From positions 2,624,001-2,688,000 of the forward strand of contig CBDCGL010000011.1 of the NCBI GenBank assembly GCA_965216755.1: a stretch of DNA of 64,000 nt. The letters are read 5' to 3'. The notes below the pieces were generated by a model. That model had not been told where the DNA came from. It saw nothing but the letters and a program-made list of their open reading frames with translations, and did no database searches. This document shows, piece after piece, positions 1 to 64,000 of the stretch. How positions within the stretch are numbered: the stretch's first letter is position 1; every line of letters begins with the position of its first letter. This DNA comes from Alphaproteobacteria bacterium (GTDB lineage: Bacteria > Pseudomonadota > Alphaproteobacteria > UBA7887). The position numbers and the translations under genes were made by a program.

Positions 1-789
1 TCCGGCTTGGTGGCGCCTTTGCTGCGCGGATTTGCCGCCGTCTTGGCGCAAACCGACGCCGACGCGCGCCGCCTCGGTGCCTTGGGCGCCACCAACCCGA
101 TTGTCACCGGGACATTGAAGTACGCCAGCGCGCCCTTACCGATTGACGCTGGCGAGGCGGAAAATCTGCGCGCGGCGATCGACCAGCGCGCCCATTGGTT
201 GGCGGCGAGCACGCATCCGGGTGAGCACGCGCAGATTGTCGCGGCACATCAACGGCTGGCCGAGAGCGATCCGGAATTGTTGACCTTGATCGCGCCACGG
301 CATCCGCAGCGCGGCACGGACATCGCGGCCCTGGCGCGATCCGCCGGCGTGACCTGCGCCCTGCGTTCGCGCGGCGAGGCGATCACACCAGATACCGCGC
401 TCTATATTGCGGATACCATCGGTGAGCTTGGCACCTTCTACGATGTCGCCAAGCTGGTTTTCATGGGCGGGTCGCTGATTGCCCATGGCGGACAGAATCT
501 AATCGAGCCGATGCAAGCCGGCTGTACCGTCATATGCGGACCGTCGATGACCAACTTCGCGGAAGTCATCGACGATTTGTCGGCCGCAAACGCTTTGTGC
601 CAGATCGACCGCACTGAGGACCTGGCCACGGTCGTGGGTAGGTTCCTGATGGCGCCGACCGAAGCTGCTTTGCTGGCCACGGCACAAGCCAAAGTGATTG
701 TCGAGAAGGCCGGCGTCCTGGACCAGGTTTGGCGCCGGATCATGCCGCTGATCGCCCGCCTCGAGAGGCACGCCGATGCAGCCACCTGA
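1..789 (+). CDS. waaA: 3-deoxy-D-manno-octulosonic acid (Kdo) transferase, 5'-truncated by window edge
   Basis: Motifs AASTHPGE, APRHPQR, DTIGEL, FMGGSL, GGQNLIEP; frame open from position 1; upstream of lpxK. Confidence 0.93.
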   Translation, partial: SGLVAPLLRGFAAVLAQTDADARRLGALGATNPIVTGTLKYASAPLPIDAGEAENLRAAIDQRAHWLAASTHPGEHAQIVAAHQRLAESDPELLTLIAPRHPQRGTDIAALARSAGVTCALRSRGEAITPDTALYIADTIGELGTFYDVAKLVFMGGSLIAHGGQNLIEPMQAGCTVICGPSMTNFAEVIDDLSAANALCQIDRTEDLATVVGRFLMAPTEAALLATAQAKVIVEKAGVLDQVWRRIMPLIARLERHADAAT

Positions 790-1747
790 CTTTTGGCAGA
801 CGGATGGACTGCCCGCACGACTGTTGGCACCGGCGGCGTGGCTTTACCTTCGCGCGACGCGCCTGCGCAACGAGCGCGCCGTTGCCCGCGCCGCGCCGGT
901 GCCCCTTGTCTGTGTCGGCAATCTGGTCGTCGGCGGCGCCGGGAAAACGCCGGTTGCGCTTTCCCTGGCCGATTTTCTCGGTCAGCAAGATCAGGTTCAT
1001 TTCCTAACCCGTGGTTACGGGGGCCGCGCGACCGGCCCGCTGCGGGTGGATCCTTATCTGCACACCGCGGTTGACGTTGGTGATGAAGCCCTGTTGCTGG
1101 CCGACGTCGCGCCAACATGGCTGGCGCGCGATCGGGTTGCCGGGGCGCGCGCGGCGGCGGATGACGGCGCGACCCTGATCATCATGGATGACGGCTTCCA
1201 GAATCCGTACATCCACAAGGATCTGTCGCTGTTGGTTGTCGACGGCGCCGTCGGTTTCGGCAATCGGCGTGTGATTCCGGCAGGACCGTTGCGCGAGACC
1301 ATTGGCGAAGGTCTGGCGCGCGCCGACACCGTGATCATCATGGGCCCGGACAACGCCGGTGTCGCCGGCCTGATACCTTCCCCGATACCGATACTGACCG
1401 CCGCATTGGTGCCCGCCGCGCCGGCGCCTTGGCCACAGGAAAGCCCGGTCATCGCCTTTGCCGGGATCGGCCGGCCGCAGAAGTTTTTTGATACGATCTA
1501 CGACATGGGATGTCGGGTAATCAGCACCCATGAATTCGCGGATCACCATCCCTATATGCCACGCGAACTGACGGAACTTAGCGACGAAGCCGCGCGCGAC
1601 CGGGCGGTCCTGGTCACCACGACCAAGGACTGGGTCAGGCTGCCGGCGCCCTTTCGCGGGTCGGTCTACACCTTGCCGGTAACCGTCGCCTGGCAGAATC
1701 CGGAGGCGCTCACCCAGCTTCTCACCAATGTTCCGCGGCCAACCTGA
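776..1747 (+). CDS. lpxK: Tetraacyldisaccharide 4'-kinase
   Basis: VGNLVVGGAGKTP P-loop, TRGYGG, GDEALLL, MDDGFQN, FADHH, TTKDWVRL. Confidence 0.96.
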   Translation: MQPPDFWQTDGLPARLLAPAAWLYLRATRLRNERAVARAAPVPLVCVGNLVVGGAGKTPVALSLADFLGQQDQVHFLTRGYGGRATGPLRVDPYLHTAVDVGDEALLLADVAPTWLARDRVAGARAAADDGATLIIMDDGFQNPYIHKDLSLLVVDGAVGFGNRRVIPAGPLRETIGEGLARADTVIIMGPDNAGVAGLIPSPIPILTAALVPAAPAPWPQESPVIAFAGIGRPQKFFDTIYDMGCRVISTHEFADHHPYMPRELTELSDEAARDRAVLVTTTKDWVRLPAPFRGSVYTLPVTVAWQNPEALTQLLTNVPRPT

Positions 1748-2681
1748 CCGCCGTCGCGTGAAGCGGCTGCGCTACGCCTTGGAGTATTGCGTTGTTCGCG
1801 CCTGCTACGCGCTGTTTGGGGCGTTGCCGCTGGATGCGGCGTCGGCGCTTGGCGGCTGGTTGGGGCGCCGGATTGGGCCGCGTCTGGCATTGACCGAACG
1901 CGCCCGCGAAAACTTGACCCACGCCTTCCCCGACCGGAGCGAGGCTGAAGTTGACGCCATTATCGAGGGCATGTGGGACAATCTTGGCCGAGTCCTGGCC
2001 GAATATCCGCATCTCGGCGAGATCAAGGCGTTCGGCCCCGGGTCGCGTATCACGGTCGACGGCTTGGCGCATTTCGATCTCGCCCGCGATGACGGCCGCG
2101 GCGGCATTGTCTTTTCGGCGCATGTTGCCAATTGGGAAACGGGCCCGATCGCCGCGGCCCAGCGTGGTCTGCCGTTGATGCTCGTCTATCGGGCGCCGAA
2201 CAATCCGTGGGTGGGCTCGCTCTTGGATCGCGCGCGCGCGGCGAGCCAGGGAGCGCGGGTGGCAAAAGGCCATCGCGGCATGCGCACCATGGTCGGCGAC
2301 CTAAAAAAAGGTGCGCACATCGCCATTCTGGTCGACCAAAAATACAATGAAGGGGTGCCGATCCCTTTCTTCGGTCGCCCAGCCATGACCTCAACAGCGG
2401 TCGCCGATCTGGCCTTGCGGCTGGATGTGCCGATGGTTCCGGCGCGGGTCGAACGCGTGAAAGGTGCCCACTTCCGAATCACCGTCTACCCGGCGATGAC
2501 GCCGCCAAATGATGCCGACCGCCGCAACGCGGCCATCGCCATGACCACCGCGATGAATCAATTGGTCGAAGAATGGGTGCGCGACCGGCCTGAGCAATGG
2601 CTGTGGATTCACCGTCGCTGGCCTAATGAGCCGGCGGCGGCGCCACCAAAGCGGGGTCAAGCCGCGCATCGAACCAGTTAA
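1728..2681 (+). CDS. lpxL: Lipid A late (lauroyl/myristoyl-type) acyltransferase
   Basis: SAHVANWE (HxxNWE), LVDQK, PFFGRPA, PEQWLWIHRRW; in lipid A operon. Confidence 0.88.
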   Translation: MFRGQPDRRRVKRLRYALEYCVVRACYALFGALPLDAASALGGWLGRRIGPRLALTERARENLTHAFPDRSEAEVDAIIEGMWDNLGRVLAEYPHLGEIKAFGPGSRITVDGLAHFDLARDDGRGGIVFSAHVANWETGPIAAAQRGLPLMLVYRAPNNPWVGSLLDRARAASQGARVAKGHRGMRTMVGDLKKGAHIAILVDQKYNEGVPIPFFGRPAMTSTAVADLALRLDVPMVPARVERVKGAHFRITVYPAMTPPNDADRRNAAIAMTTAMNQLVEEWVRDRPEQWLWIHRRWPNEPAAAPPKRGQAAHRTS

Positions 2682-3438
2682 CCCGCCAATCAAGATGGGC
2701 ACCCGTCGACCGACCACTGGACCCAACCGCGCCGATGGGTTGGCCTCGCGACACTTTGTCGCCAACCGCCACCGCCGCGCTTTGTAGGTGCAAATAGCTG
2801 CTGGTCAAACCATGGCCATGGTCAAGGATGATCGTCAGGCCGGCTAAATACCCATCGTCGACCAACGCCACGACGCCAGCGCCGGCGGCCATGACCGGCG
2901 TGCCCGCGGGCGCGGCAATATCGACGCCATAATGTGGCGATCGTGGCTCACCATTGAGCACCCGTTGACTGCCAAAAACGCCGGTGATCGGCCCATCCAA
3001 CGGCCAAGCGAATCCGTCGGCATAATAGGGCTCTGGCGAGTCGGTGCGTCGTGCCGCCCGAGCACGCGCCGCATCGGCGCGAATGCGTGCCAGGATCTCG
3101 TCGGTAAACGTCACCATGTTTTGCGGCAGGCGATTGATGTGTTGCACCTGATAGCGCCGCTGACGGACATCCAGATAGCGGCGGTCGATCGTGCCATCGG
3201 GCCGCCGTGCCTCGACCACGGCCTGTGGCCCTTGATCGCGGTGAAATCCGAATACGAATCCGCCGTCGGCGCTGACCCGCACCGGCCGGCCGTTGACCAC
3301 GACTTGCGCGCCGGGCATGGTTTGGCCATGCATCAGACCGCCCTGTATCGGATCGCCGGATAGTACCAAATCGTTGGCTGCCGCCGGTGGGACCAGCGAT
3401 GCCAACGAAACGGCGATGGCATACACGACCCGGATCAC
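2623..3438 (-). CDS. M23 family metallopeptidase with signal peptide
   Basis: HYGVD (HxxxD) and STGAHLDW motifs; hydrophobic N-terminus; start overlaps xseA stop. Confidence 0.9.
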
Positions 3439-4952
3439 AGCAATTCGCCTTGACGATTGTTGGTCGGGCCCTTTGTCGGACCCGCTTTTTTGGGCTTGTC
3501 TCGGGGGATCGGCTCTGTTGGCCGTGCCGCGCCATTGCCCACCACCGCCGGAACGACACCGTCTTGCAGAGAGATATCGACCATGGCGCCGGGTTCTGCT
3601 TGGCTGACATGCTGCACGACGACGCCGGCACGATCGCGGACAACGGCGTAACCGCGCGCCAATACGCGCCGATAGCTCAAGCTCTCCAACATCTGCGCGG
3701 CAGTACCGAAACGTCGCCCTGCCGCCGCCGCCACCTGTTCGAACCCGCGCGCGACGCGGCGATCGGCGACCAGCCGCTGTAGCCGGGCATCGGCGCGGTC
3801 CACCCGCCGTGCTGCGTGGGCGCCGAGATCCGCCGAAAGCCGCGTCAACCTTGCCGTATCGCGGGCCAACACCGCGTGCGGCGTGGTCAGTTGCAGCAAT
3901 AGATTGGTCAACGCCAGGTGGCCGCGTTGAAAACGGGCCGCCATCGCCCGGCCCAGCGTTTCGACGCGCTCATCGAGTCGTTGGGTGGCGTCCTCCAAAA
4001 CCCGTTCCGGCTTCGGCAAACTGCGCGCCAGTGCCTCCAGCGTCCGTTGCCGATCTTGCAGCGCGCGGACCATGGCGCCAATCCGACGGCGCTCAATATC
4101 GCTCAGCGCGACCAACAGTTCGGTGCGCACGGGCACCGCCATCTCTGCGGCCGCAGTCGGCGTCGGCGCGCGCTTGTCGGACGCAAAATCAATCAGTGTC
4201 GTATCGGTTTCATGGCCAACCGCGGATATCAACGGGATCGCGCTGTCAGCGGCGGCGCGCACCACAACTTCTTCGTTGAAAGCCCACAGGTCCTCGATAC
4301 TGCCGCCGCCACGGGCGACGATAAGCACATCCGGGCGGGGCACGGGGCTATCTGCCGCCAATGCGTTGAACCCCCGGATCGCGGCCGCGATTTGTTCTGC
4401 CGCACCTTCACCCTGGACCAAAACCGGCCACAACAAGACCGGGCGCGGAAAACGCGCCCGCAAGCGATGCAAAATGTCGCGAATGACGGCGCCCGTGGGC
4501 GACGTCACCACCCCGATCACGTCCGGCAAATAGGGGATCGGTTGCTTGCGCGCTTCGTCGAACAAGCCCTCGGCGGCTAGCTTTTTGCGCCGTTCCTCCA
4601 ACAACGCCAGCAGCGCACCGACACCCGCCGGCCGCATGGTCTCGATGACGATTTGATAGCGCGACCGCGCGGCATAGGTTGTGATGCGGCCTTCGCATAT
4701 CACCTCGAGACCGTTTTCGGGGCGAAATCTCAGGCCGCTTGCCGTGCCGCGCCACATGACGCCGTCGAGCACCGCCTTTTCGTCCTTTAGCGCCAAATAG
4801 ACATGCCCCGACGCGGCCCGCTTGAAGCCGGAGATCTCGCCGCGCACGCGGACATGGCCAAACGCATCCTCAATGGTGCGCTTGAGCGCGGCCGAAACCT
4901 CGCTAACCGAGAAAGTCGGCAGATTGCGGCTATCGGTATCCGTGTCTGTCAT
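3435..4952 (-). CDS. xseA: Exodeoxyribonuclease VII large subunit
   Basis: [50 protein letters not shown]. Confidence 0.97.
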
Positions 4953-5076
4953 GGGCTGCGCATGCTAATGCATAAACCATGACTGTGGAATCATCGGACA
5001 ACGTTGACTCGGCCTGGGTCATCGGTTGCTATGGCGCCAATCAGAGTTGCGACGACGGGAGTCGATAGAACAGCGG

Positions 5077-6360
5077 ATGAATCTGTTGGTATTGGGATCG
5101 GGCGGCCGCGAGCACGCCTTATGTTGGGCGATCAGCGCGTCGCCCCTGTGTGACCGCCTCTATTGCGCACCCGGCAATGCCGGAATTGGTGAAATCGCAA
5201 CTTTGGTGGCTATCGACCCGGCCGACGCGGACAGCGTCATCGCTTTGTGCCGCGACCACGCCATCGACTTGGTCGTGGTCGGGCCCGAAGCGCCGCTGGT
5301 TGCTGGAATCGTAGACCAACTCGAGGCAGCCGGGATCGCCGCCTTCGGCCCAACCGCAGCGGCCGCGCGCCTGGAAGGGTCGAAGGCGTTTGCCAAGGAC
5401 CTTTGTCGACGCCACGGCATCCCGACCGCCGCGGCCCGCCAGTTTGTGGATCCGGAAGCGGCCAAGGCATATGTTCGAAGCTGCGCCGCGCCGCAGGTCG
5501 TGAAAGTCGATGGCCTGGCCGCTGGCAAGGGCGTCATCGTGCCGGACAGCGTTGCGGAGACCTTGGATGCGATCGATCAGCTGACCAAGGACTTCGGCGC
5601 GGCCGCCGGTACGTTGATTATCGAAGAACGCTTGATCGGCGAAGAGGCGAGCTTTTTGGCGTTGGTCGATGGTCGAACGGCCCTGCCACTCGCCAGCGCG
5701 CAAGATCACAAGGCGGTCGGCGAAGGGGATACGGGACCCAACACCGGTGGCATGGGTGCCTATTCCCCGGCGCCGATCTTGACGGCAGATCGCGAGCAGC
5801 AGGTGATGGACGAAATTGTTGAGCCCGTGGTTGCCGCCATGGCGGCCGCCGGCACGCCCTATAAGGGGGTGCTGTATGTCGGCTTGATGATCACCGCGAA
5901 CGGCCTGCGGGTGCTGGAGTTCAATGTTCGTTTCGGCGACCCGGAATGTCAGGTGCTGATGGCGCGCTTGATGTCCGACATTGTGCCGGCCCTGTTGGCC
6001 GCCCGCGACGGCGAACTCGCCTCGTTCACACTGCGCTGGCGGCCGCAAGCGGCGCTTTGTGTGGTGATGGCCGCGAACGGCTACCCGGGCAGCTATGAAA
6101 AGGGCAGCGCGATTTGCGGTTTGGACACGCTGTCCGATAACCCGAACGTGGTCGTGTTTCACGCCGGGACCCGCCGCGACGCCGATACGGTGCGCGCCCA
6201 TGGTGGCCGGGTGCTGGGAGTCACCGGTATGGGCGATAGCATCGACGACGCCCGGCGGCAGGCCTATGATGCGGTTGATCGGATCAATTGGCCGGGCGGT
6301 TTTTGCCGCCGCGACATTGGTTGGCGCGCGCGCAAGCAGGCGCCGGCTTTGGAGTCTTAG
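5077..6360 (+). CDS. purD: Phosphoribosylamine-glycine ligase
   Basis: LGSGGREHA, VGPEAPL, LEGSKAF, GLAAGKGV, GPNTGGMGAY, EFNVRFGDPE; ATG at 5077. Confidence 0.97.
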   Translation: MNLLVLGSGGREHALCWAISASPLCDRLYCAPGNAGIGEIATLVAIDPADADSVIALCRDHAIDLVVVGPEAPLVAGIVDQLEAAGIAAFGPTAAAARLEGSKAFAKDLCRRHGIPTAAARQFVDPEAAKAYVRSCAAPQVVKVDGLAAGKGVIVPDSVAETLDAIDQLTKDFGAAAGTLIIEERLIGEEASFLALVDGRTALPLASAQDHKAVGEGDTGPNTGGMGAYSPAPILTADREQQVMDEIVEPVVAAMAAAGTPYKGVLYVGLMITANGLRVLEFNVRFGDPECQVLMARLMSDIVPALLAARDGELASFTLRWRPQAALCVVMAANGYPGSYEKGSAICGLDTLSDNPNVVVFHAGTRRDADTVRAHGGRVLGVTGMGDSIDDARRQAYDAVDRINWPGGFCRRDIGWRARKQAPALES

Positions 6361-6362
6361 AC

Positions 6363-7661
6363 GTGAGCAGTGGCGTCGACACTGAAACGGAAGGTCGTGC
6401 CGAGCCGTCAGTTGCCTTGGTCGTGGATGCATGTTTGGAGCGTATCGCCCGCGCCGACGGAGACATTCGAGCCTGGCAGCATATCGCTGATGACGCCGCG
6501 CGCGCGGCAGCGCGTCAGATGGACCATGACGGTCATGCGGGTCCCCTGAAAGGCATGCCGATCGGCGTCAAGGACCTAATCGATACCGTCGACGCACCCA
6601 CCACCTATGGGTCGCCGATCTATGCCGACCATCGACCGATCCGGGATGCCGCTTGTGTCGCCGCATTACGCAAGGCCGGCGCGGTGATCATCGGCAAAAC
6701 GGTCACCACCGAGTTCGCCACGTTCAAGCCGCCGGTAACGGTCAACCCCCACAATCCGGCGCACACACCGGGCGGGTCGTCCAGCGGCTCCGCGGCGGCG
6801 GTGGCCGCCAATATGGTTCCCGTCGCATTGGGGACCCAAACTGCCGGGTCGGTGATTAGACCCGCCGCGTTTTGTGGCGTGGTCGGCTACAAACCAACGG
6901 TCGGTACCGTCCCTACCGAAGGCGTCAAGCCGCTGTCCGCCTATCTGGACACGGTCGGCACGCTCGCCCGCCACGTCCGCGATGCTGCATTGGTCGCTGC
7001 CGCCATGGCCGGCCCCAACGCCAAGCTGACCTTGGCCGATGCCGACGCCCTTGGCCAGCCAACGGCCGAGCAGACACCACCGAAACTGGGCTTCTGCCAA
7101 ACACCTTTTTGGGATCGCGCCACGCCCGCGACCCAGCAGGCCCTGACAGAGCTTTGCGCGCGTTTGCGGGCCGCCGGTGTCAAAATTGAGGCGGTTACAT
7201 TGCCGGATAGGTTCGCCGATCTGAATGACGCTCAGAATGTCATCATGTGGGGACAAAGCGCGGTGTCCTTGCGCAACGAGCGCTACAGCCGCCCGGAATT
7301 GCTGAGCGACGGCCTGCGCGCGCATTTGACGGCCGGCGCCGACCATGGCCCCGAACAGATCGCTGAACGCTGCGCGTTTGTCGATCAGCAACGCGACAAA
7401 CTCGACACCATACTCGGCCCCCATGACGCCTTGATCGTGCCCGCGGCGATCGGTGAAGCCCCGACCAGTGAAACCACCGGCGATCCCCTCTTCAACCGCA
7501 TGTGGACGGCTCTTGGCACGCCGTGTATCACCGTCCCGATCGCGCGCGGCCCGAATGGGCTGCCGCTCGGCGTCCAATTTGTCGGTCGGCTAGGCGACGA
7601 TGGCCGGCTGCTGGCCGCGGCCCAATGGGTCGAAAGCGTTCTGTCGCAATCCACGTACTAA
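6363..7661 (+). CDS. Amidase signature family protein
   Basis: GVKD, PGGSSSGSAAAV, GTQTAGSVIRPAAFCG; start taken at GTG just after the purD stop. Confidence 0.9.
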   Translation: MSSGVDTETEGRAEPSVALVVDACLERIARADGDIRAWQHIADDAARAAARQMDHDGHAGPLKGMPIGVKDLIDTVDAPTTYGSPIYADHRPIRDAACVAALRKAGAVIIGKTVTTEFATFKPPVTVNPHNPAHTPGGSSSGSAAAVAANMVPVALGTQTAGSVIRPAAFCGVVGYKPTVGTVPTEGVKPLSAYLDTVGTLARHVRDAALVAAAMAGPNAKLTLADADALGQPTAEQTPPKLGFCQTPFWDRATPATQQALTELCARLRAAGVKIEAVTLPDRFADLNDAQNVIMWGQSAVSLRNERYSRPELLSDGLRAHLTAGADHGPEQIAERCAFVDQQRDKLDTILGPHDALIVPAAIGEAPTSETTGDPLFNRMWTALGTPCITVPIARGPNGLPLGVQFVGRLGDDGRLLAAAQWVESVLSQSTY

Positions 7662-7667
7662 AACGGC

Positions 7668-8249
7668 ATGCGTGACGGCGACTACGTGTTTGGGTTTGGG
7701 TCTTTGGTGCGCTTGACCGATCTTGCGACGTTTTTAGGGCGCGCACCCTTCGCCGACGACGAATTCGCCCACTGTCATTTGCGCGAGCATCGACGCAGCT
7801 GGAATATCGCCCGCGACAATCTGATGGACCTTCCAAAGCGGCCGCATTTTGTCTGTCCAGACAGCGGTGAACGCCTGGCCGTGTTCGTGACCGTGCTGAA
7901 TATCCGTGCGCAGGCGGGCGCCGCCGTCAATGGCATTGCCTTTCGTGTTTCCGAGTCCGAATTGGCCAAATTGGATCATCGCGAAGCGAGCTACGACCGG
8001 ATCGAGATGACCGGCGCGACCGACGTGGCCTTGCCCGGACGGTTGTGGGCCTATCGCGGCAAGGCGGCCGCCGAACGGCGCTACAAAATTGGCGTGGCTG
8101 CGGGCACGGCGGTCGTCAATCAGGCCTATCACGAATCCGTGGTGACCGGCTTTGCTGATCATGGGACCGATTTTGTCGATCGCTATCATGCCACCACTGA
8201 CGCGCCGGCGGTCCCATTGCGGCCACTTAGACGGGTCGAGCCGATCTAG
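7668..8249 (+). CDS. Gamma-glutamylcyclotransferase (AIG2/ChaC-like) family protein
   Basis: YVFGFGSL N-terminal motif, VNG, LDHREASY. Confidence 0.75.
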   Translation: MRDGDYVFGFGSLVRLTDLATFLGRAPFADDEFAHCHLREHRRSWNIARDNLMDLPKRPHFVCPDSGERLAVFVTVLNIRAQAGAAVNGIAFRVSESELAKLDHREASYDRIEMTGATDVALPGRLWAYRGKAAAERRYKIGVAAGTAVVNQAYHESVVTGFADHGTDFVDRYHATTDAPAVPLRPLRRVEPI

Positions 8250-8697
8250 ACCGCTTGGCGGCAAAGAACTTTTGCAGCAACGCGCTGGCACGACGCGCGT
8301 CGATACCGCCATAGACCTCTGGCCGATGATGGCAGGTCGGTTGCGCAAACATGCGCGCGCCGTGCTCGACGCCGCCGCCTTTCGGGTCCGCGGCGCCGAA
8401 ATAAAGCCGGCGGACACGCGCAAAAGCGATCGCCTGCGCACACATAGCGCACGGCTCCAGGGTAACATAGAGATCGCAGTCGGCCAGCCGCGGCGTGCCG
8501 AGCCGTGCGGCGGCCGTGCGCAGCACCAACATTTCGGCGTGCGCGGTCGGGTCACGGTCCGTCTCGATGCGATTGCCGCGTGCGGCGACCACCCGGCCCC
8601 GGCGGTCGACCAACACCGCCCCGACCGGAACCTCGCCCTGCGCCATGGCGCGGGTCGCCTGCTCAAGGGCAAGTTCCATGAAACCAGGCGTGTTCAT
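8227..8697 (-). CDS. tadA: tRNA adenosine(34) deaminase / nucleoside deaminase
   Basis: GEVPVGAV, DPTAHAE, TLEPCAMC. Confidence 0.92.
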   Translation of the reverse strand: MNTPGFMELALEQATRAMAQGEVPVGAVLVDRRGRVVAARGNRIETDRDPTAHAEMLVLRTAAARLGTPRLADCDLYVTLEPCAMCAQAIAFARVRRLYFGAADPKGGGVEHGARMFAQPTCHHRPEVYGGIDARRASALLQKFFAAKRSRSARPV

Positions 8698-8783
8698 TCG
8701 GTCAACGTCACCGAGCCGGGCGGCCGGGTCAACCCCGCTGGCGATCGTTGCGCGGCCGTCGTGTCGACCCTATGTTCCCTGTC

Positions 8784-9509
8784 ATGACCGCAACCCGCAC
8801 AGCACCGGTGATCGGCGTCACACTGGACCACGAAATGCCCGGCAGCTATTCGAAGTTTCCGTGGTATGCCCTGCGTGAGAACTATGCCACATCGCTGGCC
8901 AAAGCCGGCGCCGTGCCGATCGCCCTGCCCCATGGTTGCGACGATGTGTCCGCTTATTTGGACCTGATTGACGGGTTGGTCATTACCGGTGGCGCCTTCG
9001 ACGTCGACCCGGCCTTGTTCGGCGAGTCAAACCGCCACGATTCGGTGACCTTGAAAGCCGGCCGCACGGACTTCGAACTCGCGGTGACCCGCGGCGCGCT
9101 CGACCGCGATATGCCGGTATTGGGCATTTGCGGCGGCCAACAGCTGCTTAACGTCGCCCTGGGCGGCACCTTGATACAGCACATTCCCGATGCCATCCCC
9201 GGCGCCCTTGCCCACGAGCAACCCAACCCACGCGATCAGGCCGGCCACGGCGTGCGGATCACGGCCGGCACGCGACTGCGTGACATCGTCGGCTGCGATT
9301 CGCTGGATGTGAACAGCGCCCATCACCAAGCGGTGCGCGAACCGGCCCCGGGCCTGATCGTCGACGCGGTCGCCCCCGACGGTGTCATCGAAGGAATCGA
9401 AGCCCCGGACCGACGTTTTTGCCTGGGCGTTCAATGGCATCCGGAGTTTTCGATCTCACCCGGCGACGACGCCATATTGCGCGCGTTCGTCACCGCGTGT
9501 GCGGGATGA
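8784..9509 (+). CDS. Peptidase C26 / gamma-glutamyl-GABA hydrolase family (class I glutamine amidotransferase)
   Basis: LGICGGQQ nucleophile, NSAHHQA, GVQWHPE. Confidence 0.9.
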   Translation: MTATRTAPVIGVTLDHEMPGSYSKFPWYALRENYATSLAKAGAVPIALPHGCDDVSAYLDLIDGLVITGGAFDVDPALFGESNRHDSVTLKAGRTDFELAVTRGALDRDMPVLGICGGQQLLNVALGGTLIQHIPDAIPGALAHEQPNPRDQAGHGVRITAGTRLRDIVGCDSLDVNSAHHQAVREPAPGLIVDAVAPDGVIEGIEAPDRRFCLGVQWHPEFSISPGDDAILRAFVTACAG

Positions 9510-10288
9510 CCCCGCCGTCAAAGCCGCCCCAGGGTGAACGTATTGCCAAGCGCCTGGCGCGCGCCGGCGTTTGCTCACGGCGCGACGCCGAGCGGATGAT
9601 TGCCGCGGGCCGTGTTCGGGTCGACGGCACCGTTTTGACCAGCCCAGCCGTCAATGTTGGCCCCGACGCCAAGGTTGACGTTGACGGCAAGCGGATCGCC
9701 ACGCCAGAGCCGCCGCGGCTGTGGCGCTTTCACAAGCCAACTGGCCTCGCCACCACCCACCGCGACCCCGAAGGCCGCCCGACCGTGTTTGCCGCGCTGC
9801 CAAACGACATGCCGCGGGTTATATCGATTGGCCGGCTCGATATTGCCTCAGAGGGCTTATTGCTGTTGACCAATGACGGCGAGCTGGCGCGGCGGCTGGA
9901 ACTGCCACGTACGGGTTGGACTCGGCGTTATCGCGTACGCGTATTCGGAATGCCCAACCCCGCCGCCCTGGCATCGCTGGCCAAAGGCTTGCGCATCGAA
10001 GACTTCCGCTATGGACCCGTCAAAGCCGTGATCGAGCGGCAAACCGGCCGCAACGCCTGGCTGAGCGTGTCCCTGCAAGAGGGCAAGAATCGTGAAGTGC
10101 GCAAGGTCCTTGAACATCTCGGATTGCAGGTCAATCGCCTGATCCGGGTCGGGTTCGGACCATTCCAATTGGGCCAATTGAAGGCCGGCGCGGTCGCCGA
10201 GGTGCCGCGGCGGGTGCTACGGGAACAGTTGGGCGCCGCGTGGCACGCGTTGTCGGTCGGTGGAACGGCCAAAAGGTCGCGTCGATGA
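9506..10288 (+). CDS. rluB: rRNA pseudouridine synthase (RluB/RsuA family) with S4 domain
   Basis: RIAKRLARAGVCSRR S4 domain, GRLD catalytic motif, EGKNREVR. Confidence 0.85.
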   Translation: MTPPSKPPQGERIAKRLARAGVCSRRDAERMIAAGRVRVDGTVLTSPAVNVGPDAKVDVDGKRIATPEPPRLWRFHKPTGLATTHRDPEGRPTVFAALPNDMPRVISIGRLDIASEGLLLLTNDGELARRLELPRTGWTRRYRVRVFGMPNPAALASLAKGLRIEDFRYGPVKAVIERQTGRNAWLSVSLQEGKNREVRKVLEHLGLQVNRLIRVGFGPFQLGQLKAGAVAEVPRRVLREQLGAAWHALSVGGTAKRSRR

Positions 10289-10851
10289 GAATTGTCGGCG
10301 GCCGATGGCGCGGCCGGCAATTGCAGGTGCCGGCCGGGCGCGAGATACGGCCGACCTCAGAGCGCGCCCGCGAGGCCGTGTTCGATCGACTGGAAAACAA
10401 TCCGATCTTTGCCGACCATCGCCCCCAAGACGCCATGGTCATCGACGCCTTCGCGGGCACCGGCGCGCTCGGTCTTGAGGCGCTGTCGCGCGGGGCGCGT
10501 CAAGTCTGGTTTTTCGAAACCGATGCGCGCGCCCTAGAAGCGTTGAACGCCAACATTGAAGCACTCGCCGCCGAGGATCAGGCCATCGCGTTGCGCCGCG
10601 ATGCCTGTCGGCCCGGCGCGGCACCGACGGCGTGCGGTTTGGCCTTTCTTGACCCGCCATATGGCACCGACCTGGCGGCACCCGCTTTGGCGGCGCTTCG
10701 TGACGGCGGCTGGTTAACGCCAGGCGCCGTGGCGATTGTCGAATCGGGGCACCATATGGAACTGCCCGCACCCGATGGCTTCGAGACCATCGACACGCGT
10801 CGTTACGGTGCCGCCCAGCTCACATTTCTGCGTGTGGAGCCGAAAAGCTAG
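10285..10851 (+). CDS. rsmD: 16S rRNA m2G966 methyltransferase
   Basis: MRIVGG, RPTSERAREA, DAFAGTGALGLEALSRG, DPPY. Confidence 0.95.
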   Translation: MRIVGGRWRGRQLQVPAGREIRPTSERAREAVFDRLENNPIFADHRPQDAMVIDAFAGTGALGLEALSRGARQVWFFETDARALEALNANIEALAAEDQAIALRRDACRPGAAPTACGLAFLDPPYGTDLAAPALAALRDGGWLTPGAVAIVESGHHMELPAPDGFETIDTRRYGAAQLTFLRVEPKS

Positions 10852-10860
10852 AGCAGCGTG

Positions 10861-12669
10861 TTAGCGCCGGCCAAATAGGCGTTCGATATCGGCGCGTTTC
10901 AGCTCGACATAGGTCGGCCGACCGTGATTGCACTGTCCGGAATGGGGCGTGCGTTCCATCTCACGCAACAGGGCGTTCATTTCCGGCGCCGTGAGCGCGC
11001 GGCCAGCACGTACGCTGCCATGGCAGGCCATTGTCGCGCAGACCTCATGCAAGCGCTGTTTTAGTCCCAGCGCTTGCTCTATCTCGGCCACTTCGTCGGC
11101 CAGGTCGCGCACCAAACCGGCGACATCAACCGTGCCCAACAGCGCCGGCACTTCACGCACCAACACCGCGCCATCGCCGAAGGCCTCCAAAACCAAACCC
11201 AGCTCGGCAAGTTGCTCGGCGCGCCCAGCGAGTCCCTGCGCGGCCGCCATGTCGAGCTCGACGATTTCCGGCATCAGCAACATTTGCCGTTCAACGCCGC
11301 CCTTGTTCAGGGCGTTGACCATGCGCTCATAGACCAACCGTTCATGGGCGGCGTGCTGGTCGACGATGACCAAACTATCCTCGGTCTCGGCGACGATATA
11401 GGTGTTGTGCACTTGGCCGCGCGCCGCGCCGAGCGGATAAGACGCCTCTGGCGGCGGCGACTCGGTTGGTGGTTCGGTCAGGCGCGCCGCCGGCCCGGCA
11501 TCGGCGAGCGGCGCCTGAAACGCCGCGGCGGCATCCGCCATCGCCTGGGATGGCGGATGTGGCACCTGCCAACGGGATGGTCCGGATGTCCCCGGGGTGG
11601 AGCCTGGCGCCAGCGCCGGCCGGGCCGCGCCCAAGGCGAACTGCGCGGTCGTGCTGGCGGCGCGGAAACCGGCCGCGTCCAAAGCGTGCCGCAGGGCACC
11701 GACGATCAGGCCCCGGATCGAGCCGCTGTCGCGAAATCGCACTTCCGCCTTGGTCGGATGGACATTGACGTCAACTTCGTGCGGGTCGAGGTCCAAGTAC
11801 AAGGCCACCAAAGGATGCCGATCGCGTGCCAGCAAATCTTGATACGCGCCGCGGATCGCGCCGATGACCAGGCGATCCCGTACCGGGCGGCCATTGACAA
11901 AAAAGAACTGCTGGCGCGCATGGCCACGGTTGAAGGTCGGCAAACCAGCGTAGCCGCAAAGCCTTGCCCCATCGCGGGCCGCCTCGATCGGAACCGCATT
12001 GTCGGCGAAGTCACGGCCCATGATTGCCGCCAAACGGCTCAAGCGCGGATCGTCCAACGTCGCTTGCGCCGCGTCATAGCGGGCCAGGCGGCGTTGACCC
12101 GACACCAGGCGAAAGCCAATATCGGGCCGCGCCATCGCCAATTGATTGACCGTATCGACAATCGCTGTGGTTTCGGCGCGCGCGCTGCGCAAAAACTTCA
12201 AACGTGCCGGCGTGGCGTAGAACAAATCACGCACCTCGACCCGCGTGCCTTTTTGTCGCGCCGCCGGTTGCGGATCATTTACGACGCCGCCGTCGACGAC
12301 CAGCGACCAGGCTTGGTCGGCACTGTCGGCGGCACGGCTGGTCAATGTCATCCGCGCCACCGCGCCGATCGACGGCAACGCTTCGCCACGAAAGCCGAGG
12401 GTGTGAATATCGAGCAAATCATCGCCCGTCAGTTTCGAGGTGACGTGCCGTTCAACGGCCATCGTCATGGCGGTCAGTGTCATGCCGACGCCATCGTCGG
12501 CGACCGCGACCAGGCTCTGTCCGCCCTCAGCGATCGTGATCTCGATATCGTTGGCACTGGCGTCGATGGCATTTTCAACCAGCTCCTTAACCACCGCCGC
12601 CGGCCGCTCGATAACTTCGCCGGCGGCAATGCGATTGACCAGATAATCAGGAAGCCGACGCAGAGCCAT
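10861..12669 (-). CDS. mutL: DNA mismatch repair endonuclease MutL
   Basis: [46 protein letters not shown]. Confidence 0.97.
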
Positions 12670-13996
12670 CAGAGGCCATGTGAGCCAAATATTCGCGCGC
12701 CAACACCTTGCCTTGCTCAACCGCCGGCTGGTTGAACGCATCGACGCCGATCAGCTGGGCGGCGATAATCGTTTCGAGCATGAAGTGCATCAGCAAGGCG
12801 CCAAGCGATTCCGGGGTCAGCGCCGACAGATGGATGCGCCGCACGGGGCGCCCGTTGCGCGCCAACGCCTCAGCGGTCGCGCGGTATTCGGCATCCAACA
12901 GATCGCCCATAGTGCGGCCGTGCAAATAGGCGAGCGCCGGATCATCGGCCAAATCATCATCGATTGGCGCGCCGGCGCCGACGCTGCCGACACCAATCAA
13001 CGTGTACATTTTGTCAGCGCGGCCGGCCAAATAGAGCTGGAGCTGACTATGTTGATCGACCGTGCCCATGGCACGAATCGGCGTCGTCGAATCGGCATTC
13101 TTGCCGATGGATTCGGCCCACAATTGGCGATACCACATGCCGAATTCAGCCAGCCGATCGCAATAGGGCATCAGTACCGTGGTAGTGATGCCGCGCTCGC
13201 GCATTAAACCCACAGACATCGCCGCCCCACGCGCCGGTTCGCAATCGCTCGGTGCCGTCGCCGCAAGCGTATGGTCGAGCACCGCTTGGGCGCCGGCCCG
13301 CACCTTGACCACATCGATGCCGGCGATCATGGCCGGCAACAAACCGACCAGCGAGAGCACCGAAAATCGGCCGCCGACCCCCGGGTCGTGATCCAGTACC
13401 GTAAATCGCCAGCGCGCCGCCATGCGCCGCAGCGGATTGTCGTTGGGCTCGGTAATAACGGTGAACCGCGGCGCGATTTGAGCGTCGCCAAGGCGCGCGC
13501 GGACCGTCGCCAGCGCAATCAAGAATTGACTGATCGTTTCGGCGGTGCCCCCAGACTTGCTGATCACCAGGAACAGTGTGCGATGAAGATCCAAGCGCGC
13601 CAACAAGCCTTCGAAACTATGCGGATCGACATTGTCGACAAAATGCATCCGGGGCATGTGCGGCCGCTCGCCCACGGTGCCAAACAGCTGGTCGTCCGAC
13701 AACGCCATGAGCGTTTTGCCGCCCAGACTGGAGCCGCCGGTCCCGAGCACGACAATATCGGACAAACGCTCGCGCGCGGTGGTTGCCAACGGCGCCAAAC
13801 GGGCCAAATCGGCACGCGCGGCCGGCAATTGCAACAGCGGTAGCGCGCCGTCTTGGTGCCACGCGCGGATCTTGTCCAGCGCCGGTCCGCAGGCACCGAG
13901 CACGGCACCAAAGGCGGCCTCTGGCAGGCCAGCGGCGCCGATCTTACCGGTCAGGCATTGGCTGATGTCTTGGCTGTAATGCACGATGGCGGGCAC
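12647..13996 (-). CDS. pgi: Glucose-6-phosphate isomerase (short form)
   Basis: [52 protein letters not shown]; start codon uncertain (GTG near 13996). Confidence 0.93.
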
Positions 13997-14027
13997 CGTA
14001 TCAAAGCCGAGCGGCCGCCGCCAAACA

Positions 14028-15389
14028 TCAATTGACGGCGCTTGCCTCAACCCCTTCAGGGTTGCCGACCACCACCACCATCAACGACTCAGGATCGACA
14101 ATGTCGCGGGCGACACGCGCGATATCCTCACGTGTGACAGCTTCCATCAAAGCATTGCGCCGTTCAATATAATCGATGCCCAGATCCTGCAGTTGCATGG
14201 TGACCAAGATATTCGCGACCTCCTGGTTGCTGTCGAGACGCAGGGGAAACGAGCCGGTCAAATAGGTCTTGGCGTCGGCCAGCTCCTTTTCCGTGACACC
14301 GTGATCGCGCAAGCGCGCCAACTCCGCGCGGACCACATCAAGCGATTCGCCGACCCTTTGGTTTTCGGTCGCCACGCTGCCAACGTGCAATGCGGTGTAG
14401 TCCAAAGGCATCAAGTAGCTGTAAATGCCATAGGCCAACCCGCGCTTCTCGCGCACTTCTTCAGTCAGGCGCGAGCCAAAACCGCCGCCGCCGAGGATAT
14501 GATTCATGACATAGGCGGTGTAAAAGTCGGGGTGATCGCGCGACAAGCCGGGCATGCCGAACACCACCACGCTTTGCGGCACGTTCATGTTTTCGACAAT
14601 GGTCCGACCTGTGTTAGCGATATGGACGGGGCCGATTTCGGTGGCTGACGCCTGCGTCGGCAGGCCGCCAAAGGTGCTATCCAGAAGCGGCCCCAGTTCG
14701 GCGGCACTGATGTCACCGGCCACGCCGATGACCAGTTTGTCGCGCGCAAACCGTTCGGCGACGAAACGTTTGAGATCCGAAACCTCGATCGCCGCCACTG
14801 TCTCTGCGGTGCCGGAGACCGGTTGGCCGTAGGGATGATCGGGAAACGCGGTCGCTGCCCACAATTTGCGCGCAACCTGATTGGGGTCGGTATCGCGCCG
14901 GGCGAGCGCGGTCAGGCTTTGACTGCGCACCCGTTCCACCGCTTCCGATTCAAAATGGGGCGCGGTCAAGGCCAAGGCCAAGAGCGCAAACGCTTCGTCG
15001 CGGTGCTCGGTCAAGGTTCTCAAACCACCGCCGAAGACATCGCGCGAAGCATTGAAAGTCATTTCGATCGCCAGTTCGTCGAGACGTTTCTGGAAGGCGA
15101 GCGAATCGTAGGGACCGGCGCCCTCGTTGAGCAGGCCGGCGACCAGTTCGGCCAAACCGGCCTTGTCTGCCGGATCGGTGCGGGCGCCGCCGCGAAACGC
15201 ATAGCTCATGGTGACAAACGGTATCGATGGCTCTTCAACCAGCCAGGCCTCGACACCGCCTGTGCTGACGACCTTTTGGACCTGCGCGGCCCACGCCTGA
15301 GCCGCCCAGAAAACAATCAACACGGCCACGAGACCGCCCATTAGACCATATCCGCGCCCCTCACGGCGCCGGGCCGTATGTCCAACCAT
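14028..15389 (-). CDS. M16B peptidase, non-catalytic subunit (secreted)
   Basis: Lacks HxxEH; GGGGFGSRLTEEVREKRGLAY motif; signal peptide; paired with the catalytic subunit. Confidence 0.88.
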   Translation of the reverse strand: MVGHTARRREGRGYGLMGGLVAVLIVFWAAQAWAAQVQKVVSTGGVEAWLVEEPSIPFVTMSYAFRGGARTDPADKAGLAELVAGLLNEGAGPYDSLAFQKRLDELAIEMTFNASRDVFGGGLRTLTEHRDEAFALLALALTAPHFESEAVERVRSQSLTALARRDTDPNQVARKLWAATAFPDHPYGQPVSGTAETVAAIEVSDLKRFVAERFARDKLVIGVAGDISAAELGPLLDSTFGGLPTQASATEIGPVHIANTGRTIVENMNVPQSVVVFGMPGLSRDHPDFYTAYVMNHILGGGGFGSRLTEEVREKRGLAYGIYSYLMPLDYTALHVGSVATENQRVGESLDVVRAELARLRDHGVTEKELADAKTYLTGSFPLRLDSNQEVANILVTMQLQDLGIDYIERRNALMEAVTREDIARVARDIVDPESLMVVVVGNPEGVEASAVN

Positions 15390-15404
15390 CGGTTATAACC
15401 TCAA

Positions 15405-16778
15405 CTAGCTTGATTCGGCCGCCGGCCGCAAAACGCCGGAAACGGATTGCTCGGTCTTGAAAACGCTCTCAGCCGCGGCGATCACATCAGCTGCGGTTAC
15501 CGCTTCGACCAAGCTCGGCCACGCCTCAACATCTTCGACCGCCAGACCGGCGGTCAGCGCGACACCGAAAATGCGCGCCACGGTCGACAGATTGTCGCGC
15601 GCATAGGTAGCCTGGGCGATCATGCCGAATTTGGCGCGTTGCAACTCTTCGTCCGCGACCCCGTCGGCAACCAGACGGGCAATCTCCGCTTCAACGGCCG
15701 CCACAACGGCCTCGGTATCAACACCATTGCGCGGCAATCCATAGAGCACAAAACTGCTCTGATCGAAGGAGACACCGTTGAAATAAGACCCGGCATGGTC
15801 GGCGATCTTTTGGTCGACAACCAAGGCCTGATACAGGCGGCTGGTGGTGCCACCACCAAGAATCTGCGACAGCACTTCCATGGCCGCGATTACGGCCGGG
15901 TCGCCAGTCCGGTAACTGGGCGCCAAATAGCTGCGCGACCATTCCACCGAGGCGACACGCGGATCGGCCATTTCCACGACCCGTGCCGCACGCTGCGGCG
16001 GTTCGGTTGGTCGAGCCCGCTCGGGAATCGGCTTGGCCGCGATGGGCCCATAGATGCGTTCGGCCATGGCCCGCAATTCGTCAGCCGTGATGTCCCCAAC
16101 CACGACCAAAATGGCGTTGTTGGGCGCATAGTGCCGACTATAAAACACGCGCGAATCCTCGGCCGTGTAGGCGCGGATTTCGTGCTCCCAGCCGATCACC
16201 GGCAGACCATATGGATGCGACAGATACTGCGCGGCACTCAATTGTTCCGAGAACTGCGCGCGCGGGCGATTATCGGTCCGGCTGCGCCGTTCCTCCAGCA
16301 CCACTTGCCGTTCGGTGAGAAAATCCTCATCGCCAAAATCCAGATTGACCATGCGATCGGCTTCCATTTCCATCACCATTTCAAGCCGGTCGCGGGCGAT
16401 GTTCTGGAAATAGCCGGTATAATCCTGGGCGGTAAACGCATTGTCGTTGCCGCCATTGCGCGAAACGATCTTGGAAAACTCGCCGGCCGGCACGGTGGGC
16501 GTGCCTTTGAACATCAAATGTTCAAGCATGTGGGCGATACCCGACTTGCCCGGCGGCTCGTCGGCCGCGCCAACCCGGTACCAGACCGCGTGGTGGACCA
16601 CAGGCGCGCGATGGTTGGAAACCACCACGACCCGCATACCATTCGACAATGTGAACGTTTCGGCACCAAATGTGGCACCGGCCTCGCCGGCTTGGGCCGG
16701 TTCGGCAGCGACTTGAAAACACATCAGCGCGCCACAAACAGCGCCCATCACCAGCCGCAATTGCGAGAATTTAGCCAT
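15405..16778 (-). CDS. M16B zinc peptidase, catalytic subunit (secreted)
   Basis: GIAHMLEHLMFKG (HxxEH), NAFT, EERR; signal peptide. Confidence 0.92.
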   Translation of the reverse strand: MAKFSQLRLVMGAVCGALMCFQVAAEPAQAGEAGATFGAETFTLSNGMRVVVVSNHRAPVVHHAVWYRVGAADEPPGKSGIAHMLEHLMFKGTPTVPAGEFSKIVSRNGGNDNAFTAQDYTGYFQNIARDRLEMVMEMEADRMVNLDFGDEDFLTERQVVLEERRSRTDNRPRAQFSEQLSAAQYLSHPYGLPVIGWEHEIRAYTAEDSRVFYSRHYAPNNAILVVVGDITADELRAMAERIYGPIAAKPIPERARPTEPPQRAARVVEMADPRVASVEWSRSYLAPSYRTGDPAVIAAMEVLSQILGGGTTSRLYQALVVDQKIADHAGSYFNGVSFDQSSFVLYGLPRNGVDTEAVVAAVEAEIARLVADGVADEELQRAKFGMIAQATYARDNLSTVARIFGVALTAGLAVEDVEAWPSLVEAVTAADVIAAAESVFKTEQSVSGVLRPAAESS

Positions 16779-16960
16779 GGGTCCTCCCGGGGGGTGGTCA
16801 GGATCGGCAGGCACAGCCGTGCGTCGCTTGGGGCGTCGCCCGGCGTATAAGCATAAGTTGGGTGACGTTCAGTCGCAGAACAAGCCTAACAATGGCCGCC
16901 GCGCACCACGATCATGTTATCCGGTCTGGCGATCGTGGTTCGGCGACGGGCGAGATCACG

Positions 16961-17533
16961 CTAAAATGGATTCAAGCCTTCCAGCGGCGCGCGCTCCTTG
17001 CGCTTGATCACTGGTGTCGCACCATGCGTGGCTGGTAGCCCGGCATCGGCATTTTCCTGTAATCGCTCCGATTCGGCGACCGGGTCGACAACGGTGCCTT
17101 GTGGCACGGTGTCCTGCCAAAACATCAACCCGGTCACGAAACTCTCGTCATCAGCGGCCAACACCCCGCTTTCCTGATTGACGACGTTGCGAATGTCGGG
17201 CTCGACCGCATCGGCGCCGGCGCGCCGCAGCATGGCCGTTTCACCATCTGATTGGCCGAACGAGTCCTGGTCGGGATCGGCGCCGGTCAGAATCCGTTCC
17301 GCCTGATCCCGCACGGCAACAGCTTGTGGCCGTTCAGCGCCCGGGCTCGGCGGCCGCAAATAATAGTCGGGCGGCAATTCCAAAGGCGCGTTCACCGCGA
17401 CTTGGTACTCATCGGGAGATTTCTTGCCGAGACCCAAGGCGCCTTTCAGCGACTTGCTGGCGCACCCACCGACCGCCAAGCCGGTGGCAATGACAAACAC
17501 ACAGACAACTTGATTTCGCATCGTTCGTATCAC
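16961..17533 (-). CDS. DUF3035-like lipoprotein
   Basis: Lipobox AVGGC, SPDEY, PLELPPDY.LRPP.PG; typical position downstream of lspA in alphaproteobacteria. Confidence 0.8.
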   Translation of the reverse strand: MIRTMRNQVVCVFVIATGLAVGGCASKSLKGALGLGKKSPDEYQVAVNAPLELPPDYYLRPPSPGAERPQAVAVRDQAERILTGADPDQDSFGQSDGETAMLRRAGADAVEPDIRNVVNQESGVLAADDESFVTGLMFWQDTVPQGTVVDPVAESERLQENADAGLPATHGATPVIKRKERAPLEGLNPF

Positions 17534-17548
17534 CCCATTGGACGACGC

Positions 17549-18052
17549 TTAACGCGGTTCTAGTGTAGTGCCCGACGGGCGTGCCAGCAACGAACCGATG
17601 ATCAACAAGCCGACGCCGATCGTAATAGCAGCATCCGCCACATTGAAGGCGGGCCAATGCCAGCCATAGGCATGAACATCGACAAAATCCACAACCGCAT
17701 GGAAACGCAGGCGGTCGATGATGTTCCCGCACGCGCCGCCGATGGTCAGCCCAAGCGCGATCGCGTTCCAGCGCTCGTCGGTTCGCCACAACCAAATCAC
17801 CAAGGCAATCGTGATCGCCAGCGCCAGACCGCTCAACAACCACGGACCGACCCAGGCTAAATTCGAAAACATGCCGAAGCTGACACCCGTGTTCCAAACC
17901 AAAACGATGTTGAGAAAGGGCGTGACTTCGATATAGGCGCCGGCGCCCGTGCCCATCGGCAAGAAATAATCCAGAACCCGCCATTTGCTGATCTGATCCG
18001 CGATCAGCACGACGAGCGCCACAAACAGCCCCAGACGCACCGGTGTGATCAT
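17549..18052 (-). CDS. lspA: Lipoprotein signal peptidase II
   Basis: DQISK, WNTGVSFG, GNIIDR, VVDF, FNVAD. Confidence 0.97.
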   Translation of the reverse strand: MITPVRLGLFVALVVLIADQISKWRVLDYFLPMGTGAGAYIEVTPFLNIVLVWNTGVSFGMFSNLAWVGPWLLSGLALAITIALVIWLWRTDERWNAIALGLTIGGACGNIIDRLRFHAVVDFVDVHAYGWHWPAFNVADAAITIGVGLLIIGSLLARPSGTTLEPR

Positions 18053-20889
18053 GACGACACCGTGCTAGCCGGCGTCGGCGTCGCAGCCAACGCGGCAACT
18101 GCGTCGGCGCAGCGCGCGCACAATTCTTCGTGCTCCGCGATCTGTCCCACCGACGGCAAAAACTGCCAACAGCGGGCACACTTTTCGCCGCTCGCCGGCA
18201 GCACCAAAACCGCGACATCGTTCACGTCTGGCAGCGTAAATGCATCCGCGTCGGGCGGATCGGTCGACAACACGGCACCTGAAGTGATAGCAAGTTCAGC
18301 CAAGGCAGCGCCGTCCGTTAGCTCCAAATCCGCGCTGCTTAGCCATACCTTGACGGTCGCTTGCAGGCTTGAACCGATGCGTTTGTCGCGGCGGGCGATT
18401 TCCAGCGCACCGGTCACAACCCGGCGAATCGCGCGTAATCGCTGCCAGCGCGCCGCCAAGGGGTCGTCGCGCCACACCGCCGGGACCGTTGGAAATTGGC
18501 GCAGATGGATGCTGTCGTCATCGGATGGGAAGCGACATAGCCACGCCTCTTCGGCGGTGAAGCAAAGGACCGGCGCCAGCCACGCGGTCAAGCATGAAAA
18601 CAGCTCGTCGAGTACCGTGCGCGCGGCACGCCGGCGCACGCTATCGAACCGATCACAATAGAGCGAGTCTTTGCGCACATCGAAATAGAACGCCGAGAGC
18701 TCGGCCCCGCAGAAGTTCTGCAACGCATTGTAAAACGTATGGAAATCATAGTCATCGCAGGCCTTGGCGCGGAGCGCGTCAAGTTCGACCAAGCGATGCA
18801 ACACCCAGCGTTCAAGGTCCGGCATGTCGGCCGGAGCGAGCCGTTCGCGCTCTTCAAATCCGTGCAGGCTGCCGAGCAAATAACGCAGCGTGTTGCGAAT
18901 CCGGCGGTAGCTGTCAACCAGTCCCTTGATGATTTCCGGACCGATCCGCAGGTCTTCGGTGTAGTCGGTCACCGCCACCCACCAGCGCAAGATGTCGGCG
19001 CCGTGCTGCTCGATGACCTTTTGCGGCGCGACTACATTGCCAACCGACTTGGACATCTTGCGGCCTTCGCCATCGAGCACGAAGCCGTGGGTGAGCACAG
19101 CGTCATAGGGCGCTCGGCCGCGCGTGCCGCAGGATTCCAATAGCGACGAGTGAAACCAGCCGCGATGCTGGTCGGAGCCCTCCAAATACAGTGACGCCGG
19201 CCACAATTGGCTGGGATCGGGTTCCAAGACGAAAGCGTGGGTCGAGCCCGAGTCGAACCAGACATCCAAAATGTCCTGAACCTGGTGATAATCGTCGGCA
19301 TTGTGCGCGTTGCCGAGAAACACCGCCGGATCTTCGGTAAACCAGACATCGGCGCCGCCGGCCGCCACCGCGTCGGCGACTCGTTCAATCACCGCTTGAT
19401 CGCGCAGGGGCTCGCCGGTTTGTTTATGCACGAACACCGGAATCGGCACGCCCCAGGCACGCTGGCGCGAAACGCACCAATCGGGCCGCGTCTCCACCAT
19501 CGAGCGGATGCGGTTGCGCCCGGCCGCGGGAACCCAACGCGTGGCGTCGATTGCCTTGAGGGCCGTATCGCGCAGGTCGTTGGTGTCCATACTGATGAAC
19601 CATTGCGGCGTGTTGCGAAAGATGACCGGCTTCTTCGACCGCCAGGAATGGGGATAGGCGTGCTGATAGGGCTGCGACGCGAGCAAAGTGCCAAAACCGC
19701 TGAGTGTTTCGATCACCTGCGGATTGACCTTGTAGACATGTGCGCCAGCAAATAGCGGCACATGGTCGAGAAAGCGGCCGTCATCGCCGACCGTGTCCGG
19801 CACCGGCAAATCGTGGGCGCGACCCAGTTCGAAGTCATCGGCGCCGTGACCCGGCGCGATATGAACGAAGCCCGTGCCTTGCTCGACATCGACGAAGTCG
19901 CCGGGCAACAGCGGCGGCGCGATTTGATAATGATCACCGGCCAAAGGATGCGTGGTCACGGTGCCGGCGAGGGCGGTACCCTTAACCGTGTCGACCAGGC
20001 GCCACGACGCGATTCCGGCGCGCGCGGCGACCGCCTCGGCCAAAGCCGTGGCGACAATCACCCGTTCGCCGACGACAGCGTGGCTGCCTTCTTCGATGGC
20101 CTCAACTTGGTAGACACCGTAGTCGATCGCCGCGCCATAGGCGACCGCCTGGTTGCCGGGCAGGGTCCAGGGCGTCGTGGTCCAGATGATGACCGACGCG
20201 TCCTTGGCCGCGGCGCTTGGACTTTCGGCGACGCGAAAACGAACATCGATCGCCGGCGATGTGATGTCATGATATTCGACTTCGGCCTCGGCCAGCGCCG
20301 TCTTTTCGACCGGCGACCACATCACCGGCTTGGCGCCCCGATAAAGTCCGCCATTGACAAGGAACTTGCCGATCTCGCGAACAATCTGCGCTTCGGCGGA
20401 ATAGTCCATGGTTAAATAGCGGCGGTCCCAGTCGCCGATCGCGCCCAGGCGGATGAACTCGGTCATCTGCGCATCGATCCAGCGATCGGCAAACGCGCGA
20501 CATTCGCGCCGAAATTCATCGACCGGCACATCGTCTTTGTTTTTGCCGCGTTTCCGATAATCCTGCTCGATCTGCCATTCGATCGGCAGCCCGTGGCAAT
20601 CCCAGCCGGGAATGAAATGGGCGTCGCGGCCGGCCATCTGCTGCGACCGGTTGACCACATCTTTCAGGATCTTGTTGAGCGCATGACCGATATGGATCGG
20701 GCCGTTGGCATAGGGCGGGCCGTCGTGAAGGATGAATTTTTCGCGTCCGCGCGCGTCGTCGCGCATACGTTGCCACAAATCGATCCGCGCCCAGCGCTCC
20801 AAAATGTCCGGCTCGCGCTTGGGCAGACCGGCCTTCATGGGAAACGGTGTTTTGGGCAGAAAAACGGTTGATTTGTAGTCCTGGCTCAC
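18049..20889 (-). CDS. ileS: Isoleucine-tRNA ligase
   Basis: LHDGPPYANG.IHIGH, WTTTPWT, EGSDQHRGWF, KMSKS, C-terminal zinc finger. Confidence 0.98.
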   Translation of the reverse strand: MSQDYKSTVFLPKTPFPMKAGLPKREPDILERWARIDLWQRMRDDARGREKFILHDGPPYANGPIHIGHALNKILKDVVNRSQQMAGRDAHFIPGWDCHGLPIEWQIEQDYRKRGKNKDDVPVDEFRRECRAFADRWIDAQMTEFIRLGAIGDWDRRYLTMDYSAEAQIVREIGKFLVNGGLYRGAKPVMWSPVEKTALAEAEVEYHDITSPAIDVRFRVAESPSAAAKDASVIIWTTTPWTLPGNQAVAYGAAIDYGVYQVEAIEEGSHAVVGERVIVATALAEAVAARAGIASWRLVDTVKGTALAGTVTTHPLAGDHYQIAPPLLPGDFVDVEQGTGFVHIAPGHGADDFELGRAHDLPVPDTVGDDGRFLDHVPLFAGAHVYKVNPQVIETLSGFGTLLASQPYQHAYPHSWRSKKPVIFRNTPQWFISMDTNDLRDTALKAIDATRWVPAAGRNRIRSMVETRPDWCVSRQRAWGVPIPVFVHKQTGEPLRDQAVIERVADAVAAGGADVWFTEDPAVFLGNAHNADDYHQVQDILDVWFDSGSTHAFVLEPDPSQLWPASLYLEGSDQHRGWFHSSLLESCGTRGRAPYDAVLTHGFVLDGEGRKMSKSVGNVVAPQKVIEQHGADILRWWVAVTDYTEDLRIGPEIIKGLVDSYRRIRNTLRYLLGSLHGFEERERLAPADMPDLERWVLHRLVELDALRAKACDDYDFHTFYNALQNFCGAELSAFYFDVRKDSLYCDRFDSVRRRAARTVLDELFSCLTAWLAPVLCFTAEEAWLCRFPSDDDSIHLRQFPTVPAVWRDDPLAARWQRLRAIRRVVTGALEIARRDKRIGSSLQATVKVWLSSADLELTDGAALAELAITSGAVLSTDPPDADAFTLPDVNDVAVLVLPASGEKCARCWQFLPSVGQIAEHEELCARCADAVAALAATPTPASTVSS

Positions 20890-20934
20890 AATCGATCTCG
20901 CAAACTGTCGGGTGCCGGGGTCGGCTTCGAGACG

Positions 20935-21912
20935 TTATTGATTGAACGCGGTGCGTCCCGCGGCCTGGGGCGGAGTCGCACCGGTCAGCATAAAGCGGGC
21001 GTTGCGGCAATCTTCCGCCATTTGTGCCGTCAACGCGTCAACGCTGTCGAACTTTTCCTCGCGCCGGATCCAATTGACAAACGCGACTCTCAAATAGCGT
21101 CCGTACAGATCGCCGTCAAAATCGAAGATGTGCACCTCCAACACCAGGCGTTGGCCGCCAAAGGTCGGCCGTACGCCGGCGCTGGCAACGGCCGGCAGCC
21201 ATTCGGTGCCGGTACGCCCGACGATCCCGGCCCACACGGCATAAATACCGTAGGCGGGCTCCACATGCCCGTTGAAATGCAGGTTCGCGGTTGGATACCC
21301 CAAGGTGCGGCCGCGCTTGTCGCCATGGCGGACGCGCGCTTCGACCTCCCACAAATGGCCCAAAATAGCTGCCGCCAGACGCGGTTCACCGCGGCGCAAG
21401 TAACCGCGAACACGGCTGGCGGAGTAGACCTCGCCGGCATTGCCAATCGCGGCCACACGGGTGACGCCAAAGCCCAGGGCTTCGCCCGCCGCCGCCAGCA
21501 TGGCGTGATCGCCGCCGCGGCGTCGGCCAAAATGGAAATCGTGTCCAATCACGACATGACGCGGCGCCAATCCGTCGCGCAGCACATCATCGATAAAGGT
21601 CGCGGGCGATTTTTGGCTGAACGCCTTGGTGAACGGCGGTACAAACATGACATCGACGCCACATTCCATGAGCCGTCGCGCCTTGACCCGAAACGGAGTC
21701 AACCGCAGCGGCGCCGTCTCGGGCGCCAGTACCTTGGCCGGATGGGGTTCAAAGGTCATGACGCCCAGCGGCGCGCCCAACGGCCGCGCGATCTCAGCGG
21801 CTTGGCCAATGACACCGCGGTGACCCAAATGGACGCCATCAAAATTGCCGAGCGCAACCACAGCGCCGCGCAAATCGTCAGGAGTCGTCCGATAGTGGCG
21901 GACAATGCGCAT
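20935..21912 (-). CDS. ribF: Bifunctional riboflavin kinase/FAD synthetase
   Basis: GNFDGVHLGH, TFEPHP, GRTLGYPTAN, RPTF, EVHIFDF. Confidence 0.97.
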   Translation of the reverse strand: MRIVRHYRTTPDDLRGAVVALGNFDGVHLGHRGVIGQAAEIARPLGAPLGVMTFEPHPAKVLAPETAPLRLTPFRVKARRLMECGVDVMFVPPFTKAFSQKSPATFIDDVLRDGLAPRHVVIGHDFHFGRRRGGDHAMLAAAGEALGFGVTRVAAIGNAGEVYSASRVRGYLRRGEPRLAAAILGHLWEVEARVRHGDKRGRTLGYPTANLHFNGHVEPAYGIYAVWAGIVGRTGTEWLPAVASAGVRPTFGGQRLVLEVHIFDFDGDLYGRYLRVAFVNWIRREEKFDSVDALTAQMAEDCRNARFMLTGATPPQAAGRTAFNQ

Positions 21913-21991
21913 GGCTGGCGCGTTTAACCCATCTGCCGATGGTTGGCAACCGACGCGCCTGCGGCACGCGTCCCCGGGCCGCTGACCAGCG

Positions 21992-22525
21992 CTAGCTACC
22001 GGAGCGCGCCATCACCACAGCATGGCCTTCAATCACGGTTTTGCTGCCGACCGTGCAGACGGTATCCAACTTGGCCCACTTCTTTTCAGGGTACAATTCG
22101 GCGACGGTCGCCCGTGCGACCACGGTATCGCCGGCCCTGACCGGGGCACGAAACCGCAAATCTTGGCTGACATAAATGACCCCGGGCCCGGGCAGTTTGG
22201 TGCCGAGCACGGTCGAAATCAGCGTTGCCGACAGCATACCGTGGGCGATCGTGCCACGAAATCTCGTCTGCGCGGCATATTCGTGGTTCAAGTGGATGGG
22301 ATTGGTATCGCCGGAAATACCGCAAAACAGAACAATGTCGCTTTCGGTGATAGTGCGGCTATAGATGGCGGTCATGCCGACCGTCAGGTCTTCAAACGCA
22401 AGCCCGTCGAGCTCTGGCGCATAGGCGGCGAAGTCGCCGTCAGAAACGGCACGTGTCGCGCCCTTACCGTTTCCGGTTGGCGCCTGCGGCGCCGCACGGT
22501 TGTCTGCGGGAACGCCGTCCGACAT
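21992..22525 (-). CDS. MaoC family (R)-specific enoyl-CoA hydratase (PhaJ-like)
   Basis: SGDTNPIH hydratase-2 motif, IAHGML, LGTKLPGPG. Confidence 0.85.
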   Translation of the reverse strand: MSDGVPADNRAAPQAPTGNGKGATRAVSDGDFAAYAPELDGLAFEDLTVGMTAIYSRTITESDIVLFCGISGDTNPIHLNHEYAAQTRFRGTIAHGMLSATLISTVLGTKLPGPGVIYVSQDLRFRAPVRAGDTVVARATVAELYPEKKWAKLDTVCTVGSKTVIEGHAVVMARSGS

Positions 22526-22556
22526 GATATGATCCCCTCTCCGGCTTATCTATTGT

Positions 22557-22637
22557 TGCAACGCAATATATATGTGCGCTGCAGCATGGGCAAGCATTCA
22601 GGCTTATAACGTCTCAGCAACCGCACGTTGCAATGCA
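22557..22637. promoter_or_regulatory. Three TGC-N3-GCA boxes (putative PhaR operators)
   Basis: TGCAACGCA 22557-22565, TGCGCTGCAGCA 22575-22586 and TGCAATGCA 22629-22637, upstream of the PhaJ-like gene. Confidence 0.6.
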
Positions 22638-22699
22638 ATATTCGGGCCATAGCAGCGAGGTCGGCAGCACGTTCGGAACAGGTCGATCCTAGCGCGGAA

Positions 22700-23305
22700 A
22701 TGACAACAGGAAATAAAGATGGCGGGGCCAGCCGGCGGCGCCGGGCGCTGGCAGTGGCGTTTGGCGCGCTTGTCCTCGGCGCCGCAGCGGGTGCTTGGCA
22801 CATGATAGGCCCGTCCGGCCCACCCCCCAACGCGCGGGCGATTTTTTTGGACCTGCACCGCAATATCTACACCGCCTTTGACGAGCAGACTGAAAGTGCC
22901 GTTTATGACGTGCTCAGTCGCAGTGTCGATGGGCCGCTGATGTCGAAACTCTATAACGAAGTCTACCAAAGCTTGGTACGCCAGGATCTGGGTGGCGCCA
23001 TCAGTCGGGTCAGTTCGGTGACGGTGATGTCAACCGACATCGCGGCATCGACCCGCGCCGATGTGCCGGGCGCCAATCCGTTCGATGTCAAGGCGTTGTG
23101 GTTGGTGGTTGGCCATGTCACCCATGAAAGCCACACCCACGCGCGGCTCAACCGCTATGAAGGCGTGTTTACGATCGCCGACATCGACGGCGATTGGAAA
23201 ATTGTCGATGATCGGATCTTGTCGCAAACGCGTCTGTCCGATGATCAAGCCCCGGTCGCCGCACCGACCAGCGACGCGGCAACCGCGCCTGGACCGACGC
23301 CATGA
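22700..23305 (+). CDS. Hypothetical membrane-anchored periplasmic protein, His-containing, possibly NTF2-like fold
   Basis: Single N-terminal TM; GHVTHESHTHARLN; C-terminal DGDWKI; stop overlaps the next start (ATGA). Confidence 0.7.
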   Translation: MTTGNKDGGASRRRRALAVAFGALVLGAAAGAWHMIGPSGPPPNARAIFLDLHRNIYTAFDEQTESAVYDVLSRSVDGPLMSKLYNEVYQSLVRQDLGGAISRVSSVTVMSTDIAASTRADVPGANPFDVKALWLVVGHVTHESHTHARLNRYEGVFTIADIDGDWKIVDDRILSQTRLSDDQAPVAAPTSDAATAPGPTP

Positions 23306-23961
23306 TCACGATTGATCAGCTGTCTTTTGCCTATGGCGGCCACGGATTTCAACTGGACGTGCCGGCACTGACCATTGCCGACGGCGAGAAATTGGCGTTG
23401 ATCGGGCCCAGTGGCTGCGGCAAGACGACTCTGGCCCATTTGATCGCGGGCATCTTGGTGCCGCACGCGGGCACGATCACGGTGCGCGATACGGTGATCA
23501 ACCACATCGACGATGCCGCGCGCCGGCGTTTTCGGCTGACGCATATCGGATTTGTGTTTCAGCAGTTCGCCTTGCTCGACTATATTACATGTTATGATAA
23601 TATTACGCTGCCAAATTACATTGGTTTCGATGCGGCCGGCCCGCGCGCTGGCGCCGGGGTCGTGCAGAAGCTGGCCGACGGCCTGGGGATAGGCGACAAG
23701 CTCAACCGGTTGCCCGGCACGCTGTCACATGGCGAGCGGCAACGGGTGGCGATCGCCCGCGCACTGCTGTATGCGCCACCACTGGTGATCGCCGACGAAC
23801 CCACCGGCAATTTGGATCCCGAAAACGCACGCGCGATCATGACTTTGATCCACGCGCATGTGGACGCGGCCAAATGTACGCTGCTGATGGTCACGCATAA
23901 CCATGATTTGCTCGACGGTTTCGACCGTGTCATCGATGTCACCCGGCTGCGGGCACCGTGA
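23302..23961 (+). CDS. ABC ATP-binding protein (LolD/MacB-type)
   Basis: GPSGCGKT, GFVFQQF, LSHGERQRVAIARAL, ADEPTGNLD. Confidence 0.93.
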   Translation: MITIDQLSFAYGGHGFQLDVPALTIADGEKLALIGPSGCGKTTLAHLIAGILVPHAGTITVRDTVINHIDDAARRRFRLTHIGFVFQQFALLDYITCYDNITLPNYIGFDAAGPRAGAGVVQKLADGLGIGDKLNRLPGTLSHGERQRVAIARALLYAPPLVIADEPTGNLDPENARAIMTLIHAHVDAAKCTLLMVTHNHDLLDGFDRVIDVTRLRAP

Positions 23962-25187
23962 CGCCGATGCGCGCGGCCCTATACCTGGCATGGCGGCATA
24001 TCGCCTTTTATCGCGGGCGCAGCGCGATTTTGGTGGTGGCGCTTGCGATCACCGTGTTCCTGCCATTGGCGGTGCAGCGCTTGATCGACCATTACGGCGC
24101 GGCCTTGGTTGAACGCGCCCAAGCGACGCCGTTGGTGGTCGGCGCCAAGGGCAATCGCTACGACCTGGTTCTGAAAAGCCTCTATTTCGACACACCCTAT
24201 GATGAACAGATCAGCCGCGCCGATGTCGCGACGATCAAGGCGCGCGATTACGGTGCCGCCATCCCCCTTCACGTTCGCTACACCGCCCATAAATATGTTG
24301 ACACGTCGGCAAGCGCCGCCTGGCTGGAGAGCGCCGCCGTGGTCGGCACCGACTTCGGCTATTTCGACTTTCGGCGCCTGACGATGGCCGCCGGCACCTT
24401 GCCGCTGTTGTTGGGCGACGCGGTGGCGGGCGCCGGCACGGCCGATCGCTTGGGCCTGGGTCCTGGCGACAGCGTGCTGACTGATCCCGTCGGCGCCTAC
24501 GACCCGGCACGCAGCTTTCAGCTGAAAATGCCGATCGTCGGCGTGCTCGCCGAGACCGGAACGCCTGACGACGACGCGATTTTCGTCGATGTCAAGACCG
24601 CCTGGGTGATCGACGGCATCGGCCACGGCCACACCGATGTCTCCACAACCGAGACCAGAGCGCCCATCGATGTCGCGCGCAGCACTGACAAAAACACCGT
24701 GACCACCCCAGCTTATGTCGCCTATCAGGAAATTACCGACGCCAATCGCGGCAGTTTCCATTTCCATGGGCCAGCCGAAACCTTTCCATTGACCGCGGTC
24801 ATCCTGCGCCCTCGTGACGCCAAGGCCGAGACCATTGCGCGCGGCTGGTACAATCTTCACCAAACCCGCGATTTGTTGGTCCCCAGCGAGGTGATCGATG
24901 AATTGCTCGGCCTGGTGTTTCGGATTAAACGCTTTTTCGATGCCAATGTGGCGATGGTGTCGATCGCCATGGCCCTGCTGGTGTCGTTGGTTGTGATGCT
25001 CAGCTACCGCTTGCGCAAACCGGAACTCGACACGATGTTTCGCCTGGGGTGCGCCCGCGCGACAGCGTTTCGTTTGCTGGCCACCGAGCTGGCCATCCTG
25101 GTCGTTGCCAGCTTGGCATTGGCCTATCTGGGTGCGGTGGCCGTGACCGCGTTGGCGCCGGCACTGATCGGCGGTGGTGTAATTTGA
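23958..25187 (+). CDS. FtsX/MacB-type ABC permease with His-bearing periplasmic domain
   Basis: N-terminal TM, large periplasmic loop (GHGH, FHFHG), C-terminal TMs around LRKPELDTMFRLG. Confidence 0.8.
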   Translation: MTPMRAALYLAWRHIAFYRGRSAILVVALAITVFLPLAVQRLIDHYGAALVERAQATPLVVGAKGNRYDLVLKSLYFDTPYDEQISRADVATIKARDYGAAIPLHVRYTAHKYVDTSASAAWLESAAVVGTDFGYFDFRRLTMAAGTLPLLLGDAVAGAGTADRLGLGPGDSVLTDPVGAYDPARSFQLKMPIVGVLAETGTPDDDAIFVDVKTAWVIDGIGHGHTDVSTTETRAPIDVARSTDKNTVTTPAYVAYQEITDANRGSFHFHGPAETFPLTAVILRPRDAKAETIARGWYNLHQTRDLLVPSEVIDELLGLVFRIKRFFDANVAMVSIAMALLVSLVVMLSYRLRKPELDTMFRLGCARATAFRLLATELAILVVASLALAYLGAVAVTALAPALIGGGVI

Positions 25188-25202
25188 CGGGGATCTGAAA
25201 AC

Positions 25203-26120
25203 ATGTGGCTGCGTTGCTGTCGACTTATTTGGGGCCTGGGGTTGGCCGCGTGCCTTGCGGCCACTGCCGCCAGGGCCGCTGGCGATCGTCCGATCATTTA
25301 TACGTCGTTTTATCCCACCGAATATTTCGCCGCGCGCATTGCGCAGCCGCTGGCCGATGTGATCAATGCATTACCCGATGGTGCCGACCCGATCTTCTGG
25401 GTGCCGGATCGCGCGACATTGGCCGCTCTGCAACAAGCGGACTTGATTCTTTTGAACGGCGCCGGCCTGGAGCGGTGGACCGACCTGGTCACATTGCCGG
25501 AAGACCGGACCATCGTCACGGCGATGCCATTTGAGGATCAGTGGCTGCGTTACGAAAACGCCGTCACCCACAGCCACGGCACGGATGGCGAGCACAGTCA
25601 TGAAGGGCTGGACGGCCACACCTGGCTGGACCCGGTCTTGGCCAAAGCGCAGGCGGAGTCCATTCGATCCGCCCTTGTGGCACGCTTTCCAGACCATGCC
25701 GATGCGTTCGCCGCCGGTTATGCGCGGCTTGCCGCTGATCTTGATCAATTGGATGACGCGCTTACGGCGTTGGCGGCAACAGTACAAGACACGCCTCTTT
25801 TTATGTCACACCCGGCCTACAATTACATCGCCCGGCGCTACGGCTGGAATTTCGTCAATTTGGATCTCGACCCAGAGGTCATGCCGTCCGAGGAAGACTT
25901 GGCCGCCATCCGCGTGCGACAGCAGGCGCACCCCGCATCAATTCTGATCTGGGAAAGCGCCCCCCAACACGCCGTCGCTGACCGATTTCACCAGGAACTG
26001 GGCGTGCAAAGCGTTGTGTTCACACCGGCCGAAAACCCGGACGGCATGGCTGACTATCTCGCCATCATGGCCGGCAATATCGAACGGCTGCGGACCGCAA
26101 TCGCCGCGCTCTCCTCGTAA
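25203..26120 (+). CDS. Metal (Zn/Mn-type, ZnuA/TroA cluster A-I) substrate-binding protein
   Basis: Signal peptide, LNGAGLE, HSHGTDGEHSHEGLDGHTWLDP, SHPAYNY. Confidence 0.88.
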   Translation: MWLRCCRLIWGLGLAACLAATAARAAGDRPIIYTSFYPTEYFAARIAQPLADVINALPDGADPIFWVPDRATLAALQQADLILLNGAGLERWTDLVTLPEDRTIVTAMPFEDQWLRYENAVTHSHGTDGEHSHEGLDGHTWLDPVLAKAQAESIRSALVARFPDHADAFAAGYARLAADLDQLDDALTALAATVQDTPLFMSHPAYNYIARRYGWNFVNLDLDPEVMPSEEDLAAIRVRQQAHPASILIWESAPQHAVADRFHQELGVQSVVFTPAENPDGMADYLAIMAGNIERLRTAIAALSS

Positions 26121-26201
26121 TGCGTCCAAACAGGGTGATTGCCTTCCGCGCACGCCGCGCCGATCATGGTCGCGGAGTCGCTTTGCAAATGAGAGGACGC
26201 C

Positions 26202-27008
26202 ATGGCCGATCGATTGAAAGACAAAGCGGCGGTGGTCACCGGCGCTGGTGCCATCGGCCCGGGCTGGGGCAACGGCAAGGCTGTCGCGACATTGTTCGCA
26301 CGCGAAGGGGCGCACGTGTTCGCCATCGACATCAACGAGGGCGCCGCTCTTGAAACCAAGGCTATCATCGAGGCCGAAGGCGGCACCTGCCGCGCCCACC
26401 AGGCCGATGTCACCGACAGCGACGCCATCGCGCACGCCGTAGAGGCCTGCATCGCTGCGTATGGCGGCGTCGACGTGCTGCACAACAATGTCGGCATTGT
26501 GATCGATGGTGGCCCCGTCGAAACCGCGGAAGACGATTGGGAACGCGGCGTGCGCGTCAACCTGAAAAGCGCCTATCTGATGTGTAAGCATGTGTTGCCG
26601 GCGATGGAATCGCGCGGCGGCGGCAGCATTATCAATGTCTCGTCAACGGCGGGAATCCGTTGGATGAACGTGCCCTATACGGTCTATGCCGCGACCAAGG
26701 CCGCTCTGCTGGGGCTGACCCACAATGTCGCCGGCCAATATGCCGCCAGAAACATCCGCTGCAATGCCATTCTGCCGGGCATTATCGACACGCCGCTCTT
26801 GCGTAAGATGCTGGCGGACATTTACGCCGCCGAAGACATCCCGGCGCTGATTGAACGACGCGACAGCCACATTCCCATGCGTCGCATGGGCGATGCGTGG
26901 GATGTTGCCTATGCCGCACTGTATCTGGCTTCCGACGAGGCCAAATATGTCACCGGCGCCCAGCTCGCCGTTGATGGCGGCATGAGCATCAGCGCCATGT
27001 CCGGATAA
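26202..27008 (+). CDS. Short-chain dehydrogenase/reductase
   Basis: TGAG..GNG, NNVG, YAATK; RBS GAGAGGA. Confidence 0.92.
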   Translation: MADRLKDKAAVVTGAGAIGPGWGNGKAVATLFAREGAHVFAIDINEGAALETKAIIEAEGGTCRAHQADVTDSDAIAHAVEACIAAYGGVDVLHNNVGIVIDGGPVETAEDDWERGVRVNLKSAYLMCKHVLPAMESRGGGSIINVSSTAGIRWMNVPYTVYAATKAALLGLTHNVAGQYAARNIRCNAILPGIIDTPLLRKMLADIYAAEDIPALIERRDSHIPMRRMGDAWDVAYAALYLASDEAKYVTGAQLAVDGGMSISAMSG

Positions 27009-27034
27009 AACCACAGGATTGGGAGAACGTCGCC

Positions 27035-28180
27035 ATGGTTGCCATCGCAAGTATCAAAGCCAGCGCCCATTCCTGCGTGTTCGATCGCGATGTGGTGCGC
27101 CTTGGCCTCGGCGCCAACGTCAAACGTGACACGGTGATCGTGATTGTCACCGCTGACGACGGCACGGTCGGCATTGGCGAGGCCCATCATGGCCAAAATG
27201 CCACCGCCATGGCCGAGGTCATCGAGGCCGGCCTTGGCTCGTTGATCATCGGCGCGGACCCGTTTGATACCGAAGGCATTTGGGCCAAGCTGTGGCGGCA
27301 ACAGATCGTCACCCACGGTTTGGGCGCCGGCAGCGTCATGGCCCTATCCGGAATTGACGTCGCCCTATGGGACTTGAAAGGCAAGTTGCTGAGCCAACCA
27401 GTTTATCGCTTGCTCGGCGGCGCGCGCAAACGGATCCGCGCCTATGCCGGCGGGCTCAGCCTTGGCTTTCAGCCGCTCGATACATTGGAGCACGAAGTCG
27501 CGGGCCTGTTGGACCAAGGCTACACGGCGATCAAAATGCGCGTTGGCGACACGCCAGCCAAGGACGCCGAGCGGGTCGGTCACATCCGCGAGACTTTCGG
27601 CGACTATCTCGACATCGCCGTCGACGCCGCGACACGTTACACCGTCATGGATCTGCCCGACGTCCTGCGCTATTGCGAGGCCAACCGGGTTTATTGGCTG
27701 GAAGAGCCGTTCGCGCCGGACAACGTCCCGGCCTATCAAGAGCTACGTCGGCGCACCAACATTCCGATCGCGGCCGGTGAGAACCACTATACCCGCCAGG
27801 CGTTCCGCGACCTGTTCGAAGCCCGCGCGATTTCCATCTGCCAAGCCGATTGCATGAAAACCGGCGGCCTGACCGAGCTTAAGAAAATCGCCGACATGGC
27901 CGCCGCATGGCACATCCCCTTGGCGCCGCACACCAGCCACAGCGTGATCTCCATGGCCGCCAACGCCCATTTGCTGAGCGCGGTGTCGAACGGCCTGATC
28001 TATGAAGCCGATGTGGCCAAGGTCAATCCATTCCGCACGGACCTGGCCAAACCGGCCCTGACTGTGGTCGACGGCCATATCGAACCGCCGGACGCGCCCG
28101 GCTTGGGCCTGACCATCGACCAGGCTGTTCTCGACGCCCACCCCGGCGTCGCCGGCCCGTGTTATATTCCCGGCGCTTAG
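27035..28180 (+). CDS. Mandelate racemase/muconate lactonizing enzyme family protein
   Basis: GIDVALWDLKGK, KMR, VDA, WLEEP, AGEN, PH. Confidence 0.92.
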   Translation: MVAIASIKASAHSCVFDRDVVRLGLGANVKRDTVIVIVTADDGTVGIGEAHHGQNATAMAEVIEAGLGSLIIGADPFDTEGIWAKLWRQQIVTHGLGAGSVMALSGIDVALWDLKGKLLSQPVYRLLGGARKRIRAYAGGLSLGFQPLDTLEHEVAGLLDQGYTAIKMRVGDTPAKDAERVGHIRETFGDYLDIAVDAATRYTVMDLPDVLRYCEANRVYWLEEPFAPDNVPAYQELRRRTNIPIAAGENHYTRQAFRDLFEARAISICQADCMKTGGLTELKKIADMAAAWHIPLAPHTSHSVISMAANAHLLSAVSNGLIYEADVAKVNPFRTDLAKPALTVVDGHIEPPDAPGLGLTIDQAVLDAHPGVAGPCYIPGA

Positions 28181-28191
28181 TGGAATAATAA

Positions 28192-28575
28192 TCAGCCGGC
28201 CGCGTCAATGTCCTCGAACACCTGGCGGGCAATACGGAAGCTGTCGATGGCCGCCGGCACGCCACAGTAAATCGCGGATTGCAGCAGGATTTCGCGGATT
28301 TCGTCGCGCGTTACCCCGTTTTGCAGGGCGCCGCGGAGATGGAGTCTGATCTCGTGCGGCCGGTTGAGCGCGGTGAGCATGGCCAAGTTCAACATGCTGC
28401 GGGTCTTTTTCGGCAGGCCCGGCCGGCCCCACACCGCGCCCCAGCAATATTCGGTGACCAATTCCTGCATCGGCCGATTGAAATCGTCGGCTTTGGCGAT
28501 TTGCCCGTCGACATAGTCGGCGCCGAGCACGCTCTTGCGGATGCTCAGGCCTTTATCAAACATTTCTTGGTCCAC
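28192..28575 (-). CDS. Carboxymuconolactone decarboxylase family protein
   Basis: WGAVWGRPGL, HLRGAL.NG, AIYCGVPAA; GTG start. Confidence 0.9.
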   Translation of the reverse strand: MDQEMFDKGLSIRKSVLGADYVDGQIAKADDFNRPMQELVTEYCWGAVWGRPGLPKKTRSMLNLAMLTALNRPHEIRLHLRGALQNGVTRDEIREILLQSAIYCGVPAAIDSFRIARQVFEDIDAAG

Positions 28576-28667
28576 GTCCCAGCCCTCTCACTCTGTGCGC
28601 ATAATAGAGGCGGACGTTACCATGACGGCGGTCGGCGGGTCAGCCGCCGCGGCGCATCATCGCCAGG

Positions 28668-29117
28668 TCAGCCGCCGCGCCCCGGTATCGTGAACAACAG
28701 CTGTTCATCAGCGTCGTGAACAAAGGCGAAGATGTCGGCCAATTCTTCGCCCGTAATCGTGATCTGGTAGCCCAAGTCCTTTTTCTGCAGCGCGATCATG
28801 TCGGACGCGCCGGTCCACATGCGTGCGGAGAACTCGAACGGATTGGCGAGACTTGGTTGACGATAGGCGTCCAAGGCGGGCGCCGCCTGTCCGCCGACAC
28901 CGTTGACCGAATGGCAAATCACGCAACCCTTGGCCGCAAACAAGATTCGCCCTTCACGCGCATCCATGGCCGGTAATTCCACATCGACGCCATCGCTGTC
29001 GCCAAGCAAGTCACCTTCCAACACGTCTTGTCCGAACGCGGGCAGCGTCATGCCAACCAGTGCCAACAGCGCAAGTGCTTGTCCAATGCCGCGCTGACAG
29101 TTCGTAGATCGTGCCAT
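28668..29117 (-). CDS. Periplasmic mono-haem cytochrome c
   Basis: Signal peptide, CVICH haem motif; RBS GAGGTG. Confidence 0.85.
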   Translation of the reverse strand: MARSTNCQRGIGQALALLALVGMTLPAFGQDVLEGDLLGDSDGVDVELPAMDAREGRILFAAKGCVICHSVNGVGGQAAPALDAYRQPSLANPFEFSARMWTGASDMIALQKKDLGYQITITGEELADIFAFVHDADEQLLFTIPGRGG

Positions 29118-29318
29118 GATCACCTCAATTTTCTTGATACTGTGCAAATGTTGGCACAGTTCGAAACGAAGCGCATCCGATTGCATCGCAATCACGATGT
29201 TACACCGACATTACAGATGGACTTCGGCAGCGCCGAAAATTAAAAGATACCGGCGTAAAAGGCTTTCCCATACACGCCTAGATTGGCCAGAACGCAAAGG
29301 TTCGTGAGGAGAATTTCC

Positions 29319-31049
29319 ATGCAACGATTTGTCGCTCTTTGGGCCGCTTTCGCTTTGGTGACCGGTGTCGCCGTGGCTGACGCCCAAGAGGCCACGCCGT
29401 CAGGTGTCTATCTTATTTATGATGCTTCCAACTCCATGTGGGGTGAATTGCCGGATAAGTCGCGAAAATACGCGGTTGCGCGCAAAGTTCTCGATGACTT
29501 CCTGGGCCAAGAGTTCGCCGGCCGTGTGACTGCTTTGCGTATCTATGGCCACAACAACAAGAGCGACTGCCAGGACACGCAACTGATGGTGCCGTTCGCC
29601 GCTGCGGCCGAAAATGCGAACGCCATGCGCACGGCCATCGAATCGGCGCGCCCGACCGGTAAGACACCCATCACCCAGTCACTGCGTGCCGCGCGTCAGG
29701 ACTTCGGCGACCGCGGCGGCGACATTTTGTTGATCACCGACGGAATCGAGACGTGCGACATCGACCCGTGCGACCTGGTGGCCGCGTGGCGTGATGCCCG
29801 CATCGGCTTGCGCGTGCACGTGGTCGGCTTGGGGTTGGACGCCGATGTGAAATCGGCCATGAGCTGTGTTGCGGAGACGTCCGGTGGTCGCTATGCGGAT
29901 GCCGACTCGGCCGACAGCTTGACGGCCGCCCTGAACACGGTTCGCAGCGCCGCATTGGCGCCGGCACAGCCCGAAGCGCCGACCACCGAGACGGCTACCT
30001 CTGAGCCGGATGCCGACACGGGTGCCGACACAGGTGCCGCCGAACAAGCCGACGTGACGACGGCCGCGGCCATGACCGAAACTGCGCCCACCGAGCCGTC
30101 GCGCTTGAAACTCGTGGTTCTGGATCAAGACGGTCGCCGCTATTTCGACGTGGCGGCGCTGATCAAGACCGAAGGCCGCGCACAATACAAACTGGCGCTG
30201 TTTGGCGATAATGAAGTCGCGCCCGGTGATCATCAAATCACGGTCGGCATCAGAACCGCGGACGGCAGCCTTTACGCGCCGGTCACCCAAACGGTGGCGG
30301 TGCGCCGCCCCGGCGTAACCACGGCCTATATGAAAGTGAAGCGGCCACCAACCGTCAGCGCACGTTTTGTCAAGGACGGCGCCGATACCCCGGGCGCGAA
30401 AATCACCGCTTACAAGGATGGCGAACGCGCGTTCCGTTTTGATCCCGCCGAAACCGTGTATGCGGCACCCGGTGATTATGAGTTTCGCGCCCAACCCGAC
30501 GCCAACAATGATCTGACCGTCGCGGCAACACTGGAACCGACGACGGACGCGCGGTTGACCTTCGACGTAATCGACCCGGTTCAAGTCGCGTTCGCCTATA
30601 AATTGTCGGGCGGTGAAACCGTACTGCGCGATACCGAACTGTGGCAGGGCGGCGAGAAGATCTATGGTGTCGCTGCCGAAGGCGGCGGCCCGGTGATGCC
30701 GGGCGTCTACGACCTGGTCGCGCTCGACAAATTAGCCCCCTACGCAATCGACAAGATCGAAGTCAAGAACGAGCCCGACCAAACGCTGGAGTTGCCCGTT
30801 GACGTCGGGTACGTCATCGTTTGGTACGACCCCTCAGGGATCTACAAACGCGCGCCCGCGCGCGCCTTTATCCGTGCTGAATCGCAAAAAGGCCTATCGG
30901 GCGAAATCACGCCAGATACGCCGCTGGCGCTATTGCCTGGCGAGTACACAGTGCAGGGCTGGAGCCTGGCGGGTACGTTCGCCCCGGTCAAGGTCAGCGT
31001 CGGGGTCGGTGAAACCGTCAGCGTGGGACTAAAACCGACCCGCGATTAG
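29319..31049 (+). CDS. Secreted VWA-domain protein with Ala/Thr/Glu linker and C-terminal beta-sandwich repeats
   Basis: Signal peptide, MIDAS DASNSM, GKTPI, ITDGIETC; repeated PG.Y/H motifs; RBS GAGGAG. Confidence 0.85.
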   Translation: MQRFVALWAAFALVTGVAVADAQEATPSGVYLIYDASNSMWGELPDKSRKYAVARKVLDDFLGQEFAGRVTALRIYGHNNKSDCQDTQLMVPFAAAAENANAMRTAIESARPTGKTPITQSLRAARQDFGDRGGDILLITDGIETCDIDPCDLVAAWRDARIGLRVHVVGLGLDADVKSAMSCVAETSGGRYADADSADSLTAALNTVRSAALAPAQPEAPTTETATSEPDADTGADTGAAEQADVTTAAAMTETAPTEPSRLKLVVLDQDGRRYFDVAALIKTEGRAQYKLALFGDNEVAPGDHQITVGIRTADGSLYAPVTQTVAVRRPGVTTAYMKVKRPPTVSARFVKDGADTPGAKITAYKDGERAFRFDPAETVYAAPGDYEFRAQPDANNDLTVAATLEPTTDARLTFDVIDPVQVAFAYKLSGGETVLRDTELWQGGEKIYGVAAEGGGPVMPGVYDLVALDKLAPYAIDKIEVKNEPDQTLELPVDVGYVIVWYDPSGIYKRAPARAFIRAESQKGLSGEITPDTPLALLPGEYTVQGWSLAGTFAPVKVSVGVGETVSVGLKPTRD

Positions 31050-31984
31050 CGGTCGCCACCATTGAGCTGTTGGAGATACTGGTCGACGAAGTCAAAGTCG
31101 ACCAGCTCCACATAAGCGTTGGTCAACGCCTTGGTGATCGGACCCGGTATCGTGCCGTCACCGATGGGCGCGCCATTGATCCGGTGCACGCCGCAAATGC
31201 ACAGGCTGGTCGAGGTGAGAAACACTTCGTCGGCGGTATAGCCGTCGAACAGGCTGACGTCGTCTTCGACCAAGGGAATACCTTTTTCCTTGGCCAGGTC
31301 GATCACGGTTTGGCGGCTGACGCCGGGCAGCACATAGCGCGCGGTCGGCGTATAGACCGCGCCGCCACGGACGACAAAGATGTTGCTGCCCATGCCTTCG
31401 CATAAATTGCCGTTGACATCCAACAACATGGCCCAAGCGTCCGGCGTGTGTGCCTTCGCTTCCAAGTCACCCATCACCAAGTTCAGATAGTTGTGCGACT
31501 TGGCGTTGGGACTGAGCGCATCGGGCGGTACCCGCCGCACCGACGGCACCACGACATCAATGCCGTCGCGGAACAAATGCGCGCGCGGTTTAAGCGGCAG
31601 CGGCGTGCATTCGACGATCACGTTGGGTTTGCCGTGGCCCGAGATATCTGCGCCGGCCGGTTCCTCGCCGCGACTGATGCGTTGGCCGACCCAATAATCT
31701 TCGCCTTCGCCCAGCAAATGGAGATTACGCTCCAGCACCTCGTTGGTGATCGAGATCATTTCTGTGGGCGACAGGCCGGGGTCGATCTGCACGTACCGCA
31801 ACGAGCGATACAGCCGATCGACATGCTCCTGGATTTTGAAAATGCGCCGTCCAAAAGTCCGCGTCATGTCGAAGACAGCGTCGCCATATTTGAAGCCGCG
31901 ATCACGAAATGGGATCGCCACCCGGCTTTCCGGCAAGAATTCGCCATTGAAATAGGCAACCCGTTCATTGGCCCGTTCGGTCAT
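31046..31984 (-). CDS. Aminotransferase class IV (branched-chain/D-amino acid type)
   Basis: DRGFKYGDAVF, AKSHNY (PLP lysine), EGMGSNIF, LPGVSR, ADEVFLTST. Confidence 0.92.
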   Translation of the reverse strand: MTERANERVAYFNGEFLPESRVAIPFRDRGFKYGDAVFDMTRTFGRRIFKIQEHVDRLYRSLRYVQIDPGLSPTEMISITNEVLERNLHLLGEGEDYWVGQRISRGEEPAGADISGHGKPNVIVECTPLPLKPRAHLFRDGIDVVVPSVRRVPPDALSPNAKSHNYLNLVMGDLEAKAHTPDAWAMLLDVNGNLCEGMGSNIFVVRGGAVYTPTARYVLPGVSRQTVIDLAKEKGIPLVEDDVSLFDGYTADEVFLTSTSLCICGVHRINGAPIGDGTIPGPITKALTNAYVELVDFDFVDQYLQQLNGGDR

Positions 31985-32211
31985 TCTGTTGGCCCTCCTG
32001 TGGCGCGCGCGGCACAATCGTCAAACGACACCCAAAGCTTAGGCCCGAAGCGCGGTGTTCTTGAAGCGAATTCCCGGGGCATCTGGCATGCTTTGGTTCA
32101 GCCCCCCGGGTCGCCGTGCTAAGCGTTTCGCAGAATTGTGATTTTGGCATCGGCGTCGAATCCCCATATCAACGATACAGGCACCATCATGACCATCATC
32201 GGGCCCGTGAC

Positions 32212-33090
32212 ATGCGCATTAAGTTGAGGCCGTCCCTTTCCCGCCGGCGCCTGCTGCGCGCCGGCGCGGCGGCGACCCTTATAGCGCCGCTGGGCGCGTT
32301 CCGGTCTTTGAGTGGCGCTTTCGCGCCGTCGGCCGAGCTTTGGGATCGTTGGCTGGCCCACGACGAAGGCAATGACATCGAACCAAGCATGGCCGCTTGG
32401 GATGATCTGCTTGGCCGTTACGTGCGCGCCAGTGCCCAGGGGCCGACCCTGTTCGACTATGGCGCGGTGACCGCGGCAGACCGCGATACGATCAAGCGTT
32501 TCGTCGCCGAGCTCAGCGCGGCTCCAATGAGCGCGCTCGCCCGGCGCGCGCAGTTGCCTTGTTGGGTCAATCTGTACAACGCGCTGACCGTCGACGTTGT
32601 CTTGGACAGCTATCCGGTCGCCAGCATCCGCGATATCGACATTTCGCCGGGTTTGTTCGCCAACGGCCCGTGGGACAAACAGTTGGCCGAGGTGGAAAGC
32701 GAAGCGGTCACCCTGAACGACATCGAGCATCGGATCCTGCGACCGATTTGGCGCGATCCCCGCGTCCACTACGTGCTCAACTGTGCATCGATCGGCTGCC
32801 CCAATCTTGCCCCCAACGCGTTTTTTGGCGAAACCATGGACGCCGCCATGGACCGGGCCGCGCAGGCCTTTATCAACGATCCGCGCGGCGTCATGGTGCG
32901 CGACGGCCGGATATCGGTTTCCAGCATCTATGACTGGTTTATCGAGGATTTCGGCGGCGACGAGGCCGGTGTGTTGGCCCATCTGCGCCGCTATGCCGCA
33001 CCGGACCTCGGCGTGCAACTCGACGCCATCGGCACGCTTCACACCACCCACTATGACTGGCGCCTGAACGACACCAAACTGACCGACTAA
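32212..33090 (+). CDS. DUF547 family protein with Tat signal
   Basis: SRRRLL Tat motif; WVNLYNA, TLNDIEH.ILR, DPRVHY.LNCASIGCP, YDWRLN. Confidence 0.85.
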   Translation: MRIKLRPSLSRRRLLRAGAAATLIAPLGAFRSLSGAFAPSAELWDRWLAHDEGNDIEPSMAAWDDLLGRYVRASAQGPTLFDYGAVTAADRDTIKRFVAELSAAPMSALARRAQLPCWVNLYNALTVDVVLDSYPVASIRDIDISPGLFANGPWDKQLAEVESEAVTLNDIEHRILRPIWRDPRVHYVLNCASIGCPNLAPNAFFGETMDAAMDRAAQAFINDPRGVMVRDGRISVSSIYDWFIEDFGGDEAGVLAHLRRYAAPDLGVQLDAIGTLHTTHYDWRLNDTKLTD

Positions 33091-33179
33091 CCGCACCCGA
33101 ACACCGCGCCGATTGCCTGAAAAAACGCTCTGACGTACGCTCCCTGTTGCACAAGGGCCGCGCGGCCTTGGGGGACGGC

Positions 33180-36100
33180 GTGACGAACGCTGGGCAAATA
33201 AAACAAAGACTTGCGGCGATTATGGCCGCGGATGTCGCGGGCTATTCGCGCCTGATGGCGGCCGACGAGGCGGCGACAATCGCCATGCTCGACGCTGCCC
33301 GCGCGGTGTTTCGTAGCCAGATCGCCGATCACGGCGGCCGCGTTGTCGACATGGCCGGCGATTCCGTCCTGGCGGTGTTTGACAGCGTGGTCAGCGCCAC
33401 CCGCGCCGCAACGGCTGTGCAACAGGTCCTTGGCCAAAATGGAAACGCGCGGCCCGAGGATCGCCGGATGCGTTTCCGGATCGGCGTGAATCTGGGCGAG
33501 ATCCACGAAAAAGACGATGGCACCATCTATGGCGATGGGGTCAATGTCGCCGCGCGATTGGAGGCGCTCGCCGACCCGGGCGGGGTGATGTTGTCGGACG
33601 ATGCGTTTCGTCAAGTCGATGGCAAGGTGGAATTGGCCTTTGCCGACGCCGGCAGCCATGCGGTCAAAAACATCGCCAAACCGGTGCGCGCCTATCGGGT
33701 CGTTCTGGACGGCGCCACTGCGCCGAAACCTAAACGCAAAATCACGGCGCTGACCGCCGCCCTCGCCCTCCTGATCGTCGCGGTGGCAGGCGGCGGCGCG
33801 TGGTTTTGGCAACGAAATACCGAGGAGCCCGCCGTCACAACATCGAACGGCGCCGCTCCGGCTGGTCCAACACGGCAGGAACACGAAGCGTCCGTCGCCG
33901 TGTTGCCATTTCAAAACCTGACCACCGATCCCGCCTACGCGTTTTTGGCCGACGGCTTGCACGAAAACATCATCTCAACATTGTCCCAAGCGCGCCGATT
34001 GTTCGTGCCGGCGCGGTTCTCCACGTTGCAGTTTAGAGAGCCCGATGCCGACGTCGGCCTGATCGCGCAAACTCTCGGCGTCGCCCATATTTTGGAAGGT
34101 AGCGTTCAAGTGGCCGGCAACCGGGTGCGCATTATTATGCAGCTGATTGATGGCACGACCGGCGGTCATGTCTGGACCGAACGCTACGACCGTCCACTGG
34201 AAGATATTTTCGCGCTGCAAGACGAGATCACTTTGGAGGTGGTCAACGCCCTGCAAGTGCAACTCACCGAAGGCAGCCAGGCCGCCCGCTGGCGCGGCGG
34301 CACCACCAAGATCGACGCCTGGGCAAAATGGCAACAAGGCGTGACGTTGTATCGGAATTTCTCCGAACCGGACAACGCACGCGCGCGGGACTTGTTTGCG
34401 GAGGCCGTGGACATTGATCCGGAATTCGCGCTTGGTTGGACCTATCTCGGTTTTGCCGAAGAGTCGGCCTATCGGTTTGGCTGGAGCGACGATTCCGGAC
34501 GCCTCGCACGGGCGCGCGAATATGCGGACAAGGCCTTGGCCCTCCAAGATTCGCTTGCCGTGGCTTACAATTTGCGCGCGATCGTCCATCTCACGTCCGA
34601 CGAACATCAAGCCGCCGTCGAAGCGAGCCGCCGCGCGATCGAGGTCGATCCAGGTGGCTCGTTGGCGCACGCCATCCGCGCCGTCACGTTGATGGCCGTC
34701 GGCGACTATCAGGCCGCGCTGGCGGCAAGCGACGAGGCGTTTCGGCTCAGCCCCGTGCACCCGCATTGGTACCTGTTGGACAGAGGACACGTGCTGCTCC
34801 TGTCCGGACGAATAGACGAGGCCATGGCTCTGTTAGAGCAATACACGTCGCGGGTGCCGACCGATGACGATGGCGCCCATCTGCTGGCCATCGCCACCGC
34901 CAAAAGCGGCCGCCGCGACGAGGCCAAAGCCGCCGTCGTGCGCCTTACGAAGAGATTGCCGGGCTATTCCATCGACCTCGTCCGACGCCATGGCGAACGG
35001 GCCTGGGCCTATCAGGACCCGGCCGTCCTCGAAAGCCATCTTGACGCATTGCGCAGCCTGGGCGTGCCCGAGCATCCGCCCGGCGCGGCGGCGACGCGAC
35101 CGTCAATTGCTGTGCTACCGTTTGACAATCTGTCGGGCGATCCGGAACAGGATTATTTTGCCGCCGGGCTCACCGACGAGATCATTACCGAACTGGGGCG
35201 ATTCAATGGGGTCGCCGTGGTGCCGTATGCTGGCGCAAATAGTGGCGCGCGCGCAATCGGCCAAGAAACCAATACGGCTTTCGTGGTCAATGGCAGCGTG
35301 CGCAAGGCCGCCGACACGATCAAGGTCGCCGTTCGTTTGCTAGAATCTCAAAGTGGCGCGCAACGCTGGGCAGAAACCTACGAAAATGATTTGAAGGCGG
35401 CGGATCTTTTGGATCTGCAATACGATATCGCGCAACAGATTGTCGCAACTTTGGCCGATACGTACGGCGTGCTCAGTCAAATCGGCTTGGAGACGGTTCG
35501 AAAAAAGGGCGCGGACAGCCTTCAAGCCTATGAGTGCATTTTACGGGACAATGAGTATCGGCGCGCCAACACGCCAGAGACGCATTTGATCGCGAGAACT
35601 TGCTTGGAACACGTGGTCACGGCGGAATCGAACTTCGCGGAAGCCTGGGCACGACTGTCACATGCGTACGTGGTTGAATTCGCGCAAGGATTCAATGCCC
35701 GACCAAATCCCAGCGAAGCCCTTCAACAGGGCTACGAGGCCGCCCAACAAGCGATTGCGCTCGATCGCACCGGCGAGGTTGGCTATCTCGCATTGGCGCG
35801 CGCCCTGTTCTTTCAGCGCGAACCGGAGCGTTTCCTCGCGGCCGCGGAAACGGCCGTCGATCTAAATCCCAACAACGCGGACGTGATTGGAACCATCGGT
35901 CAATATGTCGCCAACGCAGGCCATTGGGATCGCGGTTTAGCACTCATGCGAACGGCTATGACGCTGAGTCCGTTTCACCCCAGATGGTACCATATTCCAT
36001 TCATCATAAATCACTACCGCAAAGGGGAATACCAACAGGTCGTCAACTACGCCGCGCGCGCCAACATCGAGTCTTCCTGGGCGTTGGCGGCATCATTGGC

Positions 36101-36281
36101 AAGACTAGGCCGGATGGAAGAAGCCGAACAAATGGTCGCAAAACTCGTGCGCGATCGGCCGGACCTGGCAAGGACCGCCGGACCCGAACTTAAGAAATGG
36201 TACTATTCGGAGGCACTGGCAAATGACCTTTTGCAGGGCTTGCGGCTGGCCGGCCTGGCCGTTGCTGAGCCAAGCAATTAG
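33180..36281 (+). CDS. Receptor-type class III nucleotide cyclase 1: cyclase-TM-(TolB_N-like+TPR)x2
   Basis: AADVAGYS, AGDS, GDGVNVAARLE; one TM; two (S)xAVLPFxNL modules each followed by TPR helices. Confidence 0.9.
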   Translation: MTNAGQIKQRLAAIMAADVAGYSRLMAADEAATIAMLDAARAVFRSQIADHGGRVVDMAGDSVLAVFDSVVSATRAATAVQQVLGQNGNARPEDRRMRFRIGVNLGEIHEKDDGTIYGDGVNVAARLEALADPGGVMLSDDAFRQVDGKVELAFADAGSHAVKNIAKPVRAYRVVLDGATAPKPKRKITALTAALALLIVAVAGGGAWFWQRNTEEPAVTTSNGAAPAGPTRQEHEASVAVLPFQNLTTDPAYAFLADGLHENIISTLSQARRLFVPARFSTLQFREPDADVGLIAQTLGVAHILEGSVQVAGNRVRIIMQLIDGTTGGHVWTERYDRPLEDIFALQDEITLEVVNALQVQLTEGSQAARWRGGTTKIDAWAKWQQGVTLYRNFSEPDNARARDLFAEAVDIDPEFALGWTYLGFAEESAYRFGWSDDSGRLARAREYADKALALQDSLAVAYNLRAIVHLTSDEHQAAVEASRRAIEVDPGGSLAHAIRAVTLMAVGDYQAALAASDEAFRLSPVHPHWYLLDRGHVLLLSGRIDEAMALLEQYTSRVPTDDDGAHLLAIATAKSGRRDEAKAAVVRLTKRLPGYSIDLVRRHGERAWAYQDPAVLESHLDALRSLGVPEHPPGAAATRPSIAVLPFDNLSGDPEQDYFAAGLTDEIITELGRFNGVAVVPYAGANSGARAIGQETNTAFVVNGSVRKAADTIKVAVRLLESQSGAQRWAETYENDLKAADLLDLQYDIAQQIVATLADTYGVLSQIGLETVRKKGADSLQAYECILRDNEYRRANTPETHLIARTCLEHVVTAESNFAEAWARLSHAYVVEFAQGFNARPNPSEALQQGYEAAQQAIALDRTGEVGYLALARALFFQREPERFLAAAETAVDLNPNNADVIGTIGQYVANAGHWDRGLALMRTAMTLSPFHPRWYHIPFIINHYRKGEYQQVVNYAARANIESSWALAASLARLGRMEEAEQMVAKLVRDRPDLARTAGPELKKWYYSEALANDLLQGLRLAGLAVAEPSN
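35071..35326 (+). repeat. Highly similar ~255-bp block shared with 38176-38431 (junction into second sensor module)
   Basis: Both encode HPPGAAATRPSIAVLPFDNLSGDPEQDYFAAGLTDEIITELGRFNG...VRKAADTI with mostly synonymous differences. Confidence 0.85.
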
Positions 36282-36287
36282 CGTGTG

Positions 36288-39200
36288 ATGAGTGCCCCCG
36301 ATCAATCCCGCAAACTGGCCGCGATATTGGCCGCCGATGTGGTCGGTTATTCGCGTTTGATGGCCGCCGATGAAGCGGCAACAGTGCGCGCACTGAACGC
36401 CGCGCGCGATGTGTTTCGCGATCGAATCACGCACCACGGCGGCCGATTGATCGATACCGCCGGCGACAGTGTCTTGGCGGAATTCCGCAGCGTGGTTGAG
36501 GCCGTGCGTTGCGCCGTCGCGGTCCAGGATACGATTAGCGCGCAAAATACCGATGTCGCCGACGACCGCAAAATGCGGTTTCGTATCGGCGTCAATTTGG
36601 GCGACATCATCGAGCAAGACGACGGCACGATCTATGGCGATGGGGTCAATGTCGCCGCGCGGTTGGAAGCCCTCGCCGACCCGGGCGGGGTGATGTTGTC
36701 GGACGACGCCTTTCGCCAAGTCGACGGCAAGGTCGATTTGGCCTTTGCCGACGCCGGCAGCCATGTGGTTAAAAACATCGCCAAGCCGGTGCGCGCCTAT
36801 CGGGTCGTGTTGGCCGGCACCGCCGCGCCCAAGGCCAAACGCAAAGTCGTCCCGCTGGCCGCGGCCCTCGCCCTTCTGATCGCCGTGGTGGCGGCCGGCG
36901 GATGGTATTGGGCGCAGAGCAGGCCCACCGTCGAGGCGGACACGGCATCGGTCGAGCGCATGGCCTTTCCGTTGCCGGACAAACCATCGATCGTCGTGCT
37001 GCCGCTCGACAGTTTCGGAGCGGGTCCCGAATTGGAGAGGCTTGCAGACGGGTTGAGCGAAAACATCACCGCTTCGCTGTCCCATATTCGCGGATTGTTC
37101 GTCGTCGCACGAAACTCCGCATTCACCTATAAGGACAGGGCGGTCAAGGTCCAACAAGTCGCAGAGGAACTAGGCGTACGCTATGTGCTGGAAGGGAGTC
37201 TCCAGGCCGCGGGTGACAAACTACGCGTGACCGCTCAACTCATCGATGCGCTCAGCGGCGACCATGTGTGGAGCGACCGATACGACCGTGCCGCAACGGA
37301 TATTTTTGAAGTCCAGGACGATATCACGCTCAATTTGGTTAACGCCCTTCAGGTCGCGTTAACGGAAGGCACCCATGCGGCCTCTTGGCTTCAGGCAAGC
37401 AGCCATAATCTGGAGGCTTGGCGACTATTCTGGCAGGGCTATGATTTGTACTGGCAGTTTACGCCCGACGGCAATGCGCGGGCGCGCGAGCTGTTCGAAA
37501 AAGCTGTGGCGCTTGATCCCGGGTTTCAAATTGCCGCGGCCTATATCGGATGGACTCACGCTTTGGCGGCGAACCGAGGATATAGTGGATCGCGCGACGA
37601 GTCACTCACCCTAGCCGAATCGATCGCCCGCCGCCTGATGTCTATAGACGAACCCACGGCGTGGGGATACGACCTTCTAGGCTGGATCTTGGTCAGGCGC
37701 GGCGAGTATGATCTCGGCATTGAACAGACCGAGCGTGCTCTGGCGCTGAGCCCAAATGACGCGGACATTTTGGGTGCGTTGGCTGAAAACCTTCTTCTTG
37801 CCGGCCGCTACGATGATGCGCTTACGCGCATTCGCGAGGCCATGCGCCTTAATCCGTACTACCCGCCCTATCTTCTCGATGTGCTTGCCGACATCCTCCG
37901 GCTAACGGGGCGTTACGAGGACGCGATCGCCGCCGCCGAGGAGGCACTGCCACGCTATCCGGAAAGTGAGGTCGAGCCGCTGCTGTACATTGTCTACGCG
38001 AATATGAAGCTCGGCAAGCAGGCCGAGGCACGCACGGGTGTTACGGAATTGTTGCGGCGTGATCCGACTTTCTCCGTAGCTACAGGCAAGCCCAAGATAG
38101 CCCAGCGTCAACCGTATCGGGACCCGGAGGTCCTCAATGAGCTTTTTGCAGCTTTGTCGGCGGCGGGTCTGCCAAAGCATCCACCCGGCGCGGCAGCGAC
38201 GCGACCGTCAATTGCCGTGCTACCGTTTGACAATCTCTCGGGTGATCCGGAACAGGACTATTTCGCCGCGGGGCTCACCGACGAGATCATTACCGAACTG
38301 GGGCGGTTCAACGGAATCGCCGTCGTGCCTTACGCCGGTGCAAATAGCGACGCGCGCGCAATCGGCGAGGAGACCAGCACGGCATTTGTGGTTAATGGCA
38401 GCGTGCGCAAGGCCGCCGACACGATCAGGGTGACGACGCAGCTTATCGACGCCGTTACTGGTGCCCATCTGTGGGCGGAGACCTATGAGCGCGCCCTCAC
38501 CGCCGCCAATATGTTCGCGGTCCAGGATGAGGTAACGCAAATGATCGTTGCCACACTAGCAGACGCACATGGCATCATCAACAGAGCTGGATTGGAAGCG
38601 GCGAAACTGAAGCGAACCCAGAGTCTCGAGGTGTATGACTGCATCCTCCGCGACAACGCGTATCGTCGTATGGACACACCGCAGACCCATTTCACAGCGC
38701 GAGCCTGTCTGGAACGGGCGGTCGAACTCGACCCCGGCTACGCGGAGACATGGGCGCGACTCTCTCATGCCTATGTCACGGAATATTCCGAGGCTCACAA
38801 TCCGCGCCCCGATTTGTACGACGCCCTGGAGCGCGGTCACGAGGCCGCCCAGCGCGCGGTGGAACTGGATCCGGTCAACGAAGTGGCCCGACTAGCGCTC
38901 GCGCGCGCATACTTTTTCCGACACGAACCAGAGCAATTTTTCAACGAGGCCGGGCGGGCCGTCGAACTGAATCCGAACAATGCCGACGTGATCGGCACGA
39001 TCGGCATGTACTCGGCCTATGCCGGCAAATGGGAACGCGGCCTGGCGTTGCTCGAGCAAGCCATGACGCTGAGTCCATTCTATCCGGGATGGTATCATTT
39101 CCCTGACTTCTTCGACCAATACCGCAAGGGCGAATACGAGGCAGCCCTCGCGGTCGCACAGAAGATCAACATGCCAGACCACATTAGGGCGCACGCGTTG

Positions 39201-39401
39201 CTGGCCGCTGCTTACGGCCAGCTCGAACGAGCCGACGACGCTCGGCCCCACATTGAGCGGATCCTCGCCCTCGATCCCAACTTTGAACTGACGGCACGCG
39301 AAAATCGACGGAAGTTCTTCCACTACCAGGAGGACCTACTGGACCGGTACATGGACGGTCTGCGCAAGGCGGGGTTGGCGATCCCGGAAGAAAGCCAATG
39401 A
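36288..39401 (+). CDS. Receptor-type class III nucleotide cyclase 2: cyclase-TM-(TolB_N-like+TPR)x2
   Basis: Same motifs and architecture as cyclase 1; starts within a few bp of its stop. Confidence 0.9.
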   Translation: MSAPDQSRKLAAILAADVVGYSRLMAADEAATVRALNAARDVFRDRITHHGGRLIDTAGDSVLAEFRSVVEAVRCAVAVQDTISAQNTDVADDRKMRFRIGVNLGDIIEQDDGTIYGDGVNVAARLEALADPGGVMLSDDAFRQVDGKVDLAFADAGSHVVKNIAKPVRAYRVVLAGTAAPKAKRKVVPLAAALALLIAVVAAGGWYWAQSRPTVEADTASVERMAFPLPDKPSIVVLPLDSFGAGPELERLADGLSENITASLSHIRGLFVVARNSAFTYKDRAVKVQQVAEELGVRYVLEGSLQAAGDKLRVTAQLIDALSGDHVWSDRYDRAATDIFEVQDDITLNLVNALQVALTEGTHAASWLQASSHNLEAWRLFWQGYDLYWQFTPDGNARARELFEKAVALDPGFQIAAAYIGWTHALAANRGYSGSRDESLTLAESIARRLMSIDEPTAWGYDLLGWILVRRGEYDLGIEQTERALALSPNDADILGALAENLLLAGRYDDALTRIREAMRLNPYYPPYLLDVLADILRLTGRYEDAIAAAEEALPRYPESEVEPLLYIVYANMKLGKQAEARTGVTELLRRDPTFSVATGKPKIAQRQPYRDPEVLNELFAALSAAGLPKHPPGAAATRPSIAVLPFDNLSGDPEQDYFAAGLTDEIITELGRFNGIAVVPYAGANSDARAIGEETSTAFVVNGSVRKAADTIRVTTQLIDAVTGAHLWAETYERALTAANMFAVQDEVTQMIVATLADAHGIINRAGLEAAKLKRTQSLEVYDCILRDNAYRRMDTPQTHFTARACLERAVELDPGYAETWARLSHAYVTEYSEAHNPRPDLYDALERGHEAAQRAVELDPVNEVARLALARAYFFRHEPEQFFNEAGRAVELNPNNADVIGTIGMYSAYAGKWERGLALLEQAMTLSPFYPGWYHFPDFFDQYRKGEYEAALAVAQKINMPDHIRAHALLAAAYGQLERADDARPHIERILALDPNFELTARENRRKFFHYQEDLLDRYMDGLRKAGLAIPEESQ
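36642..36853 (+). repeat. 212-bp exact direct repeat, copy 1 (copy 2 at 39752-39963), within a ~690-bp highly similar block
   Basis: Base-by-base visual comparison; offset 3110 bp. Confidence 0.9.
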
Positions 39402-41386
39402 GCGCCCCCGATCAATCCCGCAAACTGGCCGCGATATTGGCCGCCGATGTGGTCGGCTATTCGCGTTTGATGGCCGCCGATGAAGCGGCAACAGTGCGCG
39501 CACTGAACGCCGCGCGCGATGTGTTTCGCGATCGGATCACGCATCACGGCGGCCGCTTGATCGACACAGCCGGCGACAGTGTCTTGGCGGAGTTCCGCAG
39601 TGTGGTTGAGGCCGTGCGTTGCGCCGTCGCGATCCAGGATAAGATTAGCGCGCAAAATACCGATGTTGCCGACGAGCGAAAAATGCGGTTTCGCATCGGT
39701 GTCAATCTGGGCGATATCATCGAACAAGACGACGGCACGATTTATGGCGACGGGGTCAATGTCGCCGCGCGGTTGGAAGCCCTCGCCGACCCGGGCGGGG
39801 TGATGTTGTCGGACGACGCCTTTCGCCAAGTCGACGGCAAGGTCGATTTGGCCTTTGCCGACGCCGGCAGCCATGTGGTTAAAAACATCGCCAAGCCGGT
39901 GCGCGCCTATCGGGTCGTGTTGGCCGGCACCGCCGCGCCCAAGGCCAAACGCAAAGTCGTCCCACTGGTCGCAGTCCTCGTTTTGCTGATCGCGGTCGCG
40001 GGCGTCGGATGGTATTGGACGCAGAACAGACCCACCGTCGAGGCGGACACCGCGTCGGTCGACCGCATGGCCTTTCCCTTGCCACAGGAACCATCGATCG
40101 CCGTGCTGCCGTTCGACAATCTGTCAGGCGACGCGGCGCAGGACTTCATCGCCGACGGCTTGTCGGAAAACATTATCTCGGCGCTCAGCCAGGCGCGCGG
40201 CATGCTGGTGATCGCGCGAAATTCCACCTTCACCTACAAGGGCAAGCCGGTGAAGGTGCAGCGGGTCGCCGAAGACCTCGGCGTGCAATATGTGCTGGAA
40301 GGCTCGGTGCAGGTGTCGGGTGATCAGATCCGGGTCACCGCGCAGTTGATCGATGCCTTGACCGGCCGCCACATGCTCAGCGAACGCTATGACCGCGCCC
40401 TTGACGACGTGTTCGCTGTTCAAGACGAGATCACCCTCAACGTGGTCAGCGCATTGCAAGTCGAACTCACCGAGGGCACACAGGCCGTCGCATGGCGCGG
40501 CGGCACGGACAATGTCGAGGCGTGGGCCCTATTCCAACAAGCCTTGATCCTCAGCCGTCGATACACGAAAGAGGACAACACGCTTTCGCGGGAGCTGCTG
40601 CAAAAAGCAGTCGGCCTTGATCCCAGTTTTGCCCTTGCCTGGGTCTATTTGGCTTGGTCTCACTGGAGCGACGCGCGGTTTGGCTGGACCGCGGACTACG
40701 ACGATGCTGTTGACCGCATGGCTTCGGCCGCGACACAAGCCTTCGAAATCGACCCCAACCTACCGGACGTCTACCTCATTCTGGCACGCGTCGCCACCAT
40801 GAAACATCACGATCTTGGTGAAGCCCTTGGCCTTGCCCGGAAAGCGGTCGAGCTTAATCCCAACCACTCGATTGCGATCGCCGAATATGGTGTACAGCTC
40901 AGATACTCCGGGTACCCTGGGCAGGCGATACCCCAATTTCAGAAAGCCATGCGGCTCAGCCCACATTACCCAGCATGGTACGCGAATAGCCTTGCAATAT
41001 CGTACATCGATAACGGCAACTTTGACGCTGCCATTCCTCTAGGCAAGGAGTTTATCGACCGAACGCCCGGTGTTAACACATGGGGCCATGAAACGCTTTT
41101 GATGGCCTATGCGGGCCTGGAACGGCTCAGTGACGCACAAGCCGTTTTGAATCAGGCGCTGGAACGCAATCCGGACTTCTCTATCCAAGAATTACAGAAG
41201 CACTTTGATCGTGAGCCGTTCGACCGAGCCATATGGGAACGACGTGTTGCGCTTTTTCGCAAGGCCGGCGTGCCCGAGCATCCGCCGGGCACAGACAACG
41301 CCGGTCGGCATGACCTGGCGCCGGTGAATCAGGGCCCGGCCCTGGCATCCATGGATATGCTCCAAAATTCATCGATGCGACCTTGA
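39398..41386 (+). CDS. Receptor-type class III nucleotide cyclase 3: cyclase-TM-TolB_N-like-TPR
   Basis: Cyclase domain nearly identical to cyclase 2; single sensor module; ATGA overlap with cyclase 2. Confidence 0.9.
   Translation: MSAPDQSRKLAAILAADVVGYSRLMAADEAATVRALNAARDVFRDRITHHGGRLIDTAGDSVLAEFRSVVEAVRCAVAIQDKISAQNTDVADERKMRFRIGVNLGDIIEQDDGTIYGDGVNVAARLEALADPGGVMLSDDAFRQVDGKVDLAFADAGSHVVKNIAKPVRAYRVVLAGTAAPKAKRKVVPLVAVLVLLIAVAGVGWYWTQNRPTVEADTASVDRMAFPLPQEPSIAVLPFDNLSGDAAQDFIADGLSENIISALSQARGMLVIARNSTFTYKGKPVKVQRVAEDLGVQYVLEGSVQVSGDQIRVTAQLIDALTGRHMLSERYDRALDDVFAVQDEITLNVVSALQVELTEGTQAVAWRGGTDNVEAWALFQQALILSRRYTKEDNTLSRELLQKAVGLDPSFALAWVYLAWSHWSDARFGWTADYDDAVDRMASAATQAFEIDPNLPDVYLILARVATMKHHDLGEALGLARKAVELNPNHSIAIAEYGVQLRYSGYPGQAIPQFQKAMRLSPHYPAWYANSLAISYIDNGNFDAAIPLGKEFIDRTPGVNTWGHETLLMAYAGLERLSDAQAVLNQALERNPDFSIQELQKHFDREPFDRAIWERRVALFRKAGVPEHPPGTDNAGRHDLAPVNQGPALASMDMLQNSSMRP
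39752..39963 (+). repeat. 212-bp exact direct repeat, copy 2
   Basis: Identical to 36642-36853. Confidence 0.9.
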
Positions 41387-41469
41387 CTATGGGCTGTGGG
41401 TGGCCTTGAGTCTGTGCGTCGAGGCCCGACTGCGCCCCGGCCCCTCAGCCCAACAATGGATTGCAGACC

Positions 41470-42648
41470 ATGACCGATCAGCCGTCGTTCTCCCCGATGC
41501 AGTATCTCGACAAAGCCCTGGGTGGCTTGCGCGAATTGGGCCTGGTGCCCGAAGAACCGAGCCAAGAAGCGCCGATTATCGCGCTGCTCGACCAAATCGC
41601 CGATTTGGATCAAGACAATGCCGTAGTCATCGCGCGCACCCTGAACCAGGCCTCGCTGTTCAACGAAGTCGTGCGCGAACAGGTGACGGCGATGAAAATC
41701 GGCGAACGCTATGAAGACATCACGAATGGCTTCAACAGTATTCGCGATGATGCTCGCAGCATGGTCGACCAAATCGCCGACGGAAAAATCGACACCCTCG
41801 AGCGCATCCAGAACATCTGGGCCAAGTTCTCGCGCGGCGATATCGCCAGCCGTTTCGACAAGATTAAGGACACCTATTTGTCAGTGGCCCGCGATACCAA
41901 GGACCAGATCGAGCGCGAGCATCTGATCCTCAACGCCTATCAGGATTTCCGCGGCGCCATGAAGCAAGCCGAGGTCTTGGCTCTGGAAATCTTCAACAAG
42001 GCCGAAGGAAAGCTGGATGCCGCCAAAGAAGTTTTGAACGGCGCCATGGCCGCGGTCGAGTCCTACACCGGCGATGATCCCGCAGAACGCGCCCGCCGCG
42101 AGATGACCCGCGATGAAAAGGTCCGCGCCCTGCAGCACGAAGAAAAGCGCTATCAAATCGCCAAGGACTTATCAGACAATCTGACCGTTGGCTACAACAC
42201 CTCGGAAGTGATCATGGCGCGGCTGATGCAAACTACGTCGGCGAAAGAACGCGTTTATTCGCAGTCAGTCAGCTTTTTCGGCACCAACGAAACCGTGCTG
42301 ACCGCGTTGACCGCTTCGTTCACCGGCATGCACGGCCTGCATGAAAGCACCGAGACACTGGAAGCGATGAAGGAAGGCATCTCCAAAAGCTTGGAGGACC
42401 TGGCCGATATTGGCGGTAAGGTGCAGGAAGCCGCGTTAAAAGCCGGCTATGGTCCAACCATTCGCGCCACCGCGGTCAAGCGCCTGGTCGATTCCGTCAT
42501 CGCCTATCAGGAACGGTCGCGCGAAATCATCGAGGAAATGCGCACCATGAGCACGCGCAATTCTCAGGAAATTCGCGACGCCGTGGAAGACGGCAAGCGC
42601 CGCCTGGCGCGCTTGGCGGAGCAAGGTAACGCCCTGGGCCATGGCTGA
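41470..42648 (+). CDS. Conserved all-helical coiled-coil protein (possibly TelA-like)
   Basis: Long amphipathic helices, no TM or signal peptide, host-like codon usage; overlaps the next gene. Confidence 0.75.
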   Translation: MTDQPSFSPMQYLDKALGGLRELGLVPEEPSQEAPIIALLDQIADLDQDNAVVIARTLNQASLFNEVVREQVTAMKIGERYEDITNGFNSIRDDARSMVDQIADGKIDTLERIQNIWAKFSRGDIASRFDKIKDTYLSVARDTKDQIEREHLILNAYQDFRGAMKQAEVLALEIFNKAEGKLDAAKEVLNGAMAAVESYTGDDPAERARREMTRDEKVRALQHEEKRYQIAKDLSDNLTVGYNTSEVIMARLMQTTSAKERVYSQSVSFFGTNETVLTALTASFTGMHGLHESTETLEAMKEGISKSLEDLADIGGKVQEAALKAGYGPTIRATAVKRLVDSVIAYQERSREIIEEMRTMSTRNSQEIRDAVEDGKRRLARLAEQGNALGHG

Positions 42649-43567
42649 CGCCACCCGCCCGCTGGACGATGTCATGCTGGCGATGGATGTCGTCGACACC
42701 CTACGCCATCGCCGAAAACTGGTCGAAAGGGAGCTGGGCGCCGACAGCCGCGACGCCCAGCTGATTGACCGCTTGCGCGAAATCTATGCCGCCCAAGGCA
42801 TCGACGTGCCCGATTCGGTTTTGGCCGAAGGCGTGACGGCGCTGAAAGAAGAACGGTTCGTTTACGAGCCGCCGCCGCCGGGGCTCAGTCGCACGCTGGC
42901 GCATCTGTACGTCAGTCGACGCCGGTGGGGCATACCGGCATTGGCGGGCATCGCCATCATCATCGCTGGTTTTATCGCCTATGATTTCGGCTACAAGCGG
43001 CCGCAGGAAGCCCGCCAAGCCGAGCAAGTAATCGCCCTGGCGGAAACGATTCCCAACGAACTGAACGCGCTGAACGCCGAGATCGAAACCCTGGCGCGCG
43101 ACCAAGACGCGGTCGCTCAGGCGACCGCATTGCGCGACCGGGGGTTGACCGCTGCGGCCGCCGGCACCGCCGCTCAGGCCGAGGCCGCGCTCGCCGACTT
43201 GAAGGCACTCAAGGCACAACTCAACCAAACCTACGAAGTCCGTATCGTCTCGCGGCCCGGTACGCCAAGCGGTGTTTGGCGTGTGCCGGACAACAATCCC
43301 AACGCGCGCAATTTTTATTTGATTGTCGAGGCACGCGATCCGAACGGCGATCCGGTTTCGGTCACGGTCACCAGCGAGGAAGACGGCGGTACCAAGGCGG
43401 TCGAAATGTGGGGCGTGCGCGTCGACGAAAGCGCGTTTAATGCGGTGCGCGCCGACAAGGAAGACGACGGCATCGTGCAAGACAGTCTGCTCGGCGTGAA
43501 GGAACGCGGTGCTCTGACGCCGGACTATGTGGTGCCGACCACCGGCGCCGCCATCTTTGAGTGGTAA
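42641..43567 (+). CDS. DUF6384-like single-pass membrane protein
   Basis: LDDVMLAMDVVDTLRH, RLREIY..QGI.VPD, ALKEERF; central TM; periplasmic helical plus beta domain. Confidence 0.75.
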   Translation: MADATRPLDDVMLAMDVVDTLRHRRKLVERELGADSRDAQLIDRLREIYAAQGIDVPDSVLAEGVTALKEERFVYEPPPPGLSRTLAHLYVSRRRWGIPALAGIAIIIAGFIAYDFGYKRPQEARQAEQVIALAETIPNELNALNAEIETLARDQDAVAQATALRDRGLTAAAAGTAAQAEAALADLKALKAQLNQTYEVRIVSRPGTPSGVWRVPDNNPNARNFYLIVEARDPNGDPVSVTVTSEEDGGTKAVEMWGVRVDESAFNAVRADKEDDGIVQDSLLGVKERGALTPDYVVPTTGAAIFEW

Positions 43568-43576
43568 ACGACCCCG

Positions 43577-45001
43577 ATGCTGTCTGGCCCCGATGCACTT
43601 CAATCGATCGACCGTGGCCTCAACGAGGCGCAACGCGATTTGGAAACAACCCAGGCCCGTGTCAAACGCGCTACCGACGAACTGGCGGCGTTGGATGAAT
43701 CCGAGGCCGAAAGTTATCGAAAGCTGGCACGGGCGCGGCTGGACGCACTGGCCCGCGATGAGGTCCTCAAGGGCTTGGACGCCTCAGACAAACGCGCCCG
43801 GGCTTTGCTCGCCGATCATGCTAACGCTTTGGAGGTGCTCGAAGAGCGCGTCGCCGAGGCCGCGCGCGAACAGGAAAGAAGCGAGCGCCAGCGCGACGCA
43901 CAAGCCGAGCGGGTCGCCGCCGCCATCGAAGCCTTCGACGACGCGGTTGCCGAAACACAACAGCGTTTGACAACTGACGCGCCCTATCAAGCGCAGTTGA
44001 CCAAAACCAAACAGGCCGACGCGGTCGCGGCCAACGCGGAAAACAAAACCGAGTTGGCACAGGCCGACCGCGACGAAAAAGGCCGCCCCTATGAAGCCGG
44101 CCCGTTGTTCATGTATTTGTGGAACCGCGGCTATGGTACACCGCGCTATCGTGCCGGCACCATTGCGCGCTTTTTCGATCGCAAGGTGGCGCGATTGTGC
44201 CGCTTCGATAAAGCGCGCGCCAACTATCACATGCTGTGTGAAATCCCCAAGCGACTGGCGGAGCACGCAGCGACCGTGCGTGCGGCAGCCGAAGACGAAT
44301 TGGCCGCGCTCGAAGACCTGGAAAACGCCGCGATGACGGCCGATGGAGTGGATGCCCTGCGTGACGCCGTGGCCCGGGAAGAGCAGGCCTTGAACGCGAT
44401 CGAAGAACAAATTGCCGCGGCCGAAGCCAAACAGCAGGAACTTGACGCGGAACGCACGCGTCTGTTTGCCGGTGATGACGACCATTATCGCGAAGCACAC
44501 GACGTATTGGTGCGGGCGCTGCGCCGCGACAGTCTGCGCGACCTGCGCCGCGATGCGCATTATACGCGCCTGCCCGATGACGATGTGGTGGTCGAGGAAC
44601 TCGCCGACATCGAAGACCGGCGCGACGACCTGGAAGACGATATCGATGACTTAAAGGGTCTGATTCGCGCCCAGGAAAAGCGCTTGCGTGAATTGCAGGG
44701 CGTCCGTCGTGATTTCAAACGCCGACGTTATGACGATCGTCGTTCGGAATTCGCCGATGGCTCGATCATTCCAATTCTGATCGGTGAGTTGCTAAAGGGC
44801 GCGATCTCGCGCGACGGTTTCTGGGGATCTCTGAAGCGACAGCATAAATTCCGCAAACGGCGCGCGGATCCCGGCTTTGGATCGGGGCGTATGGGGCGCG
44901 GCGGCGGTCCCTGGTCTGGTGGACGCATCGGCCGCGGCGGCCGTCCCCTGGGTGGGCGTCGAGTCGGCGGCGGTGGCTTCCGCACCGGTGGCAGCTTCTA
45001 A
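43577..45001 (+). CDS. Hypothetical long coiled-coil protein with Gly/Arg-rich tail ending GGGFRTGGSF
   Basis: Heptad-rich helices flanking PLFMYLWNRGYGT..ARANYHML; 9 bp after the previous gene. Confidence 0.8.
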   Translation: MLSGPDALQSIDRGLNEAQRDLETTQARVKRATDELAALDESEAESYRKLARARLDALARDEVLKGLDASDKRARALLADHANALEVLEERVAEAAREQERSERQRDAQAERVAAAIEAFDDAVAETQQRLTTDAPYQAQLTKTKQADAVAANAENKTELAQADRDEKGRPYEAGPLFMYLWNRGYGTPRYRAGTIARFFDRKVARLCRFDKARANYHMLCEIPKRLAEHAATVRAAAEDELAALEDLENAAMTADGVDALRDAVAREEQALNAIEEQIAAAEAKQQELDAERTRLFAGDDDHYREAHDVLVRALRRDSLRDLRRDAHYTRLPDDDVVVEELADIEDRRDDLEDDIDDLKGLIRAQEKRLRELQGVRRDFKRRRYDDRRSEFADGSIIPILIGELLKGAISRDGFWGSLKRQHKFRKRRADPGFGSGRMGRGGGPWSGGRIGRGGRPLGGRRVGGGGFRTGGSF

Positions 45002-45141
45002 GGTTCGCGGCGCAAGCCTTGGCCCATATGACGGCGCAACGCGGCGGTTAGGGCACGTCTGCCGCGTATAGATGGCAGTTGCCGGTGCACGGTTTGGTCG
45101 CCGATAATCAAGGCAACCGGACCCTGGGGACGAATTGTAAG

Positions 45142-45975
45142 ATGCCGAAATCTCTCGACGCGGACGTGGTCGCCGCCTATCACCGCGATGGCTTTCACTT
45201 TCCCGTCACCGTCATGGGCGCCGACGACGCGGCGCACTACCGTCGCTGCTTGGAAAGTTATGAAGCCAGTGCCGGCGGACCGATCCACGGCGATTTTCGG
45301 CACAAGGTGCATTTGTTGTTCACCTGGGCAGACAAGCTTGTTCGCCATCCGCGGATCCTCGACGCCGTTGAAGACGTGCTCGGCCCCAATCTGTTGTGCT
45401 GGACCAGCAATTTTTTCATCAAGGAGGCGGGCACCGCGGACTACGTATCGTGGCATCAGGATTCGACCTATTGGGGCCTCAGCGGTGACGAAGTTTGCAC
45501 GGCGTGGCTCGCCTTGTCCGACGTGCCGGTCGAAAGCGGCGCCATGAAGTTTTGGCCGGGCAGCCACAAGCACGCCCAAATCGCCCACAACGACACGTAC
45601 CACGCGCACAACCTGCTCAGCCGCGGCCAAGAAATCGCGGTCGACGTGCCCGAAGACAAATCAGTTTTGGTGCCGCTTAAGGCCGGTCAAATCTCGCTTC
45701 ATCACGTCAAATTGGTCCACGGTTCGGCCCCCAACACATCCGGCGATCGGCGCATCGGCTATGCCATTCGCTACATCCCGCCGCATATCGCACAACTCAA
45801 GACCCGCGATTCAGCGACCCTGGTGCGCGGCACCGACGACCATCACCATTTCGATCCGGAGACGGCACCCAACGCCGACATGGATGCGTCCGCCATCGCG
45901 GCGCACCGCGATGCCGTCAGCAGGCAAATCGCCGCCCTTTACGAAGGTACCGAGAAATCCGAATTTCGGGCCTGA
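45142..45975 (+). CDS. Phytanoyl-CoA dioxygenase family Fe(II)/2OG enzyme
   Basis: WHQD (HxD), HGSAPN.S..RR. Confidence 0.92.
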   Translation: MPKSLDADVVAAYHRDGFHFPVTVMGADDAAHYRRCLESYEASAGGPIHGDFRHKVHLLFTWADKLVRHPRILDAVEDVLGPNLLCWTSNFFIKEAGTADYVSWHQDSTYWGLSGDEVCTAWLALSDVPVESGAMKFWPGSHKHAQIAHNDTYHAHNLLSRGQEIAVDVPEDKSVLVPLKAGQISLHHVKLVHGSAPNTSGDRRIGYAIRYIPPHIAQLKTRDSATLVRGTDDHHHFDPETAPNADMDASAIAAHRDAVSRQIAALYEGTEKSEFRA

Positions 45976-46104
45976 GGCGCGACCGTTGGCACAAGCTTAA
46001 TCTAGCGCAGAGCGTGGAAAATCCGCCGTCCCTATCTTCGACCCCTATATCGCGCACGTTGCGACACGCACATTTCGGACGCATTCAATAGGGAGACGGA
46101 ACAA

Positions 46105-46890
46105 ATGACTGGTTGGAGCCGGATTGTATTGGGCATGACGATGTCTGTGGGAGTCGCCATGGGCGCGGCAAACACGGCCGTCGCGGAACCCACCCAAATC
46201 ACTGTTCGCGTAATTTCGAAGGATGCCAAGTTCATCGGCACGTCGATGGGCGGTGCATTGGTCACAATCCGCGAAGCCGCGACCGGCGAATTGTTGGCAA
46301 AGGGCCGCACCAGTGGCGACACCGGCAGTACCGACATCATCATGATCGAACCGCGCGCGCGCGGCACCGTATTGTCCGGCGATGGCGGCGCGAAATTCGA
46401 AACCGAGCTTGACATCAAGACACCGCGGCAACTGGAGGTGACCGTATCGGGCCCAATGGCACAACGCCAGGCGACGAATCGCGCATCGTCAACCATGTGG
46501 GTGATCCCCGGCAAACATATCACCGGCGGCGATGCGTGGCTGATCGAACTCCCCGGGCTGGTGGTCGATGTGTTGGCGCCGCCGGCCGCCGGCCATTTCG
46601 AAGGCGGCGCGCAAGACGTCACGTTGGAGGTCAATGTCGCGATGATGTGCGGCTGCCCGATCGAGCCCGACGGGCTATGGGACGCCAATGGGCTGGAGGT
46701 CGCCGCGCTACTGCGCCACAATGGTAATGATGTCGGCTCTTTGACCATGACCTATGCTGGCGAGACCGGCCAATTCGCCGCCGATTGGTCGGTGACGGAA
46801 CCGGGTTTGTACGAAGCCATCGTCTATGCCTTCGATCCGGATAATGGCAATACCGGGCTGGACCGGGTCACGTTTGCGGTGAGCGAGTAG
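46105..46890 (+). CDS. Secreted hypothetical protein with MMCGCP motif
   Basis: Signal peptide, beta-rich, RBS GGGAGA, typical codon usage. Confidence 0.75.
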   Translation: MTGWSRIVLGMTMSVGVAMGAANTAVAEPTQITVRVISKDAKFIGTSMGGALVTIREAATGELLAKGRTSGDTGSTDIIMIEPRARGTVLSGDGGAKFETELDIKTPRQLEVTVSGPMAQRQATNRASSTMWVIPGKHITGGDAWLIELPGLVVDVLAPPAAGHFEGGAQDVTLEVNVAMMCGCPIEPDGLWDANGLEVAALLRHNGNDVGSLTMTYAGETGQFAADWSVTEPGLYEAIVYAFDPDNGNTGLDRVTFAVSE

Positions 46891-46930
46891 CGATAGACGC
46901 GCGGCCGGCGCGCGAGCCACGGAGAGGAAC

Positions 46931-48184
46931 ATGCGTGTCGTCGTGCTCGGCGCTGGCGTGGTGGGGGTGACGGCAGCCTATTATCTGGCCAAGGCGGGTC
47001 ACGACGTGACCGTGGTCGAGCGCGAGGCCGGTGCCGGCCTCGGCACCAGCTTCGCCAATGCGGGTCACATCGCCACGGTCACCGCTCATTCTTGGGCGCG
47101 ACCCGACGTGCCGGGCATGCTGGTCAAGACTTTCGGACGCGAAGATGCACCCTATGCGGTGCGATTGCGGGCCGATCCGGCCATGTGGCTGTGGGCGGTG
47201 CGCTTTTTGCGCAATTGCACGGCGACACGGTTTGCCGAAGTGGCCGCCAACCTGCTGCGTCTGTCTCGCCTCAGCCAGCAATTGCTGGCCGAGCTGCGCG
47301 ACCAAGAATCGCTCGACTATGACCAAATGACGCGCGGCATGCTGCACCTTTATCGCGACGCCGCAAGCTTGGCGCGCGCCGACCAAAGCGCCCAGGCCCA
47401 TCCCGACCCGGCCGCCCGGCCGGAGTCCGTCGACATGGTGCGCTGTTTGGCGCTGGAACCGGCACTGGCGACCAGCCGCGAATCATTTGTCGGCGCGCAT
47501 TATTACCCCCAGAACGAAACCGGCGATGCCCACAAATTTGCCGCGGGGCTCGCCGAACGTGCGGCCGCTGACGGCGTTCGGTTCCGCTATGAAACAAACG
47601 TGCAGGCGCTCACCCGAGATGGCGATCGGGTCACCGCCGTGGCCACGGACCATGACGCGATCGCCACCGACGCGGTCGTGTTGAGCCTGGGCACAGGGAG
47701 TGCGCCGCTGCTGCGCCGGAATGGCGTGCGTTTGCCGATCTATCCAGTCAAGGGCTATTCGGTGACAATTCCCACCGATGGCTACAACGGCGCGCCGACA
47801 TTGGGTATTCAAGACGGCGCGCGCAAAATCGGCATGAGCCGCCACGGCAATCGATTACGGGCCGCCGGCACGGCCGAGTTGGCCGGGTTCGACACGCGCA
47901 TGCGCGAACGCCGGGCCAAAACGATTTTGCGCCACGCCATGGCAATTTTCCCGCAGGCCGGTGATCCGGATAAAGCGTCGCTGTGGACCGGCCTGCGCCC
48001 CATGACACCCGACAACGCCCCCATCCTTGGCCGCTCTCCAATCAGAAATCTCTATCTCAATACCGGCCACGGCAGCTTGGGTTGGACCCTGGCGTGCGGT
48101 TCCGGGCGCCTCATCGCCGACATGGTCTCTGGCCGCGATCCGGGATTTGATCTGACTGGCTTGACCTTCGCGCGCTACCAATAG
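46931..48184 (+). CDS. dadA: D-amino acid dehydrogenase
   Basis: GAGVVG, TSFANAG, YPVKGYS, AGTAE, WTGLRPMTPD, NTGHGSLGWT. Confidence 0.9.
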   Translation: MRVVVLGAGVVGVTAAYYLAKAGHDVTVVEREAGAGLGTSFANAGHIATVTAHSWARPDVPGMLVKTFGREDAPYAVRLRADPAMWLWAVRFLRNCTATRFAEVAANLLRLSRLSQQLLAELRDQESLDYDQMTRGMLHLYRDAASLARADQSAQAHPDPAARPESVDMVRCLALEPALATSRESFVGAHYYPQNETGDAHKFAAGLAERAAADGVRFRYETNVQALTRDGDRVTAVATDHDAIATDAVVLSLGTGSAPLLRRNGVRLPIYPVKGYSVTIPTDGYNGAPTLGIQDGARKIGMSRHGNRLRAAGTAELAGFDTRMRERRAKTILRHAMAIFPQAGDPDKASLWTGLRPMTPDNAPILGRSPIRNLYLNTGHGSLGWTLACGSGRLIADMVSGRDPGFDLTGLTFARYQ

Positions 48185-48205
48185 CGGTGACGCAATGCTA
48201 CCGCC

Positions 48206-48787
48206 CTACTGCCCTTCCATTCCCATCGGGGGCAGGCCCAAGACCATGATCCGTCGGCGCATTTCTTCGACGCGGTCTTCCTGATCCTTGGCGCCGGCGG
48301 CGAGTTGTTCATTCTCAACAAAAGCCGCGTCGATCTCGGCCCAGTCTTCGTCAAGCAAAACCTCTTCCGCGTGGGAAAACACCTCTTCGTTTTCATATTC
48401 GATGTGGCCGATAATGAAATCAGCGTAGTCCGTCGCGGCCTGAACGAGCACCGCGCGTGACGACGCATCGCCGGGCCGAAACGCAGCGTAGGCATCGGCG
48501 AACGCGCGGATGAGTTCTTGTTCGTCCTGATGCTCCCGATAGAGCCGGTCCAATTTCGGCGACAAACTTGGATCACGCTGGCGCATCGTGCGAAACAGAA
48601 ATTGTTCTTCCTTCGGATGATGGATTTTGTCAGGAAATTTCTGAAGATAGGCCACCACGGCGCCAAAAACGGCCGGGTCTTTCAGCTCGCCACGCGCCAA
48701 CAACTCGGCGTCGATCTTAATGACGCGTGCAACGCCGCGTAATGCCACATGCTCGCGGGCCAATATCTGCATCGATGGCCGCATCAT
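48206..48787 (-). CDS. Hemerythrin-domain protein 1
   Basis: EH, HHPKEE..LF, EH, HIEYEN..VF. Confidence 0.88.
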   Translation of the reverse strand: MMRPSMQILAREHVALRGVARVIKIDAELLARGELKDPAVFGAVVAYLQKFPDKIHHPKEEQFLFRTMRQRDPSLSPKLDRLYREHQDEQELIRAFADAYAAFRPGDASSRAVLVQAATDYADFIIGHIEYENEEVFSHAEEVLLDEDWAEIDAAFVENEQLAAGAKDQEDRVEEMRRRIMVLGLPPMGMEGQ

Positions 48788-48853
48788 TGCCCCCCTGCGG
48801 CACGACGTTGGACTCCACCGAATCATAGGCGAATGCGCCGCCGGTGTCTTGGC

Positions 48854-50980
48854 TCATGTGGACGCCAATGCACGTCCCGCGCGCCTGCGCTTGGTCACCA
48901 AGGGGGGACAAATGCGATCGTCGTAGTAGTCGACTTGGCAATCCAAACATTGGAAGCATTCATTCATGTTGATCGCTCCGTCCGCCTGGATGGCATCAAC
49001 AGGACAAGAGGCACGACAGATCGTGCACGGTGTGCCGCATTCGGGACGTCGCCGCAACCAATGCAGCACGTGGGCGCGTCCAAAAATGCTCAAGACGCCA
49101 CCCAATGGGCACAGATAGCGACAAAAAAAGCGTTCGATGCTGAGCCCGATCGCGATCAGCAGCGTGGCGTAGACGACGTAGGGCCAGTCGCGCACGAACA
49201 TGACGACGATCGCGGTCTTGAACGGTTCGATTTCAGCCACCGCATTGGCCGCACTCATTGACCACGCAGCGATCGCGAAGATCGCCACAGCGAACACATA
49301 CTTAACGATCCAAAGCCGCTCATTGACCGCCGCCGGCATTGTGATCTGCGGCACGCGGAACAGGCGCGCCAAACGATTGCTGAGCTCTTGCAGCGCGCCG
49401 AACGGACACAGCCAACCGCAATAGACGCCGCGCCCGAACAGCAACAATGTTGCGAACACATAAATCGACAACAGAAAGATGAGGGGATCCAAAAGAAGAA
49501 AGGTCAGATCACCGCCGTTGAACGCGGCCTGGGCGTAGCCAACAACGTTGAGCGTGGTCAATTGTCCGTCTTTGGCCCAACCGAGCCACACCAACACCAG
49601 CGCCAGAAACGCAATACGCAGGTTGATAAGCTGTCGGCGGCTGCGTGAGAGCGTGTTTTGAAACAGCAAGATAGCGGTCAAAACGACCAACAAGACAACA
49701 AGAACGCCGATATCTTGAACGCGCTCGACCCACACAAGCTGCCAATCGCTGAGCCGGCTTTGGCGCACCAATCCACCCAGTCTGTAAACAGGTTCGATGA
49801 AACCCGCTTCTTCCAGCGCGAAGTCGCTGCCGGACAGATAGGCGAGCGGCATTTGATATGTCAGCGCAAACGTTGCCGGATCGGCGCTCGGCGACTCGCC
49901 GAGGGCCGACGCCTCGATATCGAATTCCAGCGACCAAGGTCGCAGCGGATCAAATCCATCCTTGGCGCTGAGCCAGAACATAAAGCGCTCCTGAAACAGC
50001 GGCGCGCCTTCGGCAATGATCGAGGGTTTGCCCAGCTTGTTGGCGCGCGACAGCGCATATCGGCGTCCATCTTGGACCACGCGGGCCTGCGGATAGCGGT
50101 CGGCAGTGTGCGATGAAAGGCCAAACAGGCGGTATGCACCGCGGCTCGCGATGACCAGGAGATAGCTGCCATGGTCCAATTGCGACAGGTGAAATGTGTG
50201 CCAGCTGTCGCCGAAGAAATTCCGTCCGATCGACAGCGGCGAGGCGATCGCCGCGTACACGTCAAGCACGGTCTGATCTGGATCCAACGGTGCTTGTTCG
50301 CGGGCCAGGGTGGCCGCGAGTTCACCCGCGGTGATCAACTTTTGGGCCACCGCGCCCGAGGCCAGCAATTGCTCCCAGCTTTGCGGCTCGAAACGATCCA
50401 TGTCCAAGCCGACCCGGTCTTCTCCGGCGCCGTCTATGAGCCCTTGTAGGCCTGCGATCTTGCGCGCCGACGATAAAATGGCGCTGCGCATCAGTTCGGC
50501 GCTGACGGTCGCTCCGGAAACGCTGTCGACCGACGCGCGCATGGAACGCAGCGATCCAGCGACCCGAAAGCCGCGCAATTGTTCGAACACGCGCAGCAGC
50601 CGTTCTTCCGGGATTGCGTTGGGGCTGATGATCGGCTCGTGATGTTCGATCAGCGCGACGCCCTGGACTCGCGCATCAAGATCGATGCCGACGATGATGT
50701 CGAAAGGTACGCCCGTGAAACCGCCGATGGGTTTGGTATCGAAGGTCGACAGCAGATAGCCAACGACCTGATCGTCCTTGCGCACCGGCGCAACGCCCGG
50801 CGCACCGACGACCGCGTCAACGCCATCCGCGCCGGGAAATGCCTTGGCCATCACGTCGGCGGTAATCCGTTCGGCCAACGAATCCTCCTTGTCGGCCACC
50901 GCGCCATGCGGCCAAAGGCACAGCAGCGCGGCAAACACCGAGACGAAAACAGTAGCAATGGGCATCACGACAATGTGCAA
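48854..50980 (-). CDS. nosR: NosR/NirI family membrane FMN/Fe-S protein
   Basis: DSVSGAT flavinylation motif, YCGWLCPFGALQE, FCRYLCPLG, two C-terminal 4Fe-4S motifs, several TMs. Confidence 0.88.
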   Translation of the reverse strand: MHIVVMPIATVFVSVFAALLCLWPHGAVADKEDSLAERITADVMAKAFPGADGVDAVVGAPGVAPVRKDDQVVGYLLSTFDTKPIGGFTGVPFDIIVGIDLDARVQGVALIEHHEPIISPNAIPEERLLRVFEQLRGFRVAGSLRSMRASVDSVSGATVSAELMRSAILSSARKIAGLQGLIDGAGEDRVGLDMDRFEPQSWEQLLASGAVAQKLITAGELAATLAREQAPLDPDQTVLDVYAAIASPLSIGRNFFGDSWHTFHLSQLDHGSYLLVIASRGAYRLFGLSSHTADRYPQARVVQDGRRYALSRANKLGKPSIIAEGAPLFQERFMFWLSAKDGFDPLRPWSLEFDIEASALGESPSADPATFALTYQMPLAYLSGSDFALEEAGFIEPVYRLGGLVRQSRLSDWQLVWVERVQDIGVLVVLLVVLTAILLFQNTLSRSRRQLINLRIAFLALVLVWLGWAKDGQLTTLNVVGYAQAAFNGGDLTFLLLDPLIFLLSIYVFATLLLFGRGVYCGWLCPFGALQELSNRLARLFRVPQITMPAAVNERLWIVKYVFAVAIFAIAAWSMSAANAVAEIEPFKTAIVVMFVRDWPYVVYATLLIAIGLSIERFFCRYLCPLGGVLSIFGRAHVLHWLRRRPECGTPCTICRASCPVDAIQADGAINMNECFQCLDCQVDYYDDRICPPLVTKRRRAGRALAST

Positions 50981-51193
50981 CCTCGGTCCGGTCAGAGCGT
51001 CTTCGTCTCAAGCTGCCGGCGGTGTCTGGCGCCAAGGTGTTGAACAATATATCAAGGACTTACAGTCCACACGGAAGATTTCACCCTGTCCCGCATGCGA
51101 ATCGCCGCTGCCGCCCGCGTCGGTCTGTCACGTCGACAAAACTGTGTTATCATAATCTTATCGAACCCAGCTGGGGTGATATGAGGTATTGCC

Positions 51194-51472
51194 ATGATCC
51201 TGACCAAGCTGACGATATCGGCTGTTTCGGGCTTGTTGATGTATACGGGCGCAGGCTGCTTTTCGCCGACAATCGTTGAGGACAATGGCGAGGTGGTCAC
51301 CCTGAAATACGGGCCGTGGGAAACTCCCCATGAGTTGCAGGGGCGTGCCGACCTGTTGTGCAGCGCCCATGACAAAGTCGCGGAGCTGGCGTCCGACACC
51401 GCCGCCGACCTGGACCCGACCTTCCGCTTTGCCACATTTGACTGCGTGCCAACAGAGACACCGACGACATAG
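51194..51472 (+). CDS. Small putative lipoprotein
   Basis: Hydrophobic N-terminus with GAGC lipobox-like site, two further Cys; RBS GAGGT. Confidence 0.55.
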   Translation: MILTKLTISAVSGLLMYTGAGCFSPTIVEDNGEVVTLKYGPWETPHELQGRADLLCSAHDKVAELASDTAADLDPTFRFATFDCVPTETPTT

Positions 51473-51651
51473 CGGCCAACAGGTCCGACGCATTCGCGTC
51501 GCGGCCATCACAACTGCGTCATCCGATTGCAGCCATCGGACCGCAAGCCTGCCAATATCCTAATGTTTTCACAAATTTGAAGACCAACCGCGCGCGCTAA
51601 ACACCTGTTTTGAGCAGGGTTGGCGACACCCCTTGGTAACGATCATGTTCC

Positions 51652-51972
51652 GTGCGCGCGCGCATGTTGCTGATCGGGCTGCCGTTGGCCATCGTCGGCG
51701 GCACAATGATGGGCATTGCCTTGCCCTTGGGATTGTCATTTTGGGAAGCGGCCTTGCTGGCGTCGATCCTTTTCGCGTTGTTTGTGCTTGAAGAAACGAA
51801 CATGCCCGGCGCAGATCAGATCCTCACGGTCACATTGTTAACCGTGACATTGAGTATCATCGCCCATGGAATCTTGGCGTCGCCACTGGCCCGCGTCTAT
51901 GGCGCCTGGACGGAGCGCTTGGGCGCCTGCACGGAAACGCAAAAGGTCTCCGAAATGCCGACGCGCGTCTGA
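51652..51972 (+). pseudogene. Internally deleted cation:proton (CPA1/NhaP-like) antiporter remnant
   Basis: RMLLIGLPL...WEAALLA fused directly to C-terminal ASILFAL...TVTLSIIAHG..A.PLA..YG; TD and GPRG core absent. Confidence 0.7.
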
Positions 51973-51995
51973 TCCACAGATTGGAGGAGCAAAAC

Positions 51996-52739
51996 ATGCT
52001 CAACGAACAGCAACAGGCCTGGTGCCGTGAAAGTCGCTGGGACTTTTCAGACCTGGCCGCATTGTTCTTGAATTGCACATTGAAAAAGTCACCCGAATTG
52101 TCGCACACCGAAGGCTTGGTGCGCATCGCGCGCGCCATCATGGAGAAGAACGGTGTTACCGTCGATGCGCTGCGTCCGGTCGACTACCAAATCGCTTACG
52201 GTGTCTACCCCGACATGGCCGAACATGGCTGGGACCGGGATGACTGGCCTGAGATCTACGCCAAGGTGGAGAAAGCCGACATTCTCGTGATCACGTCGCC
52301 GATCTGGCTGGGCGAGAAGTCATCGGTGTGCACCAAGGTGATCGAACGCCTTTATGCCAACTCCCACATTCTCAACGATCAGGGCCAGTACGCGTATTAC
52401 GGTCGTGTCGGCGGGTGCCTGATCACGGGCAACGAGGACGGCGCCAAGCATTGCGCCATGAATATCCTCTATTCCCTACAGCATCTGGGCTATGTGATCC
52501 CGCCGCAAGCCGACGCCGCCTGGCTGGGCGAGGCCGGCCCTGGCCCATCCTATTTGGACGCAGGCTCGGGCGGCCCAGAGAACGACTTCACCAATCGCAA
52601 CACCACGTTCATGACATGGAACTTGCTGCATCTGGCGCGGATGATCAAGGACGCCGGCGGCCTTCCTGCGCATGGCAACCAACGCGCCGCCTGGGATGCC
52701 GGCTGCCGGTTCGACTATGCGAACCCGGAGTACCGCTAG
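51996..52739 (+). CDS. Flavodoxin / NADPH-dependent FMN reductase family protein
   Basis: NCTLK, SHT, ADILVITSPIWLG, TGNEDG; RBS GGAGGAG. Confidence 0.88.
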   Translation: MLNEQQQAWCRESRWDFSDLAALFLNCTLKKSPELSHTEGLVRIARAIMEKNGVTVDALRPVDYQIAYGVYPDMAEHGWDRDDWPEIYAKVEKADILVITSPIWLGEKSSVCTKVIERLYANSHILNDQGQYAYYGRVGGCLITGNEDGAKHCAMNILYSLQHLGYVIPPQADAAWLGEAGPGPSYLDAGSGGPENDFTNRNTTFMTWNLLHLARMIKDAGGLPAHGNQRAAWDAGCRFDYANPEYR

Positions 52740-53301
52740 CAGGCTGGTGAAAAACGACGCGTCTTAAGCACGGTATCATGATTCTCTGGTGGGGCAGGAT
52801 GGGGGATGCGATGCGTGGTCAGGACGGTCGGAGCGGTGATCTTTTTAGCTATGTGAATTTCGAGGCACGGGTTGCGAGGAAGCATCCTTTGCGCTTGATC
52901 CGGGTGATCGTGAACGATGTGCTTGAGCGTTTATCGGCGGAGCTTGGCTCGGTTTATTCGGATATGGGCCGGCCATCGAGAGCGCCTGAGAAGCTTTTGC
53001 GCGCGCTGTTGTTGCAAGCGTTTTATTCGATCCGTTCCGAACGTCAACTGATGGAACAGCTGGAATTCAACTTGCTTTACCGCTGGTTTGTCGGGCTTGG
53101 CGTGGACGACGCGGTTTGGGATAGCAGCACGTTTTGCAAGAAGCGTGACCGGCTTCTCAAAGCAAAGATATCGGCCAAGTTCCTGACCGGTATCATCGGC
53201 CACGAGCGTGTGGCGCGGCTGTATCGCAAAGGCAACGGCCGAGAAAGCCGGCTTTCAAAACCAGATAAAGCAATCACTGCACAGACGTCTTCAGCAGCCT
53301 G
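52740..53301 (+). mobile_element. Internally deleted IS5-family element (562 bp) with terminal inverted repeats and CTAG flanks
   Basis: Left CAGGCTGGTGAAAAA vs right (reverse complement) CAGGCTGCTGAAGAC; CTAG at 52736-52739 and 53302-53305; transposase fragment inside. Confidence 0.85.
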
Positions 53302-53305
53302 CTAG
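52811..53305 (+). pseudogene. Truncated IS5 transposase (InsH N-terminal/DUF772 part only)
   Basis: HPLR, GRPS.APEKLLRALLLQ.FYSIRSERQL.E.L.FNLLYRWFVGL; no DDE residues. Confidence 0.85.
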
Positions 53306-53368
53306 CGCTGTTCGCAAACACCCAAACGGGCGCGGGAGCGACAAAAACCCGTGACGGCGGTCAGTCGA

Positions 53369-54961
53369 TCAGGCGACGTCGGCCTTGATCAAATCAGCGG
53401 CTTTCTCACCAATCATGATCGAGGCCGCATTGGTATTGGAACTGACCAAACTCGGCATCACCGATGAATCACAAACACGCAACTTTTCGATCCCGTGCAC
53501 CCGAAGCGCCGGGTCGACCACAGCCAGGTCATCAACGCCCATTTTGCAGGTGCCCACCGGGTGATATGACGTACGCCCGTGGCGCCGCGTGTAATCCTCA
53601 AGCTCTGTTTGGGTCTTCACCCCGGAGCCTGGAAAGTGTTCTTTCTGGATCCATTTCGAGAACACCGGCTGGGTCATGATGTCGCGGCTCATTTTCAAGC
53701 CCTCGACGGACAGCCGCAGATCTTCATCGGTGTCGATATAGTTGGGATCCACCAGCGGCGCCAAGTTTGGATCGCCGCCGCGCAAGCGCACACTGCCGCG
53801 GCTTTGCGGCCGCACAAAATATGAGTTGAGCGTACAGCCCGCGCCCGTCGGCACCGGTGGCACGCCGGCCTCGACACCGGCGCCGACTAAAAAATGAAAC
53901 TGGGTGTCGGGCGTGGGCGACGATGTGTCGCCATACCAAAACGCGCCACCTTCAACGATATTCGATGCCACGGGCCCGGATTTAAATAGCTTGTATTGCA
54001 ACCCCGCCCACACCATCCAATGCCATTTGGCATATTTGTCGAAACTGTGCGGACCGTTGAGTTCGTAGACAATGTCGACATCCAAGTGGTCTTGGAGATT
54101 CTCGCCAACACCGGGGCTGTCCAAGATCACGTCGATACCGTGGTTGCGCAAATGATCGGCCCGCCCGACCCCCGACAACATCAGCAATTTCGGCGATCCG
54201 ATAGCCCCCGCCGCGACAATGACATCTTGGCTGGCGGACGCCCGTTCGAATTGCCCATTGCGGGTATATTCGACCCCCACCGCGCGGCCGTTTTCGATCA
54301 CCACGCGGGTCACCAGACAATCCGTATGCACGGTCAGATTGGACCGCGTCATTGCCGGTGTCAAATAGCCGACGGCCGCCGAGCACCGCTTGGCGTCGCG
54401 GGTTGTCGTCTGATAAACCCCGCAACCATCCTGCCTGGCTCCGTTGAAATCGGCGGTATACGGAATTCCAGCCTGCTGGCAGGCCTGGACAAAAACCCTG
54501 GTCAAGGGATGGGGTGTTAATGTCGATACGCCCAGCGGCCCATTATTGCCATGAAATGCGTTAGCAAGGATATCATTATCTTCCGACTTAATGAAATAGG
54601 GCTGAACATCTGTGAACGACCACCCGGCGCAGCCCTCGTCATTGGCCCACCGGTCGTAATCCTCGGGGCAGCCACGGGTAAAGACTTCGGCGTTGATCGA
54701 GCTGCCGCCGCCCAAAACACGCCCCTGGGCAAAAGGGATTTCGCGGTCGTAGCAGTTCTTCTGGGGCACGGTCGAATAGCCCCATGTCAGTGGTCCGTCG
54801 GTCATCTTGACGAACCCGACCGGCATATGGATATACGGATTGGAATCGGTCGGCCCGGCTTCCAACAACAGCACTTTGGCGCTGTCCAAGTCACTCAGCC
54901 GCGCGGCGATGACGCAACCTGCCGCGCCGCCCCCGGCAATGACAAAATCATACACGATCAT
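53369..54961 (-). CDS. GMC oxidoreductase (choline/sorbose dehydrogenase-like)
   Basis: GGGAAG, GRVLGGGSSIN, GENLQDH, HPVGTCKMG, SNTNA. Confidence 0.93.
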   Translation of the reverse strand: MIVYDFVIAGGGAAGCVIAARLSDLDSAKVLLLEAGPTDSNPYIHMPVGFVKMTDGPLTWGYSTVPQKNCYDREIPFAQGRVLGGGSSINAEVFTRGCPEDYDRWANDEGCAGWSFTDVQPYFIKSEDNDILANAFHGNNGPLGVSTLTPHPLTRVFVQACQQAGIPYTADFNGARQDGCGVYQTTTRDAKRCSAAVGYLTPAMTRSNLTVHTDCLVTRVVIENGRAVGVEYTRNGQFERASASQDVIVAAGAIGSPKLLMLSGVGRADHLRNHGIDVILDSPGVGENLQDHLDVDIVYELNGPHSFDKYAKWHWMVWAGLQYKLFKSGPVASNIVEGGAFWYGDTSSPTPDTQFHFLVGAGVEAGVPPVPTGAGCTLNSYFVRPQSRGSVRLRGGDPNLAPLVDPNYIDTDEDLRLSVEGLKMSRDIMTQPVFSKWIQKEHFPGSGVKTQTELEDYTRRHGRTSYHPVGTCKMGVDDLAVVDPALRVHGIEKLRVCDSSVMPSLVSSNTNAASIMIGEKAADLIKADVA

Positions 54962-55479
54962 ATTCCCTGAAAAATCGATCGCCGTGACCGGCGCCCCCAA
55001 ATGCGCAATACCCTTTCGTCACTATGACACCGGTTGCACAACTTGTGGACCCGTGCTTGCCCCAATAGGCAGCCGCGCCATACGTGCCGGCAAGATGCGC
55101 GAATCCCGTCGCCGTTCAACTTGCGCAAAGACCCTGCCGCCGCCGTTCTTGGCCGCCAAAGCGACGGCGCACGCATCGAGATCGGCGGGCGCGCGCGTTG
55201 CAACATCCGCCGTCCAATTCCGGATCGACAAAAGTTCCCAGCCCGATTTTCGTGAACAGCCCCGGGCGCCCGCATTAGTATATAGCTAGATGGTTACTTT
55301 TGGAGAATTTGTCGCGCGATATTTGACCCGTGTTAGGAGGGTCGGAGCGCCTTCGATCAAATCAGTTGGCAAACCGCGAGGATCCACGTCCCCCGCACCG
55401 CGGTGTACCGCAGTGGATTGGCGGGCCGCGTCGGAGAGTCAGCCGGGCTTTTTGCGTCTCGATGGGGGAATAGCGTTTC

Positions 55480-56052
55480 TTATTGTGGTCGCACCGGCGG
55501 TTGCGGCTGGATCGGCGCCGCGTCGGCCGCACCGGCATGATCGGTAGGTCGCAGCAAAAGATAGCCGAGACCGCCGGAGAGTCCCCAGCCTTCGCTCGAC
55601 TCGAGCCCCAACGGCTGCAACGCATAATTGCCGCCACCGCCGCCAACAAGTGCGGCCGCGCCGGCGCCCATGCCGACCGTAACGGAGGCTTTGCCCCCCA
55701 TATATTTTCCGCTCAACATATGGGTGCCGACCCGCATATCCTCGCCTCCGGCGATCACGCCAAAGCGGATCGTCTCATTGCGGTTCCAGTTCAGGTCGAC
55801 GCCAATGCCGATTCCCATCTCACCGGAGTAATATTCCGGTCCATCAGGAGTTTTGAACACGCAATCAACATCCACGGATGAATGGATCAACAAATTAAAT
55901 CGTGTTCCGGGGATGCTGGCACAGGTCAATACGCCCACTTGCGCGTCAGCGACGGCGGAACGGCCGGCAAAGACGACGGCCATCGTGGACATGCACAGCA
56001 AGGTGAAGACAGGCACGACGGTGCCGATAAATCGTTTCAATTGGTCCCCCAT
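55480..56052 (-). CDS. DUF992 family protein
   Basis: Signal peptide, VG.LTC, LLIHSS..VDC.F, G.Y.G..ASV..G.G.GA..LVGG, LQPL. Confidence 0.8.
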   Translation of the reverse strand: MGDQLKRFIGTVVPVFTLLCMSTMAVVFAGRSAVADAQVGVLTCASIPGTRFNLLIHSSVDVDCVFKTPDGPEYYSGEMGIGIGVDLNWNRNETIRFGVIAGGEDMRVGTHMLSGKYMGGKASVTVGMGAGAAALVGGGGGNYALQPLGLESSEGWGLSGGLGYLLLRPTDHAGAADAAPIQPQPPVRPQ

Positions 56053-56308
56053 CCATGGACGCCCATTGGGGCGTTGCGTGGTCGCTTTGGTCGATTGCCA
56101 TTCATCTGCGCAGCGGACTGGGCGCATCAAACGCTGGCGCCACGCGGTGACGCAGATTATCTCAGGCGACAATCGCAGCGGATTGTGCCTTGTGGCGGCG
56201 CAAAAGCCAAGGGTCGTCGCACAGGGCAACTGTCTTTGTGCTCACGGTTTCGAATCGCAATGGTCGTCGTCGCCCGACGTTGCCGGCCAATCATAAGGAC
56301 CCTTTTGC

Positions 56309-57706
56309 ATGGCGGACGCAATCGCTTATCAGCCCAATGTCGTGGCATCGGCGATCACCGAACAACCAGCAGAGCCGCTCGCCGACGAATTTCGCCGGGC
56401 CAACTTGGCCGGACACAAGCTTGCTGTTCAGTGCCGGTTGATCGCCGCGCTGGTGGTGATGGTGCTGATGTTGTTCATGATACCGGATCCCGAGGGATTT
56501 TCCGGTCAGTCGCGCCTCATTTTCTACGAGATTTGCGCGATTGTTTTGTCGCTCAACGCCGTTGTCAGCTATGCCATCAACCGCAGCCGCTTCAATGGGC
56601 CGTGGCGGGCATATTTGTTTGTCGGCCTGGACTTCGTGTTCGTCACGTTGGCCGTCATTGGGCCCGCGTTCATTTTCGACGACGGCATGCCTGGTCAGAT
56701 GCTGCTGCGCTACAATAGCTTCCTCTACTATTTCATATTTGTCGCGCTGATCGCCCTCGGCTACTCGCCAGCCTTGATGTTGTGGGCCGGGTTCTCCGCC
56801 GCGCTGACTTATTCCGTCGGGGTCATCTTCGTGCTGATGAAACCGGATACACTCTTTATCCCCGCGTCCGCGATCACCGATATCGACGCCATGGTCGCCA
56901 TGTTGAACCACCCGCATGTTGTCGACATCAATGTCCGCATCCAGGAAGTGGTGGTGATGTTGTTGGTTGCCGGGATATTAGCGGCTGTCGCCCGTCGGTC
57001 GCGGCGCCTGATTGTTCGCCAGGCTGATTTGGCGCGTCAGCGGACAAATTTGGCACGCTATTTTTCGCCGCGCTTGGTGAACGAACTTGCCGGACGTGAT
57101 CAGCCGATCGGTCCGGTCCGTCGCCAAGATGTGGGGGTCTTGTTTGCCGATATCGTCGGTTTCACGCGTTTTGCCGAAAGCGCCCGGCCCGAACAGGTGA
57201 TGGACCTGTTGCGCGATTTCCATGGTCGCATGGAAGCCGAAGTATTCAATCATGACGGCACCATGGAGAAATTCATCGGCGATGCTTTGCTGGCAACGTT
57301 TGGCGTGCCGGATTCAACGCCCAATGATGCCGCCCAAGCGGTGCGGTGCGCGCGCGCCATGCTCGAACGCCTCCGGCAATGGAATGCTGAACGGGCGGGC
57401 GCCGGCGATGACCCGATCCACATCGGCATCGGTGTCCATTTCGGTCCCGCGGTGTTGGGGGACATTGGCAGTGCCCGTAACATGGCTTTTTCCGTCGTCG
57501 GCGATACCACAAATGTGGCCAGTCGGCTGCAGCAATTGACCCGCGACTTGAACTGCGCGGCGGTGTTTAGCGACGACGTCGTCCGGCGCGTGCGCGCACA
57601 GGACGACGCCGCCACGACAAGTTTGTTGGCCGGCGTGCGCCATGTGCCGCCACAATCGGTCAAGGGCCGCGAACAACCGATCGATATTTGGGTCCTCGAC
57701 GGCTGA
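56309..57706 (+). CDS. Multi-pass membrane class III adenylate cyclase
   Basis: About six TMs, LARYFS, LFADIVGFT, EKFIGD, SVVGDTTNVASRL. Confidence 0.92.
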   Translation: MADAIAYQPNVVASAITEQPAEPLADEFRRANLAGHKLAVQCRLIAALVVMVLMLFMIPDPEGFSGQSRLIFYEICAIVLSLNAVVSYAINRSRFNGPWRAYLFVGLDFVFVTLAVIGPAFIFDDGMPGQMLLRYNSFLYYFIFVALIALGYSPALMLWAGFSAALTYSVGVIFVLMKPDTLFIPASAITDIDAMVAMLNHPHVVDINVRIQEVVVMLLVAGILAAVARRSRRLIVRQADLARQRTNLARYFSPRLVNELAGRDQPIGPVRRQDVGVLFADIVGFTRFAESARPEQVMDLLRDFHGRMEAEVFNHDGTMEKFIGDALLATFGVPDSTPNDAAQAVRCARAMLERLRQWNAERAGAGDDPIHIGIGVHFGPAVLGDIGSARNMAFSVVGDTTNVASRLQQLTRDLNCAAVFSDDVVRRVRAQDDAATTSLLAGVRHVPPQSVKGREQPIDIWVLDG

Positions 57707-57707
57707 C

Positions 57708-58256
57708 CTATGACCCGAGCCGCAGAATAGCCGCGTGGAGGGACTCGTACTGGCTCTCGACCGCGCCGTCGAACAAAGGATCGACAATTGAATTGGCGGC
57801 ATCATCAATTGCTTGCCAGTCAGTGTCCTCTAAGACCGCTTCCGCGCGCCAAAACAGAACGCGTTCCTCGATTTCCATATGTCGCCAATAGTTCGCGACA
57901 AACTTGCCAAGATCGGCCGCGAGCGCTGCCGGATCGTCACAGCCCGCGTCGACCGCTTCCTGAAACTGCTGCACCAGAAGCCGCGTGTCGTCGGCGATTG
58001 TGGTGTGATCATTGACGATGCCGGCAACCATGTCGGCCACGTCGGGCGCCGCCACGCGCAACTGCTGGTAGATCAAGTCTTCTTTGGGATGGTGAACCAA
58101 ATCGGGATAGTGGGAAAGGTAACGCAGCGCGTCGCCAACCAACAGCAGATCCGCCCGGCCGTCACGCGCCAGGTCTTCGGCCTGTCGTTCCAACAGCCTG
58201 AGCAATTTCGACAAATCAATGTGGTCGCGCCGCAACCGATCTAACACAAAACTCAT
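57708..58256 (-). CDS. Hemerythrin-domain protein 2
   Basis: DH, YPDLVHHPKED, DH, HMEIEE..LF, DPLF. Confidence 0.88.
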   Translation of the reverse strand: MSFVLDRLRRDHIDLSKLLRLLERQAEDLARDGRADLLLVGDALRYLSHYPDLVHHPKEDLIYQQLRVAAPDVADMVAGIVNDHTTIADDTRLLVQQFQEAVDAGCDDPAALAADLGKFVANYWRHMEIEERVLFWRAEAVLEDTDWQAIDDAANSIVDPLFDGAVESQYESLHAAILRLGS

Positions 58257-58439
58257 GATCTTTATTGTGTGTTTGCGTCGCGATGGGGAACCTAACTTGG
58301 GTTAGAAACGCCGCACGGCGCGCAGACAGGCCACGATCGACAACGCCGCCCGAATTCCGTCCGCGCCACTTCCATAGTGGCATCACCTTGCGATGATATG
58401 TCCACCCAAAGTGATCGCGCTACAGAAACCGACCCCCCA

Positions 58440-58830
58440 AAAGAGTCTCTTGTTGCGATTAAATCATAGAACACAAATACATCCGACTTCGCACAAATAT
58501 TATCTATGCACAGTCACACTTCTTTGAAGCAAAACATAGAATTATTCATTTTTTTCTATTATTAACTGTGATCAAGATAAAATTCCATGAAATCACACGT
58601 ATTTTTGTGTCTTTACAAAAAATGTGAAATTCTTGTTATTAATATATCAATGATTATATTCATATTGAATCAATCGCAATTTCAATAATAACAACTTGCA
58701 CATTTTCCGTAGTTCTATTCATCGGATATCATAGAATATCTATGGACTTCTGTAGTCTTTCTATGCACATGTTCTTTTTCAGCTATCGATCAAGGAACTC
58801 CCAATAAGGTTTAAATAGAGATAGCATAAT
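58440..58830. other. Strongly AT-rich intergenic block with recurring CATAGA/TCTATG motifs
   Basis: Counted GC 16/60 (58501-58560) and 12/60 (58621-58680) in an otherwise GC-rich window. Confidence 0.8.
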
Positions 58831-59756
58831 CAGTCGATTACCACGACAGAAAATAACTCTTTCCCGGAACGGTCTAGCAAAAGTAAAACGGACTTCCGCG
58901 CCACCGACCGCGCCAACGCCAATTGCGACCGCGCGTCGCCCGGGTGCCGGGTCGGCACTTGATCCATCTCAACGATCACATCGCCGGGCCGCAGGCCGGC
59001 TTGTGCCGCCCGGCTCTGCGCCGCGACGTCGACAATCAGAAGTCCATCGGCGGCAGCCGACAATTGGTGATCGGCCTCCAGTGCCTCGGTAATCGAGGAC
59101 AGGGTCATCCCCAGATCCTCGAACTGTGTCAGCTTGGCTTCGGCGACACGGGGCGCCGGGCGCGGTACAACCGTGCTGTACTCGACCTCCTCGGCAATCA
59201 CATTCGGATCGATATGGATCGCCAGGTCGGTCAGTGGATCTTCGACCAGGGCCGCCAGACAATTCTCGAACACCGACCCTTGTCGGGTCTCGCAGGCACG
59301 CAATCGCACGGCCACGCCCGCCGGTATGGCGCAAATTCCCAACGCAAACACGGTGGCCTGCGGCAGTTCCCGCACTTGCGGTGCGGCAAAGCTGAATCCG
59401 AATGCTAGACGGCGGCGCACGCCCGGCCGCAAATCCGTGGTTTCCAGCAGCTTGCGCCCCACGGACCGCCCGGCGCCATCCAAAAACACCAGTTCGAAGG
59501 CCAAGCCGGTCAAGGTATGTGGGGTTTGGTTGGAAATATCGGCGCGCGCAAAACAGTCGTGGCGATGGCTGGGCGATGGGCCGATCTCGTAAACACGGAA
59601 CGGCAGCCGGCCATCATCTTCGCTGAAAGCCGCGCCGGACGCCGCGACACACAGAACCGCCAAGGCGCATAGCCCGGCACGACGCCCAAATTGCGGTATC
59701 TCAGTACGACAGTTGACGTCCACCATCAACTCCCAGCCGGCCATCAACAGCGGCAA
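58830..59756 (-). CDS. Secreted protein with C-terminal PDZ domain
   Basis: LGMTL, GLLIVDV...SRAAQAGLRPGDVI PDZ signature; signal peptide; start uncertain. Confidence 0.75.
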   Translation of the reverse strand: MPLLMAGWELMVDVNCRTEIPQFGRRAGLCALAVLCVAASGAAFSEDDGRLPFRVYEIGPSPSHRHDCFARADISNQTPHTLTGLAFELVFLDGAGRSVGRKLLETTDLRPGVRRRLAFGFSFAAPQVRELPQATVFALGICAIPAGVAVRLRACETRQGSVFENCLAALVEDPLTDLAIHIDPNVIAEEVEYSTVVPRPAPRVAEAKLTQFEDLGMTLSSITEALEADHQLSAAADGLLIVDVAAQSRAAQAGLRPGDVIVEMDQVPTRHPGDARSQLALARSVARKSVLLLLDRSGKELFSVVVID

Positions 59757-59920
59757 ACTATCAGCTGCACCCGCAACACGCGTTACCCCATGTCAATCGC
59801 ACGGGCCGGACGTGGTCCGTACGTACGATGCGCGCGGGCCACAGACGCGATACCTCATTGAACCGCGGCCTGTCATCACCACCGCAGGTCGGGCTGGACA
59901 CACTGTTTCGGGCATGTGGC

Positions 59921-60103
59921 ATGTTTTGGTTGGGCGTCGTTTGCGGAATAATCATCTTGGCCGTGGTTGAAATGCTCGCGGCCATGGTCATCCGCTGGGT
60001 CAACCCGCCGCTCCCGCGCCAATGGCGTGCGCCCAACCCGGCCGACGAACCAGCCGTCGGTGGCGCCGCGCGTCGGCAAGCTCGTACCTCTACCAACCGT
60101 TAA
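59921..60103 (+). CDS. Possible small membrane protein
   Basis: MFWLGVVCGIIILAVVEMLAAMVI hydrophobic helix; no recognised family. Confidence 0.35.
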   Translation: MFWLGVVCGIIILAVVEMLAAMVIRWVNPPLPRQWRAPNPADEPAVGGAARRQARTSTNR

Positions 60104-60194
60104 GATACATCCCCACAGCCCATCGCCGGGGCGGCCCGGTTCGTGCTATCAACTTGTCGATTTGAAGCATGATCGCGCGCACAAAGAGGGGACC

Positions 60195-60653
60195 ATGGCC
60201 GATACCCAGTGGACGGTTTATCTATCCGGTGAAATCCATACGGACTGGCGTGATCGTATCCGCGATGGCAGCGCCCAGACAGACCTGCCGGTCGCATTTG
60301 TATCGCCGGTAACGGACCATGCCGCCAGCGATGACTGCGGGGTCAAAATTCTTGGGTCCGAGGACAAGTCGTTTTGGCACGATCACAAAGGCGCTAAGGT
60401 CAATGCCATCCGCACGCGAACGTTATTGGATCGCGCCGATTTGGCCGTGATCCGTTTTGGCGACAAATATCGCCAATGGAATGCCGCCTTCGATGCTGGA
60501 ATCGCCGCCGCCTTGGGCAAGCCCTACATCACGCTGCACGATCCAGCCCTGACCCATGCTTTGAAGGAAGTCGACGGTGGCGCCATGGCGGTGGCCGAAA
60601 CACCGGAACAAGTCGTGCGCCTGCTGGACTACGTGATCAACGGCCGGCTCTAG
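60195..60653 (+). CDS. YtoQ family protein
   Basis: VYLSGEIHTDWR, RFGDKYRQWNAAFDAG, HALKEVD; RBS GAGGGG. Confidence 0.9.
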   Translation: MADTQWTVYLSGEIHTDWRDRIRDGSAQTDLPVAFVSPVTDHAASDDCGVKILGSEDKSFWHDHKGAKVNAIRTRTLLDRADLAVIRFGDKYRQWNAAFDAGIAAALGKPYITLHDPALTHALKEVDGGAMAVAETPEQVVRLLDYVINGRL

Positions 60654-61155
60654 ATTTCAATGCCGCGATGATGGTCGCGACCAAGTGATCTGGCGGTGCC
60701 GCGATGTCGACGGTAATGGCGTCATCCGGCGCCTCCAAGGTGGCCAATTGACTGGGCAAAAGGCTGGCGGGCATGTAATGGCCTGTGCGCGCAGCAAGAC
60801 GTGACAGGATCAAGGGCACGGAGCCGCTCAGAAATACCAAGGCAACGCCAGGTTGGGCGATATGCAGCCGTGCCCGATATGACTCCTTGAGCGCCGAGCA
60901 GGCCAACACGGTGCGTCGCCGGTTGCCCACCCAATCTGTGATCGCCGCGCCGAGCCGATCGAGCCAGGGCCCGCGATCGGCGTCGGTCAAGGGCTGGCCG
61001 CGGCGCATTTTGGCGATATTGGCGGCACTGTGATAGGCGTCGCCTTCTTCAAAGATCGCGTTCAGAGCGGCGGCCAGTTGGCGCCCGACCGTGGTCTTGC
61101 CGCAGCCGGCAACGCCCATCACAACCACCACCCAGGGCAGTTCAATCACCGCCAT
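60637..61155 (-). CDS. gntK: Gluconokinase
   Basis: MGVAGCGKTT, EGDAYH, PLTDADR.PWL, ACSALK, SQLATLE. Confidence 0.93.
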   Translation of the reverse strand: MAVIELPWVVVVMGVAGCGKTTVGRQLAAALNAIFEEGDAYHSAANIAKMRRGQPLTDADRGPWLDRLGAAITDWVGNRRRTVLACSALKESYRARLHIAQPGVALVFLSGSVPLILSRLAARTGHYMPASLLPSQLATLEAPDDAITVDIAAPPDHLVATIIAALKSRAGR

Positions 61156-62557
61156 CCCTCGTCCACGCGGTGTGAAATTGCCCGGGCCGATCAATCCGAC
61201 CATAACCATGCGCACCGAAATAGTCGCGTTGGGCCTGCACCAAATTGGTCCACAGGCGCGGCTGGCGCAGCGAATCGAAATAGGCCAGTGCCGTGCTCAT
61301 GCCGGGACACGGAAGTCCCTGCGTGATCGCCACGGCGAGTACCCGCCGCAAATCGGGCACGGTGGCCGCCACGCGCTGGGCAAACCAGGGCACGGTCAAC
61401 AGACTGGAAACCACGCCGCGGTCACCGTAGGCCGCGGCGATTTCGTCCAAGTAACGGGCGCGGACGATACACCCGCCGCGCCAAATCTTGCTCACCTGGC
61501 CAAGATCCAGCTGCCAGTTATGCGACTCGGAGGCGGCGGCCATCAGAGCGAAGCCTTGGTCATAGGCGCAAAACGTCGCCATATCCAGGGCGCCTTTGAT
61601 CGCGGCGGCCAGATCCGGTGACGCGGCTGTGGCGGCGGACGCAGCGAAGCGATTCTGCACAGCGGCACGCATGGCAACTTGCCCCGACAGCGCGCGCGCA
61701 AACACCGCGGCGGCGACATTAGGCACCGGCACACCGGTTTCGAGGCCGGAAATCGAGGTCCATACTCCCGTGCCCTTGTGGCCCGCTTGATCCGCGATCA
61801 CCTCAACCAGTGGCCGGCCAGTATCCGGATCGTTGGTGGCCAGAATCGCGGCCGTAATCTCCAGCAAGTAAGAGCCGGTTTCACCCGCGGCCCAGTCCGC
61901 GAACATCCCCGCCATGGCGACATGATCGCAGTCGGCGCCATCACGCAGCAGCACGTAGGCTTCGCCGATCGCCTGCATGACCGCATATTCGATGCCGTTA
62001 TGCACCATCTTGACGAAGTGGCCAGCGCCGTCCGCACCGACATAGCCGCAACAGGGCTCTCCATCCGCCTGCGCCGCGATTGACTCCAACATCGGACCGG
62101 CCAACCGATACGCTGCCGGATCGCCGCCCGCCATGATCGCCGGACCGTGCCGCGCGCCTTCTTCGCCGCCGCTGATGCCGGCGCCCAAAAACAACAATCG
62201 GCCCTCGGCCAGCCGCGCGGCGCGCCGCTGGCTGTCCGCATAGTGGGCATTGCCGCCATCGATCACCGTGTCGCCGGGCGTCAAGAGCGGCAGCACGTCA
62301 TCGAGCTGCGCGTCCACCGGCGCACCCGCTTTGACCATCAGCAATAGCACCCGCGGCGGCCGCAACGCGGCAACGAATTCGGCGAGCGTGCGATAACCGG
62401 CCACTGGGCGATCGCCGACCGTCGCGACAAAATCGTCGGTGACCCGCGCCGTGCGGTTGAACACCGCCACGCGATAGCCGCGATCAGCCAAATTCAGTGC
62501 CAAATTTCGGCCCATCACGGCAAGCCCGATTAGACCGATGTCTGCTGGTTGCGCCAT
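61142..62557 (-). CDS. gnd: NADP-dependent 6-phosphogluconate dehydrogenase
   Basis: GLAVMG, MVKAG, DGGN, SGGEEGA, KMVHNGIEY, QAQRDYFGAH. Confidence 0.96.
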   Translation of the reverse strand: MAQPADIGLIGLAVMGRNLALNLADRGYRVAVFNRTARVTDDFVATVGDRPVAGYRTLAEFVAALRPPRVLLLMVKAGAPVDAQLDDVLPLLTPGDTVIDGGNAHYADSQRRAARLAEGRLLFLGAGISGGEEGARHGPAIMAGGDPAAYRLAGPMLESIAAQADGEPCCGYVGADGAGHFVKMVHNGIEYAVMQAIGEAYVLLRDGADCDHVAMAGMFADWAAGETGSYLLEITAAILATNDPDTGRPLVEVIADQAGHKGTGVWTSISGLETGVPVPNVAAAVFARALSGQVAMRAAVQNRFAASAATAASPDLAAAIKGALDMATFCAYDQGFALMAAASESHNWQLDLGQVSKIWRGGCIVRARYLDEIAAAYGDRGVVSSLLTVPWFAQRVAATVPDLRRVLAVAITQGLPCPGMSTALAYFDSLRQPRLWTNLVQAQRDYFGAHGYGRIDRPGQFHTAWTRDGGD

Positions 62558-62676
62558 GCGCTGCGCCCTTTTCGGCATGATAAATGGCCCCTGGGACTCG
62601 ACGGCGCCGGCGCGGACGTGATAGCGCTGCGGATCGGGGCTTATGCGCGAGTCACCGCGTAAGGGAGATCACCATC

Positions 62677-63465
62677 ATGACCCACTCATCGGCACCTGTG
62701 AATGACTACGGCTTGGATGGCAAGGTCGCCATCGTGACCGGCGCGGCCCGTGGCATCGGTCGCGCCCACGCGACGGCATTGGCGCGTGCCGGCGCGGCCG
62801 TGGTGGCATCCGATGTCTCGGACTGTTCGGAAACCGTCGGCGCGATCGAGGCGACCGGCGGCCGCGCGATCGCGGCCTTGGCCGATGTGGCAGACGGCGC
62901 CGCGGTGCAAGCCATGGCGACACAAGCCGTCGAAGCGTTTGGGCGGATTGACGTGTTGGTCAACAATGCCGCGCTTTACGGCGCCCTGCATGGCGGCCCC
63001 TTTGACCGCATCACCGAGCAAGAATGGGATGCCTGCATGGCGGTCAACGTCAAAGGCCTGTGGCAGTGCGCCAAGGCCGTGGTGCCGGCGATGCGTGAAC
63101 AAGGCGGCGGCAGCATCGTCAATATCTCGTCGCTGGCCGCAATCTATGGCATGGCCAATGGCCTACATTATGTGACATCAAAGGCGGCGGTGATTGGCAT
63201 CACCCGCGGCCTCGCCCGCGAACTCGGTCGCAATTGGATCCGGGTCAACAGTATCGCGCCAAGCGCCGTCGAAACCGAAGGCACCAGCGAGTTCTTTGGC
63301 GAAGGCGTCGACCGCGCCTACGAAGTCATCCGCAACGGTCAATCGCTCAGGCGCACCTTGGCGCCGGACGATGTTGCCGACGCCATGTTGTTCCTGGCCG
63401 GCCAAGGCAGCCGTTTCGTGACCGGCCAAACCCTGATGGTCGACGGCGGCACCGCATTTCTTTAA
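62677..63465 (+). CDS. Short-chain dehydrogenase/reductase
   Basis: TGAARGIG, VNNA, YVTSK. Confidence 0.92.
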   Translation: MTHSSAPVNDYGLDGKVAIVTGAARGIGRAHATALARAGAAVVASDVSDCSETVGAIEATGGRAIAALADVADGAAVQAMATQAVEAFGRIDVLVNNAALYGALHGGPFDRITEQEWDACMAVNVKGLWQCAKAVVPAMREQGGGSIVNISSLAAIYGMANGLHYVTSKAAVIGITRGLARELGRNWIRVNSIAPSAVETEGTSEFFGEGVDRAYEVIRNGQSLRRTLAPDDVADAMLFLAGQGSRFVTGQTLMVDGGTAFL

Positions 63466-63490
63466 TCAGCCTGTCTTACAGAGGAGTCTC

Positions 63491-64000
63491 ATGGCGCTTC
63501 CCGGAACCAGTGGCCGTCATCGCATCTATCTGATGCGCCATGGCGAAGTGTCCTACTTCGACGCCGACGGCAAGCCGGTGAACCCGAAAACGGTCAGCTT
63601 GACCGAGCGCGGCACCCACCAGGCGCAGGCGGCGCGCGACGCCCTCGCCGCCGTGCCATTCGATCGGGTGCTATGTTCCGGCCTGCCACGAGCCCAGCAA
63701 ACCGCTGAAATCGTTGTCGAAGGGCGCGGCCTGACGGTTGACGAAGATCCCGATCTGGGTGAGCTGCGCGGCGGCCGCTTCGCCGATATCCCGCGCGAAC
63801 GGTGGGAAGCCGAGTTTGTCTATGGCTTCGAAAACGCGACCGCCCCCGGCGCGTCATTTGCCGGCGGTGAATCCTATGCCGATTTCGAACATCGTGTGGT
63901 TGGTGGTTTGACCCGGTTTTTCGACGCGCCCGGTTGGACACGCGCCCTGATCGTCGCCCATGACGGCGTCAATCGGATGATCTTGAGCTGGGCCTGCGGC
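63491..64000 (+). CDS. Histidine phosphatase family protein, 3'-truncated by window edge (absent from ORF track)
   Basis: RBS GAGGAG, ATG 63491, translation MALPGTSGRHRIYLMRHGEV...RAQQTA...GGES...VAHDG; open to the end. Confidence 0.88.
   Translation, partial: MALPGTSGRHRIYLMRHGEVSYFDADGKPVNPKTVSLTERGTHQAQAARDALAAVPFDRVLCSGLPRAQQTAEIVVEGRGLTVDEDPDLGELRGGRFADIPRERWEAEFVYGFENATAPGASFAGGESYADFEHRVVGGLTRFFDAPGWTRALIVAHDGVNRMILSWACG

Follow-up and report, generated by a model that had tools for sequence, protein, structure and literature searches.

What a tandem array of receptor cyclases represents, a dedicated signaling system of an undescribed kind or a local cluster of a known family, is the question raised by three adjacent genes (g1–g3) in the window, the 64,000-nucleotide stretch of alphaproteobacterial DNA that we analyzed. 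The question matters because the study of bacterial cyclic-nucleotide signaling is held back by the fact that neither the sensed cue nor the nucleotide made is known for most receptor cyclases. We find that g1–g3 are tandem paralogs. They belong to a large family of class III nucleotidyl cyclases of the receptor type, which cross the membrane once (N-in, C-out). The explanation that we consider likely overall is one of tandem receptor cyclases with heads homogenized by gene conversion, old sensors that have been reshuffled, and dimer-type activation by a periplasmic ligand.

Organization of the array

The array consists of three + strand ORFs (33180–36281, 36288–39401, and 39398–41386). The ORF of g1 opens at a TTG (33147); taking GTG 33180 as the start gives an N terminus equal in length to those of g2 and g3, and this is the likely start. 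The candidates for g2 are GTG 36285 and ATG 36288. Read directly in the sequence, g1 and g2 are spaced by 6 bp (TAG CGTGTG ATG) and g2 and g3 share an ATGA overlap, so both junctions of the coupled trio described in the earlier sequence-only reading are visible. PF00211 (Guanylate_cyc) matches the N terminus of all three proteins above its cut-off of 21.9 bits, each protein has one hydrophobic 19-residue segment (residues ≈182–211) with a KRK-rich N-terminal flank, and many TPR families are matched. The same reading had proposed a cyclase–transmembrane–sensor architecture with five sensor modules; the architecture holds in all three proteins, and the five modules fall into two types, A and B. 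The parts are as follows.

33180..36281, +: g1, receptor cyclase with two sensor modules (ORF, Pfam, junction reading)
33216..33671, +: g1 class III cyclase catalytic domain (PF00211, 41.5 bits; pattern D,D,D,T,N,R)
33735..33812, +: g1 single transmembrane segment (Kyte-Doolittle 19-residue window 2.15; KPKRK on the N side)
33870..35087, +: g1 sensor module 1, TolB-N-like + TPR, type A (module alignments and trees)
35082..36278, +: g1 sensor module 2, type B (module alignments and trees)
36288..39401, +: g2, receptor cyclase with two sensor modules (ORF, Pfam, junction reading)
36315..36773, +: g2 class III cyclase catalytic domain (PF00211, 45.1 bits)
36834..36914, +: g2 transmembrane segment (hydropathy)
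36966..38192, +: g2 sensor module 1, type A (module alignments and trees)
38187..39398, +: g2 sensor module 2, type B (module alignments and trees)
39398..41386, +: g3, receptor cyclase with one sensor module (ORF, Pfam)
39425..39883, +: g3 class III cyclase catalytic domain (PF00211, 46.8 bits; D17, D56, D60, T114, N121, R125)
39941..40024, +: g3 transmembrane segment (hydropathy)
40073..41293, +: g3 sensor module, type A (structure model, pLDDT 91.3)

Downstream of the array lies an unrelated TelA-like/DUF6384 gene set. The ORF at 41461–42648 was considered as a decayed sensor module and rejected (hhalign probability 0.2), and no module remnant is present in the three + strand frames of 41270–41470.

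Soundness of the assembly

Short-read contigs from four runs of one study show 0 differences to the array sequence and bridge both the g1/g2 junction (35857–36323) and the g2/g3 junction (39110–39433). None of the contigs listed crosses the inner part of the head repeats. That short-read contigs end inside these repeated segments would suit an assembly artifact as the source of the near-identical heads, but such an origin is very improbable: both junctions are bridged without a difference (by runs that are possibly the assembly's own source, and so not independent), 6% of sites differ between the head copies, each of which leads into a unique sensor of its own, and the host contig measures 4.85 Mb. 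Read joints across the array had sides of only 21–23 letters and are not trustworthy.

Fold of the sensor module

Each module has two parts, a TolB-N-like α/β domain and, behind it, a TPR solenoid. The whole-module model of g3 aligns with TPR proteins at Z 17–21 as an all-helical solenoid and, with the multiple TPR profile matches, identifies a TPR repeat protein. Because generic TPR proteins swamped the VIA-align search with the whole module, the N-terminal subdomain was modeled separately (pLDDT 89.3). It superimposes on TolB (1c5k_A, residues 35–161) with a Z of 14.5 and an rmsd of 2.7 Å over 121 residues, with a Foldseek E of 1.6e-7 to the TolB N-terminal domain, and on 7mx5 (7mx5_B) with a Z of 13.6, covering residues 4–132 of the 140-residue model. 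It also matches CadC 3ly7 residues 192–316 (Z 10.8), PelC (10.9), and LpoB (8.7), and there is a profile match to FlgO (E 4e-4). These models place the predicted subdomain in the TolB_N fold group, in agreement with the label it had been given. The Pfam model TolB_N (PF04052) stays below threshold for g1–g3, with no match at E ≤ 0.01; TIGR02800 matches array proteins weakly (E 6e-6 and 1.5e-7), and PF04052 is precomputed for many homologs and present in P0129. The genome encodes a true TolB (452 bits; cut-off 343) and thus has a periplasm.

The only solved structures that cover both subdomains are the CadC periplasmic domains 3ly7, 3ly8, 3ly9, and 3lya (Foldseek E 1e-7 to 2e-6 over 317–333 columns); the rmsd of about 12 Å and TM of 0.37–0.48 make this a likeness in layout, not proof of a common mechanism. 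We rejected an identity as CadC/ToxR-like regulators, as the CadC profile NF007540 scores 33.5 bits against a cut-off of 400, the N terminus is a cyclase, and only the periplasmic layout is common; NCBIfam matches to CadC and HilA/EilA are weak. The peptide-modification-system cyclase model TIGR04510 likewise scores g3 far below its cut-off (50.7 versus 400 bits).

Homogenized heads and divergent sensors

Near-identical g2 and g3 heads over ~690 bp, 212 bp of them exact, had been reported for this locus; self-BLASTN gives 93.4% identity over 724 bp (36288–37011 versus 39398–40118, E 0), with the longest exact match of 212 bp at 36642/39752. Beyond this tract, identity falls to about 40–50%. 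The two heads are 98% identical in protein, and the TPR regions, described earlier as strongly divergent, are 14–37% identical. Two smaller resemblances were also borne out: the g1/g2 block at the entry to module 2 (88.6% over 262 bp, E 1e-88) and that of g1 and g3 around LQV.LTEG.QA..WRGGT (74–78% nucleotide identity versus 61–68% in other pairs). A g1/g2 head tract adds to these (33468–33796 versus 36573–36901, 86% over 329 bp).

36288..37011, +: g2 copy of the g2/g3 conversion tract, head + transmembrane segment + juxtamembrane linker (212 bp exact at 36642–36853)
39398..40118, +: g3 copy of the g2/g3 conversion tract (self-BLASTN, dS, breakpoints)
33468..33796, +: g1 copy of an older tract, C-terminal half of the head (86–87% to 36573–36901 and 39683–39955)
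35065..35326, +: g1 copy of the module-2 entry tract (88.6% to 38170–38431)
38170..38431, +: g2 copy of the module-2 entry tract (self-BLASTN)

Synonymous divergence follows the same partition. Between g2 and g3, dS is 0.13–0.17 in the head, 2.25 in the TolB-N part, and 1.69 in the TPR part (sensor range 1.7–2.3), a more than tenfold contrast between segments of one gene pair. For g1 and g2, it is 0.41 in the C-terminal half of the head versus 1.54 in the N-terminal half, and 0.49 at the module-2 entry with saturation elsewhere. Synonymous sites of the TPR parts are saturated (pS 0.62–0.85), which makes dN/dS unusable there. In module-wise trees ("quick" LG+G4), heads group by neighborhood and sensors by lineage, and AU tests on clades picked from the other partition's tree after viewing reject head/sensor congruence (p 0.024, 6.7e-5, 0.002, and 2e-47). 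The dS contrast and the incongruent trees together point to a mosaic produced by recombination; the former is a stronger argument than the max-chi-square breakpoints, which could partly reflect unequal constraint instead.

The three longest exact tracts among 190 paralog pairs measure 239, 212, and 77 bp, and each of them falls in the heads of two neighboring genes; two further arrays in the genome show head homogenization. From these sequence comparisons, we attribute the mosaic chiefly to gene conversion that homogenizes neighboring heads over old, divergent sensors. In this and the two other arrays, conversion between neighbors would preserve the likeness of the catalytic heads, of the membrane helices, and of the entries to the modules, and the TPR sensors would be old lineages reshuffled among paralogs. 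Of the recombination-diversified mosaic proposed earlier, the mosaic itself stands, on the dS contrast and the AU tests; diversification of the sensors by recombination, or positive selection on them, is not supported, since recent exchange homogenizes the conserved parts and the sensors are old. The locus is thereby a clean natural example of repertoire evolution.

Family size and distribution

The same head occurs at 20 loci in the genome, seven of them with two modules. In a protein search, all of the at least 8000 candidates scored have E ≤ 1e-20, and homolog names include "adenylate cyclase" and "TolB-like protein/class 3 adenylate cyclase/PilF". Sixteen of 31 related genomes, all from genera other than the host's, carry the family, the richest of them with 58 matches, and in the comparison of array content that the sequence-only reading had suggested, arrays of other genera differ in content and order. 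Synteny gave no basis for array orthology: ten flanking proteins compared with the array loci of four relatives gave one generic SDR match only, and DUF6384 is found in 0 of 30 related genomes. Three distant loci returned by a search of genome contigs were left out of the comparison.

The sensor cassette extends beyond cyclases. Among the best 148 module-bearing representatives, 51 have a cyclase head, always N-terminal; of 14 headless representatives scanned, six begin with Pkinase and five with BTAD. Cassette copies number 1–7 per protein, and one locus of this genome joins a SARP-like N terminus to the same module. By these domain combinations, the TolB-N + TPR cassette is generic, serving cyclases, Ser/Thr kinases, and SARP/BTAD regulators. 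The array therefore consists of members of a very large, annotated family and is not a new kind of system; the claim of an undescribed system fails on the 20 paralogous loci, the thousands of homologs, many already named, and the lack of an effector or defense signature. Among the papers covered by a full-text literature search, none reports on the ligand or function of cyclase–TM–TolB_N–TPR proteins.

Catalytic residues and predicted product

The metal-binding D17 and D60 and the transition-state N121 and R125 (g3 numbering) are present in g1–g3 and in 19 of the 20 family heads, in a register checked by alignment to 3mr7, Ma1120, and Rv1900c; with the PF00211 scores, they identify class III nucleotidyl cyclases. 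The purine-specifying positions were assigned partly by the numbering of the mycobacterial enzymes. The pair in g1–g3 is Asp/Thr, D56 aligning with the Lys of 3mr7 and Ma1120. An adenylate cyclase would have Lys followed by Asp or Thr; here the first position is Asp and the second Thr. The naming of the positions also rests on PMC4215837, which gives the guanylate cyclase pattern as Glu followed by Cys/Ser/Thr/His/Ala/Gly. Against that pattern, the first position is acidic but Asp rather than Glu, and the Thr fits. Lys/Asp occurs in 0 of the 20 family heads and 0 of the five other class III domains of the genome. Among 51 non-redundant heads with these sensors, the pairs are D/T in 19, K/D in 17, and D/R in seven, with the other catalytic residues intact in each class, and such discrete classes look more like a specificity switch than drift.

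Because the Asp/Thr pair occurs with the other catalytic residues kept, the array may make a product other than cAMP, for which we offer cGMP as a reasoned guess; a single second-messenger output is plausible, its chemical identity uncertain. That the heads are true adenylate cyclases, tolerating Asp/Thr much as some mycobacterial enzymes tolerate non-canonical pairs, is a substantial possibility that falls short of being probable. Homologs are named "adenylate cyclase" in the sources, and canonical Lys/Asp is found both in the closest solved relative, 3mr7 (E 2e-37), and in the 17 K/D heads; the absence of Lys/Asp from this genome, the discrete pair classes, and the resemblance of an acidic residue plus Thr, His, or another to the guanylate cyclase pattern (PMC4215837) speak against it. 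Replacement of the substrate Lys by Asp could also reduce activity or abolish it. Loss of this Lys would be expected of dead heads in proteins that act as scaffolds or sensors and make no nucleotide, which we judge quite unlikely: both metal Asp residues, the Asn, and the Arg are invariant in 19 of 20 heads, head dN/dS is 0.09–0.35, and the one clearly degenerate head of the genome (E,R,D,G,A,R) differs from the rest.

More tentatively, and as something we would not expect to prove correct, the Asp/Thr (and Asp/Arg) heads could be guanylate or other non-adenine cyclases, the 19 intact loci and a large share of the thousands of homologs then being an unrecognized family of periplasm-sensing cGMP receptors. 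Under this reading, neighboring heads would stay interchangeable through gene conversion, and array members could form heterodimers that integrate up to four sensor modules. If Asp/Thr heads were GTP-specific, a very large family would be misannotated as "adenylate cyclase", and the view that guanylate cyclases are scarce in bacteria would have to be revised.

Proposed mechanism

The putative signal is a ligand in the periplasm, for which a peptide, a protein, or a component of the envelope is the likeliest candidate. Its binding to the TPR/TolB-N module would alter the pairing of two chains across the membrane. The two paired heads would form common active sites, and the resulting cyclic nucleotide would be sensed by cNMP-binding proteins whose genes lie away from the array; cNMP_binding has 10 matches in nine ORFs of the genome.

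A stronger version makes the array a dedicated, undescribed combinatorial sensing or surveillance system, in which recombination diversifies the sensors and heterodimers merge five of them into one output. The near-identity of the g2 and g3 head proteins makes heterodimers sterically plausible, the genes are translationally coupled, and another tandem pair combines the degenerate head with an intact one, as in obligate heterodimeric cyclases. Homogenization of adjacent heads in three arrays would fit selection for compatible dimer partners; however, conversion between tandem repeats needs no selection, and in one genus (labeled g3, distinct from the gene) adjacent-gene heads group by orthology, not by genome. 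Sensor divergence is ancient (saturated dS) rather than recent, and the genes are ordinary members of a family with 20 loci here and thousands elsewhere. No effector or defense gene is linked: PADLOC models gave no effector match among the five neighboring proteins scanned, the PycC similarity of the array is generic (17–25 bits), and the TelA-like/DUF6384 set is unrelated. We therefore regard such a dedicated system as unlikely and favor conversion-homogenized receptor cyclases of a known family.

Comparison with known systems

Pycsar PycC resembles the array in its class III-type cyclase domain and in the weak PADLOC matches; the array differs in having no effector gene among the five neighbors scanned and in encoding membrane receptors. 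Membership was rejected, the PycC scores lying below those of the general Pfam model. The closest solved head is 3MR7 ([quoted passage not shown]; E 2.4e-37 over 167 residues), which has the same short arm region but Lys and Asp where g1–g3 have Asp and Thr.

Receptor-type class III cyclase expansions such as that of Sinorhizobium meliloti share with this genome sensor-fused catalytic domains, many paralogs, and CRP-like cNMP receptors, whereas the array has an N-terminal catalytic domain, a periplasmic TolB-N-like + TPR cassette, and the Asp/Thr pair. The CyaF group of S. meliloti may have the architecture seen in the array. Deletions of cyaF1–F7 are listed in PMC13001267 without architecture, PMC8939145 treats cyclases only in passing, and PMC10127613 counts 28 putative AC/GC genes in S. 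meliloti. The 886-residue XC_0250 of Xanthomonas campestris is described (PMC3770947) as having a class III cyclase domain at its N terminus with TPRs behind it, an order like that of the array, and as making cGMP, not cAMP, in vitro. It is reported to have Leu and Ala at the transition-state positions, where the array keeps Asn and Arg.

On the periplasmic side, the TolB N-terminal domain and its fold relatives (FlgO, FlgT, PelC, LpoB, and CsgG) share fold and location with the array modules, although TolB continues into a β-propeller that the modules do not have. The CadC periplasmic sensor (3LY7–3LYA) likewise places an α/β N-terminal subdomain and a helical-repeat C-terminal subdomain outside a single membrane helix; its output is a ToxR-type DNA-binding domain instead of a cyclase, and the TPR part of the array modules is longer and the modules can be tandemly duplicated. 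On present evidence, the array belongs to a known class as an ordinary member, and what is of interest in it is the pattern of its evolution.

Gene layout and predicted topology of the array

Three open reading frames, all running in the same direction, make up the tandem cyclase array:

33147-36281, + strand, g1; open from TTG 33147 (1044 aa counted from there), likelier start GTG 33180
36288 onwards, + strand, g2; ATG six bases past the g1 stop, 1038 aa
39398-41386, + strand, g3; ATGA overlap with the g2 stop, 662 aa

The GTG is the likelier start of g1 because the N-terminus then equals those of g2 and g3 in length. Each protein begins with a Pfam class III cyclase domain (41.5, 45.1, and 46.8 bits for g1, g2, and g3, respectively, against a cut-off of 21.9), and many TPR models match C-terminal to it. 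Exactly one strongly hydrophobic stretch is present per protein, at residues ~182-211, flanked by KPKRK or KAKRK on its N-terminal side and by acidic residues on the other. Given this single stretch with a basic N-terminal and an acidic C-terminal side, the head is predicted to be cytoplasmic and the remainder extracytoplasmic. Among the proteins of this genome is a genuine TolB (452 bits versus a cut-off of 343), and the extracytoplasmic compartment is therefore a periplasm.

The stretch is present in four runs of one study (0.88-0.95 of the sampled words), and the contigs of these runs match it with no differences. They break within the repeated head segments, as expected for short-read graphs, and bridge the g1/g2 (35857-36323) and g2/g3 (39110-39433) junctions. 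With every unique sensor piece accounted for, no linear path other than the assembled order exists; as the four runs may themselves have been the source of the assembly, this agreement is a matter of consistency and not of independent proof. The runs listed for the stretch include no RNA run.

The sensor module combines a TolB-N-like domain with a TPR solenoid

We aligned 43 sensor modules from the source genome and four related genomes (alignment A1) and modeled residues 226-632 of g3 (mean pLDDT 91.3). The model predicts a β-α subdomain (model residues 1-135) and, C-terminal to it, a repeat that is helical throughout. When the whole model was searched against the PDB with Foldseek, generic TPR proteins were among the matches, and both subdomains were covered only by the periplasmic domain of CadC (3ly7, 3ly8, 3ly9, and 3lya). 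These alignments reach E values of 1e-7 to 2e-6 over 317-333 columns, yet the rmsd is ~12 Å and the TM score 0.37-0.48. TPR proteins dominated when the Foldseek list was realigned structurally. Because the whole-module search was swamped in this way, the first 140 residues were modeled separately (model A2, pLDDT 89.3). An exhaustive structural search with this subdomain placed the TolB N-terminal domain first (1c5k_A, Z 14.5, rmsd 2.7 Å over 121 residues), with a second TolB structure, 7mx5_B, at Z 13.6. FlgT-ring, PelC, and CadC (3ly7 residues 192-316, Z 10.8) come next and LpoB lower (Z 8.7). Foldseek agrees with this search, and a sequence profile of the subdomain weakly matches FlgO (E 4e-4) and PelC. 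The label TolB_N-like, assigned in the sequence-only reading, thus fits the best fold match of the model. As modeled, the layout of the whole module would be that of a CadC-like periplasmic sensor.

Recent recombination homogenizes the heads

Self-BLASTN and a codon-aligned sliding window recovered every sequence similarity that had been listed for the array. The g2 and g3 genes are 93.4% identical over 724 bp from their start codons, including an exact match of 212 bases at 36642/39752; past this tract, the two are 55-70% identical across the TolB-N-like part and ~40% across the TPR part. The g1 gene is ~90% identical to both in the C-terminal half of the head only, and it shares with g2 a block of 262 bp (88.6%) at the entry to module 2.

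Synonymous divergence (dS) between array genes by segment
g2-g3, head: 0.13-0.17
g2-g3, TolB-N-like part: 2.25
g2-g3, TPR part: 1.69
g1-g2, head, C-terminal half: 0.41
g1-g2, head, N-terminal half: 1.54
g1-g2, module-2 entry: 0.49
g1-g2, rest of module 2: saturated

A max-chi-square scan places a g2/g3 breakpoint at position 37011, with 6% differences to the left and 50% to the right; the observed value was reached by 0 of 1000 permutations, a result that, for the scan alone, is compatible with unequal constraint. The segment contrasts in dS separate recombination from mere constraint. The mosaic also reaches past the array. In their TolB-N-like parts, g3 and a paralog 2.6 Mb away on the same contig (C11:42636-45791) share 80-91% DNA identity (dS 0.75, dN 0.04), with saturation in the heads and TPR parts.

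When 190 paralog pairs were compared, the longest three exact tracts (239, 212, and 77 bp) each fell in the heads of neighboring genes, and each in a different array. The two further arrays are:

G000:C11:4407981-4413783, source genome, tandem array with head homogenization (239-bp exact tract)
G000:C11:396619-401912, source genome, tandem array with head homogenization (77-bp exact tract)

Head homogenization is a general habit of these arrays. The sensors are old: their synonymous sites are saturated, so neither recent sensor diversification nor positive selection is demonstrable. Of the proposal of a mosaic receptor repertoire diversified by recombination, the recombination-shaped mosaic stands, with recent events that homogenize the conserved parts and do not diversify the sensors.

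Heads and sensors have separate histories

Trees were built (quick LG+G4) from all paralogs of the source genome plus the genes that form arrays in four relatives; paralogs are named here by their start on C11. In the head tree, grouping follows physical neighborhood: g2 joins g3 (support 99), then g1 and 42636 (support 97); 4409972 and 4411879 fall together, as do 396619 and 399927. The sensor modules group differently, with their TolB-N-like and TPR halves mutually consistent. The first module of g3 pairs with that of 42636, and the first module of g1 with 465677, 2734864, and 396619 (support 100 and 99). AU tests reject imposing the clades of one partition on the other (p = 0.024, 6.7e-5, 0.002, and 2e-47), for groups that were chosen after viewing the other partition's tree and on the same quick trees. 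Head and sensor phylogenies are thus incongruent, in keeping with the mosaic first suggested.

Two deep module types, A and B, are separated with support of 100. Type A modules are mostly first and type B mostly second, and A-A and B-B proteins also occur. In one related genus, two species carry the same array of 865, 1033, and 632 aa, and a third has another gene order, in which the sensor lineage of the single-module gene has an extra second module. Modules are therefore gained, lost, and re-paired, and arrays vary between relatives.

A large family built on a reused cassette

The source genome holds 20 loci with this head, seven of them with two modules. Three loci of the genome stand out:

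G000:C11:2957041-2958940, family member split into overlapping head (236 aa) and sensor (572 aa) ORFs, probably a frameshifted pseudogene
G000:C11:4451016-4452590, family member with a degenerate head (E, R, D, G, A, and R at the six catalytic positions)
G000:C11:576491-578638 (L019), SARP-like regulator with the same sensor module, 715 aa, SARP/AfsR-like N-terminus (E 1.5e-14)

The degenerate-head gene sits 393 bp upstream of an intact paralog (4452983-4454869); the pairing recalls obligate heterodimeric cyclases, in which a pseudo-subunit is combined with an active one. L019 is a one-component counterpart of the cyclases, in the style of CadC/ToxR.

A word-indexed protein search returned at least 8000 matches, all scored ones at E ≤ 1e-20; among the 120 matches listed, most are about 1030 aa long, with source names such as "adenylate cyclase." The family occurs in 16 of 31 related genomes (source genome counted), with up to 58 matches in some; four complete genomes of one genus among these 31 have no match. 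With a profile of the module, 114,894 cluster representatives were recovered at E ≤ 1e-30; single public proteins carry as many as seven modules in tandem (P0124 is 2837 aa long). Among the best 148 representatives, 51 carry this cyclase head, always N-terminally. Fourteen of the 97 headless ones were scanned: six begin with a Ser/Thr protein kinase domain, five with BTAD, and three have no other domain at E ≤ 1e-12. Given this abundance with cyclase, kinase, and BTAD partners, the cassette is a widely reused extracytoplasmic sensor, not special to this locus. The array had been put forward as an undescribed signaling or surveillance system, a claim that these results do not support. Its genes encode receptor-type class III cyclases, a kind already known, and fall in a very large annotated subfamily for which our literature searches found no characterization. 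PADLOC offers only PycC similarity of 17-25 bits within the array, and nothing ties it to defense or surveillance.

The flanking genes are as follows:

32116-33090, + strand, DUF547 protein gene ending 90 bp before g1
41461-45001, + strand, three tightly packed genes following a 74-bp gap after g3:
first, 395-aa helical protein, TelA-like lead
second, DUF6384 protein (E 1e-128)
third, coiled-coil protein of 474 aa, weakly similar to SMC and LmuB

The nearest ESM-Atlas clusters of the first are named "cell surface protein," and in some of these clusters 52% of the members carry TelA (PF05816). DUF6384 is absent from the 30 related genomes searched. The cNMP-binding proteins of the genome (10 matches in 9 ORFs) all lie away from the array, the nearest about 97 kb off.

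An Asp/Thr specificity pair in an otherwise intact site

The closest solved structure to the head is 3mr7 (E 2.4e-37). In g3 numbering, the metal-binding Asp17 and Asp60 and the transition-state Asn121 and Arg125 are all present, and inactive heads would be quite improbable. Four positions before the second metal ligand lies Asp56, where 3mr7 and Ma1120 have Lys and Rv1900c has Asn; the second specificity position is Thr114, versus Asp in 3mr7. The 20 family heads comprise 14 Asp/Thr, five Asn/Thr, and one degenerate pair, and the five other class III domains of the genome have Q/T, Q/A, Q/L, K/A, and E/T. All 25 class III cyclase-domain ORFs detected there lack the canonical Lys/Asp substrate pair. 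This pair does occur among the 51 non-redundant heads on this cassette (19 D/T, 17 K/D, 7 D/R, and 8 others); a closer, redundant set of 122 proteins has 80 D/R, 11 D/T, and 6 D/H, with 7 unmatched by the pattern.

According to PMC4215837, adenylate cyclases conserve Lys and Asp, and guanylate cyclases pair Glu with Cys, Ser, Thr, His, Ala, or Gly. Set against that pattern, a site that pairs an acidic first residue with Thr and is intact elsewhere appears guanylate-cyclase-like, but with Asp, not Glu. Judged from these residues, the heads may make cGMP or another nucleotide, a tentative assignment; cAMP, the product that the database names imply, is a somewhat less likely one. The Asp/Thr pair and the generic TolB-N + TPR cassette are of interest, as is whether the conversion-maintained heads permit heterodimers; a cGMP or other-nucleotide product together with functional heterodimers is, as a joint proposition, unlikely.

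XC_0250 of Xanthomonas, which makes cGMP and not cAMP in vitro (PMC3770947), offers a comparison by description. It is reported to be without the Asn/Arg pair that g1-g3 keep, and like them it has its class III domain at the N-terminus and TPRs behind it.
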